A stretch of 64,000 bases of DNA, from NCBI RefSeq assembly GCF_009914755.1, contig NC_060925.1, one strand, 5' to 3'. Shown here piece after piece: positions 1-64,000 of this stretch (position 1 is its first letter; each line of letters begins with the position of its first letter). The stretch is from the human T2T-CHM13v2.0 reference genome, Homo sapiens. The position numbers were made by a program, and so were the translations under genes. A model generated the notes under the pieces. That model had not been told where the DNA came from. It was given only the letters and a program-made list of their open reading frames with translations, and did not search any database.

Positions 1-565
1 CTCTGTAACAAAAGACAGATTAACAGGAAAAAAACAAACACAAGTTTATTAACATGTGTACCTGGTAGATAACCAGGGAAAACAGGAAATCTCCAAGAGG
101 TGGCTTTGAATTCAGATTTAAATATCATCTTCAGCTGACACAAAGAAAGAAGGATATGGAGGGGGCAGTGATGGGGGGGAGGTAACCAGGAAATCAGGGT
201 AAACAAGGCTGAAGTATGTTATGCAGATTTAATGTGGTACCTTCTCCATTGATAAGAGTCTCTAGTGATTTAATAGAATGTTTTTCTTTCTGCAACAGAG
301 AGGGAGACACCCTTACAAATGGAGATTTTCTTTATAGATATAAATTTTTCTTACAAAAGAATAACTTTTACTCTGTTTTCAGGGCTTTTCCTGTGGCTGC
401 TGAATCTTAAAATAATCCTCGTGCCAGAGGCATATTTTGGGATGGCATATTCTGCTCTGCTACAAAGGGGATGTTGGCAGTGTGGTTAGATAATTTTTAG
501 AGGATGAAGAAGGAGGAAAGGAGGGCACAGGTTGAAGAAGTAGCCCCAGCAAAGGTGTGGGCACA

Positions 566-1430
566 TGTCTTAGTCCATTTTGTGCTGCTATAACAAAATA
601 CTGGGTAATTTGTGAAGAAGAGAGATGTATTTCTTATGGTTCTGGAGGCTGAGAAGTCCAAGATCAAGCATCTGCATCTGGTTAGAACCTTCTTGCCATG
701 TTGTGTCATAACATGGCAGAAGACATCACATGGTGAGAGAGTGTGCCAGAAAGGGCAAGAGGAGACTTACCTCATTTTTGTAACAAACTCACTCCCAAGA
801 TAATGACAATCTGTAAGCAGATAGGGAGGGTCTTCAGGGACCATAGAAATCCATCTAGTTTGAGAAATCCACCTGCTTTACAGCTTCCTATCTTATAGTC
901 TGATGTTTTCAAGCCCTGTGTGGAATGTGGTCTCCTAGTCAGCTGAAACCAGCTCCTGACAGAGACCAGCAACTTCCAGATGGATCAGAGTAAACTTTCT
1001 TCATTGCCATACTAAATTCTACACCTCAGGAGGATGTATAGCTTCATTATCATAACATATGGCCTAGTGCCAGCGTGATGACTCACTGCACCTACGCCAG
1101 TGAGACCCTCCTCTACATACGATGATGCATCTTCTCCCCTGTCCATTGCCCCATTAAACCCTCCTGTCACTTTCCCTTGGGAGCACTGCTTTGGAGAATC
1201 CTCTTCCTACCTGTGACAAACAATTAAATTCCTATTGATCAAAACCTGCATTCTCGTGGAGAGTCATTTGGTACTTGCCAGGCAAATGGACCCCAGTTTT
1301 TTGAGTAAAAAATCCATTCATGAGGGCTCTGCCATTAACACCTCCCATTAGGATCCACCTCCCAACACTGTTGCATTGGGGATTAAGTTTCCAACACATG
1401 AATTTGGGGGGACACATTCAAACCATAGCA
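566..1430 (-). mobile_element. MaLR LTR (MLT1A/MST-like), split by a nested LTR
   Basis: Starts tgtcttagtccattttgtgctgctataacaaaatac, ends attcaaaccatagca; 5-bp TSD gcaca at 561-565 and 1431-1435. Confidence 0.8.
812..1310 (+). mobile_element. ERV1-class solo LTR nested in the MaLR
   Basis: Starts TG; 4-bp TSD aatc (808-811 / 1311-1314); interrupts MaLR sequence. Confidence 0.65.
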
Positions 1431-2386
1431 GCACATTGGTGACTTTTGTTAATACCAAGTTTTAATGCTGGGAGATTAAAACATAGCAATGAAGCTGAAG
1501 AACAGTCTGGAAAAATGGCTTGGGACCCATTCAAGAGGGGTCTTGAGCACTCTCCTAAGGAGTCTGATGTTCATTCTGTTGGCAACAGGACACCACTGAA
1601 GGTTTTGAGAAGAGAAGAAATGATGCACCTTGAAATGAAGCTGTAGGCAGTAACTTCTAACATGGGAGACAGAGAAGCAAGAGTTTGAAAAGAGAAGGAT
1701 TTGTTAGGAGGCCTCTGCACATGAACAGGTCAGGAGAGACAGAGCAACAGCCTGAATTCCAGTCGTGGGGAGGATAGAGGAAACCAGAACAAAATAAAAA
1801 GAGAACTGACAAGAATCAGCGATGGATTAGCCATGAAGATGAGGAAGAGGAAGAAGTAAAAAAAGAATGAGTTTTGTAGCCCAGATAGCTGTGTGATAAC
1901 ATTAAGTGGCATCAAGGACCTGGAGAGAAAAAAGAGGTATAAAGGAAGAAGAGTGAGTTCAGTTGGGAACATGGAGAACTCAGATATCCTGAAGACAACC
2001 TCGTGGAAATCCCCAGAAGACAGATGGAAACTCAAGACCAAGTCAGAGATATTTGGGCTCAAGAAGAGGTGGGGATTTGCGAGTTAACAGTATCAGGGAG
2101 CCTGAGAAGGAGACTGAGACGGAAACCCAAGGGAATGCAGAGCTGATGACAGAGAGCACAGACAAGTCCTTGATAGCTAAAGATGATGAAGCCACCCATA
2201 GGTAATCAGAGTCAAAAAGAAGAAATCTAGGAGGGATGGGACAATGAGAAAGTGGAGCCCCAGAGTATACAAAGTTGCTTCAACTCCCAGGGCCTTGTGG
2301 GAAATAAGAATTTCTATTTTTGTGAGAGCCATAGGAGTGTTGAGAAAAACAACATGCGAATATTCTGAGTTATTCAGGAAAGATCA

Positions 2387-2683
<297 letters not shown>

Positions 2684-2834
2684 GATGCATTCAATGTGAT
2701 ATGACTATAGACTCTTCTGAGTTATTCAGAAAGATTTATATATCTCAGATTATTATGACTTTGCTCTCTTCAGATTAATCCTCTCTTAATGAAATAAAAC
2801 AAAATCTTTTTTCATCACTTTATAATCATAGATA

Positions 2835-3365
2835 TGTGAAAGGAAAATAAATCTTGGGACCCCAAAATCACTAAGCCAAAGGGAAAAGTCAAGCTGGGAA
2901 GGGCAAACCTGCCTCTCATTCTCTTCTTTAAAAAGATAGCTACTAAAATAAAAAAGCTATATACCTACCTCACAAGGAATTTCCTTGTGGACAAAGGAAA
3001 GACGGAACTCAAAATCATCCCTCTGCTCACTGAGGTAAGTGCATATCTGATTGCCTCCTTTTGAAAAGCTAATCAGAAACTCAAAAGAATGCAACTGTTC
3101 ATCTTTTATCTACCTATATGACCTGGAAGCTCCTCTACTCACTTCAAGTTGTTCTGCCTTTCTGGACCAAACCAATGTTCATCTTACATATATTGATTGA
3201 TGCCTCATGTCTCCCTAAAATGTATGAAACCAAGCTGTGCCCCGACCACCTTGGGCACATGTCATCAGGATCTCCTGAGGCTGTACCATGGGCATCCATC
3301 CTTAACTTTGGCAAAATAAACTTTCTAAATTGACTTAGACCTGTATCACATATTTGGGGTTCACA
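2835..3365 (+). mobile_element. MER4A-like ERV1 solo LTR
   Basis: tgtgaaaggaaaataaatcttggg...aataaa...ggttcaca; TG...CA ends. Confidence 0.8.
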
Positions 3366-3729
3366 GATGGTTGAAATATTATAAAGAAATAAAAACTTCC
3401 ATTAATGTCACTTCCATCCTTCATTGGCTCCAGCCAAAAACATTGTCATCATTGCCAACTCCTCCCTCTGTTTCTACTGCATATTTAACAGAAGCACAGA
3501 GCTTATAAACTCTCTTTGCAAAATGTGTCCAGAATCCGATTCTTCCTCATGACCTCTGCTGCAGCCAGACTGGCCCATGCCTCTGTCCCCTCTTACCTGT
3601 GTGTGGCCACAGCCTCCTGGCAGTTTCACTGCTGCTCCTAAAATCACCTCTCCACTCAACAGCCAGAAAGGTCCTGATAAAATGCAGGCAGGGCCCTGTC
3701 ACTCTTTAGTTCAAACTGTCAGTGACTTT

Positions 3730-4074
3730 TGTCTTAGTCTGTTTGTTCTGCTATAACAAAATACCTGAGATGCTATTTTATAAATAATGGAAATTTACTT
3801 CTCACAGTTCTGGAGGCTGGGAAATCCAAGATTAAGGCCCTGGACAGGTTTGTTGTCTTGTCAGGGCCCTCTTGCTGTGTCCTCACATAGAAGGGCAGAA
3901 AGGACACCTAAGCTAGTTCCTTCCAGTCATCTTATAGGCACTAATCCATTCGTGAAGGCAGAGCCCTCATCACTTAATTACTTTCCAAAAAGGCCCTATC
4001 TCTTAATACTATCACAATGGGGAGTAAGTTTCAACATGAATTTTAGAGGGGACACCATCATTCAAACCACAGCA
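3730..4074 (-). mobile_element. MLT1A-like MaLR LTR within L2-like sequence
   Basis: tgtcttagtc...ttctggaggctgggaaatccaagat...caaaccacagca. Confidence 0.75.
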
Positions 4075-4646
4075 ACTTCCCATCTCACTAAAGTAAAATC
4101 CAAAGTTGTTCCAATGGCCTAAAGGCCGGACATAACCCAGCTTCTGCTCTCTCCCTCCATCTCTCTCCCAGCTATTTCTAAACTTTTCATGTCTGTGTTC
4201 CTGTGCTTCCTTTCCCTACCTGCTCTCCTCCTGAATATCCACCCAGCCCATTCCTCCACGTTTTTCAGGTCTTTACTCAAAGGCCATATCCTCAGAGAGG
4301 TCTTTTCAGACCTTTCAATTTACAATTGAATGCTTACCCCTTCTATACACACACCTCCTTTCCTTATCCTCTCCCCACCCTCTGCTTTATTTCTCTTCTA
4401 ATAAGATGCTGTCGATACTACATAATTTACCCATTTATTTGATTATTTTCTGTTTCCCTAAACTAGGATGTTACCTAAAGACAAGGATAGTTGTGTTTTG
4501 TTCACCGGTGTGTTCCAAGGACTAGAAAAGTGCCTGACACCTTGTGGGTGCTCAAACATCTATGTGGAATGACTGACTGCAGCCTACGGGATGATGCCAC
4601 CTTCTATGTGGGCTGTGATGAGTTGCCCCTCATTCCATGCCAGGGT

Positions 4647-4665
4647 CTGCCAGTAGATGGCGCGA
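4647..4665 (+). promoter_or_regulatory. CTCF motif (forward)
   Basis: ctgCCAGTAGATGGCGCga fits CCASYAGRKGGCRS. Confidence 0.6.
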
Positions 4666-4894
4666 GCAGCAGTTGAATCCACTTTGCAGTTTCTCCTGTG
4701 TTTGTAGAATCAGCCTTCTCCTCATGGCATAGCTTCGTCCTCCCCAAGACACCAACTCATCAGAGGTCTGAGTTTCAGCTCGACAGGGTCTCTTTTTAAA
4801 GTCTTAATAATTCCAACCTCATCCCTTTGTTCACTCAGCCCCACAGACAGTGGCTTCCTCCTGCAGTTGCTAACGCCATGACACCGTGAAGTGC

Positions 4895-5178
4895 TTTTTT
4901 TTTTTGAGACAGAGTTTTGTTCTGTCACCCAGGCTGGAGTGTAGTGGTGCGACCTTGGCTCACTACAACCTCTACCTCCCGGGTTTAAGTGATCCTCCTG
5001 CCTCAGCCTCCTGAGACAGGCGCATGCCACCACATCTGACTAATTTTTGTATTTTTAGTAGAGATGGGGTTCACCATGTTGGCCAGGCTGGTCTCGAGCT
5101 CCTGGCCTCAAGTGATCTGCTTGCCTTGGCTTTCCAAAGTGCTGGGATTACAAGCATGTGCCATTGCACCCAGCCTGC
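4895..5178 (-). mobile_element. Alu
   Basis: Poly-T then reverse Alu consensus. Confidence 0.93.
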
Positions 5179-5737
5179 GGTACTCTTTTTATCCATTCAG
5201 TTACTAGTTATAATGTTATACTTTCTTGACAATTTGTTGCATTAAATTCTTTCTGTCCAAATAACTGGTGCAGTTTTAGTCTCCCAATGTATGGACACGG
5301 CAGATACAAGACACCACTCAGGATAACCACCTGTGCCTACAGCCTTCCCGCCTGGCCTCATACCTGTAACCCAGGTGCAGAGGGTGGGCAAGGGCTCCCT
5401 GGCCCTCCCAATCCAGCTTCCATTGAAGGCAACTCCTGTTTCACACTCTCCTCTGTTCCACAGACCCTCTTCTGAACCCTGACATGAAGCTCGTGCTTCT
5501 CTGTACCCTCACCACTCCCTACAACTGTCCCCACCATTGCTCCTATCATCTCATTTTGAAGCTGCTTGTTTTTACACTTGTCCCCCTCTACAGACTGGTG
5601 ACACACCCAAAGGCACGGCCATATATTATTCATATCTGTAACCCTACTGCCTTGCATACTTCACCCTTGCCCCACTCATAGTAGCTGCTCAGTAATATTT
5701 AATGAGCCTAATAAACATTTGACAACCCAGATATTTC

Positions 5738-6155
5738 TTTTTTTTATTTTATTATTATTATACTTTAAGTTTTAGGGTACATGTGCACAATGTGCAGGTT
5801 AGTTACATATGTATACATGTACCATGCTGGTGTGCTGCACCCATTAACTCATCATTTAGCATTAGGTATATCTAATGCTATCCCTCCCCCCTCCCCCCAA
5901 CCCACAACAGTCCCCAGAGTGTGATGTTCCCATTCCTGTGTCCATGTGTTCTCATTGTTCAATTCCCACCTATGAGTGAGAACATGCGGTGTTTGGTTTT
6001 TTGTCCTTGCGATAGTTTACTGAGAATGATGATTTCCAATTTCATCCATGTCCCTACAAAGGACATGAACTCATCATTTTTTATGGCTGCATAGTATTCT
6101 GTGGTGTATATGTGCCACATTTTCTTAATCCAGTCTATCATTGTTGGAGATTTGG
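5738..6155 (-). mobile_element. 5'-truncated L1PA (ORF2 C-terminus plus 3' UTR) with 17-bp TSD
   Basis: L1PA 3' end; ORF2 peptide WIKKMWHIYT...SLIGGN; TSD gacaacc(c)a[g/c]atatttc at 5721-5737 and 6156-6172. Confidence 0.93.
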
Positions 6156-6618
6156 GACAACCCACATATTTCAACAGGATGTGAAAGCCACTCATTTTAA
6201 TGAACAGTCCAACCTGATATAAATACAAAAAAAAATCCATGTGTCAGTAAAAAAAAAAAGAAAGAAAGAAAAAAAGAAAAAGAGAGAGACAGAAAGAAAC
6301 TAGAGTCTTTGCTTTAATCACCCCCATGTAAAACCAAACCTTCAGATAAAAAGAAATATGGCCAGTCTCCAGTGAGTCTCTTTCCTCATAATGTTGGGCT
6401 TTAATTATATTTTCATGAAGTCTGCATGTTATTATTTATATTTCTATGTCGATATTTGCACAGTTGTCGGAGTTTTTGAGGAAGCCTTTTCTCTCTGAGC
6501 CCAGAGATGGCTGCACATCTCTTGGAAGGGATGCTGAGGTCCCAAGACAGCCAACCTCCCTCCTGAGACTAGAAAGCATTATCAGCCAGGCTTTTCTTCA
6601 CAATCTCAATCTGTTCAC

Positions 6619-6650
<32 letters not shown>

Positions 6651-6710
6651 TTCTGTCTCTCTTCTTCCCTCTCTTCCTTTCCCCTCTCTTCCTCCCTCCT
6701 CTCCTTTCTG
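6619..6710. repeat. CT-rich polypyrimidine repeat
   Basis: (CT)n followed by a C/T-only tract. Confidence 0.85.
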
Positions 6711-9700
6711 GTAGAGCATCTAATAGAATCATTTGTGCAATAGATAACAATCCTGTTATAGCTGCTGGTGCTTCCCCTGTGTAATTAGGAAGTGCATTGT
6801 TGTGTAATTCAGAAATTAATTAGTAGTAAATGTTTCAAGAATGCAGGTGGAAGTGGGAGCCGACTGTGCTCCATCAGCCGTGCATCTGGATTGCTTTCCA
6901 ACTCCAGGGAAACATCTCCGGGCTCACCCAGGGACATCCACCATAGAGGACACCACCTGGCCTTTGTGGTTCTGAGGGTTGGCACTCCCTTCTTCACCCT
7001 CAGCGGTGAGGATATAGCTACAAAGGCCACAAGCCGGCTGCATATCAAGGTGCTCTGACCCACTGCTAGGCAGCAGCCATAGAAGGTGTCTCTTGCTGCC
7101 CAAAGAGCTCTCAGGGCCTTTCCAGCCCAGGGAATGGATGGGGTAGATGTTACCATGCAACCTGAATCTTGGGGAGTCCAGAGATTTTTCTCTATCTGGG
7201 GAGTAGCCTGAAATTATTTCTCTCTGATATAGAAAGGAAAATTACACATTGGTAACATAGACAGGATCATGGAACAGAAGACAGGACTAAGCAAGGAAGA
7301 CGACTGCTTCCTGGCCCAGGCTATCCTTTTGGGGCTGCAGTGATGGCCTCAAAGACAAGGTGAAGCTCAACCTCCTCCAGAAGATTGTGGGCTTCCCCAT
7401 GCAGGCTCCAGTTTATCCTATCCTCTTGCCTTCTCTCATGCTGTTCCCTCTGTCTGGAATACCTTTCCCTCTCCTTTACCAGGGCCTCGCACAGTACCTA
7501 GACTATAGCTGATGCTTAATAAATATTTACTGGATGAATGAGTGAAATTCTACCTGTCAAATTTCTACTCATCTTGCATGAAGCCTGCCTTGTTTCCTGA
7601 GTCAGCATTAACCTCTCTCTCCTCTTGGCTGGCTTGATTTTTCTGTACATCTCCTACAGCACTTACGTTATGCTGTTTCAAATTACTACTACCTGTATAT
7701 GGGCCTGTCTCCTCCATTCAATGGCAAGCTTACTGGTGGCAAGGACTTGTTCATCTTTGCATCTCTTCTCAGCAACTCCCCGTGCAAACACTGAGCCTGA
7801 CATGTAGTTGGTGCTTAAGAAATGTTTATTGACTGAATTACTGAGTAGAATTAAAGACAGTGACTCCATCCCCTGAAAGACTGCCCGCTCCCCTTGGGAT
7901 GGTGGGGGTTCCCATTTCAGGTAGCCAGGAGAAGCTGAAGGGCCAAACAGGAGCAGTCCATGCCTGCTGGGTAAATCCACTGTGCAAATCCACTCATTAG
8001 TATCCATGAAGTTCTGGAACAGACTCCCCGGCAATCCCTTCCAGAGCATACACAGGATAATTTTGACTGCGGGATGATTTTTGGCTTGAATTTCATCACC
8101 AGATCATGCCTCTCATCTCCTAATCCTCTCTTCCTTGTTGAACTGAATTCAATTCAACACGCCTAAATTGAAGGCTTATAATACACACAGAACCGCAGAA
8201 CCTTCTAAAATCCCGGCGAGTTTCCATCTGCTTTCCTCTGTTTTTACTAACAGAGCTATTCCCTTCCATGGAAACTGAGAAGCTGATTCTCTTTGGCAAT
8301 GCCCTTCCCCTGAGCCTGGCATCCTCAGAGGCTCAGATAGGCCAGGATTAGCACAGCCCTGCCCCCACTGGCCAACAGGAACACTTGATAATACAACTCT
8401 GAGAATATCTCTGAACCTCAGGATCCTCTATCTTATATTGAAAATTGATCAGGACCAAAGGGAAGCCCAGCAGACAAGGCTCAATAGATGCTAACAAGAC
8501 CTGAACTCTGCTTCTAACAATAACTAGAAAAGCAATAATCATCACCGATATTTATGGCGAGTCTCCTGGGGAATGGGCACTTTCTGCATGCCTTTGTACA
8601 GTGTCTCACTGATTCTGACAACAATCCTATAAGGTATATATCTATTACTATCTCATTTTACCAATAAGGAAACTGAGACACAGGGAAAGTAAGATGACAG
8701 TTGAGGAAATCCGTAGACATCTTTTTGAAGGGGGGCGGAAGCAGCAATCAAATGTTTTAATAGTGAATGAATGAATGAAATGAAATTTCAGCCCAGGGGA
8801 GCCCTTTCAGGGAGTGTAAACTTTCTCTTTTCTTCTCTTCTCTCCACCAGTGAGCTGCTTCTTTAATGGGCAGGATAATTCACTAAGGACTCCAGCTTCC
8901 TTCCCTCTGCGGTCAGGTGAGCGGGTGGTCAAGCTGTGTGCTCTCTGGCCTCAGGGGACAACTGTGACCAAGAGAGGCAGCCTGAGGAGAATGCCTTTGG
9001 GATTTTTCTTCTCTCAAAGCTGAAGCTCTGGGAGGGAGTCAAGAGTGATCGGGGAGGAAAGATTCAGAGGAAGTGGGGATTCCTAAAGGCCAGGAAAAAG
9101 AGGCCCACAGCAGAGACTCGTTCCCACACCCAGGCAGCGGCTCCCAGCCCAGTTAGTGTTGGAGTCCACGGGGCTGGAGCAGGAGATGTCACCTCCAAGG
9201 ACAGGCAGGCTTCGACAGCAACCAGGGTGGAGTGAAAATTAGACATCCTTTTCCCATTTTGCTGTCCCTGTAAATCATTCTGTGTAGCCCTGGGGAGAGG
9301 GAGGAAGCTGGGTAGAATGGGAATTCCGTGTGAGATTTAATTAGACTGAGAAACAAGTAAAGCACATTTCATATTGCCAGAGCCCTTTTTTAAAAGTACA
9401 ATTATTTGTTAATCACTCAATGGCATGGAGAAAGTGGAAGACTGCTCTAGATTAAAAGGTGCAAGCTAGGGGTCTTCTTTGAGTCCTCATCCAAATAAAC
9501 CAACTGTAAGAGTATATTTTGAAGCCAATCAAGGAAATTTGAATATAGATTGGTTATTAGATATGATTAAAGAATTCTTGTGAATTCTGTTTGGTTGGAG
9601 AATGGTGCTGTGGTTGTGTCATAAAATGTCCTTTCCTAGACATCCATAATGGAGGGTAAAATGTCATGGTATCTGTGATTTACTTCAGCAAAAAATGACA

Positions 9701-9838
9701 AAATAGGTATGATAAAATATTAAAATCTTTTTTTTTGAGATGGAGTCTCACTCTGTCCTAATTCATAATGATGGGGCTTCAATATACTGTTCTTTTACTT
9801 TTACTTATATTAGATTTATGTAATATAAGTAATATCTG

Positions 9839-10140
<302 letters not shown>

Positions 10141-10691
10141 ATCTAAATACATAAATAAATATATAAATTTGTATATAATTTGATAAGTACATAATAAACA
10201 AAAAAATTTATATAGAAATAAACATGTTAAATATAAAGACATAAATATAATAGAAATGTTTTCACAAAGAAAAATGTCAACAGATGGTGGTTAATGAAAG
10301 GATCTTCCCTCATTCCTCCAGCCCCTGGCTCTGCTCCAGAGCATAACGAGGGAGTGAGAGACGCATCGGCAGCCTTCAGCAGACCTTAAGGAACTCAGTG
10401 GCCAGAACTATGCCTCTGCCTTATTTCCATCCCCCATAAGGTCCTACACTTAACTAGTGAACCCTTCCAAAATTGTGAAGAGCCAACATCTGTCTTCACA
10501 GCTTGCAAACTCCAAATGATCACCCTGTCCCCCATTAGTGAGCCCTCTTCTCCATGCAACTGCCACTAGTAAGTGACTAACGTTGTCTTTTCCAAAGACC
10601 AAAACCAAATGGATAAGCTCGGACATGAAGTGCCGCACATCAGACCGGATTACAGGCAGAGGATATCCAGGATGCTTCACTTCATCCTTGT

Positions 10692-11057
10692 TGTCTTAGT
10701 CCGTTCTGGCTGCTGCAACAAAATACTGTAAACTGGGTGCCTTATAAACAACAGAAATTTATTTCTCATAGTTTCGAAGGCTGAGAAGTCCAAGATCAAA
10801 GCACTGGCAGATCTGGTGTCTGTGAGGGCCCCCTTCCTGGTTCATAGAGGGCCATCTTCTCACTGTGTCCTGGAAGGGTAGAAGGGACTAGGAAGCTCTC
10901 CTGTGCCTTCTAGAAGGGCACTAATCCCATTCATGAGGACTCCACTCTCATGACTTAATCACCTCCCAAAGACCCCCCCTCCAGACATCCTCACAGTGGG
11001 GGTTAGAATTTAATGTATGAATTCAGGACTGGGGGCACAAATCTTCAGGCCATAGCA
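10692..11057 (-). mobile_element. MLT1A-like MaLR LTR
   Basis: tgtcttagtccgttctggctgctg...catagca. Confidence 0.8.
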
Positions 11058-11107
11058 CTTATTGTAACACACAGATGGCCTCCATAGTCACACCACTTAT
11101 AACCAAC

Positions 11108-11403
11108 GCCAGGCATGGTAGCTCATACCTGTAATCTCAGCACTTTGGGAGGCTGAGGTGGGCAGATTGCTTGAGTCCCAGAGTTCAAGACCAGCCTGGG
11201 TAATGTGGTGAAACCCCATCTCTACCAAAAATACAAAAAATTAGCTGGATGTGGTGGTGCATGGCTGTAGTCCCAGCTACTCAGGAGGCTGAGGCAGGAG
11301 AATCACTTGAGCCCAGGAGGTAGAGACTGCAGTGAGCTGAGATCACACCACTGCACTACAGCCTGGGTGACAAAGCGAGAGCCTGTCTCAAAAAAAAAAA
11401 AAA
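11108..11403 (+). mobile_element. Alu
   Basis: Alu consensus with poly-A. Confidence 0.93.
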
Positions 11404-13824
11404 GAGAGAGAGAAAGTGAAAAGGTGGCAGAGGGTTCCACCTCTAAGTGGATTCTTTCTGATGCTATCTTTTCTGAAGTGGAGAGGTCAGTGGGCATCTT
11501 GGTTATTTACCATCAATGATGTCAACTCTCAAGGTCAGCCAACCTCATACATAAATTGAAGGAAAGGGTTAACATATGGATGGAAGACATGGTTGGGAGA
11601 CTGAGAGGAGAGCAGAGAAGAGGTAGCCTAGCTTATGGTGGAACTGCCACATCCCAGAGCCAGAGCTAGAAGCAATGACAGGGGTTGGGGCTCAGAGGGA
11701 ATGAGAACACCCAAGGCTGCAGAGATGCTGGACATCGAAGAAGCTGGCAGGCTGAGCCTGCCCCAACTCAGAATAACAGCTGGTATGAGAGAGAAGCCAG
11801 CCAATGAGCCAGACAGAGACCACCCAGGTGGGCCGGGAGCCTGTCTGCCAGTTGTGATGGGCCCTTGTGCATAACCCCGCAGAGCCGGGCTGCTGAGACA
11901 CGGCTGTTGCCAGGACCTTGGCCAGGAAGAGCCTCCTGTTGCCTGCGGATGGGCTGTCTGCCTGGCTCTCCCAGCCCTGCTCCAAGCTGCTTCTGTGATT
12001 GTGCATAATTACAAAAAGCCCTGCCTGGGCAGGTGGATGTGAGGAGAAAGCTAATCCATGACTCTCGGCAGGAAACTGGAGCTCACTGAAGATGGTCTTG
12101 TTGTGGTGGAATTACCTAGAATATTTAGGACGCCCCAAACACCTCTCACCAAAATGTCAGCTTCCGTGTTCCAGAAGGTCTCAGATGAGTCTGGGACTTG
12201 CATGGTGTCTTGTGTTTCTTCCTATTTACTAGTAAGGAAACAAACTGTGCCTTTAATAGGTGACACGAATTGATTCTGAAGGCTAGGGAGGGTGGGAGGG
12301 CAACAGAGGAAGAGGAAGACCCCCGTGACTCCAGGCTGACTTCACCACACCCCTACTCCCACTGGGGGAATCAGAGATCCATGGGGTTCTCTGCACAAAT
12401 CAAAGACCCCATGACATGGGAGGCACCACGGCTTTCTCTGCTCCTGGCGTTGTCAGGGTGGGGAGAAGACTGGGGAGGGACCGGCTCAGCAGGAGACCCT
12501 GCAGGGGCCACATCTCCTCCTAGAGCTCCACAGCCTTTCAACCCCCAGCACCTCCCTGCCAACAGAGACCCAGCTTTGATGAATCTGCACCTCAATGGCA
12601 GTCCCCACTGGGGCTTCTGCTGCCAGGGGCTACTGTGTCATCTGTGAGGGACCAGTGCAAACACATCCTCTCTGCTGGGAAAGCACAGAGAGGCGCCTGC
12701 TCTACAGTCTACAGAGCCTCCTCTTCTGCAAAGGGAAAGACAGAGTTCACATTCATTAAGCGTCTACTTTGCACCAGGCATTGTTCTAGGCTTTGAGGGA
12801 ACAAAGAAAACTCCATCTCTGCATCCACAGACTATCCATCTGGAGCGGGGAAGACAAGCAAGTCAACATGTTAATGCAATAAAGTGTGGTGCCGGCTCCC
12901 AGAGGGGAAGTGCAGGGCGCTGTGGGAGCAGTGGATTCCAGGAGACACTGAGCTCTCCTGAGATGCAGCCACATCTAGGGGGAAGGACAAGGCCATGACT
13001 AAAAGCATCATCTCCCACTGCCTTCATCTTGGGGGAGAAGGAAGCAAAGGGCACACTCTCAGGTGTTTGAGAGGGAAAATGTAGTGCTAGGATCTTTAAC
13101 CTGCTTCTTGGGCTGTATTGGTAAGGAGTCCTCAGAACAGTCCTTACCTCGGACCCAGGACCCTGAAAGCAAAGGATGTTTTGTAATGAGATAGTATTTT
13201 ATTTATTACCAGACTATTCCCTCAAGTAGTTGAACCCTGCGGGGCTTCAAAATGAAACTACCTGTTTCAAGTTGATTATAACATAGCACTTTCTATTTAG
13301 GGAGAATTGGTTTTGGTCCTCTACAGTGAATAGAGTGAAGACTTGTACCTGGTCGGCATGTCAATGAGCATGAGAATCACACCAGCTGGGCACAGGAGCA
13401 GGCTGCATGGCCTCTCCAGGCAGCCGGAGTGTGGCCGTGCACACACCTGCTGAGTCCTGCTGACAAAGCTTCTCCCTCTTATCCCTGACTGGACGAGGAA
13501 GGACCCCTTTTCTTCTGGGACCCGCAGGCTGCTAAAACAACTATACCTCTTTCTCTCCCATCAGATTAACAGAGCCCTCCCTGCAGTGGTGCGATGGCAG
13601 AGCCCCTCCCTGAGCAGTGAGAGCCCAGAGCTTTTACGTCCTGTCTTCAGTTAAGGGCCTGCCCCTTCCTCCCGACTGGGTCTTGGGAGACTGAAAGGCA
13701 GCATTGAAGCCAACTGGTGCTTGCCGTACTTAAGAGTCATATTCCTATAAGGAACATTCATCTAGATCTACTTCCGGAAAGAGAAAATTAATCCATAATC
13801 AATCAGACTGATCCAGGGCCAAAG

Positions 13825-13826
<2 letters not shown>

Positions 13827-13853
<27 letters not shown>
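13827..13853. repeat. (TG)n microsatellite
   Basis: Perfect TG run. Confidence 0.9.
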
Positions 13854-13855
<2 letters not shown>

Positions 13856-14359
13856 TCTCCTTGATATTTCATGTCTGCATAGAACAACCAGCTATGCAGA
13901 CATAGAGTTTGCTTTGAACAACCAGCCCTGTCCCCATTCCTCCCTTAGGGACACCATGGCTGTGCCATCTATTTTCTTACTAACAACAGAGATGCCAGCA
14001 TTCAGCTGTGAGCAAAACTAACCTGAACTGCCTTTCCCCTCTAGCTATTTGCCAGGTAAGAATTCTCCTCAGTACAGTCCAGCAGTCTCCCATGTCTGCA
14101 AATAAGGAAGAAAGCCCTGTTCTCCCAGCATCCCATCCCTGCCCCCTTCCTGGGCTCCTTTCCTGAAGGTGGCCTCCGGATGCATCTCGGTCCACAGAAG
14201 ACTTCTCCTCTGAGAAATTAACCTACACTTTGTATCTTTCAGCAGTTTTGAGTTGTGCCATTTCCCGAGAACATCTTCTTTCCCAAAGCATAAAAAGCCC
14301 AGGATACAGCCCAGATAGCATATCACGAGAGAAAGGTGGAAACCATTCTGGCTCACAAC

Positions 14360-14365
14360 TTTAAT
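14360..14365 (-). terminator. CAPN8: Probable CAPN8 polyadenylation signal ATTAAA (3' UTR about 225 nt)
   Basis: tttaat on +, about 200 nt after the stop, followed by U/GU-rich sequence on minus. Confidence 0.65.
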
Positions 14366-14565
14366 TGATTGCTTTCCCTCCACTGGGCCCACCGGGTCGG
14401 CTTACATAGCTCATAGCTCAGTGCTGCTGAAATAGACCCAGGGCAAGAAAGGTATGAACAACCAGTGAATGCCACTGGAGCATAAATGTTCACAAAATTG
14501 TAGAGAAGGGGTGACAAGAAGCAAGCAGTGGGGCAGGGAGTGTCACTGATGTCCGAAACCCCGGG

Positions 14566-14589
14566 TCAGACCAACACGCAGCACAGCCA
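14566..14589 (-). CDS. CAPN8: CAPN8 exon 21 coding part: WLCCVLV-stop
   Basis: ttgcag|TGGCTGTGCTGCGTGTTGGTCTGA. Confidence 0.94.
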   Translation of the reverse strand, partial: WLCCVLV

Positions 14590-14828
14590 CTGCAAAGGAA
14601 AGGGACAAGATTGAGTCTTGGCTTCTCAGGGGCTGGTGTGCTTTCACCATTGATGCTCTCCTGCCTCACATGGGTGCGATCTTTTTATCTCCATTCTCCA
14701 GTAAGTGCCTTGCTCAAACATGGGAAGCAAGGAAGGCTTTCACTATATCACTAACTCCTGAACCAGGGTACTACAGAAATGTGACTCAGAAAAAGCTCTA
14801 GACCCAAAGGGAGCTCCAAAAATAGGTA

Positions 14829-15060
14829 TGTGCATGTATATTCATACACACACACACACATACATATATACACAATAGTGTATACTATTATATACACACA
14901 TATATATACACTATATATGTGTGTGTATATATATATCCCTATAGATTCCTATATATGTGTACATATCTTTTCCTATATATGTATTTGTTTCTATATGTGT
15001 ATATATATATATTCCTATATGTGCATATTTGTGTGTGTATATATGTATATTTTATGCACC
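14829..15060. repeat. (TA)n/(CA)n low-complexity tract in intron 20
   Basis: tatatacaca/tatatgtg runs. Confidence 0.85.
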
Positions 15061-15837
15061 CACACAACCACACTCCATTTTAGGTTCCACACTATTGTCC
15101 AGGTATCTGTGGGAATCCACAGGTCTATTTCTAGGAAGGCCTTTCCTGGGCTACAGGAAAGAGGTCAATAGCATTCCCACTTTAGAGAAGAAAAGAAAGT
15201 GGGTAAGCACAGACAATGGGGCACAGCCAGTAATAACCTGGCCCTCTAGTTCCACCGCCTCAGAATCAAGTCAAAGGCCAATGCCTCCCCCTGCCTGGAC
15301 CCTTGGAGACATCTCCACACTTCCTGCTGTCCCCTCTGGCCAGTAAAGGCCTCTGTCGTACAGGGGTGCAGTGTCCACGGGGGAAGTACTCTGATTTTTT
15401 CTGCAAAAACATTATGTGACTTGTACACAGTAAAAACACTTGTTCATTTTGCATCTTCATTCTACCCACTGCAATTTCATTTTTGTTTCCTACATCCTTC
15501 CATAGGTCCATATAAGACAGCTGGTCCTAGAAGCCAGACACTTTATATTGTGCCCACTACCCACAACTCCATCCAAATTAACAAGGGCTTGCATCTCCGA
15601 AATTATCTGAAATGTAGCTGTAGCTTTATCTTTACGATCATAATAATAATAAACAAAAATGTTTGGAAAACTGTATAACAGTTGCCTTCCTCCCTGCTGG
15701 GTGCCTGCCACAGAACATGCATGGTATTCACATGGAACTAAGACAGCCAACAGGAATAAGCATCACTTGGCAGCTACATGGTCCAAGAATTTCAGAGTAC
15801 CATCAGCCAGCAATTCATCAAACCTCAGGACATTCAC

Positions 15838-15896
15838 CTCGGCCAGAGAGAGCTGAACCATGCCATCCTTGTCTTCGTCCAGAAGGCTGAATAGTT
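15838..15896 (-). CDS. CAPN8: CAPN8 exon 20: LFSLLDEDKDGMVQLSLAE
   Basis: ttttag|AACTAT...CCGAG|gtgaat, 59 nt. Confidence 0.95.
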
Positions 15897-16796
15897 CTAA
15901 AACACCAGAGAAGGAAATGAAATTAGATAAGGCTGTTCCTGGACTTTGGAACAATCAGAGAGCTGCCTCTGTCTACCCCATCCCCACCTGCGGAACTCTC
16001 CTTTCCCCTACCACCCCCTCCCCTCCAGCCCCCACCTAGGCCCAGGGGCCTCAAAAAGCTAGATCCAGGGCACACAATGAGCTTTTGGGGGATCAGATGC
16101 CCCCCTGCCGAAACAGACAAACCCCGTTGCCAGCAGAGATGGTCCCTTTGGTATCTCCATCCTCAGAAGCTTTATATCAGAAACGTGCAATTACTTTATC
16201 AAGGTCAAACAGATTGTGGTTGTCTTGCTTGTGGGTAATCCAGTCCCTTAGCTTTGTCTCTGGCTAACTGACCTTGACCCACTAGAACGTAACACCTACC
16301 AAACCTCAGTGGAAGGAAAAATCCCTTCCTAATAAGATATCTAATCTCAAGGCCCAAGATGGCAGAAAAACGCCTATTGCCTTCAGAGGGCACCCCCCAT
16401 CCCTTCATTGGAAGGTGGCACATGTTCTCAATATGATCCCTATTGAAAAACAAATATAAATAGACACTAAACACCATCTAAGAACAGTTACTGTGACTCA
16501 TTCATCTTGGCCTAGTGACTGCACACTGTAGATGCGCAATAGTCTGGATGGCAGCTTTGTTAAGTCTCCAAAAAAGGCATCCTCCGTCCTGGATCTGGCC
16601 AGCCTGGACTTCCTCAGCCCCTTCAGGTCCAGCTGCCCCTCGCCCCCAAGGTGCCAGCATTCCAGAAGCCCTGTCTATCATTTTCTGGGTCCCTGGCCTC
16701 CTAAAGGCAATGTCTGGTTCTGCCCCTTGGCCCTGCCCCTGCCCCACCTTGCACCTTGGGATTAATAGGATGGGGCTGGAGGACAGAGTGACTCAC

Positions 16797-16913
16797 TGAA
16801 GAGGGTCTCCAGGCGGATCATACAAGCCACGAAGCTGTCAAAGTTGATGCCAAGCTTGCTGCACGCATACCGCAGGGCAATGGTCTGCTGCACCTGGCTG
16901 TTGAGGGTGAAAC
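16797..16913 (-). CDS. CAPN8: CAPN8 exon 19: FTLNSQVQQTIALRYACSKLGINFDSFVACMIRLETLF
   Basis: cctcag|GTTTCA...CTTCA|gtgagt, 117 nt. Confidence 0.95.
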
Positions 16914-17501
16914 CTGAGGGCAGAGGGAGCCTGGGTCACAGGTAGAGTGGAGGACTCAGCACTGTCTCCCATAAACACTCAAGGAGCTGACATCCCAGGG
17001 GCCCCTCTGTGGTTCTGTATCAATCTGCAAACCAGGCCTGACTCTGCCTTCTCCAGGGGATCCCAGAAGGTGTCCTGCCATCCATCCCTCTCCTTGTAGC
17101 TACTCCTCACCAAGATCAGCCTAATTCCAGGTCCAGCGCTAGTACCAGCACCAACTCAGCCATGGGTCACATCAGCAAGCAAAAGCAGAGAAGGTGAGGG
17201 GGCTGCCTGTCTGGCCAGTTCCTGTCTGTCTCCTTCATAGCCCCTTCCTCTGTAATTGCTGTCACCTTCCCAGTAACAGGCAGAGATCTTGGAAAAATTC
17301 TAAAATATTATGCTATATGGAATCGAGCAATATTCTCCCCTTCCTGGACAGGGAAGGTACTCAACAAAGCTCTGTTGTTGCCTTGATATCCCATATAAGA
17401 AAGCTACAAATGATGATCATTAGCAATCATCATCATGAGAATAAATATTTACAATGTGCACACCTGGATCCCAAGACCCTGTCTACAGGATGTGTCCTCA
17501 C

Positions 17502-17580
17502 CTGCCTTCCTGAGGGCTGTCCTCATCTCGTGGGCATCGATGGTGCCCGAGTGGTTATAATCAGTTTCCCAATAGATCTC
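17502..17580 (-). CDS. CAPN8: CAPN8 exon 18 (EF3): EIYWETDYNHSGTIDAHEMRTALRKA
   Basis: ctttag|GAGATC...GGCAG|gtgagg, 79 nt. Confidence 0.95.
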
Positions 17581-17960
17581 CTAAAGCAGGAAAGAAATCC
17601 CAAGTAGAAAACAACCATTCACGGCCCCTGCCAGAACCATCTCCCTCCACCACACTGCTTTCTCAAAAGGCCAGGGACACTTTCAAAAGGAGACCCTATT
17701 GACTCCTCCCAAGAAGGTTTCAGAGCAAGCATAAGAGCTTGGCCAGTGCTGGCCCCTTTGCTGTCTGAACAGCAGGGCTTTCAGGGCAGTGGTTGGCATG
17801 AGAGTCTCTCATTGCCTTCTTGTTCCTTCATGACCAATGTGCCCAGGACTCAATAGTTTTGACCATGATTAAGGATGTGGTCAGAATACAATGGACCAGG
17901 AATGAGTGTAAGGGAGGATTAGAACAGAGGAGAGGATGCCCAGAAGGAAAAGAGAGTTAC

Positions 17961-18029
17961 CAGATACTTCTGAATCTTCAGCCAGAGCGTCTTGAATTCC
18001 ACCGCCCCCAAAGTGCCCATTCCATTGCT
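17961..18029 (-). CDS. CAPN8: CAPN8 exon 17 (EF2): SNGMGTLGAVEFKTLWLKIQKYL
   Basis: gcctag|AGCAAT...ATCTG|gtaact, 69 nt. Confidence 0.95.
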
Positions 18030-18551
18030 CTAGGCACATTAAAGACCAACATGATTGAGTCCAAATTCTACATGCCTTACAGATTTCTTTCTCTTGTGAG
18101 CTTGCATGAGTGCCTTAAGGCCTTAGTGAACCTTCCATGTCTGTGGCAAGCAGAGCAGTGGGGGTGACGGTGTGTAACAGGTTCAAATAAAGATTAAAAA
18201 GTCAAACGTGCACCAAGGCTCTCCTCTGAGGCCAGGCACAGAGCTAGGAACAAAGGGCAAGTCATGAGCTGGCCAATCTGCAATATCGTGAATACCCTAA
18301 TCATCCTGGTTTATTTACAGGGTGGAGCTGTATGATCTGTAAATTCGCTTCTACATTTACATTTCTGTGATTGATCATTCAGCTAATTAGAGTTTGTTGG
18401 AATGTCAAAATGTTATGGGAAAAGACATCAGGAGCCAGGAACCATGGGACTGGGAGTCTAAGCCACAGAATCTGCTCATAGGCCACTATACAACCAAACA
18501 GGAGGATATTATGAGGGATTTTCTGTGTCCAACTTACATTCACTCCACAAC

Positions 18552-18830
18552 TTTTTTTTTTTTTTTTTTTTTTGAGACGGAGTCTCTCTGTCGCCCAGGC
18601 TGGAGTACAGTGGTGTGATCTCAGCTCACTACAACCACTGCCTCCAGGGTTCAAGCAATTCTCCATGTCAGTCTCCCAAGTAGCAGGGATTACAGGCACC
18701 CGCCACCATACTCCACTAATTTTTTTTTTTTTTTTTTTTTTTTAGTAGAGATGGTTTCACCATGTTGGCCAGTCTGGTCTTGAACTCCTGACCTCAAATG
18801 ATCTGCCTGCCTCAGCCTCCCAAAGTGCCA
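18552..18830 (-). mobile_element. Alu with expanded central A-linker
   Basis: Reverse Alu; long T run at 18720-18743. Confidence 0.92.
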
Positions 18831-18994
18831 CGACTATTTTTTTTTAACGCTGTGCTAGTCAATAGGGATTTAGTTTTGAATGCACTTATGCTCCTAAAGT
18901 TAAGTTTTTTAGAGACTCTACAATTTTCTCACCAGTCACAACTAATCAATAAACAGTGCGTATGTTACAGCACCAATGTTAAAATTTTGAAACA

Positions 18995-19135
18995 GCCCCA
19001 GCTACTCAGGAGGCTGAGGCAGGGGGATTGCTTGAGCCCAGGAGTTTGAGGCTGCAGTGAGCTCAGATTATGCCTGTGAATAGCCACTGCACTCCAGCCT
19101 GGGCAACATAATAAGACCCCATCTCTGAATAAATA
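18995..19135 (+). mobile_element. Alu monomer fragment
   Basis: cccagctactcaggaggctgagg...cctgggcaacata. Confidence 0.85.
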
Positions 19136-19598
19136 ATTAGAATTCTAAAACAGACTATCACTTTAATTAGCCAAACAAAAAGTCCTGTAAGCCTCATACT
19201 TTAAGAAAGTCTGTGTTCTTGGATCTATAATCCGCACTGAGTGTTGAATGCATCATAGCCTTCAAATCCTTACTAATAATTCAACCAACACATCTCAGAA
19301 CAGTAGTATGCAAAGGAAGCTAACACTCGGGGCTAGGTACTCTACATACTTGTATCTCATTTCATCCTAACAATAGCCACACAAGCTAGACATAATTATC
19401 CCATTTTCCAGGAGAAACTGAAGTTCAGAGCATTTAGTAACTTCCTCAAATTTATACACCTCAATAAGTGGTAGAGCCAGAATTTGGACCCCTGTCTGTT
19501 TCAAAACCTTTGTCCCAGAACACCAGTGGTCTTCAATTCCAGATAAAATTGCTTGCAGAGACCACACCTATGGAATCAGGATCTCCAGGAATCAGGGG

Positions 19599-19921
19599 TT
19601 TTTGTTTGTTTTGTGGTTGTTGTTGTTGTTGTTGTTGTTGTTTGAGACAGAGTCTCACTCTCTCACCCAGGCTGGAGTGTAGCAGTGTGATCTTCACTCA
19701 CCGCAACCTCTATCTCCCAGGCTCAAGCGATTCTCGTGCTTCAGCCTCCCCAGTAGCTGGGATTACAGACATGTGCCATCACGCCTGGCTAATTTTTGTA
19801 TTTTTAGTAGAGACAGGATTTCACTGTGTTCCAGACTGGTCTCGAACTCCTGGCCTTAAGTGATCTGCCCACCAGTGCCACCCAAAGTGCTGGGATGACA
19901 GGCATCAGCCCCTGCGCCCCG
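19599..19921 (-). mobile_element. Alu with (TTG)n tail
   Basis: Reverse Alu consensus. Confidence 0.92.
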
Positions 19922-20009
19922 TCAATTTTTAAAATTTTTTTTCTAGCACTTTGTAGGACATGTGAAAGACTGTATTTTTAAACTGTATTTTTAACACCCC
20001 ATGGGTGAT

Positions 20010-20350
20010 AAAGTACTGATACATGCTATAGTAATTGAAACATCATGTTCAGTAAAAAAAGTCAATTACAAAGGACCACATATTGTATAATTTCATTATA
20101 TGAAATGTCCACAATAGACAAATTTGTAGAGACAGAAAGTAAATTAGTGGTTGCCTAGGGATGGTCGTGGAGGTTGGGGGAAATGGAGAGCGACTGGTAA
20201 TAGGAGTACAGGGTTTCTTTTTAGGGTGATGACAATGTTCTAAATTATGTGATGATGGTTGCTTAACTCTGAATACACAAAAGCCATTGCCTGATATACT
20301 TTAAATGAGTACGCTGTATGGTGTGTAAATGATATCTCAATAGAGTTGTT
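20010..20350 (+). mobile_element. Old L1M (L1MB/ME-like) 3' end fragment
   Basis: aaggaccacatattgtat...gacagaaagt..attagtggttgcctaggg...gggtttcttttt.gggtgatg. Confidence 0.7.
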
Positions 20351-21120
20351 ATTTTTTTAAGGATTCCATGGGTATTTCTGCTGATTCAGAACCACTGCCC
20401 CACACTACCTAAACTGTGGAACAGAAACTCCTGAAGAGTGGCAGAGAGTCACACTCCTCTTTGAACCGTGAGAGACACAAATACCATTGGGAATAAAGAG
20501 TGGGTAGATTACAAGGCAACTCTCAAATCTAAACTGAAGTCAACAGATGGGGTTTGATGAGAATGATTCAGAAACCAGGGAACTATTTGCAGTAAAGTGA
20601 ATCAATACTTAACAGTTCCTTGCAGTCCACAAATTAAATTGTCAAGCATGGAGAAAAGACACGAGGGCTAAAGAGCCCCAGCCTCATGCAGGGAGTGGCC
20701 GACTGAAGCTCAGAGGCCAAAAGATAGCACCAGCCCTCCATGGTGGATCAGCCATGCAGAGGTGGGCACACATGCTCTGTCATCCAGGACCACTCTGCAT
20801 GACAACCATGCAAAGGAAAATCCTTCCTCCCGTCCCGCAGTTAATGAAAGAACCCACAGTAAAGATCATCATGGATGAACAGACAGAGCTCATCATGGAT
20901 GAGGCCCCAAGGAACTGAGAAAAACCCTCCAAGGCTCCAATTTTTAAAGAAATCACCTTCACCATCAGCACTGTGATAAATGGCAACCTGGACCCACTGT
21001 GGGCAAAGCTCTAAGGAAGTGATGTTACACCACTCACCCTCTGTGCCTTCACACCTAGAAGGTTCCTTCCACCTAGAATGCCCTGACCTTCTCCATTCCT
21101 CCCAAAAACTACTGCCCATT

Positions 21121-21482
21121 TGCTATAGACTGAGTGTTTTTGTCCTCCAAAATTTGTATGCTGAAACCCAATCCTCATGTGAGGATATTAGGAGATGGGC
21201 CTTTGGGAGGTAATTAGGTCATGAGGGTGGAACCCTCAGAAATGAAATTAGTGCCCTTATAAAAGGAACCCCAGGAAACTCCCTCACCCCATCTACCATG
21301 TGAAGTTATAGCAAGAAGATGCCATCTATGAACTAGGAAACTGGCCCTTATCCACCACAAAATCTACCAGCACCTTGATCTTGGCCTTCTCAGCCTCCAG
21401 AAGAGTAAGAAATAAATTTCTGTTGTTTATAAGCCACCCAGTTTATGGTCTCCTGTTACAGCAGCCAGAACAGCCTAACACA
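21121..21482 (+). mobile_element. MLT1A-like MaLR LTR
   Basis: tgctatagactgagtg...cagcctccagaa...aataaatttctgttgtttataagccaccc. Confidence 0.8.
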
Positions 21483-22029
21483 CCATACTTCAATATCAAG
21501 TGAGGGTTAAACTAGATCAGGGAGAACAAATAGATTTTATCTTGTGTGATAACTCTAAACTATCAGTAGTAGCTGTCCACAAGCCATGTTAAGATTCTGA
21601 AGCAAAGATCAGATAGTGATGGGGAGAGCTTGGGAAGCAGGGAACGGTAGAGGGTGGGGGTGGGGACGGGTAGAATTGAAGGGGAGGAGGAAGATGAAGA
21701 GATGAACAGAGTGTGGAGGGAGCAGGTGCGCAAATGCCCCATGCTTGCTACCTCCAGATTACATGATTTTAAATAAGTCACCTAAACACTGCACACCTCG
21801 GTTTCTTCACCTGTGAAACGGAGATAATCTCAAGCTTTCTGAGACACATCCATGATATGATACATTTTCCTTTGAGGCTTCAAGTACAATCCTTGACATA
21901 TGCTCCATGCCTGCTCTCTCCCCTTCTCATTTTTTACCCGTCCCTTCCTTCTAACTGGAAAAGGTGGAGGAGTCTTTAAAAACCGGACGAAAGTAAAAAA
22001 AAAAAAATAATGCAACATTTAAAGGATAC

Positions 22030-22094
22030 ATCCAACAGACTGATCATTTCCCTGCAAGTGTTGATGTTGAATCCATCGAATTTTATGTCTGTTC
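22030..22094 (-). CDS. CAPN8: CAPN8 exon 16: TDIKFDGFNINTCREMISLLD
   Basis: ctttag|GAACAG...TGGAT|gtatccttt (U12-type donor), 65 nt. Confidence 0.95.
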
Positions 22095-23671
22095 CTAAAG
22101 ATTTAAATAGAAAAGGGGAGTGGGAATCAGATCATTTGAAGGTGAGGGAAAGAACCTCCACGGTAGAAGACCTCCAAAGATACCATCCAAGGGTGTGGAA
22201 CCGAACTTGGTCTCTGCCAAAAGGGGAGAGCATCATGGCAGGCTTGTGGGCAGATACGCCTGAGCCTCCTGGTGCCGTGGGAGATAGAACAGACAAGCAC
22301 CAGCATCCAAGTACAGCATCTGAACCTTGGCTTGGCTCCCCACAAGCCACAGACTTCAGCAAATTAATATCTTTGAGCTTTAATTTCCTCCTCCATCAAA
22401 TGGGAATAATCATGATAGTAACAATGACCATACTTGCCCCAAAGACTGGCTGGGTATTAACTGAGATAATGAAAGTGAAGTTTTAGCCCAGGCTTGATAT
22501 ATGATAAGTTCTTAATAAAACAGCTAACTTTATATGGCTAGGTATTGTTATAAGCACTGCACATCTACTCTTCAAAATCACTCCGTGTGGTAGATGCTAT
22601 CATTATACCCACTTTATAGATCAGGAATCTGAGTCCCAGAGAGGTTATATGATTTGCTCAAGGTCACAACCAGTAGGGGGCAAAGCTAGGAGTTAAATGC
22701 AGGCCAGCCAGCTCCACAGCCTGAGCTTGTAATCACAACACACAGCCACTCAATGACAGCAGCTATCCTTCCTTACTAAATTGCAGGCATGTCACTGGAG
22801 CTCCATCCCTGGCCTCCACCCTCACCTTCCATATACCTGGGAGCCAAGACAGGTGCCAAAGACCCTGCAACCCCTTCTCTTTCTCTCCACTCTTCAACAA
22901 CTGCAGGAGCAAGAGTGGTGTGGAGAGGAGACGGGCCTGTGCTCCGAGCCCTGGGGATCCATCTGCTCAGCCCTGGGTTCGTCCCTGGGAAGGGTATGAC
23001 TTGGCTCCTGGGCCAAGCCCCTGCTTCCTGCATTCTCAAGCCCTGTCCTGCTGCAGTGAGTGAATGAGAGCCCATCACTCACTGGAAGACTTAACCTGGC
23101 CCATCCCTGGACCCGGAAAGAAACCAGCTCCCTGTGTCCTCCTGTGGGCTGGGGCTCAGAGGGGAGATGCAAATCTTTCCTCCTGACAGCTCTGAGGCTT
23201 GCAAAAATCTGAAGATGGGGAACTGAGGACAGTCTAGGAGAGTCAGAATCATCCCTTCCTTCCTCCTTCCCTCAAGATGAGCTACAGAACTAGATCTTTC
23301 ATCTGCAGAGGTTTCCACAGTATCCAAGTTATTAATTTTGTGAAAAAAATTCACTTAAGTCAATCCCAGCCCAGCTCTTTTTCTCCTGGGACTCAGCCTG
23401 CAATTTCACTTGACACTATGGAGCTTTGTTCCTTCAGGTGCTGGCTGCTTGCCAGCACCAGCCCCGCCTTCACCTCCACCCTCGCCTCCCCGTCTTCTGC
23501 CTCTCCTTCTTCCCCTCTTGTCTTGCTGGACTGAATCAGGGCTCCTGGGGTCAGACACCAATGCCCTTTCTCCCACCTGTGGTGCTGCCAGCCCAATGCC
23601 TGCCTACCCATCCCTCACCCTGCCCCAGCATCTCCTACGGACTTTCTGAAAGACCCCAAGAAGGAACTTAC

Positions 23672-23729
23672 TCTTGGAAAACGCCTCATTCAAAAGTATC
23701 TTGAGTGCATTGGCAGTAATCTCAGAATC
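23672..23729 (-). CDS. CAPN8: CAPN8 exon 15: DSEITANALKILLNEAFSK
   Basis: ttctag|GATTCT...CAAGA|gtaagt, 58 nt. Confidence 0.94.
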
Positions 23730-23849
23730 CTAGAAAGAGGAACCCAAATGCAAATCATGTCAGGCCCTGACAAGTTGTTTCAAGACAGTAAATTAATGCA
23801 GTGCTTCCTCACAGTCAGACACCAGGCCCACTGGCCCTGTGAGGTTTAT

Positions 23850-24152
<303 letters not shown>

Positions 24153-24947
24153 GGCCCTGTGATTTTAAAAGCAGGTGGCATCTTTAAAAACTCAAATTAT
24201 CCTCTTCTTTTGGGGATCCCAGCAGCCTGGCCAGAGGTGTGTTAGTGCCATGAGTGTGGTACACACCGTGGCAGAAGGCTGCCATGCCAGGGTCCTGCTG
24301 CCTTTCACAGGGCTCGCTTGAACAGGGATAAAGTAACAGGAACAGCAGTGATAGGATTGAACCAGATGTGCCAGAGCCAGTGTGGAAGATCCTTAAATCC
24401 TCAGCACAATTCCACAGCCATTTTCAAGTTAAGGAAGTCGTGATTTTGTAAACTGCTGAACACTGTATACATGCAACATCATTTGTCATTTTCATGTGAC
24501 GTAATTGCTTGTGGTTTGTAGCTACCAAGAGGCAGAGCTAGACTTGGAAACCTAAGGTTGGTTCACCCCAAAGTGCCGGCTTTCCCCACCACACCTACAG
24601 GAGTTGGTATTTCACATAGGAGCCCATCTCAAACTGGGGGCAGAGATTGAGAGAATAGCATATTCTGTGTGCATCTGGGATAAACACTGAGCCAGAGGGA
24701 AGAGTCATCCCTTAACTCTCAGATGGAGAGCAGATCTCAGGCAGGATGACCAAGGAAATGCAGAGAAGGCGTGCTGGGCTGATGTCTGGGTCCCAGTCTC
24801 AACTCAGCCCCTTATTCATCATGTGACTTTAGCCGAGTCACTTTCCATCTTCCCATCCTCCGCTAGCCAGGCCCTGGCAATTCTACTGGAAATGAGAGAG
24901 GCAAGAGCTGCACAAAGCAGTGTCTCCTCTGAGGACAACTGGCCTCA

Positions 24948-25307
<360 letters not shown>

Positions 25308-26543
25308 TTAAAAAGCCTCTGGGGCTAGAAGACTACCCCCATTAGCCTGCCAGGAAAGAAATGGGATGTCAAGAGTCTACATTTGGACCTTGACCCCGTC
25401 GTTCATGAGGCCTTGTACCCTCAGCCAGCTCCTTAACCTCTCTGTGCAGGCCACTTTACAAGCCGAGCAAGGAGAGTGACCAATACTGCCCCATGCAGCC
25501 AGAGAGAAAGGTAAGATAAAGTGCATGAAGAACTATGCAAATATGAGCTTTTCCTTTCATCATTCTTGGTGTTCTTAATAAAATATGGCCCTTGGCAGCT
25601 AAGGAAACAGGTTTTGTTAGCAAAAATACTGGCCTGTAAATCCATCTAAAACATAAATTGGCTCATCTTTGCAAGGGTTTTATTCAATGGCTATGCAAAG
25701 GAACTGTTCCCAGGTTTTATTTCCTGCGAGGGATTCTGATATCTTTTCTTCTATTTTATCCTTAAGTCTAGAAAGTCACCCTGAGTTTCCCGGGGTGGTG
25801 GGGGGAGACCATTGTTTTTTCCTCTTCCGGGCCCTTTTCACACACTTTATTATCCTCCAAAGAGTAACACATTCGCTGTATTTATGGGGCCGGTTTTGAC
25901 ATTTCAAGTCCTGGTTATGCTTTGACTTGTGGCCCCCACCGGGCTGCTACCAAAGTGAACGGAAGCCAGGGCAGGGGAGAAGGATCAGGGGTCGCTTCTT
26001 TCTCTGCTCCAAGTGCCCAAGTTGCATTCATGTCGGGCAAAGCTTGGATTCCTCAGGCTGCTGGTCTCCCAGAGGGCGGGCAGGGCTGCAGGACGGTGAC
26101 AGGGAACAGGGCTAGTCCTGCACACTAATCCCAAGCCAGGTTAGCTGAGCTGCCTTCCACTGCGGCTGGGCAATCCTCACTCTGAAGGATATCTATTTGG
26201 AGAGGTTTTGCCGTCCCAGCTTTTTATTCAGAGACCCCAATCTGACAGGGCCAATCTGCAAACAGAAAGGCTTTTGGCAGGACCTGGAGATCTGGCTTTT
26301 CTATTTTCTCAAGAGTCAGTCAACGCAGCAAGATAAGTAGCCTCAGGACCAATTCCCAAGCGATGAAGGAAAGGTACTCAATCTTAAGACAGGATGGTGA
26401 TGGGCACAGAAGCTGGGGGCCCCTGAGACCTGAGTCTCACCCTTTTTATGCCTAGAGACCTCAGGGAGTAAAGAATGAAGTGATCTGAGCATTCCTGAAT
26501 ATTCTCCTGCCCACCTGGGAAGCCATGTTCGCCCTCCACTCAC

Positions 26544-26612
26544 CTTCCCTGCCAACTTCTCAAACAGCCTCCTGAACTGGTCATCTTCCTGATCCACCTC
26601 ACTGGGATGTGG
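26544..26612 (-). CDS. CAPN8: CAPN8 exon 14: PHPSEVDQEDDQFRRLFEKLAGK
   Basis: ttttag|CCACAT...GGAAG|gtgagt, 69 nt. Confidence 0.94.
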
Positions 26613-27049
26613 CTAAAAAGAAGGACATTTGCAAAGTTAAAATGGGAATCGTCAAGGAGAATGAAAGACGAAGATTTAAAATTCATTCCTTCATCCATTA
26701 GTATCTATGATGCACCTACTATGTGCCAGGCTTTGGGCTAAGTGGGGGCACATGGTGGCAAACCAAGAGACAGCAAAGGTCCTGGCCCCAGGGAGCTTAC
26801 AGTCCAGCAGGGATGAGCAGAGAGGCAGCGCTGGGGCCTAGCAGTTTTCTCTCTAAGTGATTTGGGGAAGTGAGCCCCACCAACCCTGAATTTCTGATTA
26901 CAACCTGAACAACTTTCAGAAAATGACACTGACACCAGAAAATCTTGGTGTGAATCTGTGGACTCCTAAGGGAATCACTGATAATTTTCCAGGGAGTCTG
27001 AACTCCAGAAATTGCGTGAAAACATGGGGTCATATCTAAATGCATTTTT

Positions 27050-27311
27050 GGCTGGGTGCAGTGGCTCACGCCTGAAATCCTAATACTCTGGGAGGCTGAG
27101 GCGGGCAGGTCACGTAAGCCCAGGAGTTCGATAGTAGCCTGGGCAACACAGTGAAACCCCATTTCTACAAAAAATACAAAAATTAGCTGGGTGTAGTGGT
27201 GCACGCCTGTAGTCCCATCTACTTCAGAGGCTGAGGCCACAGTGAGCCAAGACTGTGCCACTGTATTCCAGCCTGGGTGATAAAGCGAGACCTTATATCA
27301 GAAAAAAAAAA
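27050..27311 (+). mobile_element. Alu with internal right-arm deletion
   Basis: Alu consensus, shortened right arm. Confidence 0.9.
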
Positions 27312-29737
27312 CATTTTCTTAGCTTTCATCAGATTCACGAAGAACAACATGATTTCAAAAGTGTTGAGAACATGGCCTAGTAGAAAGAGTAGAACTAGAA
27401 GCCAGGAGACTGGAGTTCAAATAGCAGATTGTACCCTTACTGGACACTATCTCAGGGCTCTGAACATCCATGGCCTCCACTCTGTTATTGATTTAACCAG
27501 ACCATTTTCATGGGGCCATTTTAGGAATCAAATGAGAGCTAATGTGGGTCAAAGTCCTTTGGAAATTACAAACCATTATATGAATGCTTCTGTCCAGAGA
27601 CTTTCTGATGTGACAATGGGCTCTGCCCAAAATAGGACAATGCCCAGTTGTCACCACAAGACAGAATGGAAAAGTGACAGCTTCCCAGATGACACGAAAT
27701 TTCTAGAAAGCCGGGTTAATTTCTTTCAAAACTATCACTAAGATGAGTACAAAAGGCCCAATATAGCTTGATGATGCTGTACTCATAAAGATAAACACTG
27801 TAGTAATAATACTTGTCTTTGTTGAGTACTTACTACCTGTCAGGTACTTTGCGTGGATTATTTCATTTAATATTCACCACTGTCCTGTGAGGTTCCTCTC
27901 ATTACTGTCCTCACTTCACCAATGGACAAACTGGAATTTTAAATGTTACTTCATTTTAAATGTTATGTAACAGGCCAAGATCACACAGCTAGTAAACAGT
28001 GAAGCCAGGATTAAACTCCAGCCCATGCACTTCTCCACCACCCTCTGGAATGATCGTCAGAGAAGATGCTCCCTGCATCCGACTACTCTCAGCCTCTCTG
28101 GGGCTGTTTCCTCACCTGCAGAATGAGGATATTAATGCCTACCATGCTGTTTACATAGAAGATATGCTAATCCAAAAATACATCTAGATTTTTAGAAGAA
28201 AAAATGATAAACACATCATATCTCATCACACATATATGATTTTAAAGTGGTTTTATAGGGAAAACAACATTATATCATTCATGTAATACAGTATGCCAAA
28301 ATCTTGGATGTCCATAAATTCCAGACATGGAGTAATATTCTCCATGTCTGGAAAAACATAAAATTGCATAGGGGAAAAACATAAAATTGCATATAAAAAC
28401 TAACAACAAAACAGTATATGGATATGGACACACACAGGCACATAGCAGGCATCCCGTCACTGGGAGTTATCATTGGACACAAGGGAATTTTTGGACATTG
28501 GGAATGAGGAAAACGTGTACGTGGTTGCAACTGTGGTACTTCACAATTTGTCCATTCAAAAAAAGATTTACTGAACACCTGGCCCATGTTGGGAACTGTT
28601 CAGAACCTGCGTGTGAATGCAATGGTGAACAAGGCGTAGTTTTTGTTCTCAAGGAACGTACTATAGTGGAATTTTCTATTTCCCTGATACAATCTATATG
28701 AAAATGCTTTGCAAATGGTATGGCAGCATGGCAAACGCAAGGAATTATTTTCTTGTTATTCATTATATCACATGTTGGGAATGTCTTTACAACCCTGCTC
28801 AAAGTGAACACGGCTAAATTCCAAGAGTGTGTTTGTTCACCCTGTAATTTTTCCTTCCCTCATTCAGAGCAGGTGATTATGCTCTTTGAATGTCCAACTG
28901 TCCGTGACTTGGAGATTTCTGCAGGGAATAAAACAGAAGTTCCTAAAGGCAATAGTCCTTCCTGTCTTCTGTAAAGTCCTGAGTCCCCTGAGGACATTAT
29001 CTGTGTATTCTGGGGTGTGTGTGTGTGTGTGTGTCAGTCACAGCACAGTGGTGCCCTAAAGAGAAAAAGCAGGGTTTCCCTGAGACCAAGAAGATGTTGA
29101 AAGTTTACAGGATCTTGGGGATATGGGAACCCTTGAATGGCTCCATAGCCATGTCCTAGTACCTCAGAAGGGGAGGCTGGACCATTGGCCTGAGGACTCC
29201 CAGTTCATCAAAGATTCTAGGCCCCATGCTGAGCACAGAAGCCCAAGAGCTGTCAGTCATAAAGAAACCTGTGAGCTGACCACAGGGGTAACCAATGTGG
29301 ACCCATGACCAGAAGAGACTTCCTGTTGCTTGGGAGCTTTAGAAAACCCCAATATCATGGGACATGGAGATGGGAAGCCCCAGTAGTGACTAGGATTGAA
29401 CTCCTGCCAATCTGGTGCAAGAGGGGCTTAGGATCAGTATAAGTTGATTTAGCAGAACCCTGCCCTTCCCATCCAAAAAAGGAGAGAAGATAATTCTTAG
29501 CACCTGAATTCAGGCTCAGCTCCATACTCTACACTGGCAAACCGCAGCCTTTCTAATATGCCTGGGACCCACAGTAAGAGATGCCACCGTGAGCGATAAG
29601 TCCTCCTGGGGGCAGTGAGAAGGCTGAGCTGGCATCAGCAACTGAGGCGAGGGGTAGGAGGGAAAATTCTGCCCAGCTCAGATCACCAAGAGTCACAAGC
29701 ACAGAAAGGGCCTCTGGCGCCAGGTATTGCCACCAAC

Positions 29738-29755
29738 TCGAGGCAGGGGGCGCTA
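29738..29755 (+). promoter_or_regulatory. Partial CTCF-like motif, intron 13
   Basis: tcgaggCAGGGGGCGCTA; 3' 12 nt match the consensus, 5' part is weak. Confidence 0.4.
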
Positions 29756-30841
29756 TTGACCACTGGCTGAACTACAGTGCACAGGGAAGCAGTCACACCA
29801 GTTCAGAAACCAACTGGAATAAGAAAAAATAGACATGGGGCATGCATTTTCTATCTGATAAACTCACAACACAAACCCCCAAGGCAAGATGGATCCTTAT
29901 TTGGCACCATCTCATGCATCAGCAGAAACACGAGCTTGTAAATTTGACACATGTCAAATCACAGAATATGTGATTTGTATATGTGGTGTGTATATGGGTG
30001 TGTGTGTGTCTGCCCCCACCTCCATTCAGCCAAAGATGTCACGCCCAGCAGCTGGGAGCACTCTGTGTGGCATCTGCAGCCAGAGACACGTCAGTGTTGG
30101 ACGGAGGGGTAGAAGCTGGGCCTGTGCCCCCATGAAGGTGGTCCTCCCCACCCAGGCCAGTGCCCACTGGCCACAGACACAGCATGGCTCTCAGGGAGCA
30201 GCAGCACCCAATATACCCATCATCCGCCACACCCACCATCTGAGAACAACGACAGTACATTGAGGACACAGTGAGGAATAAAGGGAGTGAGGTGGTGAAC
30301 CCACACCTCAAACCCTACATATTTATTCCTCCAAAGTCGGCTCAGAACTCACCTCCTCCATGGGGCCTTCCCAGACTAGGCACTCCTCCAGCACCCCTCA
30401 GACTACACATACTCAAGTTTAGATGGGTTTTCTGGTGTGTTCTTCTCTTCATCTTTCACATATACTTTCATCATTTGTCCTCCAAAAGACTGGAGGTCAA
30501 TCCAAGAGCAGGACACTGGATCTATTCTCTCAAGGACTTCTCTATCTTGCACAGGACAGCTTAGGCACAGTGGGTGCTCTATCTGTGGGTCCTGCTTATC
30601 AAACATGGAAGACGATGGCTAAGACCTCCCCCAGGGGGTAGGGATATATTACAAAGCCTGGGTTCCAGGGCTACTTCTGTCTCATCTTCATCAGGAAGAG
30701 ACAGGGACTAGAAAATGTTGTGGCCCTAACTAATAAGAAGTTATCATCCTTAATACATAAAGATTCTGACAAATCAAGAAGAAACCTGGAATGACTGCTA
30801 TGCAACAGTGTCAGAGTTTGGCATACAAAAAGATTGCATAC

Positions 30842-30878
30842 CTCATATGGGTTTCCAGCTACCACATCCCCAATTTCT
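30842..30878 (-). CDS. CAPN8: CAPN8 exon 13: EIGDVVAGNPYE
   Basis: tttcag|AGAAAT...ATGAG|gtatgc, 37 nt; restores frame. Confidence 0.92.
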
Positions 30879-31274
30879 CTGAAATGCAAAGAAAGAAATA
30901 AACCAAACATGAGTAAGTAAAAAGTACAGCTAATGGCTGGGTTGTTTTAGGAAGATTTCGACCCTCCTGAGAGATTGGGCTCGCACCCCAGACCTCATTT
31001 CCTACTAAAAACTGCATAAACAGAATCTTTAGCCAAGATTCCTCTCCCTTGCCTCCTCAACCTCCACCCCACCCTGAGTTTTTCATCAGAGACAAGAGCT
31101 TCCCAGTGCCATTGGCCCTTCAAGGATTCTAGAATGTTCACCCTGATGGATCACTCCCAGGGACAAAAGTGGTAACGGGTAAGGTAGGGAGAGAATTCCC
31201 CAGAAGGGTGATCCCTGTAGAAATGTCCTCTGGGGGCTAAGCCAGCAAGCCCACAGCCCTTGCAGGTGTGCATA

Positions 31275-32392
31275 GATGTTGTGTGTGCTATGGTGTGTGT
31301 GTGTGTCATATGTATGTGGTATGTGTGAATGGTATGTATATAGTGTGTATGTGGTATGAGTGTGTGCTGTGTGATTGTGTGGAGTGTGTGCGGTATGTAC
31401 ATGGTGTGTGTGAATGGTGTACTGTGTGTGTACTGTATGATGTGTGATGTGTGTGGTGTGCACATATGGTGTGTGGTGTGTTTGGTGTGTGTGGTATGTA
31501 ATATGTGGTATGCATGTGCTTGTAGTATGTGTGCTGCATGTGTGGTATAAATGTGTGTGTGATATATATGTGTGGTGTGTATGTGTAGTGTGTATAGTGT
31601 GTGCAGTATGTGATGTGTGTGATATGTAATACATGATGTTCATGTGTGTGGTGTGTGGTGTATACGTGTGCATGGTGTGTATGTGGTGTACGTAAGTGTA
31701 AGTAACATGTGTATAGTATATGTGTGGGAGATGTATGTGGTATATAGTGTGTAGTGTATGACTGATGTGTACTGTGTGTATGTGTGTGTACATGCTGTAT
31801 GTGTATTACGGTATGTTGTATGTACATGGTGTGTACATGTGGTGTATACCTGCTGTGTGTGTGTGGTGTGTATGTGTGGTGTGTGTGCATGGTATGTGTA
31901 GTGTATGTGTTATGTGTGAGTGGAGTATGTGTGTGGTATGTGGTATGTATATGTGTGTGGGTGGTACATGTGATGTGTATATGTGTGTGGTATATACATG
32001 ATGTGTGTGAGTGGGGCATGTGTGTGGTATATATGCATGTGTGTGGAGAGTGTGTGTTGTGTATGTGTGTATGGTGTGTATATGTGGCATGTGGTATGTA
32101 TGTATGTAGTGCATGTGTGTGTTGTGTATGTGTGTGGTGTGTGATGTATGTATGTGGTATGTGGTGTATGTTTGTGTGGCATGTGGTGTGTATGTGTGTG
32201 GCGTGTGTGTGTGGTATGTATGTGTGTGGTGCATGTGTGTGATACGTGGTGTGTATGTGTGTGGCATGTGGTGTGTGTGGTGTGTGTGTGTGGTATGTAT
32301 GTGTGTGGTGTATGTGTGTGATACGTGGTGTGTATGTGTGTGGCATGTGGTGTGTATGTGTGTATATGTGGTGTGTATATGGGTGTGTGTGT
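31275..32392. repeat. Degenerate (TG/TATG/TGG)n low-complexity tract in intron 12 (CA-rich on the transcript)
   Basis: About 1.1 kb of near-alternating purine-pyrimidine sequence. Confidence 0.95.
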
Positions 32393-32697
32393 GAGGGGAG
32401 GAGGGGTACTCTGGTCCAGGTACCGCTCTCGGGGTCTCACATGCTCCTGCTGCACAGGTGGGAGCCCCAGTCCAGGCCACTGCTGGTCTGGTTCTCTTTC
32501 TCTCCGTGACCTATAGAGCAAGGTGGAGGGGTAGGAGGGGGACACCCAGTGAAGGGTCCTTTGGCCTTGTAGTTTCTTAGAGGCTTCTTCTGGGAACATG
32601 TACTGGGAGCTGGGGTGGGTCCTGCACCTGCATGGGGCCATTTCCCTTCGTGGGCCCACAGACAACTGTTCCCCACCACGGAGGGAAGGAGACGCAC

Positions 32698-32909
32698 AGG
32701 GCCTGGGCCTTCTTCTCTGAGAACACTCTCAAGCAGAACTCGCCGTCTTTGAAGGGTTCAAATGTGGATGGCACCACCAGGTACTCCCCAGGGGGCAGCC
32801 GGGCCCGGCCAGAGACCTCCCGCAGGTTGACGTAGGTGCTGGTGCGGGCTGAGGGCTGGTAGGCCAGGAAGAAATCCCGGCCCAAGTGTGCGTCCGTGTG
32901 ACTCTCCAG
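32698..32909 (-). CDS. CAPN8: CAPN8 exon 12: [14 protein letters not shown]...[28 protein letters not shown]
   Basis: gtgcag|CTGGAG...GCCCT|gtgcgt, 212 nt. Confidence 0.95.
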
Positions 32910-34375
32910 CTGCACGAAACAATAAGCAGAGTCAATTTCTTGTTAAATCCTGGAAGATGAGAGCCCAAGAGTTCAGCTTTATTGTGCTGATTTAGGAATT
33001 ATTGATTTTTACCATTGCACCAAGAATCAGGAGGCCATGGATTCTGTTGTGAACTCACTGTATGTCAATCATCAAGTGTATTTTCAGTGCCTTCTGGGTG
33101 CCAGGCCCTGTTTGAGGCATTGATCTTGACTGTGTGACCTTGACCTCTGGGCCTCCCCAGTTAAACGAAGGTTGAGGGACAGGGTCTCTAGTGTGCGCTC
33201 AGCTTCTCTCTGGATATTTTTCCTCTCTAATCCAATAGGCTCTTTCATTCTGCAGCTGTCTCTGGGAGTGTGGCATTGATCTTCCCAGTACAGGCCCAAG
33301 GCTGGAGAAAAGAGCTTAAATCCTAGTCCTCAAGCAAAAGCTGCCACAAAAACTTGTTCACCTTTGACTATCTGTGAAAACTGCTCTGCAAAGAGACTAG
33401 GATGGTCAGTCTGGGAACCCAGGGAGGCAGCTCTAAAAGAGACAGGCAGAGGGGGCGGCCACAGCTAGGCCTAGTCTGGGGTCCCCCCAGCCTCCCCAGG
33501 GCCTCGACTCTCCTCAACAGGCGACGATGCTCTCCAAGACCCACTTATTTGTTGCGGGGAGGTGGGAGGCTGTTGGTGCATGACACAGGTTAATTAGTGA
33601 CTGCAGAGTGCTTCCAAAACACAGGTGCCAAAGTTATTATTGCTGTAATTAAGCCTCCCCATAACACTGTGTCTTTACCATCAATCTTCATCAAGATGCC
33701 TGTGACAGAGGCCAGGTGCTGATACACTGCAAGGGCTGTTAACTTCTGTGTGACCCAGAGCTGAAATGTCCACCCCAGAGTGGACAGTGTTCATTCTTGG
33801 TCATCAGACCCTCTTTGGATTACAGATCTGCTAAGCAAAGAAGGAAGCAGGCCACCTGCCCCCACTACCCTAGTCAGGACTCCACATAGAGCCCTCAGGC
33901 AGTCCCCACTAACCCGGCCACTAGGGTGCCCACAGTCCTTGAGATTCTCCCTAAAAATGCTTACATTCTGGGCAGGAGAATGCTGGTGGTGTGGCCAGAG
34001 AGGATGTGACCAAGGCCTACATGTCATGAGTTAAAGGTCATTCTTGCCATACCTGATGGTAGCAAAGGGAGGAGACAGGGCACTGGTAGGAGAAAGCACT
34101 CAGGAGAGTTGAAGTAAGGAAGCTACTCTAATTTGTCTTGGGTTGGGAAGGGGGCAAACTGAGTTCCAGCAAGAATCCAGGGGTGGAGCAGGTTAGAGAA
34201 GTCCTATTTGGGGGCCAGAGTGGGAACTGGAGGACACTGAGGCAAGATCTAGGTAAGACTCTGTCCTACTAGGGACCCCAAGTAAGCAGGTGCCACAAGG
34301 TCCCTGGCCCCCACATCTGCCCTTGACATAGCTCAGCTCAAAGTTACAGGATGGAGGTTGGGCAGGTTTAACTAA

Positions 34376-34556
34376 GGGTGGTTCTCAGTGTGGGATCAGG
34401 ATCAGCAGGAGCACCCCAGGGTAACTTGTTAGAATGCAAATTCTCAGGCCCCACCCTAGACTGAAAGAATCAAAAACTCCAGGAGCAGGGCCCAAAAATC
34501 TGTGCTTCAACACGCCCTCTAGGGGATTCAGAAGCACATTCTAAGTTTGACAACTG
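34376..34556. mobile_element. MER5A-like hAT-Charlie MITE
   Basis: gtggttctca...ttgttagaatgcaaattctcaggccccaccc..agact...aagtttga. Confidence 0.7.
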
Positions 34557-34752
34557 TTGTCCTGAAGGCCCCCCGGCACTCGTAGAGCACAGGATCCAGG
34601 GTGACACATTGAGGGCACTGTGAGGTGCTGCTGGAGAAAGCTCCATTGTGTGTGCACGTCACCTCTCTCTCATATAAATGGGGCATTTCTGATGGGAACC
34701 ACCATCACCCAGACTTAAATCAGCTTTGGTTTTAATTATTTTCCAGTAGTAA

Positions 34753-35222
34753 TGAGGTAGGAGGTAGGACTCAACTCCCAGCAGGACGCTGGACCAAATG
34801 GAGCACTAGCTGAAACAGGGAAGAGGTGAAAGCACCTCTCCATGAGACATACCCACCAGTGTGCCCTATCAGTTTACTGTTGCCTTGGCAACATCCAGAA
34901 GTTACTGCCCCTTTCCATGGCAACAACCTGACAACCCAGATGTTAACATTCTTTTTCTAGAAATTTCTGCATAATCTGCCCCTTAATTTGCATATAATTA
35001 AAAGTTGGTATAAATATGAGTGTGGACCTGCCTGTCAGCTGCTACTGTGGGCTCACTGACTATGAGGTAGCCCTGCTCTGCAAGGACCTCTGTTGCTGCT
35101 CTACCCTGCCACTTCAATAAAAGTTGCTAACACCACTGTCTGGTCCTTGAATTTTTTCCTGGGTGAAGCCAAGAACCCTCCCAGGCTAAGCCCCAATTTG
35201 AGGGCTCACCTGCCCTGCATCA
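34753..35222 (+). mobile_element. Full-length ERV1-class solo LTR (LTR26/MER41-related), antisense to CAPN8
   Basis: TG...CA ends, 4-bp TSD gtaa, TATA box about 35009, AATAAA about 35116. Confidence 0.8.
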
Positions 35223-35790
35223 GTAAGAGGTATTTGCTCTAAACCATTCACTTCCTTGTCTGTTCCCTCTGTAATCAATAACATGCACTTTGTGAGCCAA
35301 GGGCAGGTGGACCAGTAATCTGCAGCCTTGGATCAAGGCATACACTAGAGCTGATGAATTGAGCCTTGCTGGCACATGCTTCATGGCTAGCCAAGCTTGA
35401 AAACCCAGAAGAACTGGGGTAAAGCTGAGCAGGGTGGATGCACCTATACATAATTAGTGCAACTGACTCCAGCTAGAGGAAGCCCAGATAGAACACTGGT
35501 TCTCAACCTTGGCTGCCCATTGGAATCACCTTGTTCAGACCACCAGGGGCATGGGGAAAAAGGTCACCACTGTTCCTTCCATGAGGGCCTGACAGATGGG
35601 ACTTGCAATGGTCCTCACCCACTCTCAGAGCTACCAGCCTACTCATGTGGTTTGATTCATGACTGGATCATGTGAGAGCTGTGGAACAACCAGCTTCTAC
35701 CACAGGAAACAGACGCTGCTGGCTGCCCATCCTGAAGGCAGCCAAGCTATTTCTCACCAAAGGAAGGAATCTCTGTCAGCACTCACATAC

Positions 35791-35802
35791 CTCCTTGGGA
35801 AC
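35791..35802 (-). CDS. CAPN8: CAPN8 exon 11, 12-nt microexon (VPKE)
   Basis: ttttcttctgccccacag|GTTCCCAAGGAG|gtatgt; matches the 12-nt exon of classical calpains. Confidence 0.9.
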
Positions 35803-36004
35803 CTGTGGGGCAGAAGAAAAGAGCAGGTCACCTGAGAGCTCCAAGGTCCTCCTTCTGCTCCTTTTCCTCTCTCCCTATGTCTTGCAAACAGACTGTGCAG
35901 TCCTGGGGCAACTGAGGAGACATTTGTGCTAAAGTGAGAAGCCAGTCAGCATTTCTGAAACTGGAACACTACTGATGAATTTCAAGGCCATCTATAAATA
36001 GGAT

Positions 36005-36040
36005 CCTAGAAATCTGGTGGGGGACCACCAGATTTCTAGG
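36005..36040. repeat. Perfect inverted repeat: 16-bp stem, 4-nt loop
   Basis: cctagaaatctggtgg-ggga-ccaccagatttctagg. Confidence 0.95.
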
Positions 36041-37661
36041 TTCTACTTTCTTATTTTCTAGTTGTAGAATCTACCAAGATCTCAAATTATTCAGGAGTAA
36101 TAGCCTTGGGGTTTCAATGAGAGCTAATCTCTTCTTCAGACCTACAGACCTGGTGTCCAAGATCAAGAGCTTGACCAGAGTGGGGGAATCTCACTCAACC
36201 TGAGCCATAGTTTATTCTGCCCTTGGCTATGGTGAAATGGTTCAAGAACAGGCACATGACCCAAGCTGAGCCCATCAGAGACTTACTTCTCTGGGATTTC
36301 TGAATTGGAACTAACAGAAGGGACTCCTTTCTTAATGCTAGTGATATTAGGGAATGAAGAAATCTAGACTAGCACAATGTCATCAGCACTAGAGAGGAGA
36401 TGTGGAAAGAAAGAATCCTGGTAGTATCCAAGTCCCTTGTCCCAAGCCTTCATCTCCTTCCCTTAATTTGGTTTCATGAGCTGGTACACTATTTTCACTA
36501 GCCTAGCTCGAGTTGGGCTTTATTATATGCAACTGGAAGTGTTGACTCCCATAAGAGAGTAGCTCTCAGATCCAGAGTAGAAGCTTTCCCATGCCTGGGG
36601 TTCCTATGCCAGGCTAGAGAAGAGGATTCAGACCCCATAATTTGTCCCTTTCCATTCTTTGTCCCTGACACATAGGCCCTTTTGACCAGAAGACCATCCA
36701 TTATTTGTGGTTTAGGTCTATGGTCAACTGCCTATAACTCTGAAAAACAACAATATTACAGAAAATGTGTATCAGCTGGCATGCTCACTTCTGGAGCCCC
36801 CATGGGTCATTGGCAGCAGAAGTAGAAGAGTCCAGGGTCACAGTCATTCCTCTAATTTTGAGTGTAAAACCAAAATCACCCATGCAGAGGCCTCACAAGT
36901 ATCTTCCTGTCAGCTCCTGGCCTAATAGCCTTTACACACCCTTGGCAGGGGCTTGCCCAACCACATGGGCCGTCTTTCCACAAACAACTTGACCACCTCT
37001 GCTGCCATCAGTATGCTCCAGATCCACCCTACCAAGAATCACCCAGCAGAAACTGAGCCAGGCAGGTGGGGCCTCTTGGTGGCACAAATCCAGAGCAGCG
37101 AGGTAAGGGAGCAGGCCTTAGCCACTGCCCATGGGTGGATGGAAAGAAACAGTCATCTTTCAAATGCAGGATCCTGACTGCAAATGACAGGCTGGCCTGG
37201 CATCACTGCAGGAAGATAGAGGGGAGAGAGAGGAGGCCAGACAAGGAGGGCTCTTTAGTCTTTGGAGGCACCTGGCTGCTTCTCAGTCAGCAGCAGGTTT
37301 TCATCCTCAATCCAAACTCCAGTTAAAGCAAGAGAAGGGAGATACAGGAATGAGAATATGGCACCCACTCCCTGCAACCCCAGCTACTCCCTATAACCCC
37401 AGCTACTTCTGATACCCTCTTAACCTGACTTTTAAACTGTTTTCACTTATGGATGTCATGCTCTAAATTATATGCCTGTGGCCAGATATAGAAGGACCAC
37501 AGATCACACACACTGGAATATTTTATAAGCAGCTATAATTTGATGACTAAAAAACTGATATGCTTTATATATTATTTATGAGCGCAAATGTCATGCCACA
37601 CAAAGCTATTTCAGTCCCTTTGAAAGAATGCTTTGCTGGTCTGGTTATATAAGGTAGGCCT

Positions 37662-37958
37662 GGCTGAGTGCAGTGGCTCACGCCTTTAATGCCCGCACTT
37701 TGGGAGGCCAAAGCGGGTGGATCACCTGAGGTCAGGAATTTGAGACCAGCCTGGCCAAAATGGGTGAAACCCCATCTCTACTAAAAACACAAAAATTAGC
37801 CAGATGTGGTGGCACGCACCTGTAATCCCAGCTACTCAAGAGGCTGAGGCAGGAGAATTGCTTGAACCTGGGAGACGGAGGTTGCAGTGAGCCGAGTTCA
37901 CAGCACTGCACTCCAGCCTGGGCGACATAGTGAGAGTCCGTCTCAAAAAAAAAAAAAA
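37662..37958 (+). mobile_element. Alu with TSD aaggtaggcct
   Basis: Alu consensus plus flanking duplication. Confidence 0.94.
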
Positions 37959-39514
37959 GGTAGGCCTGATGGATGAAGAACTGAGTAGCCCACCCTGCAG
38001 CCATGCCCACCTACTATTGACTCTCCAAAACCATCACTTAACTTTCAAGCTGCCAAGAAATGTCCTTTTGGCTGGAATGTTCTCCCTTGAAATCAAGCTC
38101 ATCTTTCAAGGTTCTCATCAAAATCTCCTCCTCGATGAAGCTGAGGTGAACCCAGCCCATTGTGTCAGGTCCCCATCACAGCAGATCTGACCTGCTCTGT
38201 TGCCAGTGGAGTGTGCATCTCACTTTCCACTTCAGATTGTGAGCACCTTGAGGGCAGTAACTATGTGATAATCCTCCATGTCCTCAGCTTTCAGCACAGC
38301 ACCCGGCACATAATAGATGCTCACTACAGTTTGTTGAATTGATGCGCATACACTAAGTGCCTACTCAGGTTTTTATCTCTTCAAACAGAGTCTGGCTTTG
38401 TGCTACTTACATTCTAGGTGGAGATGAAAGAGCCACACTGGAGTAGAATTGGAGTTTATTTATTTGCAATTCCTTTCTCCTGCCATCAATTAGCAATTAT
38501 TTTCCAACTCCCATTCTTCAACATAAAATATACTCGCATGCTCGTGCATGTGCACACATGCACATATACACCCTAAACTCTAAAGCCCTAAATTCCAGAA
38601 TATGAGAAATAAAGTGTGGGGTGCAGATAGGATCTCGACCATTGCACTATTTCCTTACTGGTTTCTTATTACAATATTTTTTTCATACATTAATTTATAC
38701 TGAGATATTGGGCCTCCAGACAGCTCTTGGTCTTCCTGATTAGAATTGTATTTTTCCCAAGAAATTCCTTTAATAAAATTGATTTAAAAATGGCCACCAT
38801 GAGCCCCGCTGGAATTTGCTATAAGGAGTCTTTGCCTGTATAAAAAAGTGGATTCCAATTTGCTTCTGGCTAGACTTGTCAAGACACAAAGGTCTTGCTT
38901 TAACATATCTGTGAGGCTGTTAAGTCTGTAGAGGGGTGGCTGCCAGGAAAACTGGCATATTAGTCAGGGACTGCAGCGTGAGCCCAGAGACAGCTGTATT
39001 CCAGAGTTCAGAGACACCAGAACTGAAAATGGGCACGTGGTTTCCATCACCCCAGCTCATGCCCTGTGTGCTCCAAGTGTCTCAAGGCCTCCCAGGGAAT
39101 AGTTGTCTTTGGCTCCCATATCCAGCCTCCTTCCCTGACTCAGTGATGCCCCTCATCTTCCTTGTGCCACCTCAAGTGCCTTATGCCCCCATGTTCTTGG
39201 CTCTTGTCCCTGGGGAAGCCTGTACTTGGAAAAGAGTCTAATGAACACATGTACACTGAGCCCTCAATGACAGGCAAAGGTTAATGTATCACACATCTCA
39301 ATGTTAACAGCAGAGACTTAAGCCATAGGAATGAATCTCTAAATGTGGAATTCAGGCCTCAGTAAGGCCACTGGGAGAGGTATATAGAGGAGCAAGGACG
39401 CTTCTCGATTAGGAATACTCCAGCAATAGGAAAGATGTGCTACAATGACTGGCCAAGATATTCAGCCCCAAAACATCAAGTGTATAATGAAGGACAAACC
39501 CAGCACAGCAGTAC

Positions 39515-39690
39515 CTGGTAGACGGCATAGCCGATGCTAAGCATGCCTTGTCCTATCCGCTTCCGCCACCTGCGATTTTTCTGCATCAGGCCCAGCAGCA
39601 CTGTACAGCAGGGTTCACCGATGCTCTCCTCCTGGTCCTCATCCACTTCATCCAAACGGATTTTGAACTGGGGATTGGTCCAGTACGTGG
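39515..39690 (-). CDS. CAPN8: CAPN8 exon 10 (C2L domain, acidic loop): ATYWTNPQFKIRLDEVDEDQEE...IGYAVYQ
   Basis: ttccag|CCACGT...TACCAG|gtactg, 176 nt. Confidence 0.95.
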
Positions 39691-41815
39691 CTGGAAGTCA
39701 CCCAGGTGATGGTGGTTCCCCACGTAGCGGGTGAGGAGATGAAGAAGAATAAAGTAAAAGGGAAGAAACTTGATCATCCTAATGAATGCACAGCTCCATC
39801 CAAACTGTGCCTAGTAAGCAGGCCTCAGAAAGTGTTCTTTACAAGGTGGTCAGGCATTTCCTCCTACCTTCCTACACATCCACACACACAGACATATGGC
39901 ATCGCATTTGGAAATGTGTGCTTGTCCATTTGATCAACGAGGAGCCCAGAAGTGCTTGACTGGGAATATTCAGGATCCCATGATCCGAGGGCTACACTGG
40001 GCAGCACTGCCTCCAAGTCTTCCTGGGGAAAGACTTAACATCACCTTGCTCTCAGCACTTGACATGTGAAGGCAAACCCACCTTCTGGAGGAAGGGAGAT
40101 CTCTGGGTAAAAAGCATGTCCCCAGGACAGTAGAGGAGAAAGTCCCTGAAGAGACTAGCTACCAAAAAGGTCTCTCCGTGACACTATTAAGACAACTGCT
40201 CTTGCCATCTGATTGACACCTATTCTCCCTCTGAGAGGGCCCCAGCTGCAGAGCACAGCCTGCGGCACCCCTGAGAACTAATCTGCTGTCCATCACCCCA
40301 GGGGCCTCACAGGATGGCTTCAGTGTTGCAGCCCACTGATGAGACACACTTTCTTCAAGAGAAAGTCATTTAATAATGCATGAGGAATCACAATTGGCAA
40401 TTAAGAAGCAGTCCTGCCACACCACGTATGGATATTGAAAAAGACTCCTTCATTTCAAAGATGGCTTTTTTTAAATCTCTCAGAATAGTAAGTACACAAG
40501 CCAAGGCACGGAGAGATTAAAAGGATCATCCAAGGATATGCAGCAAGTCTATGACAGAGTCCAGTGGCAGAGCAAAATTGCAGAAGGCACGCCTGACAGG
40601 TGTCTCCACTCTAGGGCCTCAACAATTTCAATAATGATGTGCCCGGGAGGAAAAAAGAAGTGGAAGGGCATGGGATTTTTCCTTACATCCTTTAAAGAAG
40701 AGTCTAACTTGGAAAATAACAAGGCATTCACAGGTGACCAAGAGCCATTGATTATCACTTTTCTTTACAGTAGGATTACTTATTCAATTCCACCTTCTCA
40801 GAATCCCCACTTCCACTTTTTTTTTGGGGGGGGGGGTTGTTTGTTTTGTTTTGTTTTGTTTTTTTGTTGCTGTGTTTTGTTTGTTTGTTTGTTTTAGGGC
40901 TCAAGTTTATGGATTTTAAAGCCGGATATCTGTGGATCCCATAGGAGATGGAAAAAAAAATCTGTAATCGCCTATACTTCCATCACTACCAAAGGGCAGG
41001 AACTATCCATGTCTTCCTGACAGCTAGTTGGCAGCATGGATGGGACTGTGATTTGGTGCATCCAGATACCTTGTGCACCCCCTACAGTTCTGAGCTCCCA
41101 AAATGATCCATGCAAATTTCCTCCACATTTTCTAAGAGCTTGCTAATGGTGAGCATATTTTAATTTCTCCCAAATGCAACATTACTGCAATCCATACATT
41201 TTTTGTTTACTCCTTAACAGTACTGGAGGAAGAGAATGGGCCATAAAAATAATACTCCCATTTATATAATGCTACACAGTTTACAAAGTGCTTCCCTACA
41301 CACTCTGTGTTCCAAGGCTTGCAGTGACCCAGTAAGGTTGGAAGGTTGAACCCCATCTGGAGGACTAGGAAACTGAAGCTCAGAAGAGGGAAATGCCCTT
41401 CCCAGAGTCTAAATCAAGCAACAAGGGCAGGATGTGGACCCCTTTCCTTCCTCTCTGTTCAGCACTCTGGTCACAGCTGCCTGAACCGGGAGCTTTGGGT
41501 TGGATGGGTGATGAAAGAAGAGAGAACTTGTCAAGACCCAGCACTGCATCCAGGTGGGGTTTTATTCTAATGCTGCTTCCCTAGCACCGAGCACAGCCCT
41601 GCAGTGAGCTCTGTCATGAGAAGAAAGTGACTGGCCCTGCCCCATGCGCTTACAGTCTAAGTCAATCAACAGATCAACAGCAAACCAGGCAGGGAACATG
41701 GGGAGCAGGAGGTGAAAAGTAGAGAGAGCAGGATTTGCTTTTCTTCATTTCTCCTTAGAGATGTGGGGCTGTCTTCCTGAGTTTCTTCATCAGGTGCTGC
41801 CTCAGCTGATTCAAC

Positions 41816-41826
41816 CTAGGAGGAGC
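41816..41826 (-). CDS. CAPN8: Candidate alternative exon '9a' coding part, (G)SS-stop, giving a truncated nCL-2'-type isoform
   Basis: tcactaat branch-like element, then gtgtccctgtgtag|GCTCCTCCTAG; in phase with exon 9; AATAAA downstream at 41561-41566 (minus). Confidence 0.65.
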
Positions 41827-42433
41827 CTACACAGGGACACATTAGTGATCTTCTGCGAGCCAGGAAAGCTTCCCACCTTGCACCAGGTGAGGACCCAGGG
41901 TTAGTGCGGAGGCCATGCTTTGCACCATACTATCTCCACCAGGGTCTGAGTCCCCATGACACGCATGCCCTGTGTGTGGCCATCACGGCCCACGCTGTCT
42001 TTGCCCCTCCACCTCCAACTCAGGCACAAACACACAGTGAAACAGCAGCTCTAATGGATGCAGCCTATTGAAACAGCAGATGTTGTACCCGTGTTCCCCT
42101 AGCGCACCATCAGCCACTCTGTCCCAGAGGTCAGCAGGGTGACTGCTAGCCAGCTGGGTGTGGGGAGGGGAGTGGGGAGGAAGGGGCAAAAGCCCAAGGG
42201 AAGAACAGGAGGCCTTAGCATAAGGTGCCAAGAGCAGGGCTAGTGTGGAAAGCACGTCCTTTGCGGGCAGGGCAGGTGGGTGAAGCAGGGATGGTTTGAA
42301 CACATGGTTCAGGCTGCAGCTGAGCGGCTGCAGAGCCACTGCCCACCCTCACAACCCTGGCCTCCAAGCCCTAGGGAGAAGCAGGGCCTCCAGAGGGTGC
42401 CCAGAAGTCAAAGAACAAAGTCCAAAGGCCTTA

Positions 42434-42767
<334 letters not shown>

Positions 42768-42837
42768 TTACATAAAATGACCCAGCTCAGGGAGGATAAG
42801 CTGGAGGAGGTTGGGCCAAGGCAGCCCTTCACCTTAC

Positions 42838-42998
42838 CTGGGTAGTTCTGGCAGCCCCCAGCTGTGGAGCCCCGGGTCCAGTGGCCGTTGAACAGGACCA
42901 GGTTCCATTTGTGCACCTCCTCGCTACTCAGAGAGTCCGGGGACAGGTTGCAGATCTCCAACCGAGAGAACTGCCTCACGAAATCTGAAAGTGACATC
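42838..42998 (-). CDS. CAPN8: CAPN8 exon 9: [23 protein letters not shown]...[11 protein letters not shown]
   Basis: ccccag|GATGTC...CCCAG|gtaagg, 161 nt. Confidence 0.96.
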
Positions 42999-43736
42999 CT
43001 GGGGCAGAGGCACCAGAGGGCTCTCAGTGAAGAGGGCTGGGTTGTGATTAAAGGCACGCATACTGAGCACGGGAAGGAGCCCTGTGGCACAGGCCCTAGA
43101 GGCCGTGGGCTAGCTTGATCTTTCCTACAGCACACTGATACAAACACGCAGAGACAACAGTCCACATTCTTCACTAGCGCTAGCTTCTTGGCTCTTACAG
43201 GGAGCCCCACACACATATCTTAACAACCAAGCAAAGGATCTGAACTGTAAACTGCAAAAGACCCCAGGAGGTCATCTCAACAAAGCCTCTGCCTCTAGAT
43301 TGGGTTAAGTCTAAGCTCACAAGAGGTTTCTTTTTGTTTAATTCGGAGTGATGTCCAGCTAAGCCGTACCATATTCAAGGAGTATCCTTATTATCTTCCT
43401 TAGCTCACTAGCAAAGGAAGTTCTCCCATATTGATGGTAGGTAAATCTTAGCTTAAAGAGATAGAAGCAGTGCTCTCAGTTCATTGGAAAGATAATAGAA
43501 CTGAGAAAGACAGGCTGATAGCTAAGCCAGGTTGAGGGCCTAGATATCATGGTTTCAGTGCTTTAGACGTGCTGGTATAGAGGTGGAATTATACCAGGAC
43601 AAAAGGAGAAGAATGAATTCACCATGATCAGGAACCATGTCGCCTTCCTGGAAGACCCAGAGACCTAGAGTTCACATCAGAACTGAAAATGGACCCATCA
43701 CCAATGGGACAGCGCTTCAGCAGAAAACTCTCTCAC

Positions 43737-43811
43737 CAGAATTCTCCATCCTCAACTTTCTTGTCCAGTTCTTCCTTCCGCCGGGGGTCTATGTGATTCC
43801 ACTCTGGTGCA
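43737..43811 (-). CDS. CAPN8: CAPN8 exon 8: APEWNHIDPRRKEELDKKVEDGEFW
   Basis: cctcag|TGCACC...TTCTG|gtgaga, 75 nt. Confidence 0.95.
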
Positions 43812-45406
43812 CTGAGGGGAAAACAAGCAGAGATGCTCGCTCCTGAGAGGTTCTACAAGCAGGGCAAGCTGTTTACTGCAGCTAAGCTTCCCCCTAAGAG
43901 CCAGAAACAAAATACCAAAAGCACTGCAGGCAGACAGAAAGGCAGAATGGACAGTGTGGCGCGAGCACACTGTCTGGGGAAGGGACACAGACCCAGGACA
44001 CGGACTCCATGGGCACTAGCACGATGGCCTTGGACATGTGCCAGGAACATTATGACTCAAACATTATGCTCTAATTTTTACTCTCTAGGGCAAATTTGAC
44101 ATTTCTAATTAAGACTCCCAGGCCCCTGTTTGCAGGAATGGGGAGGCCCAGGAGAGAACGTGGATGAGTTCTCGTCACTGGAAAGGCAGGCACTCCAGTA
44201 CCCATTAGTCACTTATCACTCTGGCTTATCCAGCAGTCTAGGGTGAATATGCTGACAGAGTCTAACCAGCTCTGGGGACATGGACATGGTTCACTTCCTT
44301 ACACCCACGAGAATGATCATCCAGCCCAGTTTTACGGCAATTTCCCAGAAGAAACGTCACCCTGTGAGACCTCCTGCTGGTGGCCTTTCAAGGGCAATAT
44401 CTATGCACTTTGTTTGAATGCCATCTCCAGCTTCCTGACCTTTACGAAGTTAGGTTTTCCTGAAATATGTATGTGACATCTAAGTAACAGAGCAGTATCA
44501 AGATCCATCTTTAAAAAAAAAAAAATCCCTGCCTGAATACCTTCAGCAAAACCTAAGCACCTTCTCTCCCCAGCATAAGAGCTGGGGCACACTCCAGCGC
44601 AGCCTCTTCCTCCAAGCCAGGCTTTAAGACCCCGGGGGTCAGCACGACAATTCCCAGAGCCTCTTCAATTCATTGAAACATTAATTTGATTAAAACCAAA
44701 TCTCAGAATGTGCTTGTTATAAACAAAGATTAGGGCAGGAGTTGGAAAATTCCAGATCTGACCTACTGCTCCAATTTCTTTTTTTTACTTTTTTTTTTTT
44801 TTTTAAGTAAAATCTCACTAATCCCTGGGCTGAGCTTAGGGATGTTGCCTTAGAGATTCGGCACCCTCCTCCTCCAATAGCTGATATATATAATTATCCC
44901 AGGTTGCATCTCCAGCTGGTAGGGCCTCCAGGACTTGACAGTCACCACCTCCCGCCTGCCAGGGAGCGGGTGCTCAGGGAAAGGAGAGAAAGTCAAACAA
45001 GCCCTTTGGACAGCTCGGTAGTGACTTTTGGTAAGAATGGCCCACATTCAGGGTTTCAATTTCACGTGGCCCTGTCATCCTTTTAGGGAAGTTGGCGGAA
45101 CTGAGGTTTTGGGTTTTGCTCAATCTTACACAGTAGAATGAAAAATCCTTCCTACAGGAGGCTCATGTGTGGCCCTAGAGACACGTGTTTCTTCGTGACA
45201 CAACCTGAAGGGAGTTACTGCCCCTCTGCGTGGTCATGACATGAGCAGTCATGATGCTGTGATTAAACTTGGCGATGTCCCCTTCGAAAGCCCTGGTGGC
45301 ATCACAGAGTACCGACAGCACTTGAGGATTAAGGACGTATTGGGAGGGGGCATTATTGTGACCATTTTCATTTCTGGTGGTTCTTTGTCCATGAGACTGG
45401 CTAATT

Positions 45407-45650
45407 ATTTTTTTTTTTTAAATGGAGTCTTGCTCTGTTGCCCAAGCTGGAATGCAGTGGCCCAATCTCGGCTCACTGCAACCTCCAACTCCTGGGTTCA
45501 AGCGATTTCCAGCTAATTTTTGTACTTTTAGTAGAGACGGGGTTTCACCATGTTGGTCAGGCTGGTCTCGAACTCCTGAGCTCAAGTGATCCACCCGCCT
45601 AGGCCTCCCAAAGTGTTAGGATTACAGGCCTGAGCCACTGTACCCAGCTG
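45407..45650 (-). mobile_element. Alu with internal deletion
   Basis: Reverse Alu consensus, shortened right arm. Confidence 0.9.
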
Positions 45651-46358
45651 AGACTGGCTAATTCTAATTCCTCCCCCACACTAACCTGCCTCTGCCAGGC
45701 CAGCTGTGCTCACTGGACAGAAACCACCCCATGCTTTCCACCCTCCTGCATGATGGGGACATGGATTCCAGGGCCCAGCTGTCCTGGGACATCACCACCT
45801 CTGACTGACTTTCCCTCATCAGCAGAGAGGCCTGCCCAAGAGGAGTCTCTCCAGTCAGTGATCAAACGTGCCTAGGGTAGGAGCGAGTGCCGCTGCCTCA
45901 TTCATCACTGCTGCCAGGGCCCGGGGCTCCTAGGGTCAAATTTCATTTTCTCAGCATCCTTGTTTCTTCTTGGTGCTGAGGGGTTTGGCCTTTGTCAGTG
46001 TCCAGTGTTTGTGGAGTGGAAAGAAACAGACTGTGAGTGATCGATTTGACCTTTGGACCAGCACGGTGCGTCAGGTAAAAAACACAAAAACCTTTCAGCG
46101 CAAAGCAAAATTCCACAGAGCCGCCAAACTTTCAAATGCCAAAGCAGAAAGCCAGAATCGAAGACTACAGCCCAGTGGTTTTTATTTTGCTTTTCCCAGC
46201 CTGGATCCATTTAATACTCTTTTCTGAACACACTGTGTGATCTGCAGACAGGACGTGCTGCTGAACTCACTGTGACATCGATCTCATTGTTGTGTGTTTT
46301 ACACGACACCCTTCCGCAGAGGGAGAGATGACTGGAGAAGCGGGGGAAAAAAACCTAC

Positions 46359-46444
46359 TCATCGCTCCAGGCTCCCGACCACTCCACTTCACCCCATGGA
46401 TTCCTGAGTCTGATCAGCTTCTCTGGATGGCCCTGGAAATTCAC
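46359..46444 (-). CDS. CAPN8: CAPN8 exon 7 (catalytic Asn286): [28 protein letters not shown]
   Basis: ttgcag|GTGAAT...GATGA|gtaggt, 86 nt. Confidence 0.96.
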
Positions 46445-47257
46445 CTGCAAATTCCATACACAGAAAAGCGACTGAATTACTATGCTCCTGTTGCCTTGCA
46501 GGCATGTCTGCACCTGACAGGATCTGCATTAAATTTTTCAAATGTCCCTAAAGGACCACACTTTTATTTTCCTTTAATGCATCTTTTCAGGCTTGGGCCA
46601 AGTGTTTTCATAATTTGTTTGAATAAATGAGGTATTTTTCATAATTTGTTTGAATAAATGAAGAGTGAGTCTAGCCCAAAAACAAGCTTATGTCTGCTTT
46701 AACTCAGATTTAGATTTTATAGTTGACTAAGATTGACTGAGCTTTTAATACATGAGACCTAATGATAATAAACGCCCTCCAAACAAACACCAAAGCACGG
46801 CAGTTAACATTTATCGAGCAGGTACTACAGATGAGGTGTAGTGCTAAGCATTTTAGGTGCTTTATTGCCTCATTTAACACTCACGACAATCCTGAGAAGA
46901 TAAAGAATTATCTTCATTTCATAGCTCAAAAATCTGAGACTTAAAGAAGTTACATTATCCGAGATTATCTAGTTAGTAAGTGGTGAACGCAGGCCAGGAA
47001 CTCAGGCAGTCCGTCTCCAAAGCCCATACTCCTAAATCCACATATACTGCTTTCCCCTATTTATTGAACACTCAAGCATAAGCCCCTTGGGCCCCTGCAC
47101 ACACACTGGCATTCACATATACACACACCAACTGTGTAGGCTGTTAGGTCCTCATTGTCTTCATTTCCTGTGTATCCCCCAACTCACCTAGCCCAATGTT
47201 TGCATGTACATGTTCAATTCCCATTTATGAGATTAACTTCATTAAAGAGCATATTTG

Positions 47258-47568
47258 GGCCAGGCGCAGTGGCTCACGCCTGTGATCCCAGCACTTTGGG
47301 AGGCCGAGGTGGGCAGATCATGAGGTCAGGAGATCAAGACCATCCTAGCCAACATGGTGAAACCCCATCTCTACTAAAAATACAAAAAAAATAATTAGCT
47401 GGGCGTGGTGGCGCGTGCCTGTAATCCCAGCTACTCGGGAGGCTGAGGCAGGAAAATCACTTGAACCAGGGAGTCAGAGGTTGCAGTGAGCCGAGATCGT
47501 GCCCCTGCACTCCAGCCTGGTGATAGAGCAAGACTCCACCTGAAAAAAAAAAAAAAGAAAAAAGAAAA
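47258..47568 (+). mobile_element. Alu
   Basis: Alu consensus; TSD agcatattt. Confidence 0.93.
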
Positions 47569-47621
47569 GCATATTTATGAAACACAAACACATGTAAAGA
47601 ACATCTGTTTCATTTAACTCT

Positions 47622-47786
47622 ATTTATTTATTTATTTTTGAGACAGGGCCTCTCTCTGCCACCTAGGCAGGAGTGAAGTGGTGCAATCACTGCAGGCTCT
47701 CAAGCGCCTGCCCGGGCTCAAGCGATCCTCCCACCTCAGCCTCCCGAGTAGCTGGAACTACAGGCACACCCTACTATGCCTGGCCT
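47622..47786 (-). mobile_element. Alu monomer (FRAM-like)
   Basis: Reverse right-arm consensus. Confidence 0.8.
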
Positions 47787-47953
47787 ATTTCAGTTAAATA
47801 AATAACAAGAGGTGGGACATTCATTGCATTTCCCTTTCTGCCTTGGCCATTGGGAAGCCCAAAGCAAAATTAATTTCTCAATTATAGCACTGTCTTCAGC
47901 GTGGATTGATGTATTTTACTTAGTTGTGTGGTTTTATCATGTCTGTTCTTTTA

Positions 47954-48290
<337 letters not shown>

Positions 48291-48356
48291 TCATTGTAAG
48301 CCACCTTAAATCCCTTTTGAAAGAAGACACAATGTAGGAAATAAAAATAATGAATA

Positions 48357-48665
48357 GGCCGGGTGCGGTGGCTCACACCTGTAATCCCAGCACTTTGGGA
48401 GGTCGAGGCGGGCAGATCATGAGGTCAGGAAATCGAGACCATCCTGGCTGACACAGTGAAACCCCGTCTCTACTAAAAATACAAAAATTAGCTGGGCGTG
48501 GTGGCGGGCGCCTGTAGTCCCAGCTACTCAGGAGGCTGAGGCAGGAGAATGGCGTGAACCCGAGAGGCGGAGCTTGCAGTGAGCCGAGATTGCATCACTG
48601 CACTCCAGCCTGGGCGACAGAGCGAGACTCCGTCTCAAAAAATAAAAAATAAAAATAAAAAAAAA
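48357..48665 (+). mobile_element. AluY-like
   Basis: AluY diagnostics: atcgagaccatcctggct, ggcgtgaaccc, gagcttgcag; CpGs retained. Confidence 0.92.
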
Positions 48666-48980
48666 TAATGACTAGTATAGCCCATGTTTTTTCCTCGGGT
48701 TGGAGAGTGAGGAATACTTACATGCCTTTCCATGACTCTACCCCACCCTAAAAGCTGGGACTACTGCCCCTTTTCCTGTTTTGGGATTTTGTGAGTTCCC
48801 ACTGTTTTGCCCACACAAACATATTTTTTGGAAGATCTGTAGAATCTAACTGACAATCTCTACAGCTTTCCTGGCTGCATCTAAGGAGAGGGCTTGCATT
48901 TAGTTAGAACCTATTGAGCAAAAGCTCAGAGAGGTTACGTTGTCCATCTTCAAGTGAGTAAGAGTCAGAAGAACCTTCTT

Positions 48981-49140
48981 TTATTTTTTTTGTTTTAGAA
49001 AAAAAATTTTTAATTTTTTCGTAGCGATGAGGTCTTACTATGTTGCCCAGGAATGGTCTTGAACTCCTGGCCTCAAGTAATCTTCCCACTTCAGCCTCCC
49101 AAAGTGCTGGGATTACAGGTGTGAGCCACCACACCTGGCC
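48981..49140 (-). mobile_element. Alu left-arm monomer (FLAM-like)
   Basis: Reverse left-arm consensus. Confidence 0.85.
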
Positions 49141-49348
49141 GGAAGAGCTGTTCTAATGAGCAAAAGCTAATGCTCATCTGTGGTGTCAGGGGTTCTGTAC
49201 AGGCAGAGTGCATCCCAATATGGCAGTGAAGCTCAAAAGCCAATTCCGAACCTTCTAGTAGTAATCACCTCTTTCCTCCTGTCGAGATGGCTTGGATTCA
49301 TGGAAATATTATCACACGTTACCTTCCCCACCTTCCACACAATTTTAC

Positions 49349-49432
49349 CTCTTCGACTCCAGTGACAGAGTACGCATGACTCTTAACCAGCTTCTGGCTG
49401 GTGATGGCTTCGGCTTCGGCTGCACTGGAGAC
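49349..49432 (-). CDS. CAPN8: CAPN8 exon 6 (catalytic His262): VSSAAEAEAITSQKLVKSHAYSVTGVEE
   Basis: acgcag|GTCTCC...GAAGAG|gtaaaa, 84 nt. Confidence 0.96.
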
Positions 49433-50532
49433 CTGCGTAGAGAAGAAAGTCCACTCAGTGGCTGACCCTGACCTCTCAGGGGCCGGCCGTAGAATGCTTT
49501 CCAAGGACACACTACACAGCCACTGGGGGCTTCAGTGTGGGACTAGGGGTGTAGGCATGGCTATGAACCTCAGGTAAAGAGTCATCTCCATCCAGACTCC
49601 CTCTTTAATTAGGCCTGTAGTTCCGGGCCAGTGCAGGTGCCTGCCAAGCCTGGAAGACAATTTACCAGCCTTCAAAATGCCACCAAGAAACTGGGAAGTC
49701 ATTTATTCTCTGAGAGTGACCCCCAGCTGCCTGAAGAAGGCTAATTCTCCATGCTGATGGCTCTGGACAGGTCCCAGTCCTCCAAGGTTCTCCCTGAGTG
49801 GACTCCTCATTACCCTTCCCATTTCCTCAGCACCCCCTCTCCCATGCCCCATACCACCCCTCCACCAAAAACCACATCTCCTGCTGGGGTTTGCAGAGAG
49901 AGGAAAAAGGGAGGATCTTCTCACTTTGTCGTTCACATTTCTAAAATCACCAGGTAAGGACAAGAGAGGAAGACAGGGCAGCCAGAGGGCAGCTGGTCAC
50001 AGGAGCCCGAGGTGGTGACAGGACCTCAGGGCTGGGGGCCTCCAGCCTCTGTTTCCACAGCCACCTTGGAAATCCACACAGCTCAGCCTCCTGTCCAGCC
50101 ACAGCCTCTGGTTTCAGAACTTGTCTTTTCTTCAGGGATCTCAAGATCCATCAGGTATCATCAATCATCACATTTGTTTTCCAAAACCTCAAGATTATTT
50201 AGCAAAAAGGAGGTAGCAAATGGGGGGCCTAGGATCCAGGGATTCTAGACTATGTTCTTAGGGCCACTCCAGCAGTACTGAAGGGGCTCTAACAACGAGA
50301 GGGAAATTGGGGCTCCTGCAATGCAACTAACCCCAGTTCCTACCCACTAATTAGGTCTTCACCAGCCCCTATATGTTCAGGCCTTTGTGTCACTAGACTT
50401 GCCCACTAAGCTCCAGACTCTGCTCTGACCCAAAGCCTTCCTAGGCCTCTCTCCCGCTGTCTCATCCCTTCCCTACCACACAAGGGGTGGCGGTGGGGGG
50501 AGGTGGGGCAGTAGAGAAGCCATATGCCTCAC

Positions 50533-50701
50533 ATCAATGGAGCAGCCCAGCAGAGACCCCGCACAGAGGGCCTTCCGGATGATCTGATATAGATTGGCTG
50601 GTGGTTTCTTCAGGTCATAAAACTCAGAGATGCCACCTGTGAAATCCTCAAACCCCTCCACTGTGGAACCTCCAGCGAGAGCCTCATAACAACCATTAAG
50701 C
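50533..50701 (-). CDS. CAPN8: CAPN8 exon 5: [23 protein letters not shown]...SLLGCSID
   Basis: caatag|GCTT...ATTGAT|gtgagg, 169 nt. Confidence 0.96.
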
Positions 50702-51552
50702 CTATTGGAAAAGAAAGAACACATGCTCCATTAGCACCCTCAGCAAGGAGACCCGGGGATTGGGGACCGGGACAGTGCTAGGACATACTGTGGCCTGGAA
50801 GATAAAGGAAGGCTCTTTGCCTATTTTGCCTATGGGCCAGGAAGGTGCTTAGGCCACTGTTTCATGTGCCCAGCTCAGCACTTCACTAGGAACTGACCTC
50901 AGCCAACCTCTCTCCAGCCACCCCCTCCTTTACAAAGCCAAGGGCAACCCCTCCAGAGTTGGCCCCAGCTGCCTGGGTTTCTGGGGGCTGGGGGCACAGA
51001 TGGGGAGAAGGAGAACTTTCCCTCAAGGCTGAGAGGCATCTGCTGAGGCTTGCTGGGAAATAGAACTGGAAAGGAACTGGGGTTGCAGAAAAGGGTATCA
51101 GTAAACAAAACTAATTAAAAGAACCCCAAAGAAGGTTTTGAACATCAAACGCTGGTGAGAAGAACTCCTGAGGAAAGAGCAGACACTTTGTTGAGTTTGG
51201 TATCTAGTACATTTGTTTTATTATTCTTCATCATTCTTTTAAACGTTTACATTGCCCCAGGAACCTACCTTGGGATTTGAAAGAGGAAAAGCTCAGGCCC
51301 AGAGGGGCAGGGAGGCTGGCCCCACCACATACACATTCACCCGAGGCAGAGCTGAGATGCTAAACTCCCCGCCCAGATTTCTGTTTCTCTTAGTTACTGA
51401 AAAATGCTCTCTCTCCGGCTCATGGGGGTCTGGATGCTGGGAAAGACGCCATGACGCCCTGAGTTTGGGGTGGGGAGGCAGACGTGGGAGGGACAGGTGA
51501 GAGCTTTCAGGGAGGCTCTGGCGTCTCCCAGCTCCTGGCTTCCCCCACTTAC

Positions 51553-51686
51553 TTGGCATAGGCTTTCTCCAGCAGGGCACTCCAGAATTCATTGCCTTGT
51601 TCCGAGTGTAGGAAGAGCAGCTGTCCATTCTTGGTGGGCAGCCTGTCGTCAATGACCACCTCCACCCACTCTCCGTACTGCCAGAA
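51553..51686 (-). CDS. CAPN8: CAPN8 exon 4: [45 protein letters not shown]
   Basis: ccccag|TTCTGG...GCCAA|gtaagt, 134 nt. Confidence 0.96.
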
Positions 51687-51905
51687 CTGGGGAGGGGGGA
51701 CACAGCGGCTGCTCACATGAATAAGCAGATGTGTAAAGGGAGTCCCTCCAGGGGACCTCACGTGGGGACTCTGTGCCATCAGTGTTCGAGTCTTGGCTCC
51801 TTAGGAGCAGGACATGTGTCTGCCTTATCTGTGCACATAGGAGATGCCAGATGAACCCGGGAACATCTAGTCCAGGGTCTGCGTTTGTGCATCAGAGAAC
51901 TTGCC

Positions 51906-51924
51906 CAGCGCCACCTAGTGGCAG
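51906..51924 (-). promoter_or_regulatory. CTCF motif (reverse), intron 3
   Basis: Minus strand ctgCCACTAGGTGGCGCtg fits CCASYAGRKGGCRS. Confidence 0.65.
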
Positions 51925-52044
51925 CAGGAAGTGATTCAGACCCACACCTCCTGACCCTCAGTCCACAGGGCTTTCCTGAAGGCCACGTGGCCTAGGGGAG
52001 CTGGGAAGAGGATGGATGTGTGGATATCTGGATGGATGCATTAA

Positions 52045-52170
52045 AGCAGAGGTTCTCAGACTGAAGTGTGCATCAGAGTCACCTAGAGGGATTATTAAGA
52101 CATAGGTCACTGTGCCCCAAACCCAGAATTTCTGACGCAGTGGACCTGCAGTGAGCCCTAAGAATACGGA
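52045..52170. mobile_element. MER5A-like fragment
   Basis: gcagaggttctca...gcatcagagtcacct..agggattattaagaca. Confidence 0.6.
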
Positions 52171-52205
52171 AAACAGCAACAAAGGGCCAGAGCAGAGCAC
52201 AGTAC

Positions 52206-52324
52206 CTGAAAGTGAAAGATTCCCGCATAGTTCTCCTGGAAGTCCTGGTCCCTGGGGACCACCCGGTAAAGCAGCTCTTCATTCAGGGTCAGGGAGGCAA
52301 TGGCAGCCAGAAGCCAGCAGTCAC
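52206..52324 (-). CDS. CAPN8: CAPN8 exon 3 (catalytic Cys105): [40 protein letters not shown]
   Basis: gtgcag|GTGAC...TTTCAG|gtact, 119 nt. Confidence 0.96.
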
Positions 52325-52738
52325 CTGCACAGTGTCACAGGGGACACAGATTGGTCAGGCCCAGCCTGCAGGGGCCCTGCTTTCTCTGACCCTGTCCCAT
52401 TCAACCCAGAGTCCACGTTGCCACATTCCCTTCTGAGTCAGGTAGAGTTTCCTCCTCCGGTGCTGGAAATGCACCCGCAGCCATCAGCTTCTTCTGCCTC
52501 CTTGGGATTTGTTTACTCGGGAGTGGATCCTCTGCTCCTCCCTGTGGCTGCCCCCTCCCCCACATGCTGATCATTTCCCCACTCCTACACATTCAGCCAG
52601 TGGAGTGGAAAAGAAAAGAAGAGGAGAGGAGAGAAAAGAAAAGAAAATTAGTCCCTTTGGTCCCTTATTAGCAGCTCTGATTAAGTTGGTTGAGGGAAAC
52701 ATTGAAGCTGTTAATCCAATCTATGATGTGTACGTGTA

Positions 52739-52742
<4 letters not shown>

Positions 52743-52774
<32 letters not shown>
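52743..52774. repeat. (TG)n microsatellite
   Basis: Perfect TG run. Confidence 0.9.
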
Positions 52775-52777
<3 letters not shown>

Positions 52778-53882
52778 ATGTTCCTTGCCCCTCCTGACCT
52801 TGGATAATGAAGAGCTGGCTCTGCGTGGTCTGTTTACAGTATTGCCTTTTCTTGTTTCAGAGTTCACCAGGAGAGCCTTGATGCCTTATTGCTTAAAGTT
52901 CCCTTGAGATACTGCTTAGCATTAAATCATCATAATTTGAGGCAGAAGAAATAAAAGTCAAGAGAGGTTACAAATCCTGGGTTTTGGTGTTCGTCACATT
53001 GGAGATTCAAGGAAATGCAGAAGAAAACAGAAAACCCCTTTCTGTGCAAGTTGGGACCCACCACACTGATGCCACTGAGTGGCACTTCCCTGGGAGGCAT
53101 CGTTGTCCCTTGCAGTGTCAACTTCAAAAGAAGTAGCACGGGCCCCAGGCACCACTGCCTACCTTAGCATCCTATGGCGAATCTATCATCCTAGAAGTGA
53201 CGTAACTTTGCTCACCTCTACTTATTTGCTTATTCCACACCAGCTGCTGAGGTCTCAGTGTCCTCAAGCGTGCTTTACATCATGTGAAGGCTATTGCATC
53301 TTTCTGGCCTGGTACTGCTTCTTTCCACCTTCATTGTAGATCTCTAGCTCTAGGAGTCTAAGATTTGGTGAACAAGTCCCTGTTTCTCCTATTCATTCCA
53401 TTCAAACAGCTCCAAAGTCCTACCTGTGCATCTTAGCCTTTATCTTTTCCATATCAAAGATCTGAATCTTTTCAATGTGTGTTCAGATGGAAGGCCCTTC
53501 AACCTTTTAGAGACCATCTGTGGACCTTGTCTCACTCTAAGTTTTCTTTTAACACTGTGGCCAGAGCTATATACATATTCTAGGTGTGAACACATTATGG
53601 TTTTCTCAGAAAACCTGTTGCCTGAGCAAGCAGTAAGCCAGGAACCCACATCTGAGGAGCCAACATCTCCATCATCACTCAGAATTGCTCCATCACCAGG
53701 TCATCCTAGAAAGCCCTGGCCTCTGTCTGCCTGGATCTTTCCCAACAAAGTCATTCATGATCTGACCCCAAATTAATTAATTCCTCTCTCTCTCTCTCCC
53801 TCTCTTTTTGTCTGTCTGTCTCTCTCTCTCTCCCGCTCACTCGCTCTCTCTCTCTGTCTCACACACACACATACTCATTTAC

Positions 53883-54276
<394 letters not shown>

Positions 54277-55911
54277 TAATGGCAACAGGGCTCCTAGGTG
54301 AGACTAGACCTGGTAGTCGAGGGAAACAGAGTTGATGTGGATGGGCTGGCATGAGTTATGTTACTTCTCACCAAAGAAGCCTCAAGCAGGGCAGTCTCTC
54401 ATTAAAAGGCAACTTCCAAAGGTTGAGCAAAATAACACAGTGTCCTCCTCCCACCCAGCTCCTCTCAGCCCATTTTTCTTCTATGAACACCTGTGATCAT
54501 GTCACACCCCTGCTCGCAACTGTCCTCCATTGCTCACCAATGAAATACAACCTAACAGGGCATCAACACCCTTCACAATATGACTCCAACCTACTTCTCC
54601 AGTCTTTTTCCTATTACACTCTCCGCTATGAATCTAATCTCCCAATCGAACTTGGATATGTACAAAACATACCCTGGTCGTTTTCATTGATGTGATTTTT
54701 CTTGTTTGTTCCCTCTGCTTGCAAACTTCTTGATGAATCTTACCCCTTCTCCATGAAGCTTTCTCTGATACCGCCTACCCTCCAGCCAGAAGTCACCGCT
54801 TTTTTGGTATGTGTCCTAAAGACCTTATTTACGCTTCTCTTGCAGAGTTATCACAAGCTGCCTCAGATCATGATTTGCACCCAGACTGGCCTCAAAACTC
54901 CATTCATGCATCAACTCCTTGGCAGAGCTTTCCTTACCCCTATCCCTGGCCTGTCTTACCAGCACCAAGCCCTTCCTCCTCACACCTCCCCAGCAAGTTC
55001 TAAGGCCACTTGATTACATCTGTTTTTCTCTCTCCCTCATCCCTCTCTGACCTCTTCTTGCAAAGCAGCAATGTGGATTCACTCATCTCGGCATCCCCAG
55101 CAGGTGGCTGACACACAGAAGCAGCTCAACGGATGTTTGATGAATAAAAACAAATAAGCAGATGACTACATGAATCAATGAATCATATTTTGTTCTTCTG
55201 CAAATCTCCAACAGCATCTTACATATATTTGCACCTCAGCCTCCCAAGTCTGTGGGGAAGTGGCATTCAACAAGAATCTGCATCAAACCTGACAGATTTC
55301 ACTTTCACCAGCATCAGGCAGAGGGAGATAAACAAGGTAGGGCAAGCACAGAAGCCCAGTCCTCTGGGGAGTGAAGGGGGAGACTGCTCTGCAACACCTC
55401 TAAAGCTAGTGGCTTCTCAAAGAGATCAGAGCAGCCACATAGCCCTCATTACTGGGCATGGTCCTGGTTGCCTTCCGATGTGAAGGTTCTGGCTCCCGGT
55501 CTAAGCTTCTTCCGACAGCCCACCCAGAGCACTCCCTAGATATTACAATTCAAGTCACGGCAACAAAATGTCCCTCCGTTGCTGACATCAAATGAGGTGG
55601 CCCAGCTGGAGGAGAGTTTAATTTTCTCTTCATCTACCTCACTCCTGACATTTCACAGGGTCTACCCAGCTCTTGCAAGCAAGCACAGAGGCTCGAAGGG
55701 ATGCTGTGGGTTTGGAGGCTTTTGGATCCTTGCCAGTCACTGCATGAAGTGTGAATGGATTGTCATGACGAGAATGCGTTTTCAAAGGAATATATCCAAA
55801 TGTGCTTCCCTTCAGAGTCCTCTGGAAGATGGACATTTACTCTGCTGTTCACATTTAGAAACTTGTTTGGGGAACTGCCAGCAAAAAAACAGCTTTGATC
55901 TTGGAGCATAG

Positions 55912-56210
55912 GTTTTGTTTTGTTTTGTTTTGTTTTGAGACAAGGTCTCGCTCTGTTGCCCAGATGAGTGCAGTAGTGCAACCATGGCTCACTGCAGCCT
56001 TGACCTCCTGGGCTCAAGCAGTCCTCCCACCTCAGCCTCCCAAATTGCTGGGACTACAGTCATGTGCCACCATGCCGAGCTATTTTTTTTAAATACAGAG
56101 CTGGGGTCTCACTATGTTGCCCATGCTGATCCTGAACTCCTGGCCTCAAGCAATCCTCCCACCTTGGCCTCTCTAAGTGCTGGGATTATAAGCATGAGCT
56201 ACCACACCTG
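55912..56210 (-). mobile_element. Alu (AluJ-like) with (GTTTT)n tail
   Basis: Reverse Alu consensus. Confidence 0.9.
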
Positions 56211-56963
56211 ACTAATTTTCAATTTTTTAATTTTCAAAAGCAGTCAGGAGGCTTTGACATACTAGTTAGGTGGTGAATAAGGCAGACAAAAACACTGGGA
56301 AATACCTTGATAGACAAGTCCCTCCTGGCCACCTTCGAGCTAGGGCTGCTCAGGAGTTAGTGCTCACTCATGCGCTTTAAGCAGAGGTGCACTTCATGGG
56401 AATTTAGGGAAGGTTTCCATGTCCTGATGAAGTGGGGCAGACTTGGCTGGCAGAGACTTTTTTGCCCATTGCCCTTCCTCCTTCTTCCCATCTGGAAAGT
56501 CCACACTGTGCTTGGAGGTGCAGAGCCAGCTTGCAATCCCAAGGCTGCAGGTGCAAGATGAAGGTCAGCATAGGAGAGTGCAGAGCAGAGCACAGTGTGA
56601 GTCTAGCTCTCCAAGGGCATTATTAAAGTTACACTAGCCCTGGGCTGTCTGCCTCTAGTTTTCTTATTATAAAAGAAGAACTTGCCCCCTATTTATGCTT
56701 CTTGTAGCCCAAGGTTTTTCTAACTGATATTAGAAGCATGACTACAGAGTGATTTGGTATGCCCCATAAATTGGCTCTGAAAAAAGAATTCCACAAAAGG
56801 AATTCCAAAATAAAGTTGGGAATAGCCTTTCAAATACACACATTGCACTGGGTTGAATCTATTCTAGGGAGACTGGAAGACCTGGATGGTAATGCCTGTG
56901 TCTGGTCCCAAAACGGAGACTATAACAAATGCTCTCTTAAAAAAAAAAAAAAGAAATGTATTT

Positions 56964-57229
56964 GAGAGGCCAAGGCAGGTGGATCACTTGAGGTCAGGAG
57001 TTCAAGACCAGCCTGGTCAACATGGTGAAACCCTGTCTCTACCAAAAATGCAAAAATTAGCCAGGCGTGGTGGCAGGCACCTGTAGTACCAGCTACTCAG
57101 GAGGCTGAGGCAAGAGAATCACTTGAGCCCAGGAGGCAGAGGTTGCAGTGAGCCAAGATCACACCACTGCACTCCAGCCTGGACGGCAGAGCAAGGCGCC
57201 GCCTCAAAAAGAAAAAAAATAAAATAAAA
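56964..57229 (+). mobile_element. 5'-truncated Alu
   Basis: Starts at gaggccaaggcagg. Confidence 0.9.
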
Positions 57230-58065
57230 TCCACCAGGAGATAATAATCCTGAATCAGACATTGTTAAAAAAGAATCCCTTAATTCAAAAATTCCCTTTA
57301 CACATTAAAATCAAAGCTTAAAGGTCGGGATGTCTAATGTTATTATAAACTGTAGGTAGCAAGAACTCGAGCTATAGCTTAATGGAATTTCTCAAACACC
57401 AAGGGAAGAAATGGAGATACTTCTGGACTGCAGGTAGAAAGAAAGAGGAAGGAAAGAAGAAAGGTCAGACATCAGAAACCCTACAGTAGCCCCTACATTA
57501 CCTTGAGGTTGAACAATGGCTGAAGTGGAAACAAGAGTAAAGCCTCAGGTAGTTTGAAGCAGAAGCCAAAGCAGGGAACATGTATGCCCTGCTGCCCATT
57601 CAGGAATCCAGAAGCAGAGTAAAGATGGCATCATGGAGCACTTACACAGAAGATGAGAGACAACGGAAGTGCCCCCAAGTCTCCCTCGGGTATTATGTAA
57701 GATTGAGCTGAGGGCAGGGAGGAAAAAGTCAGCTCAATCCTATTGCAGAGGTTGTGGGGTGGACCTCTGGGTCAGGCACTGAACGGAGGCTGTGATGTGT
57801 CATGTCTGCAGCAGTAAGGAGCACTCAGGTGGGGCTGAGTCAGCCAGGAAAGGTCCACTGGACCCTGAGGAAATCAGAAGAGACCCCACAACATGCCAGT
57901 CACATCTCCAGGAGGCCAGCAAGGACCCATAAGTCAGCACTAGGGTACGTAAGGACTAGCGGGCTTCTCTCATTGGTGGGAGGACATTGTTTGGCCTTCC
58001 TTATACCCACGTGCCATCCTAGGATGGTGGGGGAGGAACCAGACTTTACAAAGTGAGAAACCACC

Positions 58066-58428
58066 TGTTTTAGTCCATTCGTGCTGCTATAACAAAATAC
58101 CATACACTTGATGCCTTAGAAACAACAACACAAGTCTAGAGGCTGGGAAGTCCAAGATCAAAGCACCAGCAGAGTTGATATGTGGCAAGAGCCCACTTCC
58201 TTGTTCATAAATGGCTGTCTTCCAGTTGTGTCCTCAAACGGCAGAAGGGGTGAGGGAGCTCTCTAGGGCGTCTTTTATAAAGGCACTAATCCCATTGATG
58301 AGGGCTTTGTTCTCATGACCTAATCACCTCCCAAAGGCCCTACCTCCTAATACCATCATATTGGATGTTAGGATTGCAAGATATGAATGGCGGGAGCGGG
58401 GACAGATACAAACATTCAGTGTATAGCA
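58066..58428 (-). mobile_element. MLT1A-like MaLR LTR
   Basis: tgttttagtccattcgtgctgctataacaaaatacc...tatagca. Confidence 0.8.
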
Positions 58429-59085
58429 CCACTCAAATAGAGTAATTGAAAGCAATATTTATCCAAGAGAGGTAAGAACTTGAAACAGACAGAGGCATAA
58501 TACCTTTAATCGGCTAGTTTATGTTTCCCTCCCACTCATGGTCCATGGAAACTGGGGCTCCTCAGCAAGCTGAGAATAGTTGAGCAAAATAATGAATGCT
58601 GTGCTGATTGCACATCTGAGTATAATGTAAAGATTTTGACCCTGCTAATATATGCTTGTTTTTTAAAAATCTGTCTTCAATATTTTATCACAGCTGAGGC
58701 ATCCTTAGCCTACTCTTCCACAGAAGGCTGCTCTAAATGTTTTTATACACAGGGAGCTATTTCAGCTCTGTACATTACCACGAAGCAGTCACAGAGCCTC
58801 CCTTCCCCCACTTGGTGAACACGCCTTTTGAAGCCCTTGGCGTTTGATTCATGCCATTTTGACTACCTTAAAACACACACACACAAACACACACATACAC
58901 ACACTGATTTTTTTTTTAACCACTCCTTGCAGAGCAGGGCTAATTCATAGTCAGTGTGCCCAGAATCGACCCACACATTGACTTTTGACTCTATTTGCTT
59001 TGTTGACAATTCCCATCTCTCTGGCTAGACTTGGAAGCTGCCTGGAGGCAGACAGTGGGCCTGGTGGTTCTCACAGACCCCAGCA

Positions 59086-60632
59086 TAAAATTCTTACTGA
59101 CTGAATTCACCTCAGTGTAATTGTATCAAAGGTTATTTGAAAATTCAGACCTTGAGTAGTCTATCACTAGTAAAGCTAAAATTCTTACTGACTGAATTCA
59201 CCTCAGTGTAATTGTATCAAAGGTTATTTGAAAACTCAGACCTTGAGTAGTCAATCACTAGTAAAGCTAAAATTCTTACTGACTGAATTCACCTCAGTGT
59301 AATTGTATCAAAGGTTATTTGAAAACTCAGACCTTGAGTAGTCAATCACTAGTAAAGCTAAAATTCTTACTGACTGAATTCACCTCAGTGTAATTGTATC
59401 AAAGGTTATTTGAAAACTCAGACCTTGAGTAGTCTATCACTAGTAAAGCTAAAATTCTTACTGACTGAATTCACCTCAGTGTAATTGTATCAAAGGTTAT
59501 TTGAAAACTCAGACCTTGAGTAGTCAATCACTAGTAAAGCTAAAATTCTTACTGACTGAATTCACCTCAGTGTAATTGTATCAAAGGTTATTTGAAAACT
59601 CAGACCTTGAGTAGTCTATCACTAGTAAAGCTAAAATTCTTACTGACTGAATTCACCTCAGTGTAATTGTATCAAAGGTTATTTGAAAACTCAGACCTTG
59701 AGTAGTCAATCACTAGTAAAGCTAAAATTCTTACTGACTGAATTCACCTCAGTGTAATTGCATCAAAGGTTATTTGAAAACTCAGACCTTGAGTAGTCAA
59801 TCACTAGTAAAGCTAAAATTCTTACTGACTGAATTCACCTCAGTGTAATTGTATCAAAGGTTATTTGAAAACTCAGACCTTGAGTAGTCAATCACTAGTA
59901 AAGCTAAAATTCTTACTGACTGAATTCACCTCAGTGTAATTGTATCAAAGGTTATTTGAAAACTCAGACCTTGAGTAGTCAATCACTAGTAAAGCTAAAA
60001 TTCTTACTGACTGAATTCACCTCAGTGTAATTGTATCAAAGGTTATTTGAAAACTCAGACCTTGAGTAGTCAATCACTAGTAAAGCTAAAATTCTTACTG
60101 ACTGAATTCACCTCAGTGTAATTGTATCAAAGGTTATTTGAAAACTCAGACCTTGAGTAGTCAATCACTAGTAAAGCTAAAATTCTTACTGACTGAATTC
60201 ACCTCAGTGTAATTGTATCAAAGGTTATTTGAAAACTCAGACCTTGAGTAGTCAATCACTAGTAAAGCTAAAATTCTTACTGACTGAATTCACCTCAGTG
60301 TAATTGTATCAAAGGTTATTTGAAAACTCAGACCTTGAGTAGTCGATCACTAGTAAAGCTAAAATTCTTACTGACTGAATTCACCTCAGTGTAATTGTAT
60401 CAAAGGTTATTTGAAAACTCAGACCTTGAGTAGTCAATCACTAGTAAAGCTAAAATTCTTACTGACTGAATTCACCTCAGTGTAATTGTATCAAAGGTTA
60501 TTTGAAAACTCAGACCTTGAGTAGTCGATCACTAGTAAAGCTAAAATTCTTACTGACTGAATTCACCTCAGTGTAATTGTATCAAAGGTTATTTGAAAAC
60601 TCAGACCTTGAGTAGTCTATCACTAGTAAAGC
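59086..60632. repeat. Minisatellite/VNTR-like array, 17 exact copies of a 91-bp unit, in intron 2
   Basis: Unit taaaattcttactgactgaattcacctcagtgtaattgtatcaaaggttatttgaaaactcagaccttgagtagtc[a/t/g]atcactagtaaagc; 1547 bp = 17 x 91. Confidence 0.97.
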
Positions 60633-61741
60633 TTTCTGGGACCCGCTTTCTGTTTCCCCCCTTTTTCTCCCACTTCTGCCTTCTCTGGCTAAAATCAAAT
60701 TTTGGCATTCAAAGGAAGGCTCTGACTTGCTTCTCAAGTTTGTTCCCCATGCCTCAAGTAGAGCCTCATCTCCCCGACCTTCTGACACTCACCTCTCTGA
60801 AGACTTCGCGTATATCATGGTTAGACTCAGGTCTACCTGGATTTGAGAGACTGACTTTTTGACCTCCCACAAGCCATATAATTATACCATTCTTCATTCC
60901 CTCCAAATGATACAGATGCCAACCCACTGTGACCAGAGGTAATCTAGACTTTTCTGAACCTGGCAGACAGCAGCTTGACTGGGTCTCCAGTGCCCCCATC
61001 CTGCAGCCCTAGCACTATCTGTAGCCACACTCCACCTCTGCCCTTTCCCCCAGCCTAGCCCTGGAGCACAGATGCCTACCAGCCCTGGTAACGCCTGGCT
61101 CCAGCTCTGCCATGACTTCTTAGCATCCTCAGTACTCCTGTTTGCTCCTGTCACCTGCTCCCCTGATTCCCATCACCATCCAGCAGCAGCACCTGGGCAG
61201 GCTGACCAGGTGGCACATGGGACTGGGGAGTGAATGAGTCAGCCAGGTTCCTACTCCTGAGCACCCTAGCAGGATCCTCTGTTTAAGTTCCCGTCCTCTT
61301 AGAATCACTTAGTAAATCTCCCCCATCTTGCACCAGCCTCCAACCCTCCTGGAGTTCCTCTCCCTTCCGGCTTAAGGGGTAGCTCCTGTATGCCATCATC
61401 ACTCACCAGCACTTGCCAAGCATCACCATGTGCGGGGCCATCTGCAGGACACTGGGACAAGAGAGACCTAAAGATCACCATCTCTGCCCTTGAGAAGGCT
61501 ACAAACTTAGTAGAGTAGAAATAGCACAGGTTTTGAACTCAGAAATCCTGTGTTCAAAGCCCTGGACCCTTACTTGCCTGCTGAGTGTCTGGCAGCAATC
61601 ACTTGACTCCTAGGATTCTCAGTTTTCTAATCTGTAAAATGAGTTTGGACCTCACAGTTTATTGTGCAAGATCATCTGATACTGAGCAAAAAGGACTTAC
61701 TTGTAACAAGCGAAATGTTTAGGGATATCTGTATATATCTC

Positions 61742-62080
61742 CAGTTGGCCTTCTGTATCCATGGGTACCATATCCATGGGTTCAACCAACTGCAGGTTGA
61801 AAATATTTGAAAAAAATGGATGGCTTTGTCTGTACTGAACATGTACAGACTTTTTTCTTATCATGATTCCCTGAATGATACCATATAACAACTATTTACA
61901 TAACATTTACACTGTATTAAGTATTATAAGTAATCCAGAGGTGATTTAAAGTATATGGGAGGATATGCATGGGCTATCTGCAAATACTACATCATTCATA
62001 TCAGGGACTTGAGCATCTGTGGATTTTGATATTCCTGGGGATCCTGGAACCAGTACCCCACAGATACCGAGGGAAGACTG
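61742..62080 (-). mobile_element. MER2 (TcMar-Tigger MITE)
   Basis: TIRs cagttggccttctgtatcc / gataccgagggaagactg followed by TA; about 340 bp. Confidence 0.8.
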
Positions 62081-62679
62081 TATGGGGTGTGTGTGTGTGT
62101 GTGTATGTGGTCTCCAGTTGGCTAGAGAGGACATCAGGATATAAAAGATATCAAAGATACACATGACTGTATATGTAACAGCAGGTATGATATTTTTAGA
62201 GTGCCTCTGGAGTATCTTGATTAATGTTCCCCCGTGGGTAAGCCAGCTTCTCTCTCCCCGCCTGAGTATAATCTCTCCCAATAAGCAACTGCTTCTTTGC
62301 TGATAAGGAACAATTCCCTGGCCTTTCCATATTCAGGACAAAAGAGGACCTTCAGTGCCTCCGGGAATCGTAGGCAGGGGCTTCTGCTGACACCCCAGGC
62401 TCTGTGGTCCCTACTCTCCCTCAAACAAACAACATAGAACCAAAGGAAATAATGTCAGGCAGAAGCCCACACACACAGTTAGAACATGAGTCCCTATGCT
62501 GGGGCCCTGCTCTGACCTAATCCATTCACCCCGTTACCACCTGCCTGCGCTGAGTCAGATTTAAAGCACTCGTTCTCTGCACCTTCTTTGAACCTACAAA
62601 TGTACCTCAGCCTAATGGATCTTGCACATCTGGAAGTTGCCCACAATAAATCCTGCTAATGTAGAATTAAAGTAGGTTA

Positions 62680-62993
<314 letters not shown>

Positions 62994-63144
62994 GTAGATT
63001 AACAAGATGGCTTTTGGACAGGGTAAGTTCCTAGAAAATGCAGATGAGAAAAAAATGTACTATAGGCTCAGCCCTTCACCCTCCAAGAGTTGAAATCACA
63101 TAAGCCACACCCTCATCAGTGTATTGCACAAGGAGAGTGCCTTC

Positions 63145-63482
63145 TGTTACAATCATTTTAATCGGGAAGCCATCAGGCTGGGGAAGCTACACCACTGTAA
63201 GTTTTTACCTAAGCAAGCCAAAGCCCAATGCAAACAGTAAAATGAAACTAGAAACTTTACTGATCAGAAACCACAAACTAACCTCTAAAACCAGTCTTTC
63301 CACTGTAATCAATCAAATGTGTTGTATTTGTCTTACTTCCATATTCAGCCTCTAAAAGCCCACGCTGCTGCAGTGGAGCTCTCTGAACCTCTTCTGGTTT
63401 TGAGGGCTGCCCAAATCATGAATCCTTCTTTGCTCAAATAAACTTTGTCACATTTATTTTGTCTAAAGTTTTTCCTTTAACA
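63145..63482 (+). mobile_element. MER4-group ERV1 LTR (degenerate)
   Basis: tgtt... start; 3' end tgctcaaataaac...tttcctttaaca. Confidence 0.55.
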
Positions 63483-64000
63483 TTTCCTGTATTTGAATCT
63501 GCCTGTGCTTTGCACAAGACAAAGTGGCTATTTAATGCCCATTTGCCAGACAAGTAAAGCTGAGGCCCTGAGTTCAAGTGACCCCCCAAGGCCAGGCAGT
63601 GTCAGAGCCAGGACTAGTTCTAGCAAGATGATGAGTTTTCTGCCTTCCTAAATCTTGCAGTGCCATGTGGAAGCTGAAGTAAATACATTCACATCATTTG
63701 AAATACATGCCTTAGATCTCTGTACAAAGGTAGCAAGAAATTTCAGGAAGAGTCCCTCCTCCTGTCAACCTACACATAGCTTCTCATCAGCCCCTTTTCA
63801 TCCTCACTTTCCAATTGCCACAAACCACCCTCTCTCCCCACCCCTTGCTAGCATTTTTTCACCCTCTGACCTACCTCATAAGATAGCATCTCCTTACATT
63901 GCAATAACATAAAACAGCCTGACTTCTTAAGAGTTCTTATAAAGATAAAAATGAGATAAGATACGCAAGGTGCCTAGCTTAGTGCCTGCCACATAGAAAG

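What the first reader, a model, noticed from the sequence alone, without database searches (positions are those of the whole stretch)
59086..60632. 17 x 91-bp intronic array in CAPN8 resembles a natural TOPflash: one TCF/LEF site per unit
Seen: exactly 17 near-identical units, each containing ATCAAAGG (CCTTTGAT on minus). Established: this is the TCF/LEF Wnt-response core that is multimerised in the TOPflash reporter (AGATCAAAGG). Seen: each unit also has TAATTG (homeodomain-like), TTATTTG (forkhead-like) and, on minus, TCAAGGTCT (8/9 match to the NR5A/ERR motif TCAAGGTCA). The near-zero divergence implies recent expansion or homogenisation. Inference: copy number probably varies between people, so this could be a copy-number-tunable Wnt/endoderm enhancer or TCF sink inside a gastric protease gene. 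TCF binding could equally be repressive.
Basis: partly seen in the sequence, partly recalled or inferred. Interest (0 to 1): 0.8.

Follow-up and report, generated by a model that had tools for sequence, protein, structure and literature searches.

The report
Young intronic 91-bp repeat in CAPN8
A real, almost perfect 17-copy tandem repeat sits in an intron of the human calpain 8 gene, but its Wnt-factor binding motif looks like a chance word copied along with the repeat, so it is most likely an ordinary young minisatellite.

Summary
Window 59086-60632 is exactly 17 head-to-tail 91-bp units with no indels and 99% match. Ten units are identical to the consensus and there are 8 variant cells in all. 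Each unit carries ATCAAAGG, TAATTG, TTATTTG and, on the minus strand, TCAAGGTCT. The unit occurs nowhere else in the T2T genome and the adjoining flanks are unique. It is a locus-specific VNTR in CAPN8 intron 2, not a transposon fragment.

The Wnt reading finds no support:
- The TOPflash decamer is in 0 of 17 units, and the optimal extended core is in 1 of 17.
- The forkhead and NR5A consensus patterns are not met.
- The unit is no richer in factor motifs than 20-30% of control windows.
- ATCAAAGG occurs 133,727 times genome-wide, no more than a reversed control, so a 17-site sink is negligible.
- The array is AT-rich (33% GC), 28.8 kb from the annotated 5' end, and outside the listed RefSeq enhancers.
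- Literature searches found nothing on it.

Binding, chromatin state and copy-number variation could not be tested. Best reading: a neutral, probably length-polymorphic minisatellite. Interest is low.

The parts
59086..60632 (.). Tandem array of 17 x 91 bp (1547 bp) in intron 2 of CAPN8. The gene is on the minus strand. GC is 33%, with 2 CpG in the whole array.
   Evidence: TRF gives period 91, 17.0 copies, 99% match, 0 indels. Intron 2 is assigned by counting 19 of 21 exons inside the window in the hub's gene table.
59086..59176 (.). Unit 1, the left edge unit and the most diverged, with 2 differences: C59T and A77T.
60542..60632 (.). Unit 17, the right edge unit. It carries T at position 77, like unit 1.
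   Evidence: The chance that both ends carry T, given 4 T among 17 units, is 105/2380 = 0.044 (my own arithmetic).
59126..59133 (+). First of 17 ATCAAAGG words (TCF/LEF-like core), repeated every 91 bp up to unit 17. It is preceded by T in 16 units and by C in unit 8.
59723..59813 (.). Unit 8. Its T39C change makes the only CATCAAAGG, the sole match to the extended SATCAAAGG pattern.
60269..60359 (.). Unit 14. G at position 77 creates one of the array's two CpGs; unit 16 (60451-60541) has the other.
58873..58904 (.). (AC)16 microsatellite in the left flank, followed at about 58908-58979 by a short dispersed repeat. It is not part of the array; 106 bp of unique sequence separate it from unit 1.
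   Evidence: TRF. The own-genome search of the left flank found 232 first-look candidates, all confined to query positions 369-494.

Best explanation
This is a young, locus-specific minisatellite (VNTR). A unique 91-bp stretch of CAPN8 intron 2 was duplicated in tandem. The array then grew and was kept uniform by unequal exchange or replication slippage between the copies. The TCF/LEF-like word ATCAAAGG, like the homeodomain-, PBX- and GATA-like words, was simply part of the founding 91 bp and was copied along with it. The array most likely has no dedicated function. It probably varies in copy number between people, with at most a small effect on CAPN8. Shown here: the anatomy, the uniqueness of the unit, the lack of coding or RNA-family signal, and the lack of motif enrichment. 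Inferred: the mode of origin, the homogenisation, the polymorphism and the neutrality.
For: The array has exactly 17.0 copies with sharp borders and no partial unit or indel, as expected from tandem duplication of one unique segment. The unit is found only here in the 3.1-Gb assembly: a BLAST of the unit gives 17 matches, all in the array, from 1 first-look candidate, and a 44-nt pattern with up to 3 mismatches gives 17 forward and 0 reverse matches, none elsewhere. The right flank is unique. The left flank is unique over its last 106 bp. There are no partial copies elsewhere in the window. 10 of 17 units are identical, the interior run of units 9-13 is uniform, and both edge units share T at position 77, with unit 1 the most diverged. 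This is the usual picture of interior homogenisation. Nothing points to another role. The longest stop-to-stop frame inside the array is 36 aa on + and 23 aa on -. There is no Rfam match in the array. The DNA fold z-scores are -1.4 on both strands. There is no poly(A) signal on either strand. The motif content is ordinary: 3 of 30 recalled factor patterns are hit, equalled or exceeded by 19.7% of 2491 windows, 28% of 372 GC-matched windows and 30% of 2000 shuffles. The array is 33% GC and lies 28.8 kb from the annotated 5' end. In Garg et al. only 2,980 of about 70,000 VNTRs were eVNTRs, and these were biased to high GC and to transcription start sites (abstract and one results section read). 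The hub's table lists no RefSeq functional element over the array.
Against: ATCAAAGG is a good TCF/LEF core and is not found anywhere else in the 62 kb of window outside the array. Seventeen copies in 1.5 kb is a very dense homotypic cluster. One preprint names CAPN8 among cell-state-interacting eQTL genes of regulons in which Wnt signalling was enriched in lung alveolar type 2 cells. Its supplement lists two CAPN8 eQTL SNPs at hg38 chr1:223623282 and chr1:223641075, which by my recalled and unverified offset lie within about 5-12 kb of the array. A VNTR-length effect tagged by those SNPs is therefore not excluded. Repeats of this kind are usually dropped by unique-mapping ChIP and ATAC pipelines, so the absence of an annotated enhancer is weak evidence. 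I could not test polymorphism, occupancy or expression effects.
Confidence: 0.8

Rival explanations
1. The array is a Wnt-responsive cis-element. TCF/LEF proteins occupy the 17 ATCAAAGG sites. Depending on beta-catenin or Groucho, they activate or repress CAPN8 or a neighbouring gene in proportion to copy number.
For: There is one WWCAAAG/ATCAAAGG core per unit in 17 of 17 units, all on the same strand. The 8-mer is absent from the rest of the window. CAPN8 is named among eQTL genes of Wnt-enriched regulons in lung AT2 cells (passage read).
Against: The TOPflash decamer is in 0 of 17 units, and the extended SATCAAAGG pattern is met only in unit 8. Sites are 91 bp apart (8.67 helical turns) and 28.8 kb from the annotated 5' end, not packed beside a promoter. 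The 8-mer occurs 133,727 times genome-wide, no more than its reversed control, so sequence alone predicts little. The array is AT-rich with almost no CpG and is not a listed RefSeq element. Searches for CAPN8+TCF7L2 and CAPN8+'Wnt target' gave nothing on this array, and VNTR+TOPflash gave 2 papers that from title and abstract start concern other subjects. From recall: calpain 8 is made mainly in gastric pit cells, where Wnt activity is low.
Confidence: 0.04
2. The array affects CAPN8 expression in cis through something other than TCF. Candidates are homeodomain, PBX or GATA factors, AT-rich chromatin or nucleosome positioning, or simply its variable length.
For: Each unit matches the recalled homeodomain (TAATKR) and PBX (TGATTGAY) patterns. 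The four T77 units match WGATAR instead of PBX. About 4% of tested VNTRs were eVNTRs in Garg et al.. CAPN8 eQTL SNPs exist in the same part of the gene.
Against: Motif content is no higher than in 20-30% of controls. eVNTRs are biased to high GC and to transcription start sites, the opposite of this array. CAPN8 does not occur in the held supplements of Lu et al. 2023 or the 2024 Cell Genomics VNTR study. Coordinate prefixes built from my recalled hg38 offset gave no hit in the Lu et al. files. One Lu et al. file could not be searched.
Confidence: 0.1
3. The array acts on the pre-mRNA. Seventeen copies of a 5' splice-site-like word on the sense strand bind U1 snRNP or seed cryptic exons in intron 2.
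For: On the transcribed (minus) strand each unit has GAG|GTGAAT, a 7 of 9 match to the recalled MAG|GTRAGT consensus, plus two 6 of 9 matches.
Against: Matches of 7 of 9 are common in introns. My scan found no acceptor-like AG with a pyrimidine tract of at least 11 of 16 in the unit. The hub's table lists no alternative exon here. There are no poly(A) signals that would need suppressing.
Confidence: 0.03
4. The array is a titrating sink for TCF proteins.
For: Only the 17 identical sites.
Against: 17 sites among 133,727 identical 8-mers is 0.013% of the genome's supply.
Confidence: 0.005
5. The array is an assembly artefact, with copy number or uniformity created by the assembler.
For: None found.
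Against: The array is 1.5 kb, has unique flanks on both sides and carries unit-specific variants that anchor its order. From recall: this is far shorter than the long reads used for this assembly.
Confidence: 0.01

Closest known systems
Human intronic minisatellites / VNTRs, for example the 72-mer intronic SIRT3 VNTR and the CACNA1C intron 3 VNTR (named)
   Same: Head-to-tail units of tens of bases lie in an intron and arose from unique sequence. Unit identity is high, with the variants patterned along the array.
   Different: For those loci, copy-number polymorphism and an expression or disease link are documented. For this array neither has been shown, and I found no paper that describes it.
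TOPflash / Super TOPflash reporters (multimerised TCF sites; details recalled)
   Same: There are many same-strand copies of a TCF/LEF core (ATCAAAGG) at a fixed spacing.
   Different: The TOPflash decamer AGATCAAAGG is in 0 of 17 units. Spacing is 91 bp rather than roughly a helical turn or two. There is no adjacent minimal promoter: the array is 28.8 kb from the annotated 5' end. The sites sit in native AT-rich intronic DNA.
Repeat-borne transcription factor site arrays, for example GGAA microsatellites used by EWS-FLI1 (recalled)
   Same: The idea is the same: a repeat multiplies a factor site so that copy number tunes enhancer strength.
   Different: Those cases have demonstrated binding and length-dependent activity. 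Here nothing beyond the motif is shown.

Membership tests
VNTR / minisatellite | Head-to-tail tandem copies of a unit of about 10-100 bp | tested here: met
   Period 91, 17.0 copies, 99% match, 0 indels
VNTR / minisatellite | Locus-specific unit, not a dispersed or transposon-borne repeat | tested here: met
   All 17 BLAST matches and all 17 pattern matches in the 3.1-Gb assembly lie in the array. The flanks are unique. Very old, diverged transposon ancestry cannot be excluded with a 91-nt query.
VNTR / minisatellite | Copy number varies between individuals | not testable with these tools
   Only one human assembly is available. No hit for CAPN8 in the held VNTR supplements.
Wnt-responsive element (TCF/LEF-bound enhancer; TOPflash-like) | TCF/LEF core WWCAAAG present | tested here: met
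   ATCAAAGG in 17 of 17 units. The core also occurs in 6.7% of ordinary 91-bp windows.
Wnt-responsive element (TCF/LEF-bound enhancer; TOPflash-like) | Optimal extended site (SATCAAAGG; TOPflash AGATCAAAGG; both recalled) | tested here: not met
   The decamer is in 0 of 17 units. SATCAAAGG is met in 1 of 17 (unit 8).
Wnt-responsive element (TCF/LEF-bound enhancer; TOPflash-like) | TCF/beta-catenin occupancy and open, acetylated chromatin | not testable with these tools
   No ChIP or ATAC data are available. The hub's table lists no RefSeq functional element over 59086-60632.
Wnt-responsive element (TCF/LEF-bound enhancer; TOPflash-like) | Wnt-dependent, motif-dependent transcriptional activity | not testable with these tools
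   This needs reporter or CRISPR experiments.
NR5A/ERR response element | TCAAGGTCA (extended AGGTCA half-site; recalled) | tested here: not met
   TCAAGGTCA and AGGTCA are in 0 of 17 units. The unit has TCAAGGTCT, which breaks the half-site's last base.
Forkhead site | TRTTKRY / TRTTTRY core (recalled) | tested here: not met
   The unit's TTATTTGA fails the last position. There are no hits on either strand.
Coding repeat or structured RNA | Open frame through the units, or a match to an RNA family | tested here: not met
   The longest frame is 36 aa. There is no Rfam hit in the array. Fold z-score is -1.4.

The most novel reading that the evidence does not exclude
The array is a naturally multimerised TCF/LEF element whose copy number sets the strength of Wnt-dependent activation, or Groucho-dependent repression, of CAPN8 in Wnt-active epithelia such as lung alveolar type 2 or gastrointestinal progenitor cells. 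If so, it would underlie the CAPN8 eQTL signal seen nearby, as a human, length-tunable Wnt enhancer hidden from unique-mapping assays.
Probability: 0.04. Interest if true: 0.6.

Novelty: new member of a known kind. Interest (0 to 1): 0.15.

Why it matters
If the ordinary reading is right, this is one more intronic minisatellite. It is useful mainly as a likely multi-allelic marker in CAPN8, and as a caution that any repeat multiplies whatever short factor words its founding unit happened to contain. If the array does bind TCF proteins in proportion to its length, it would be a rare natural example of copy-number-tuned Wnt regulation. It would also be a candidate causal variant for CAPN8 expression differences. 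Nothing found here points that way.

Tried and rejected
**Origin and other roles, all negative**
- Transposon or dispersed-repeat origin: rejected. The unit matches only this array genome-wide, and there are no partial copies in the window.
- Coding repeat: rejected, with frames of at most 36 aa.
- Structured RNA: no Rfam hit in the array. The only hit in 58000-62000 is SCARNA7 at 19 bits against a gathering score of 65, in the left flank.
- Hairpin-prone DNA as a driver of expansion: fold z-scores of -1.4 are not notable.

**Higher-order structure**
- A 182-bp period is hinted at by T-A-T-A and G-A-G at position 77. I judged the pattern too weak to claim: two G at distance 2 has a chance of about 15/136 (my own arithmetic), and TRF reports only period 91.

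**Literature**
- CAPN8 with VNTR (2 papers), tandem repeat (6), TCF7L2 (13), structural variant (11) and 'Wnt target' (1): none concerns this array, judged from titles, abstract starts and the two passages I read.
- VNTR + TOPflash: 2 papers that look unrelated from title and abstract start.
- VNTR + 'TCF LEF' + Wnt + luciferase: 0 papers, but the slash form of the term may not have been matched.

**Supplements**
- No CAPN8 in the held files of Course et al. 2021, Lu et al. 2023 or the 2024 Cell Genomics study.
- Coordinate prefixes 223633-223638, built from my recalled hg38 offset, gave no hit in Course et al. or Lu et al..
- One file in each of Course et al. and Lu et al. was not searchable.

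**Not available**
- Sulovari et al. 2019 is not held.
- bioRxiv supplements are closed, so Garg et al. Table S4 was not seen.
- The search of earlier findings was not open.
- Paper reading closed, so I could not place the GRCh38 gap in CAPN8 relative to the array.

Full report
**Observation**

Tandem Repeats Finder finds one array at 59086-60633 with period 91, 17.0 copies, 99% matches, no indels and score 3040. It is by far the largest tandem repeat in the 64-kb window. Cutting from 59086 in steps of 91 gives 17 units ending at 60632. The next 91 bases differ from the consensus at 72 of 91 positions, so the borders are sharp and the copy number is a whole number.

Ten of 17 units equal the consensus. 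The 8 variant cells are:
- C59T in unit 1;
- T39C in unit 8;
- six cells at unit position 77, which reads T A A T A T A A A A A A A G A G T along the array.

The G variant creates the array's only two CpGs. Mean pairwise difference is 0.78 per unit (0.86%), or 0.26% without position 77.

A 47-nt half-unit matches 17 times, against 0 in 100 shuffles.

**What it is**

The unit is specific to this locus.
- A BLAST of the 91-nt unit against the whole 3.1-Gb assembly returns 17 matches, all in the array, from a single first-look candidate.
- A 44-nt pattern allowing 3 mismatches returns 17 forward and 0 reverse matches, none elsewhere, with 0 for the reversed control.
- The 600 bp to the right are unique.
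- The 600 bp to the left are unique except for an (AC)16 microsatellite and a short dispersed repeat at about 58854-58979, which ends 106 bp before unit 1.
- No partial copy of the unit lies elsewhere in the window.

By the hub's gene table, 19 of the 21 exons of NM_001143962.2 lie in the window and the last is at 52206-52324. The array therefore sits in intron 2 of CAPN8 (minus strand), 6.8 kb from exon 3 and 28.8 kb from the annotated 5' end. It is an AT-rich island: 33% GC against 43-51% in the flanks.

It does not look like anything other than a repeat.
- It is not coding: the longest stop-to-stop frame is 36 aa on + and 23 aa on -.
- It matches no Rfam family. The only hit nearby is a sub-threshold SCARNA7 match in the left flank.
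- It folds no better than shuffles, with z = -1.4 on both strands.
- It carries no poly(A) signal.

**How it arose (inference)**

A whole number of copies of a unique segment, with sharp borders, is what tandem duplication of one 91-bp stretch followed by unequal exchange or slippage would leave. The interior is uniform and units 9-13 are identical. Both edge units carry T at position 77, and unit 1 is the most diverged. Given 4 T among 17 units, both ends being T has a chance of 105/2380 = 0.044 (my own arithmetic). This fits the established picture that exchange homogenises the interior of an array more than its ends, and it suggests T is the older state.

The near-zero divergence is less informative than it looks, because the unit is short. 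Assuming a recalled mutation rate of 1.2e-8 per base per generation and a star tree, ten identical units only bound their common ancestor to within about 274,000 generations at 95%. Such pure arrays are generally length-polymorphic (established knowledge). I could not test that here, because only one human assembly is available.

**The Wnt reading**

One TCF/LEF core per unit is a fact, but the resemblance to TOPflash is loose.
- The TOPflash decamer AGATCAAAGG is in 0 of 17 units. Sixteen units read TATCAAAGG, and only unit 8 matches the extended pattern SATCAAAGG.
- The forkhead consensus (TRTTTRY or TRTTKRY) is not met by the unit.
- The nuclear receptor half-site AGGTCA is absent, because TCAAGGTCT breaks its last base.
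- These consensus patterns are recalled, not taken from a tool.

On chance: outside the array, WWCAAAG occurs in 6.7% and ATCAAAG in 1.2% of 91-bp windows. ATCAAAGG occurs 0 times in 62 kb. That specific word is therefore uncommon, but it was picked after the fact from the hundreds of known factor motifs. I scanned a panel of 30 recalled factor patterns. The unit hits 3 of them (TCF/LEF, homeodomain, PBX). The four T77 units swap PBX for a GATA match. Three or more hits are seen in 19.7% of 2491 control windows, 28% of 372 GC-matched windows and 30% of 2000 shuffles of the unit. The unit is not motif-rich; the repeat has multiplied an ordinary 91 bp.

Genome-wide, ATCAAAGG occurs 60,714 + 73,013 = 133,727 times, against 133,775 for the reversed control. 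The word alone therefore predicts little, and 17 sites (0.013%) cannot act as a sink.

Sites are 91 bp apart (8.67 helical turns) and far from any annotated promoter.

**Outside evidence**

In the Garg et al. preprint I read the abstract and one results section. 2,980 of about 70,000 VNTRs were eVNTRs, and these were biased towards high GC content and enriched 7.9-fold within 2 kb of transcription start sites. This array has the opposite properties. The hub's table lists RefSeq enhancers at 23468-23517, 23918-23977 and 51797-52996 and a silencer at 51839-51948. None overlaps the array, but repeats are poorly served by unique-mapping assays, so this is weak evidence.

Literature searches:
- CAPN8 with VNTR, tandem repeat, TCF7L2, structural variant or 'Wnt target' returned 2, 6, 13, 11 and 1 papers. 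Judged from the listings and the passages read, none deals with this array.
- VNTR with TOPflash returned 2 papers that look unrelated from title and abstract start.
- CAPN8 does not occur in the held supplements of Course et al. 2021, Lu et al. 2023 or the 2024 Cell Genomics VNTR study.
- Coordinate prefixes built from my recalled hg38 offset gave no hit in Course et al. or Lu et al.. One file in each of these two papers could not be searched.

[quoted passage not shown] It lists CAPN8 SNPs at hg38 chr1:223623282 and chr1:223641075. By my recalled, unverified offset between hg38 and T2T, these lie roughly 12 kb and 5 kb from the array. This shows that CAPN8 has cis-regulatory variation in this part of the gene. 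It does not implicate the array.

**Verdict**

This is a real, tidy and probably length-polymorphic minisatellite of recent origin in CAPN8 intron 2, most likely neutral (confidence 0.8). A cis effect of some kind has about 0.1 probability, a true TCF/Wnt element about 0.04, and a sink is effectively excluded on numbers. It belongs to a well-known kind (VNTR) and is not described in the papers I could search. Interest is low (0.15). The decisive tests are pangenome and ape genotyping, T2T-aligned multimap-aware ChIP and ATAC, a length-eQTL analysis and reporters. All lie outside these tools.

**Limits**

- Paper reading closed, so I could not see where the GRCh38 gap that lies in CAPN8 falls relative to the array.
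- bioRxiv supplements are closed, so Garg et al. Table S4 was not seen.
- The search of earlier findings was not open.

Noticed in passing
CAPN8 gene as a whole (window 14346 onward): A paper on closing reference gaps lists CAPN8 among 11 protein-coding genes that contain a GRCh38 assembly gap (PMC7407462, passage read). Older reference-based catalogues and ChIP tracks may therefore be incomplete for part of this gene. I could not establish where the gap lies relative to the array.
   Followed up: partly
window 31854-32393 (also 31343-31475): A degenerate (TG)n-rich complex repeat of about 540 bp, with nested 13-bp and 79-bp periodicities, lies about 300 bp from the exon at 32698-32909.
   Followed up: no
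window 58854-58979: An (AC)16 microsatellite is followed by a roughly 60-70 bp segment that matches many places in the genome at 81-95% identity (232 first-look candidates, 40 scored). It is a fragment of an unidentified dispersed repeat. A sub-threshold SCARNA7 match (19 bits against 65) overlaps it on the minus strand.
   Followed up: no
whole genome (G000): ATCAAAGG shows a strand asymmetry in the assembly, with 60,714 forward against 73,013 reverse. Its reversed control is symmetric at 66,602 against 67,173. Copies inside some strand-biased satellite family might explain this; I did not examine it.
   Followed up: no
window 59086-60632, unit position 77: The single hypervariable position of the unit toggles three different factor-like words on the minus strand: A gives TGATTGAC (PBX-like), T gives TGATAG (GATA-like) and G gives a CpG. 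This shows how easily motif readings change with one base.
   Followed up: partly
outside the window: hg38 chr1:223623282 and chr1:223641075: Two CAPN8 cell-state-interacting eQTL SNPs (rs61825179, rs12127418) are reported in lung alveolar cells (PMC13041904 supplement). By a recalled offset they flank the array within about 5-12 kb. Linkage with array length is unknown.
   Followed up: no
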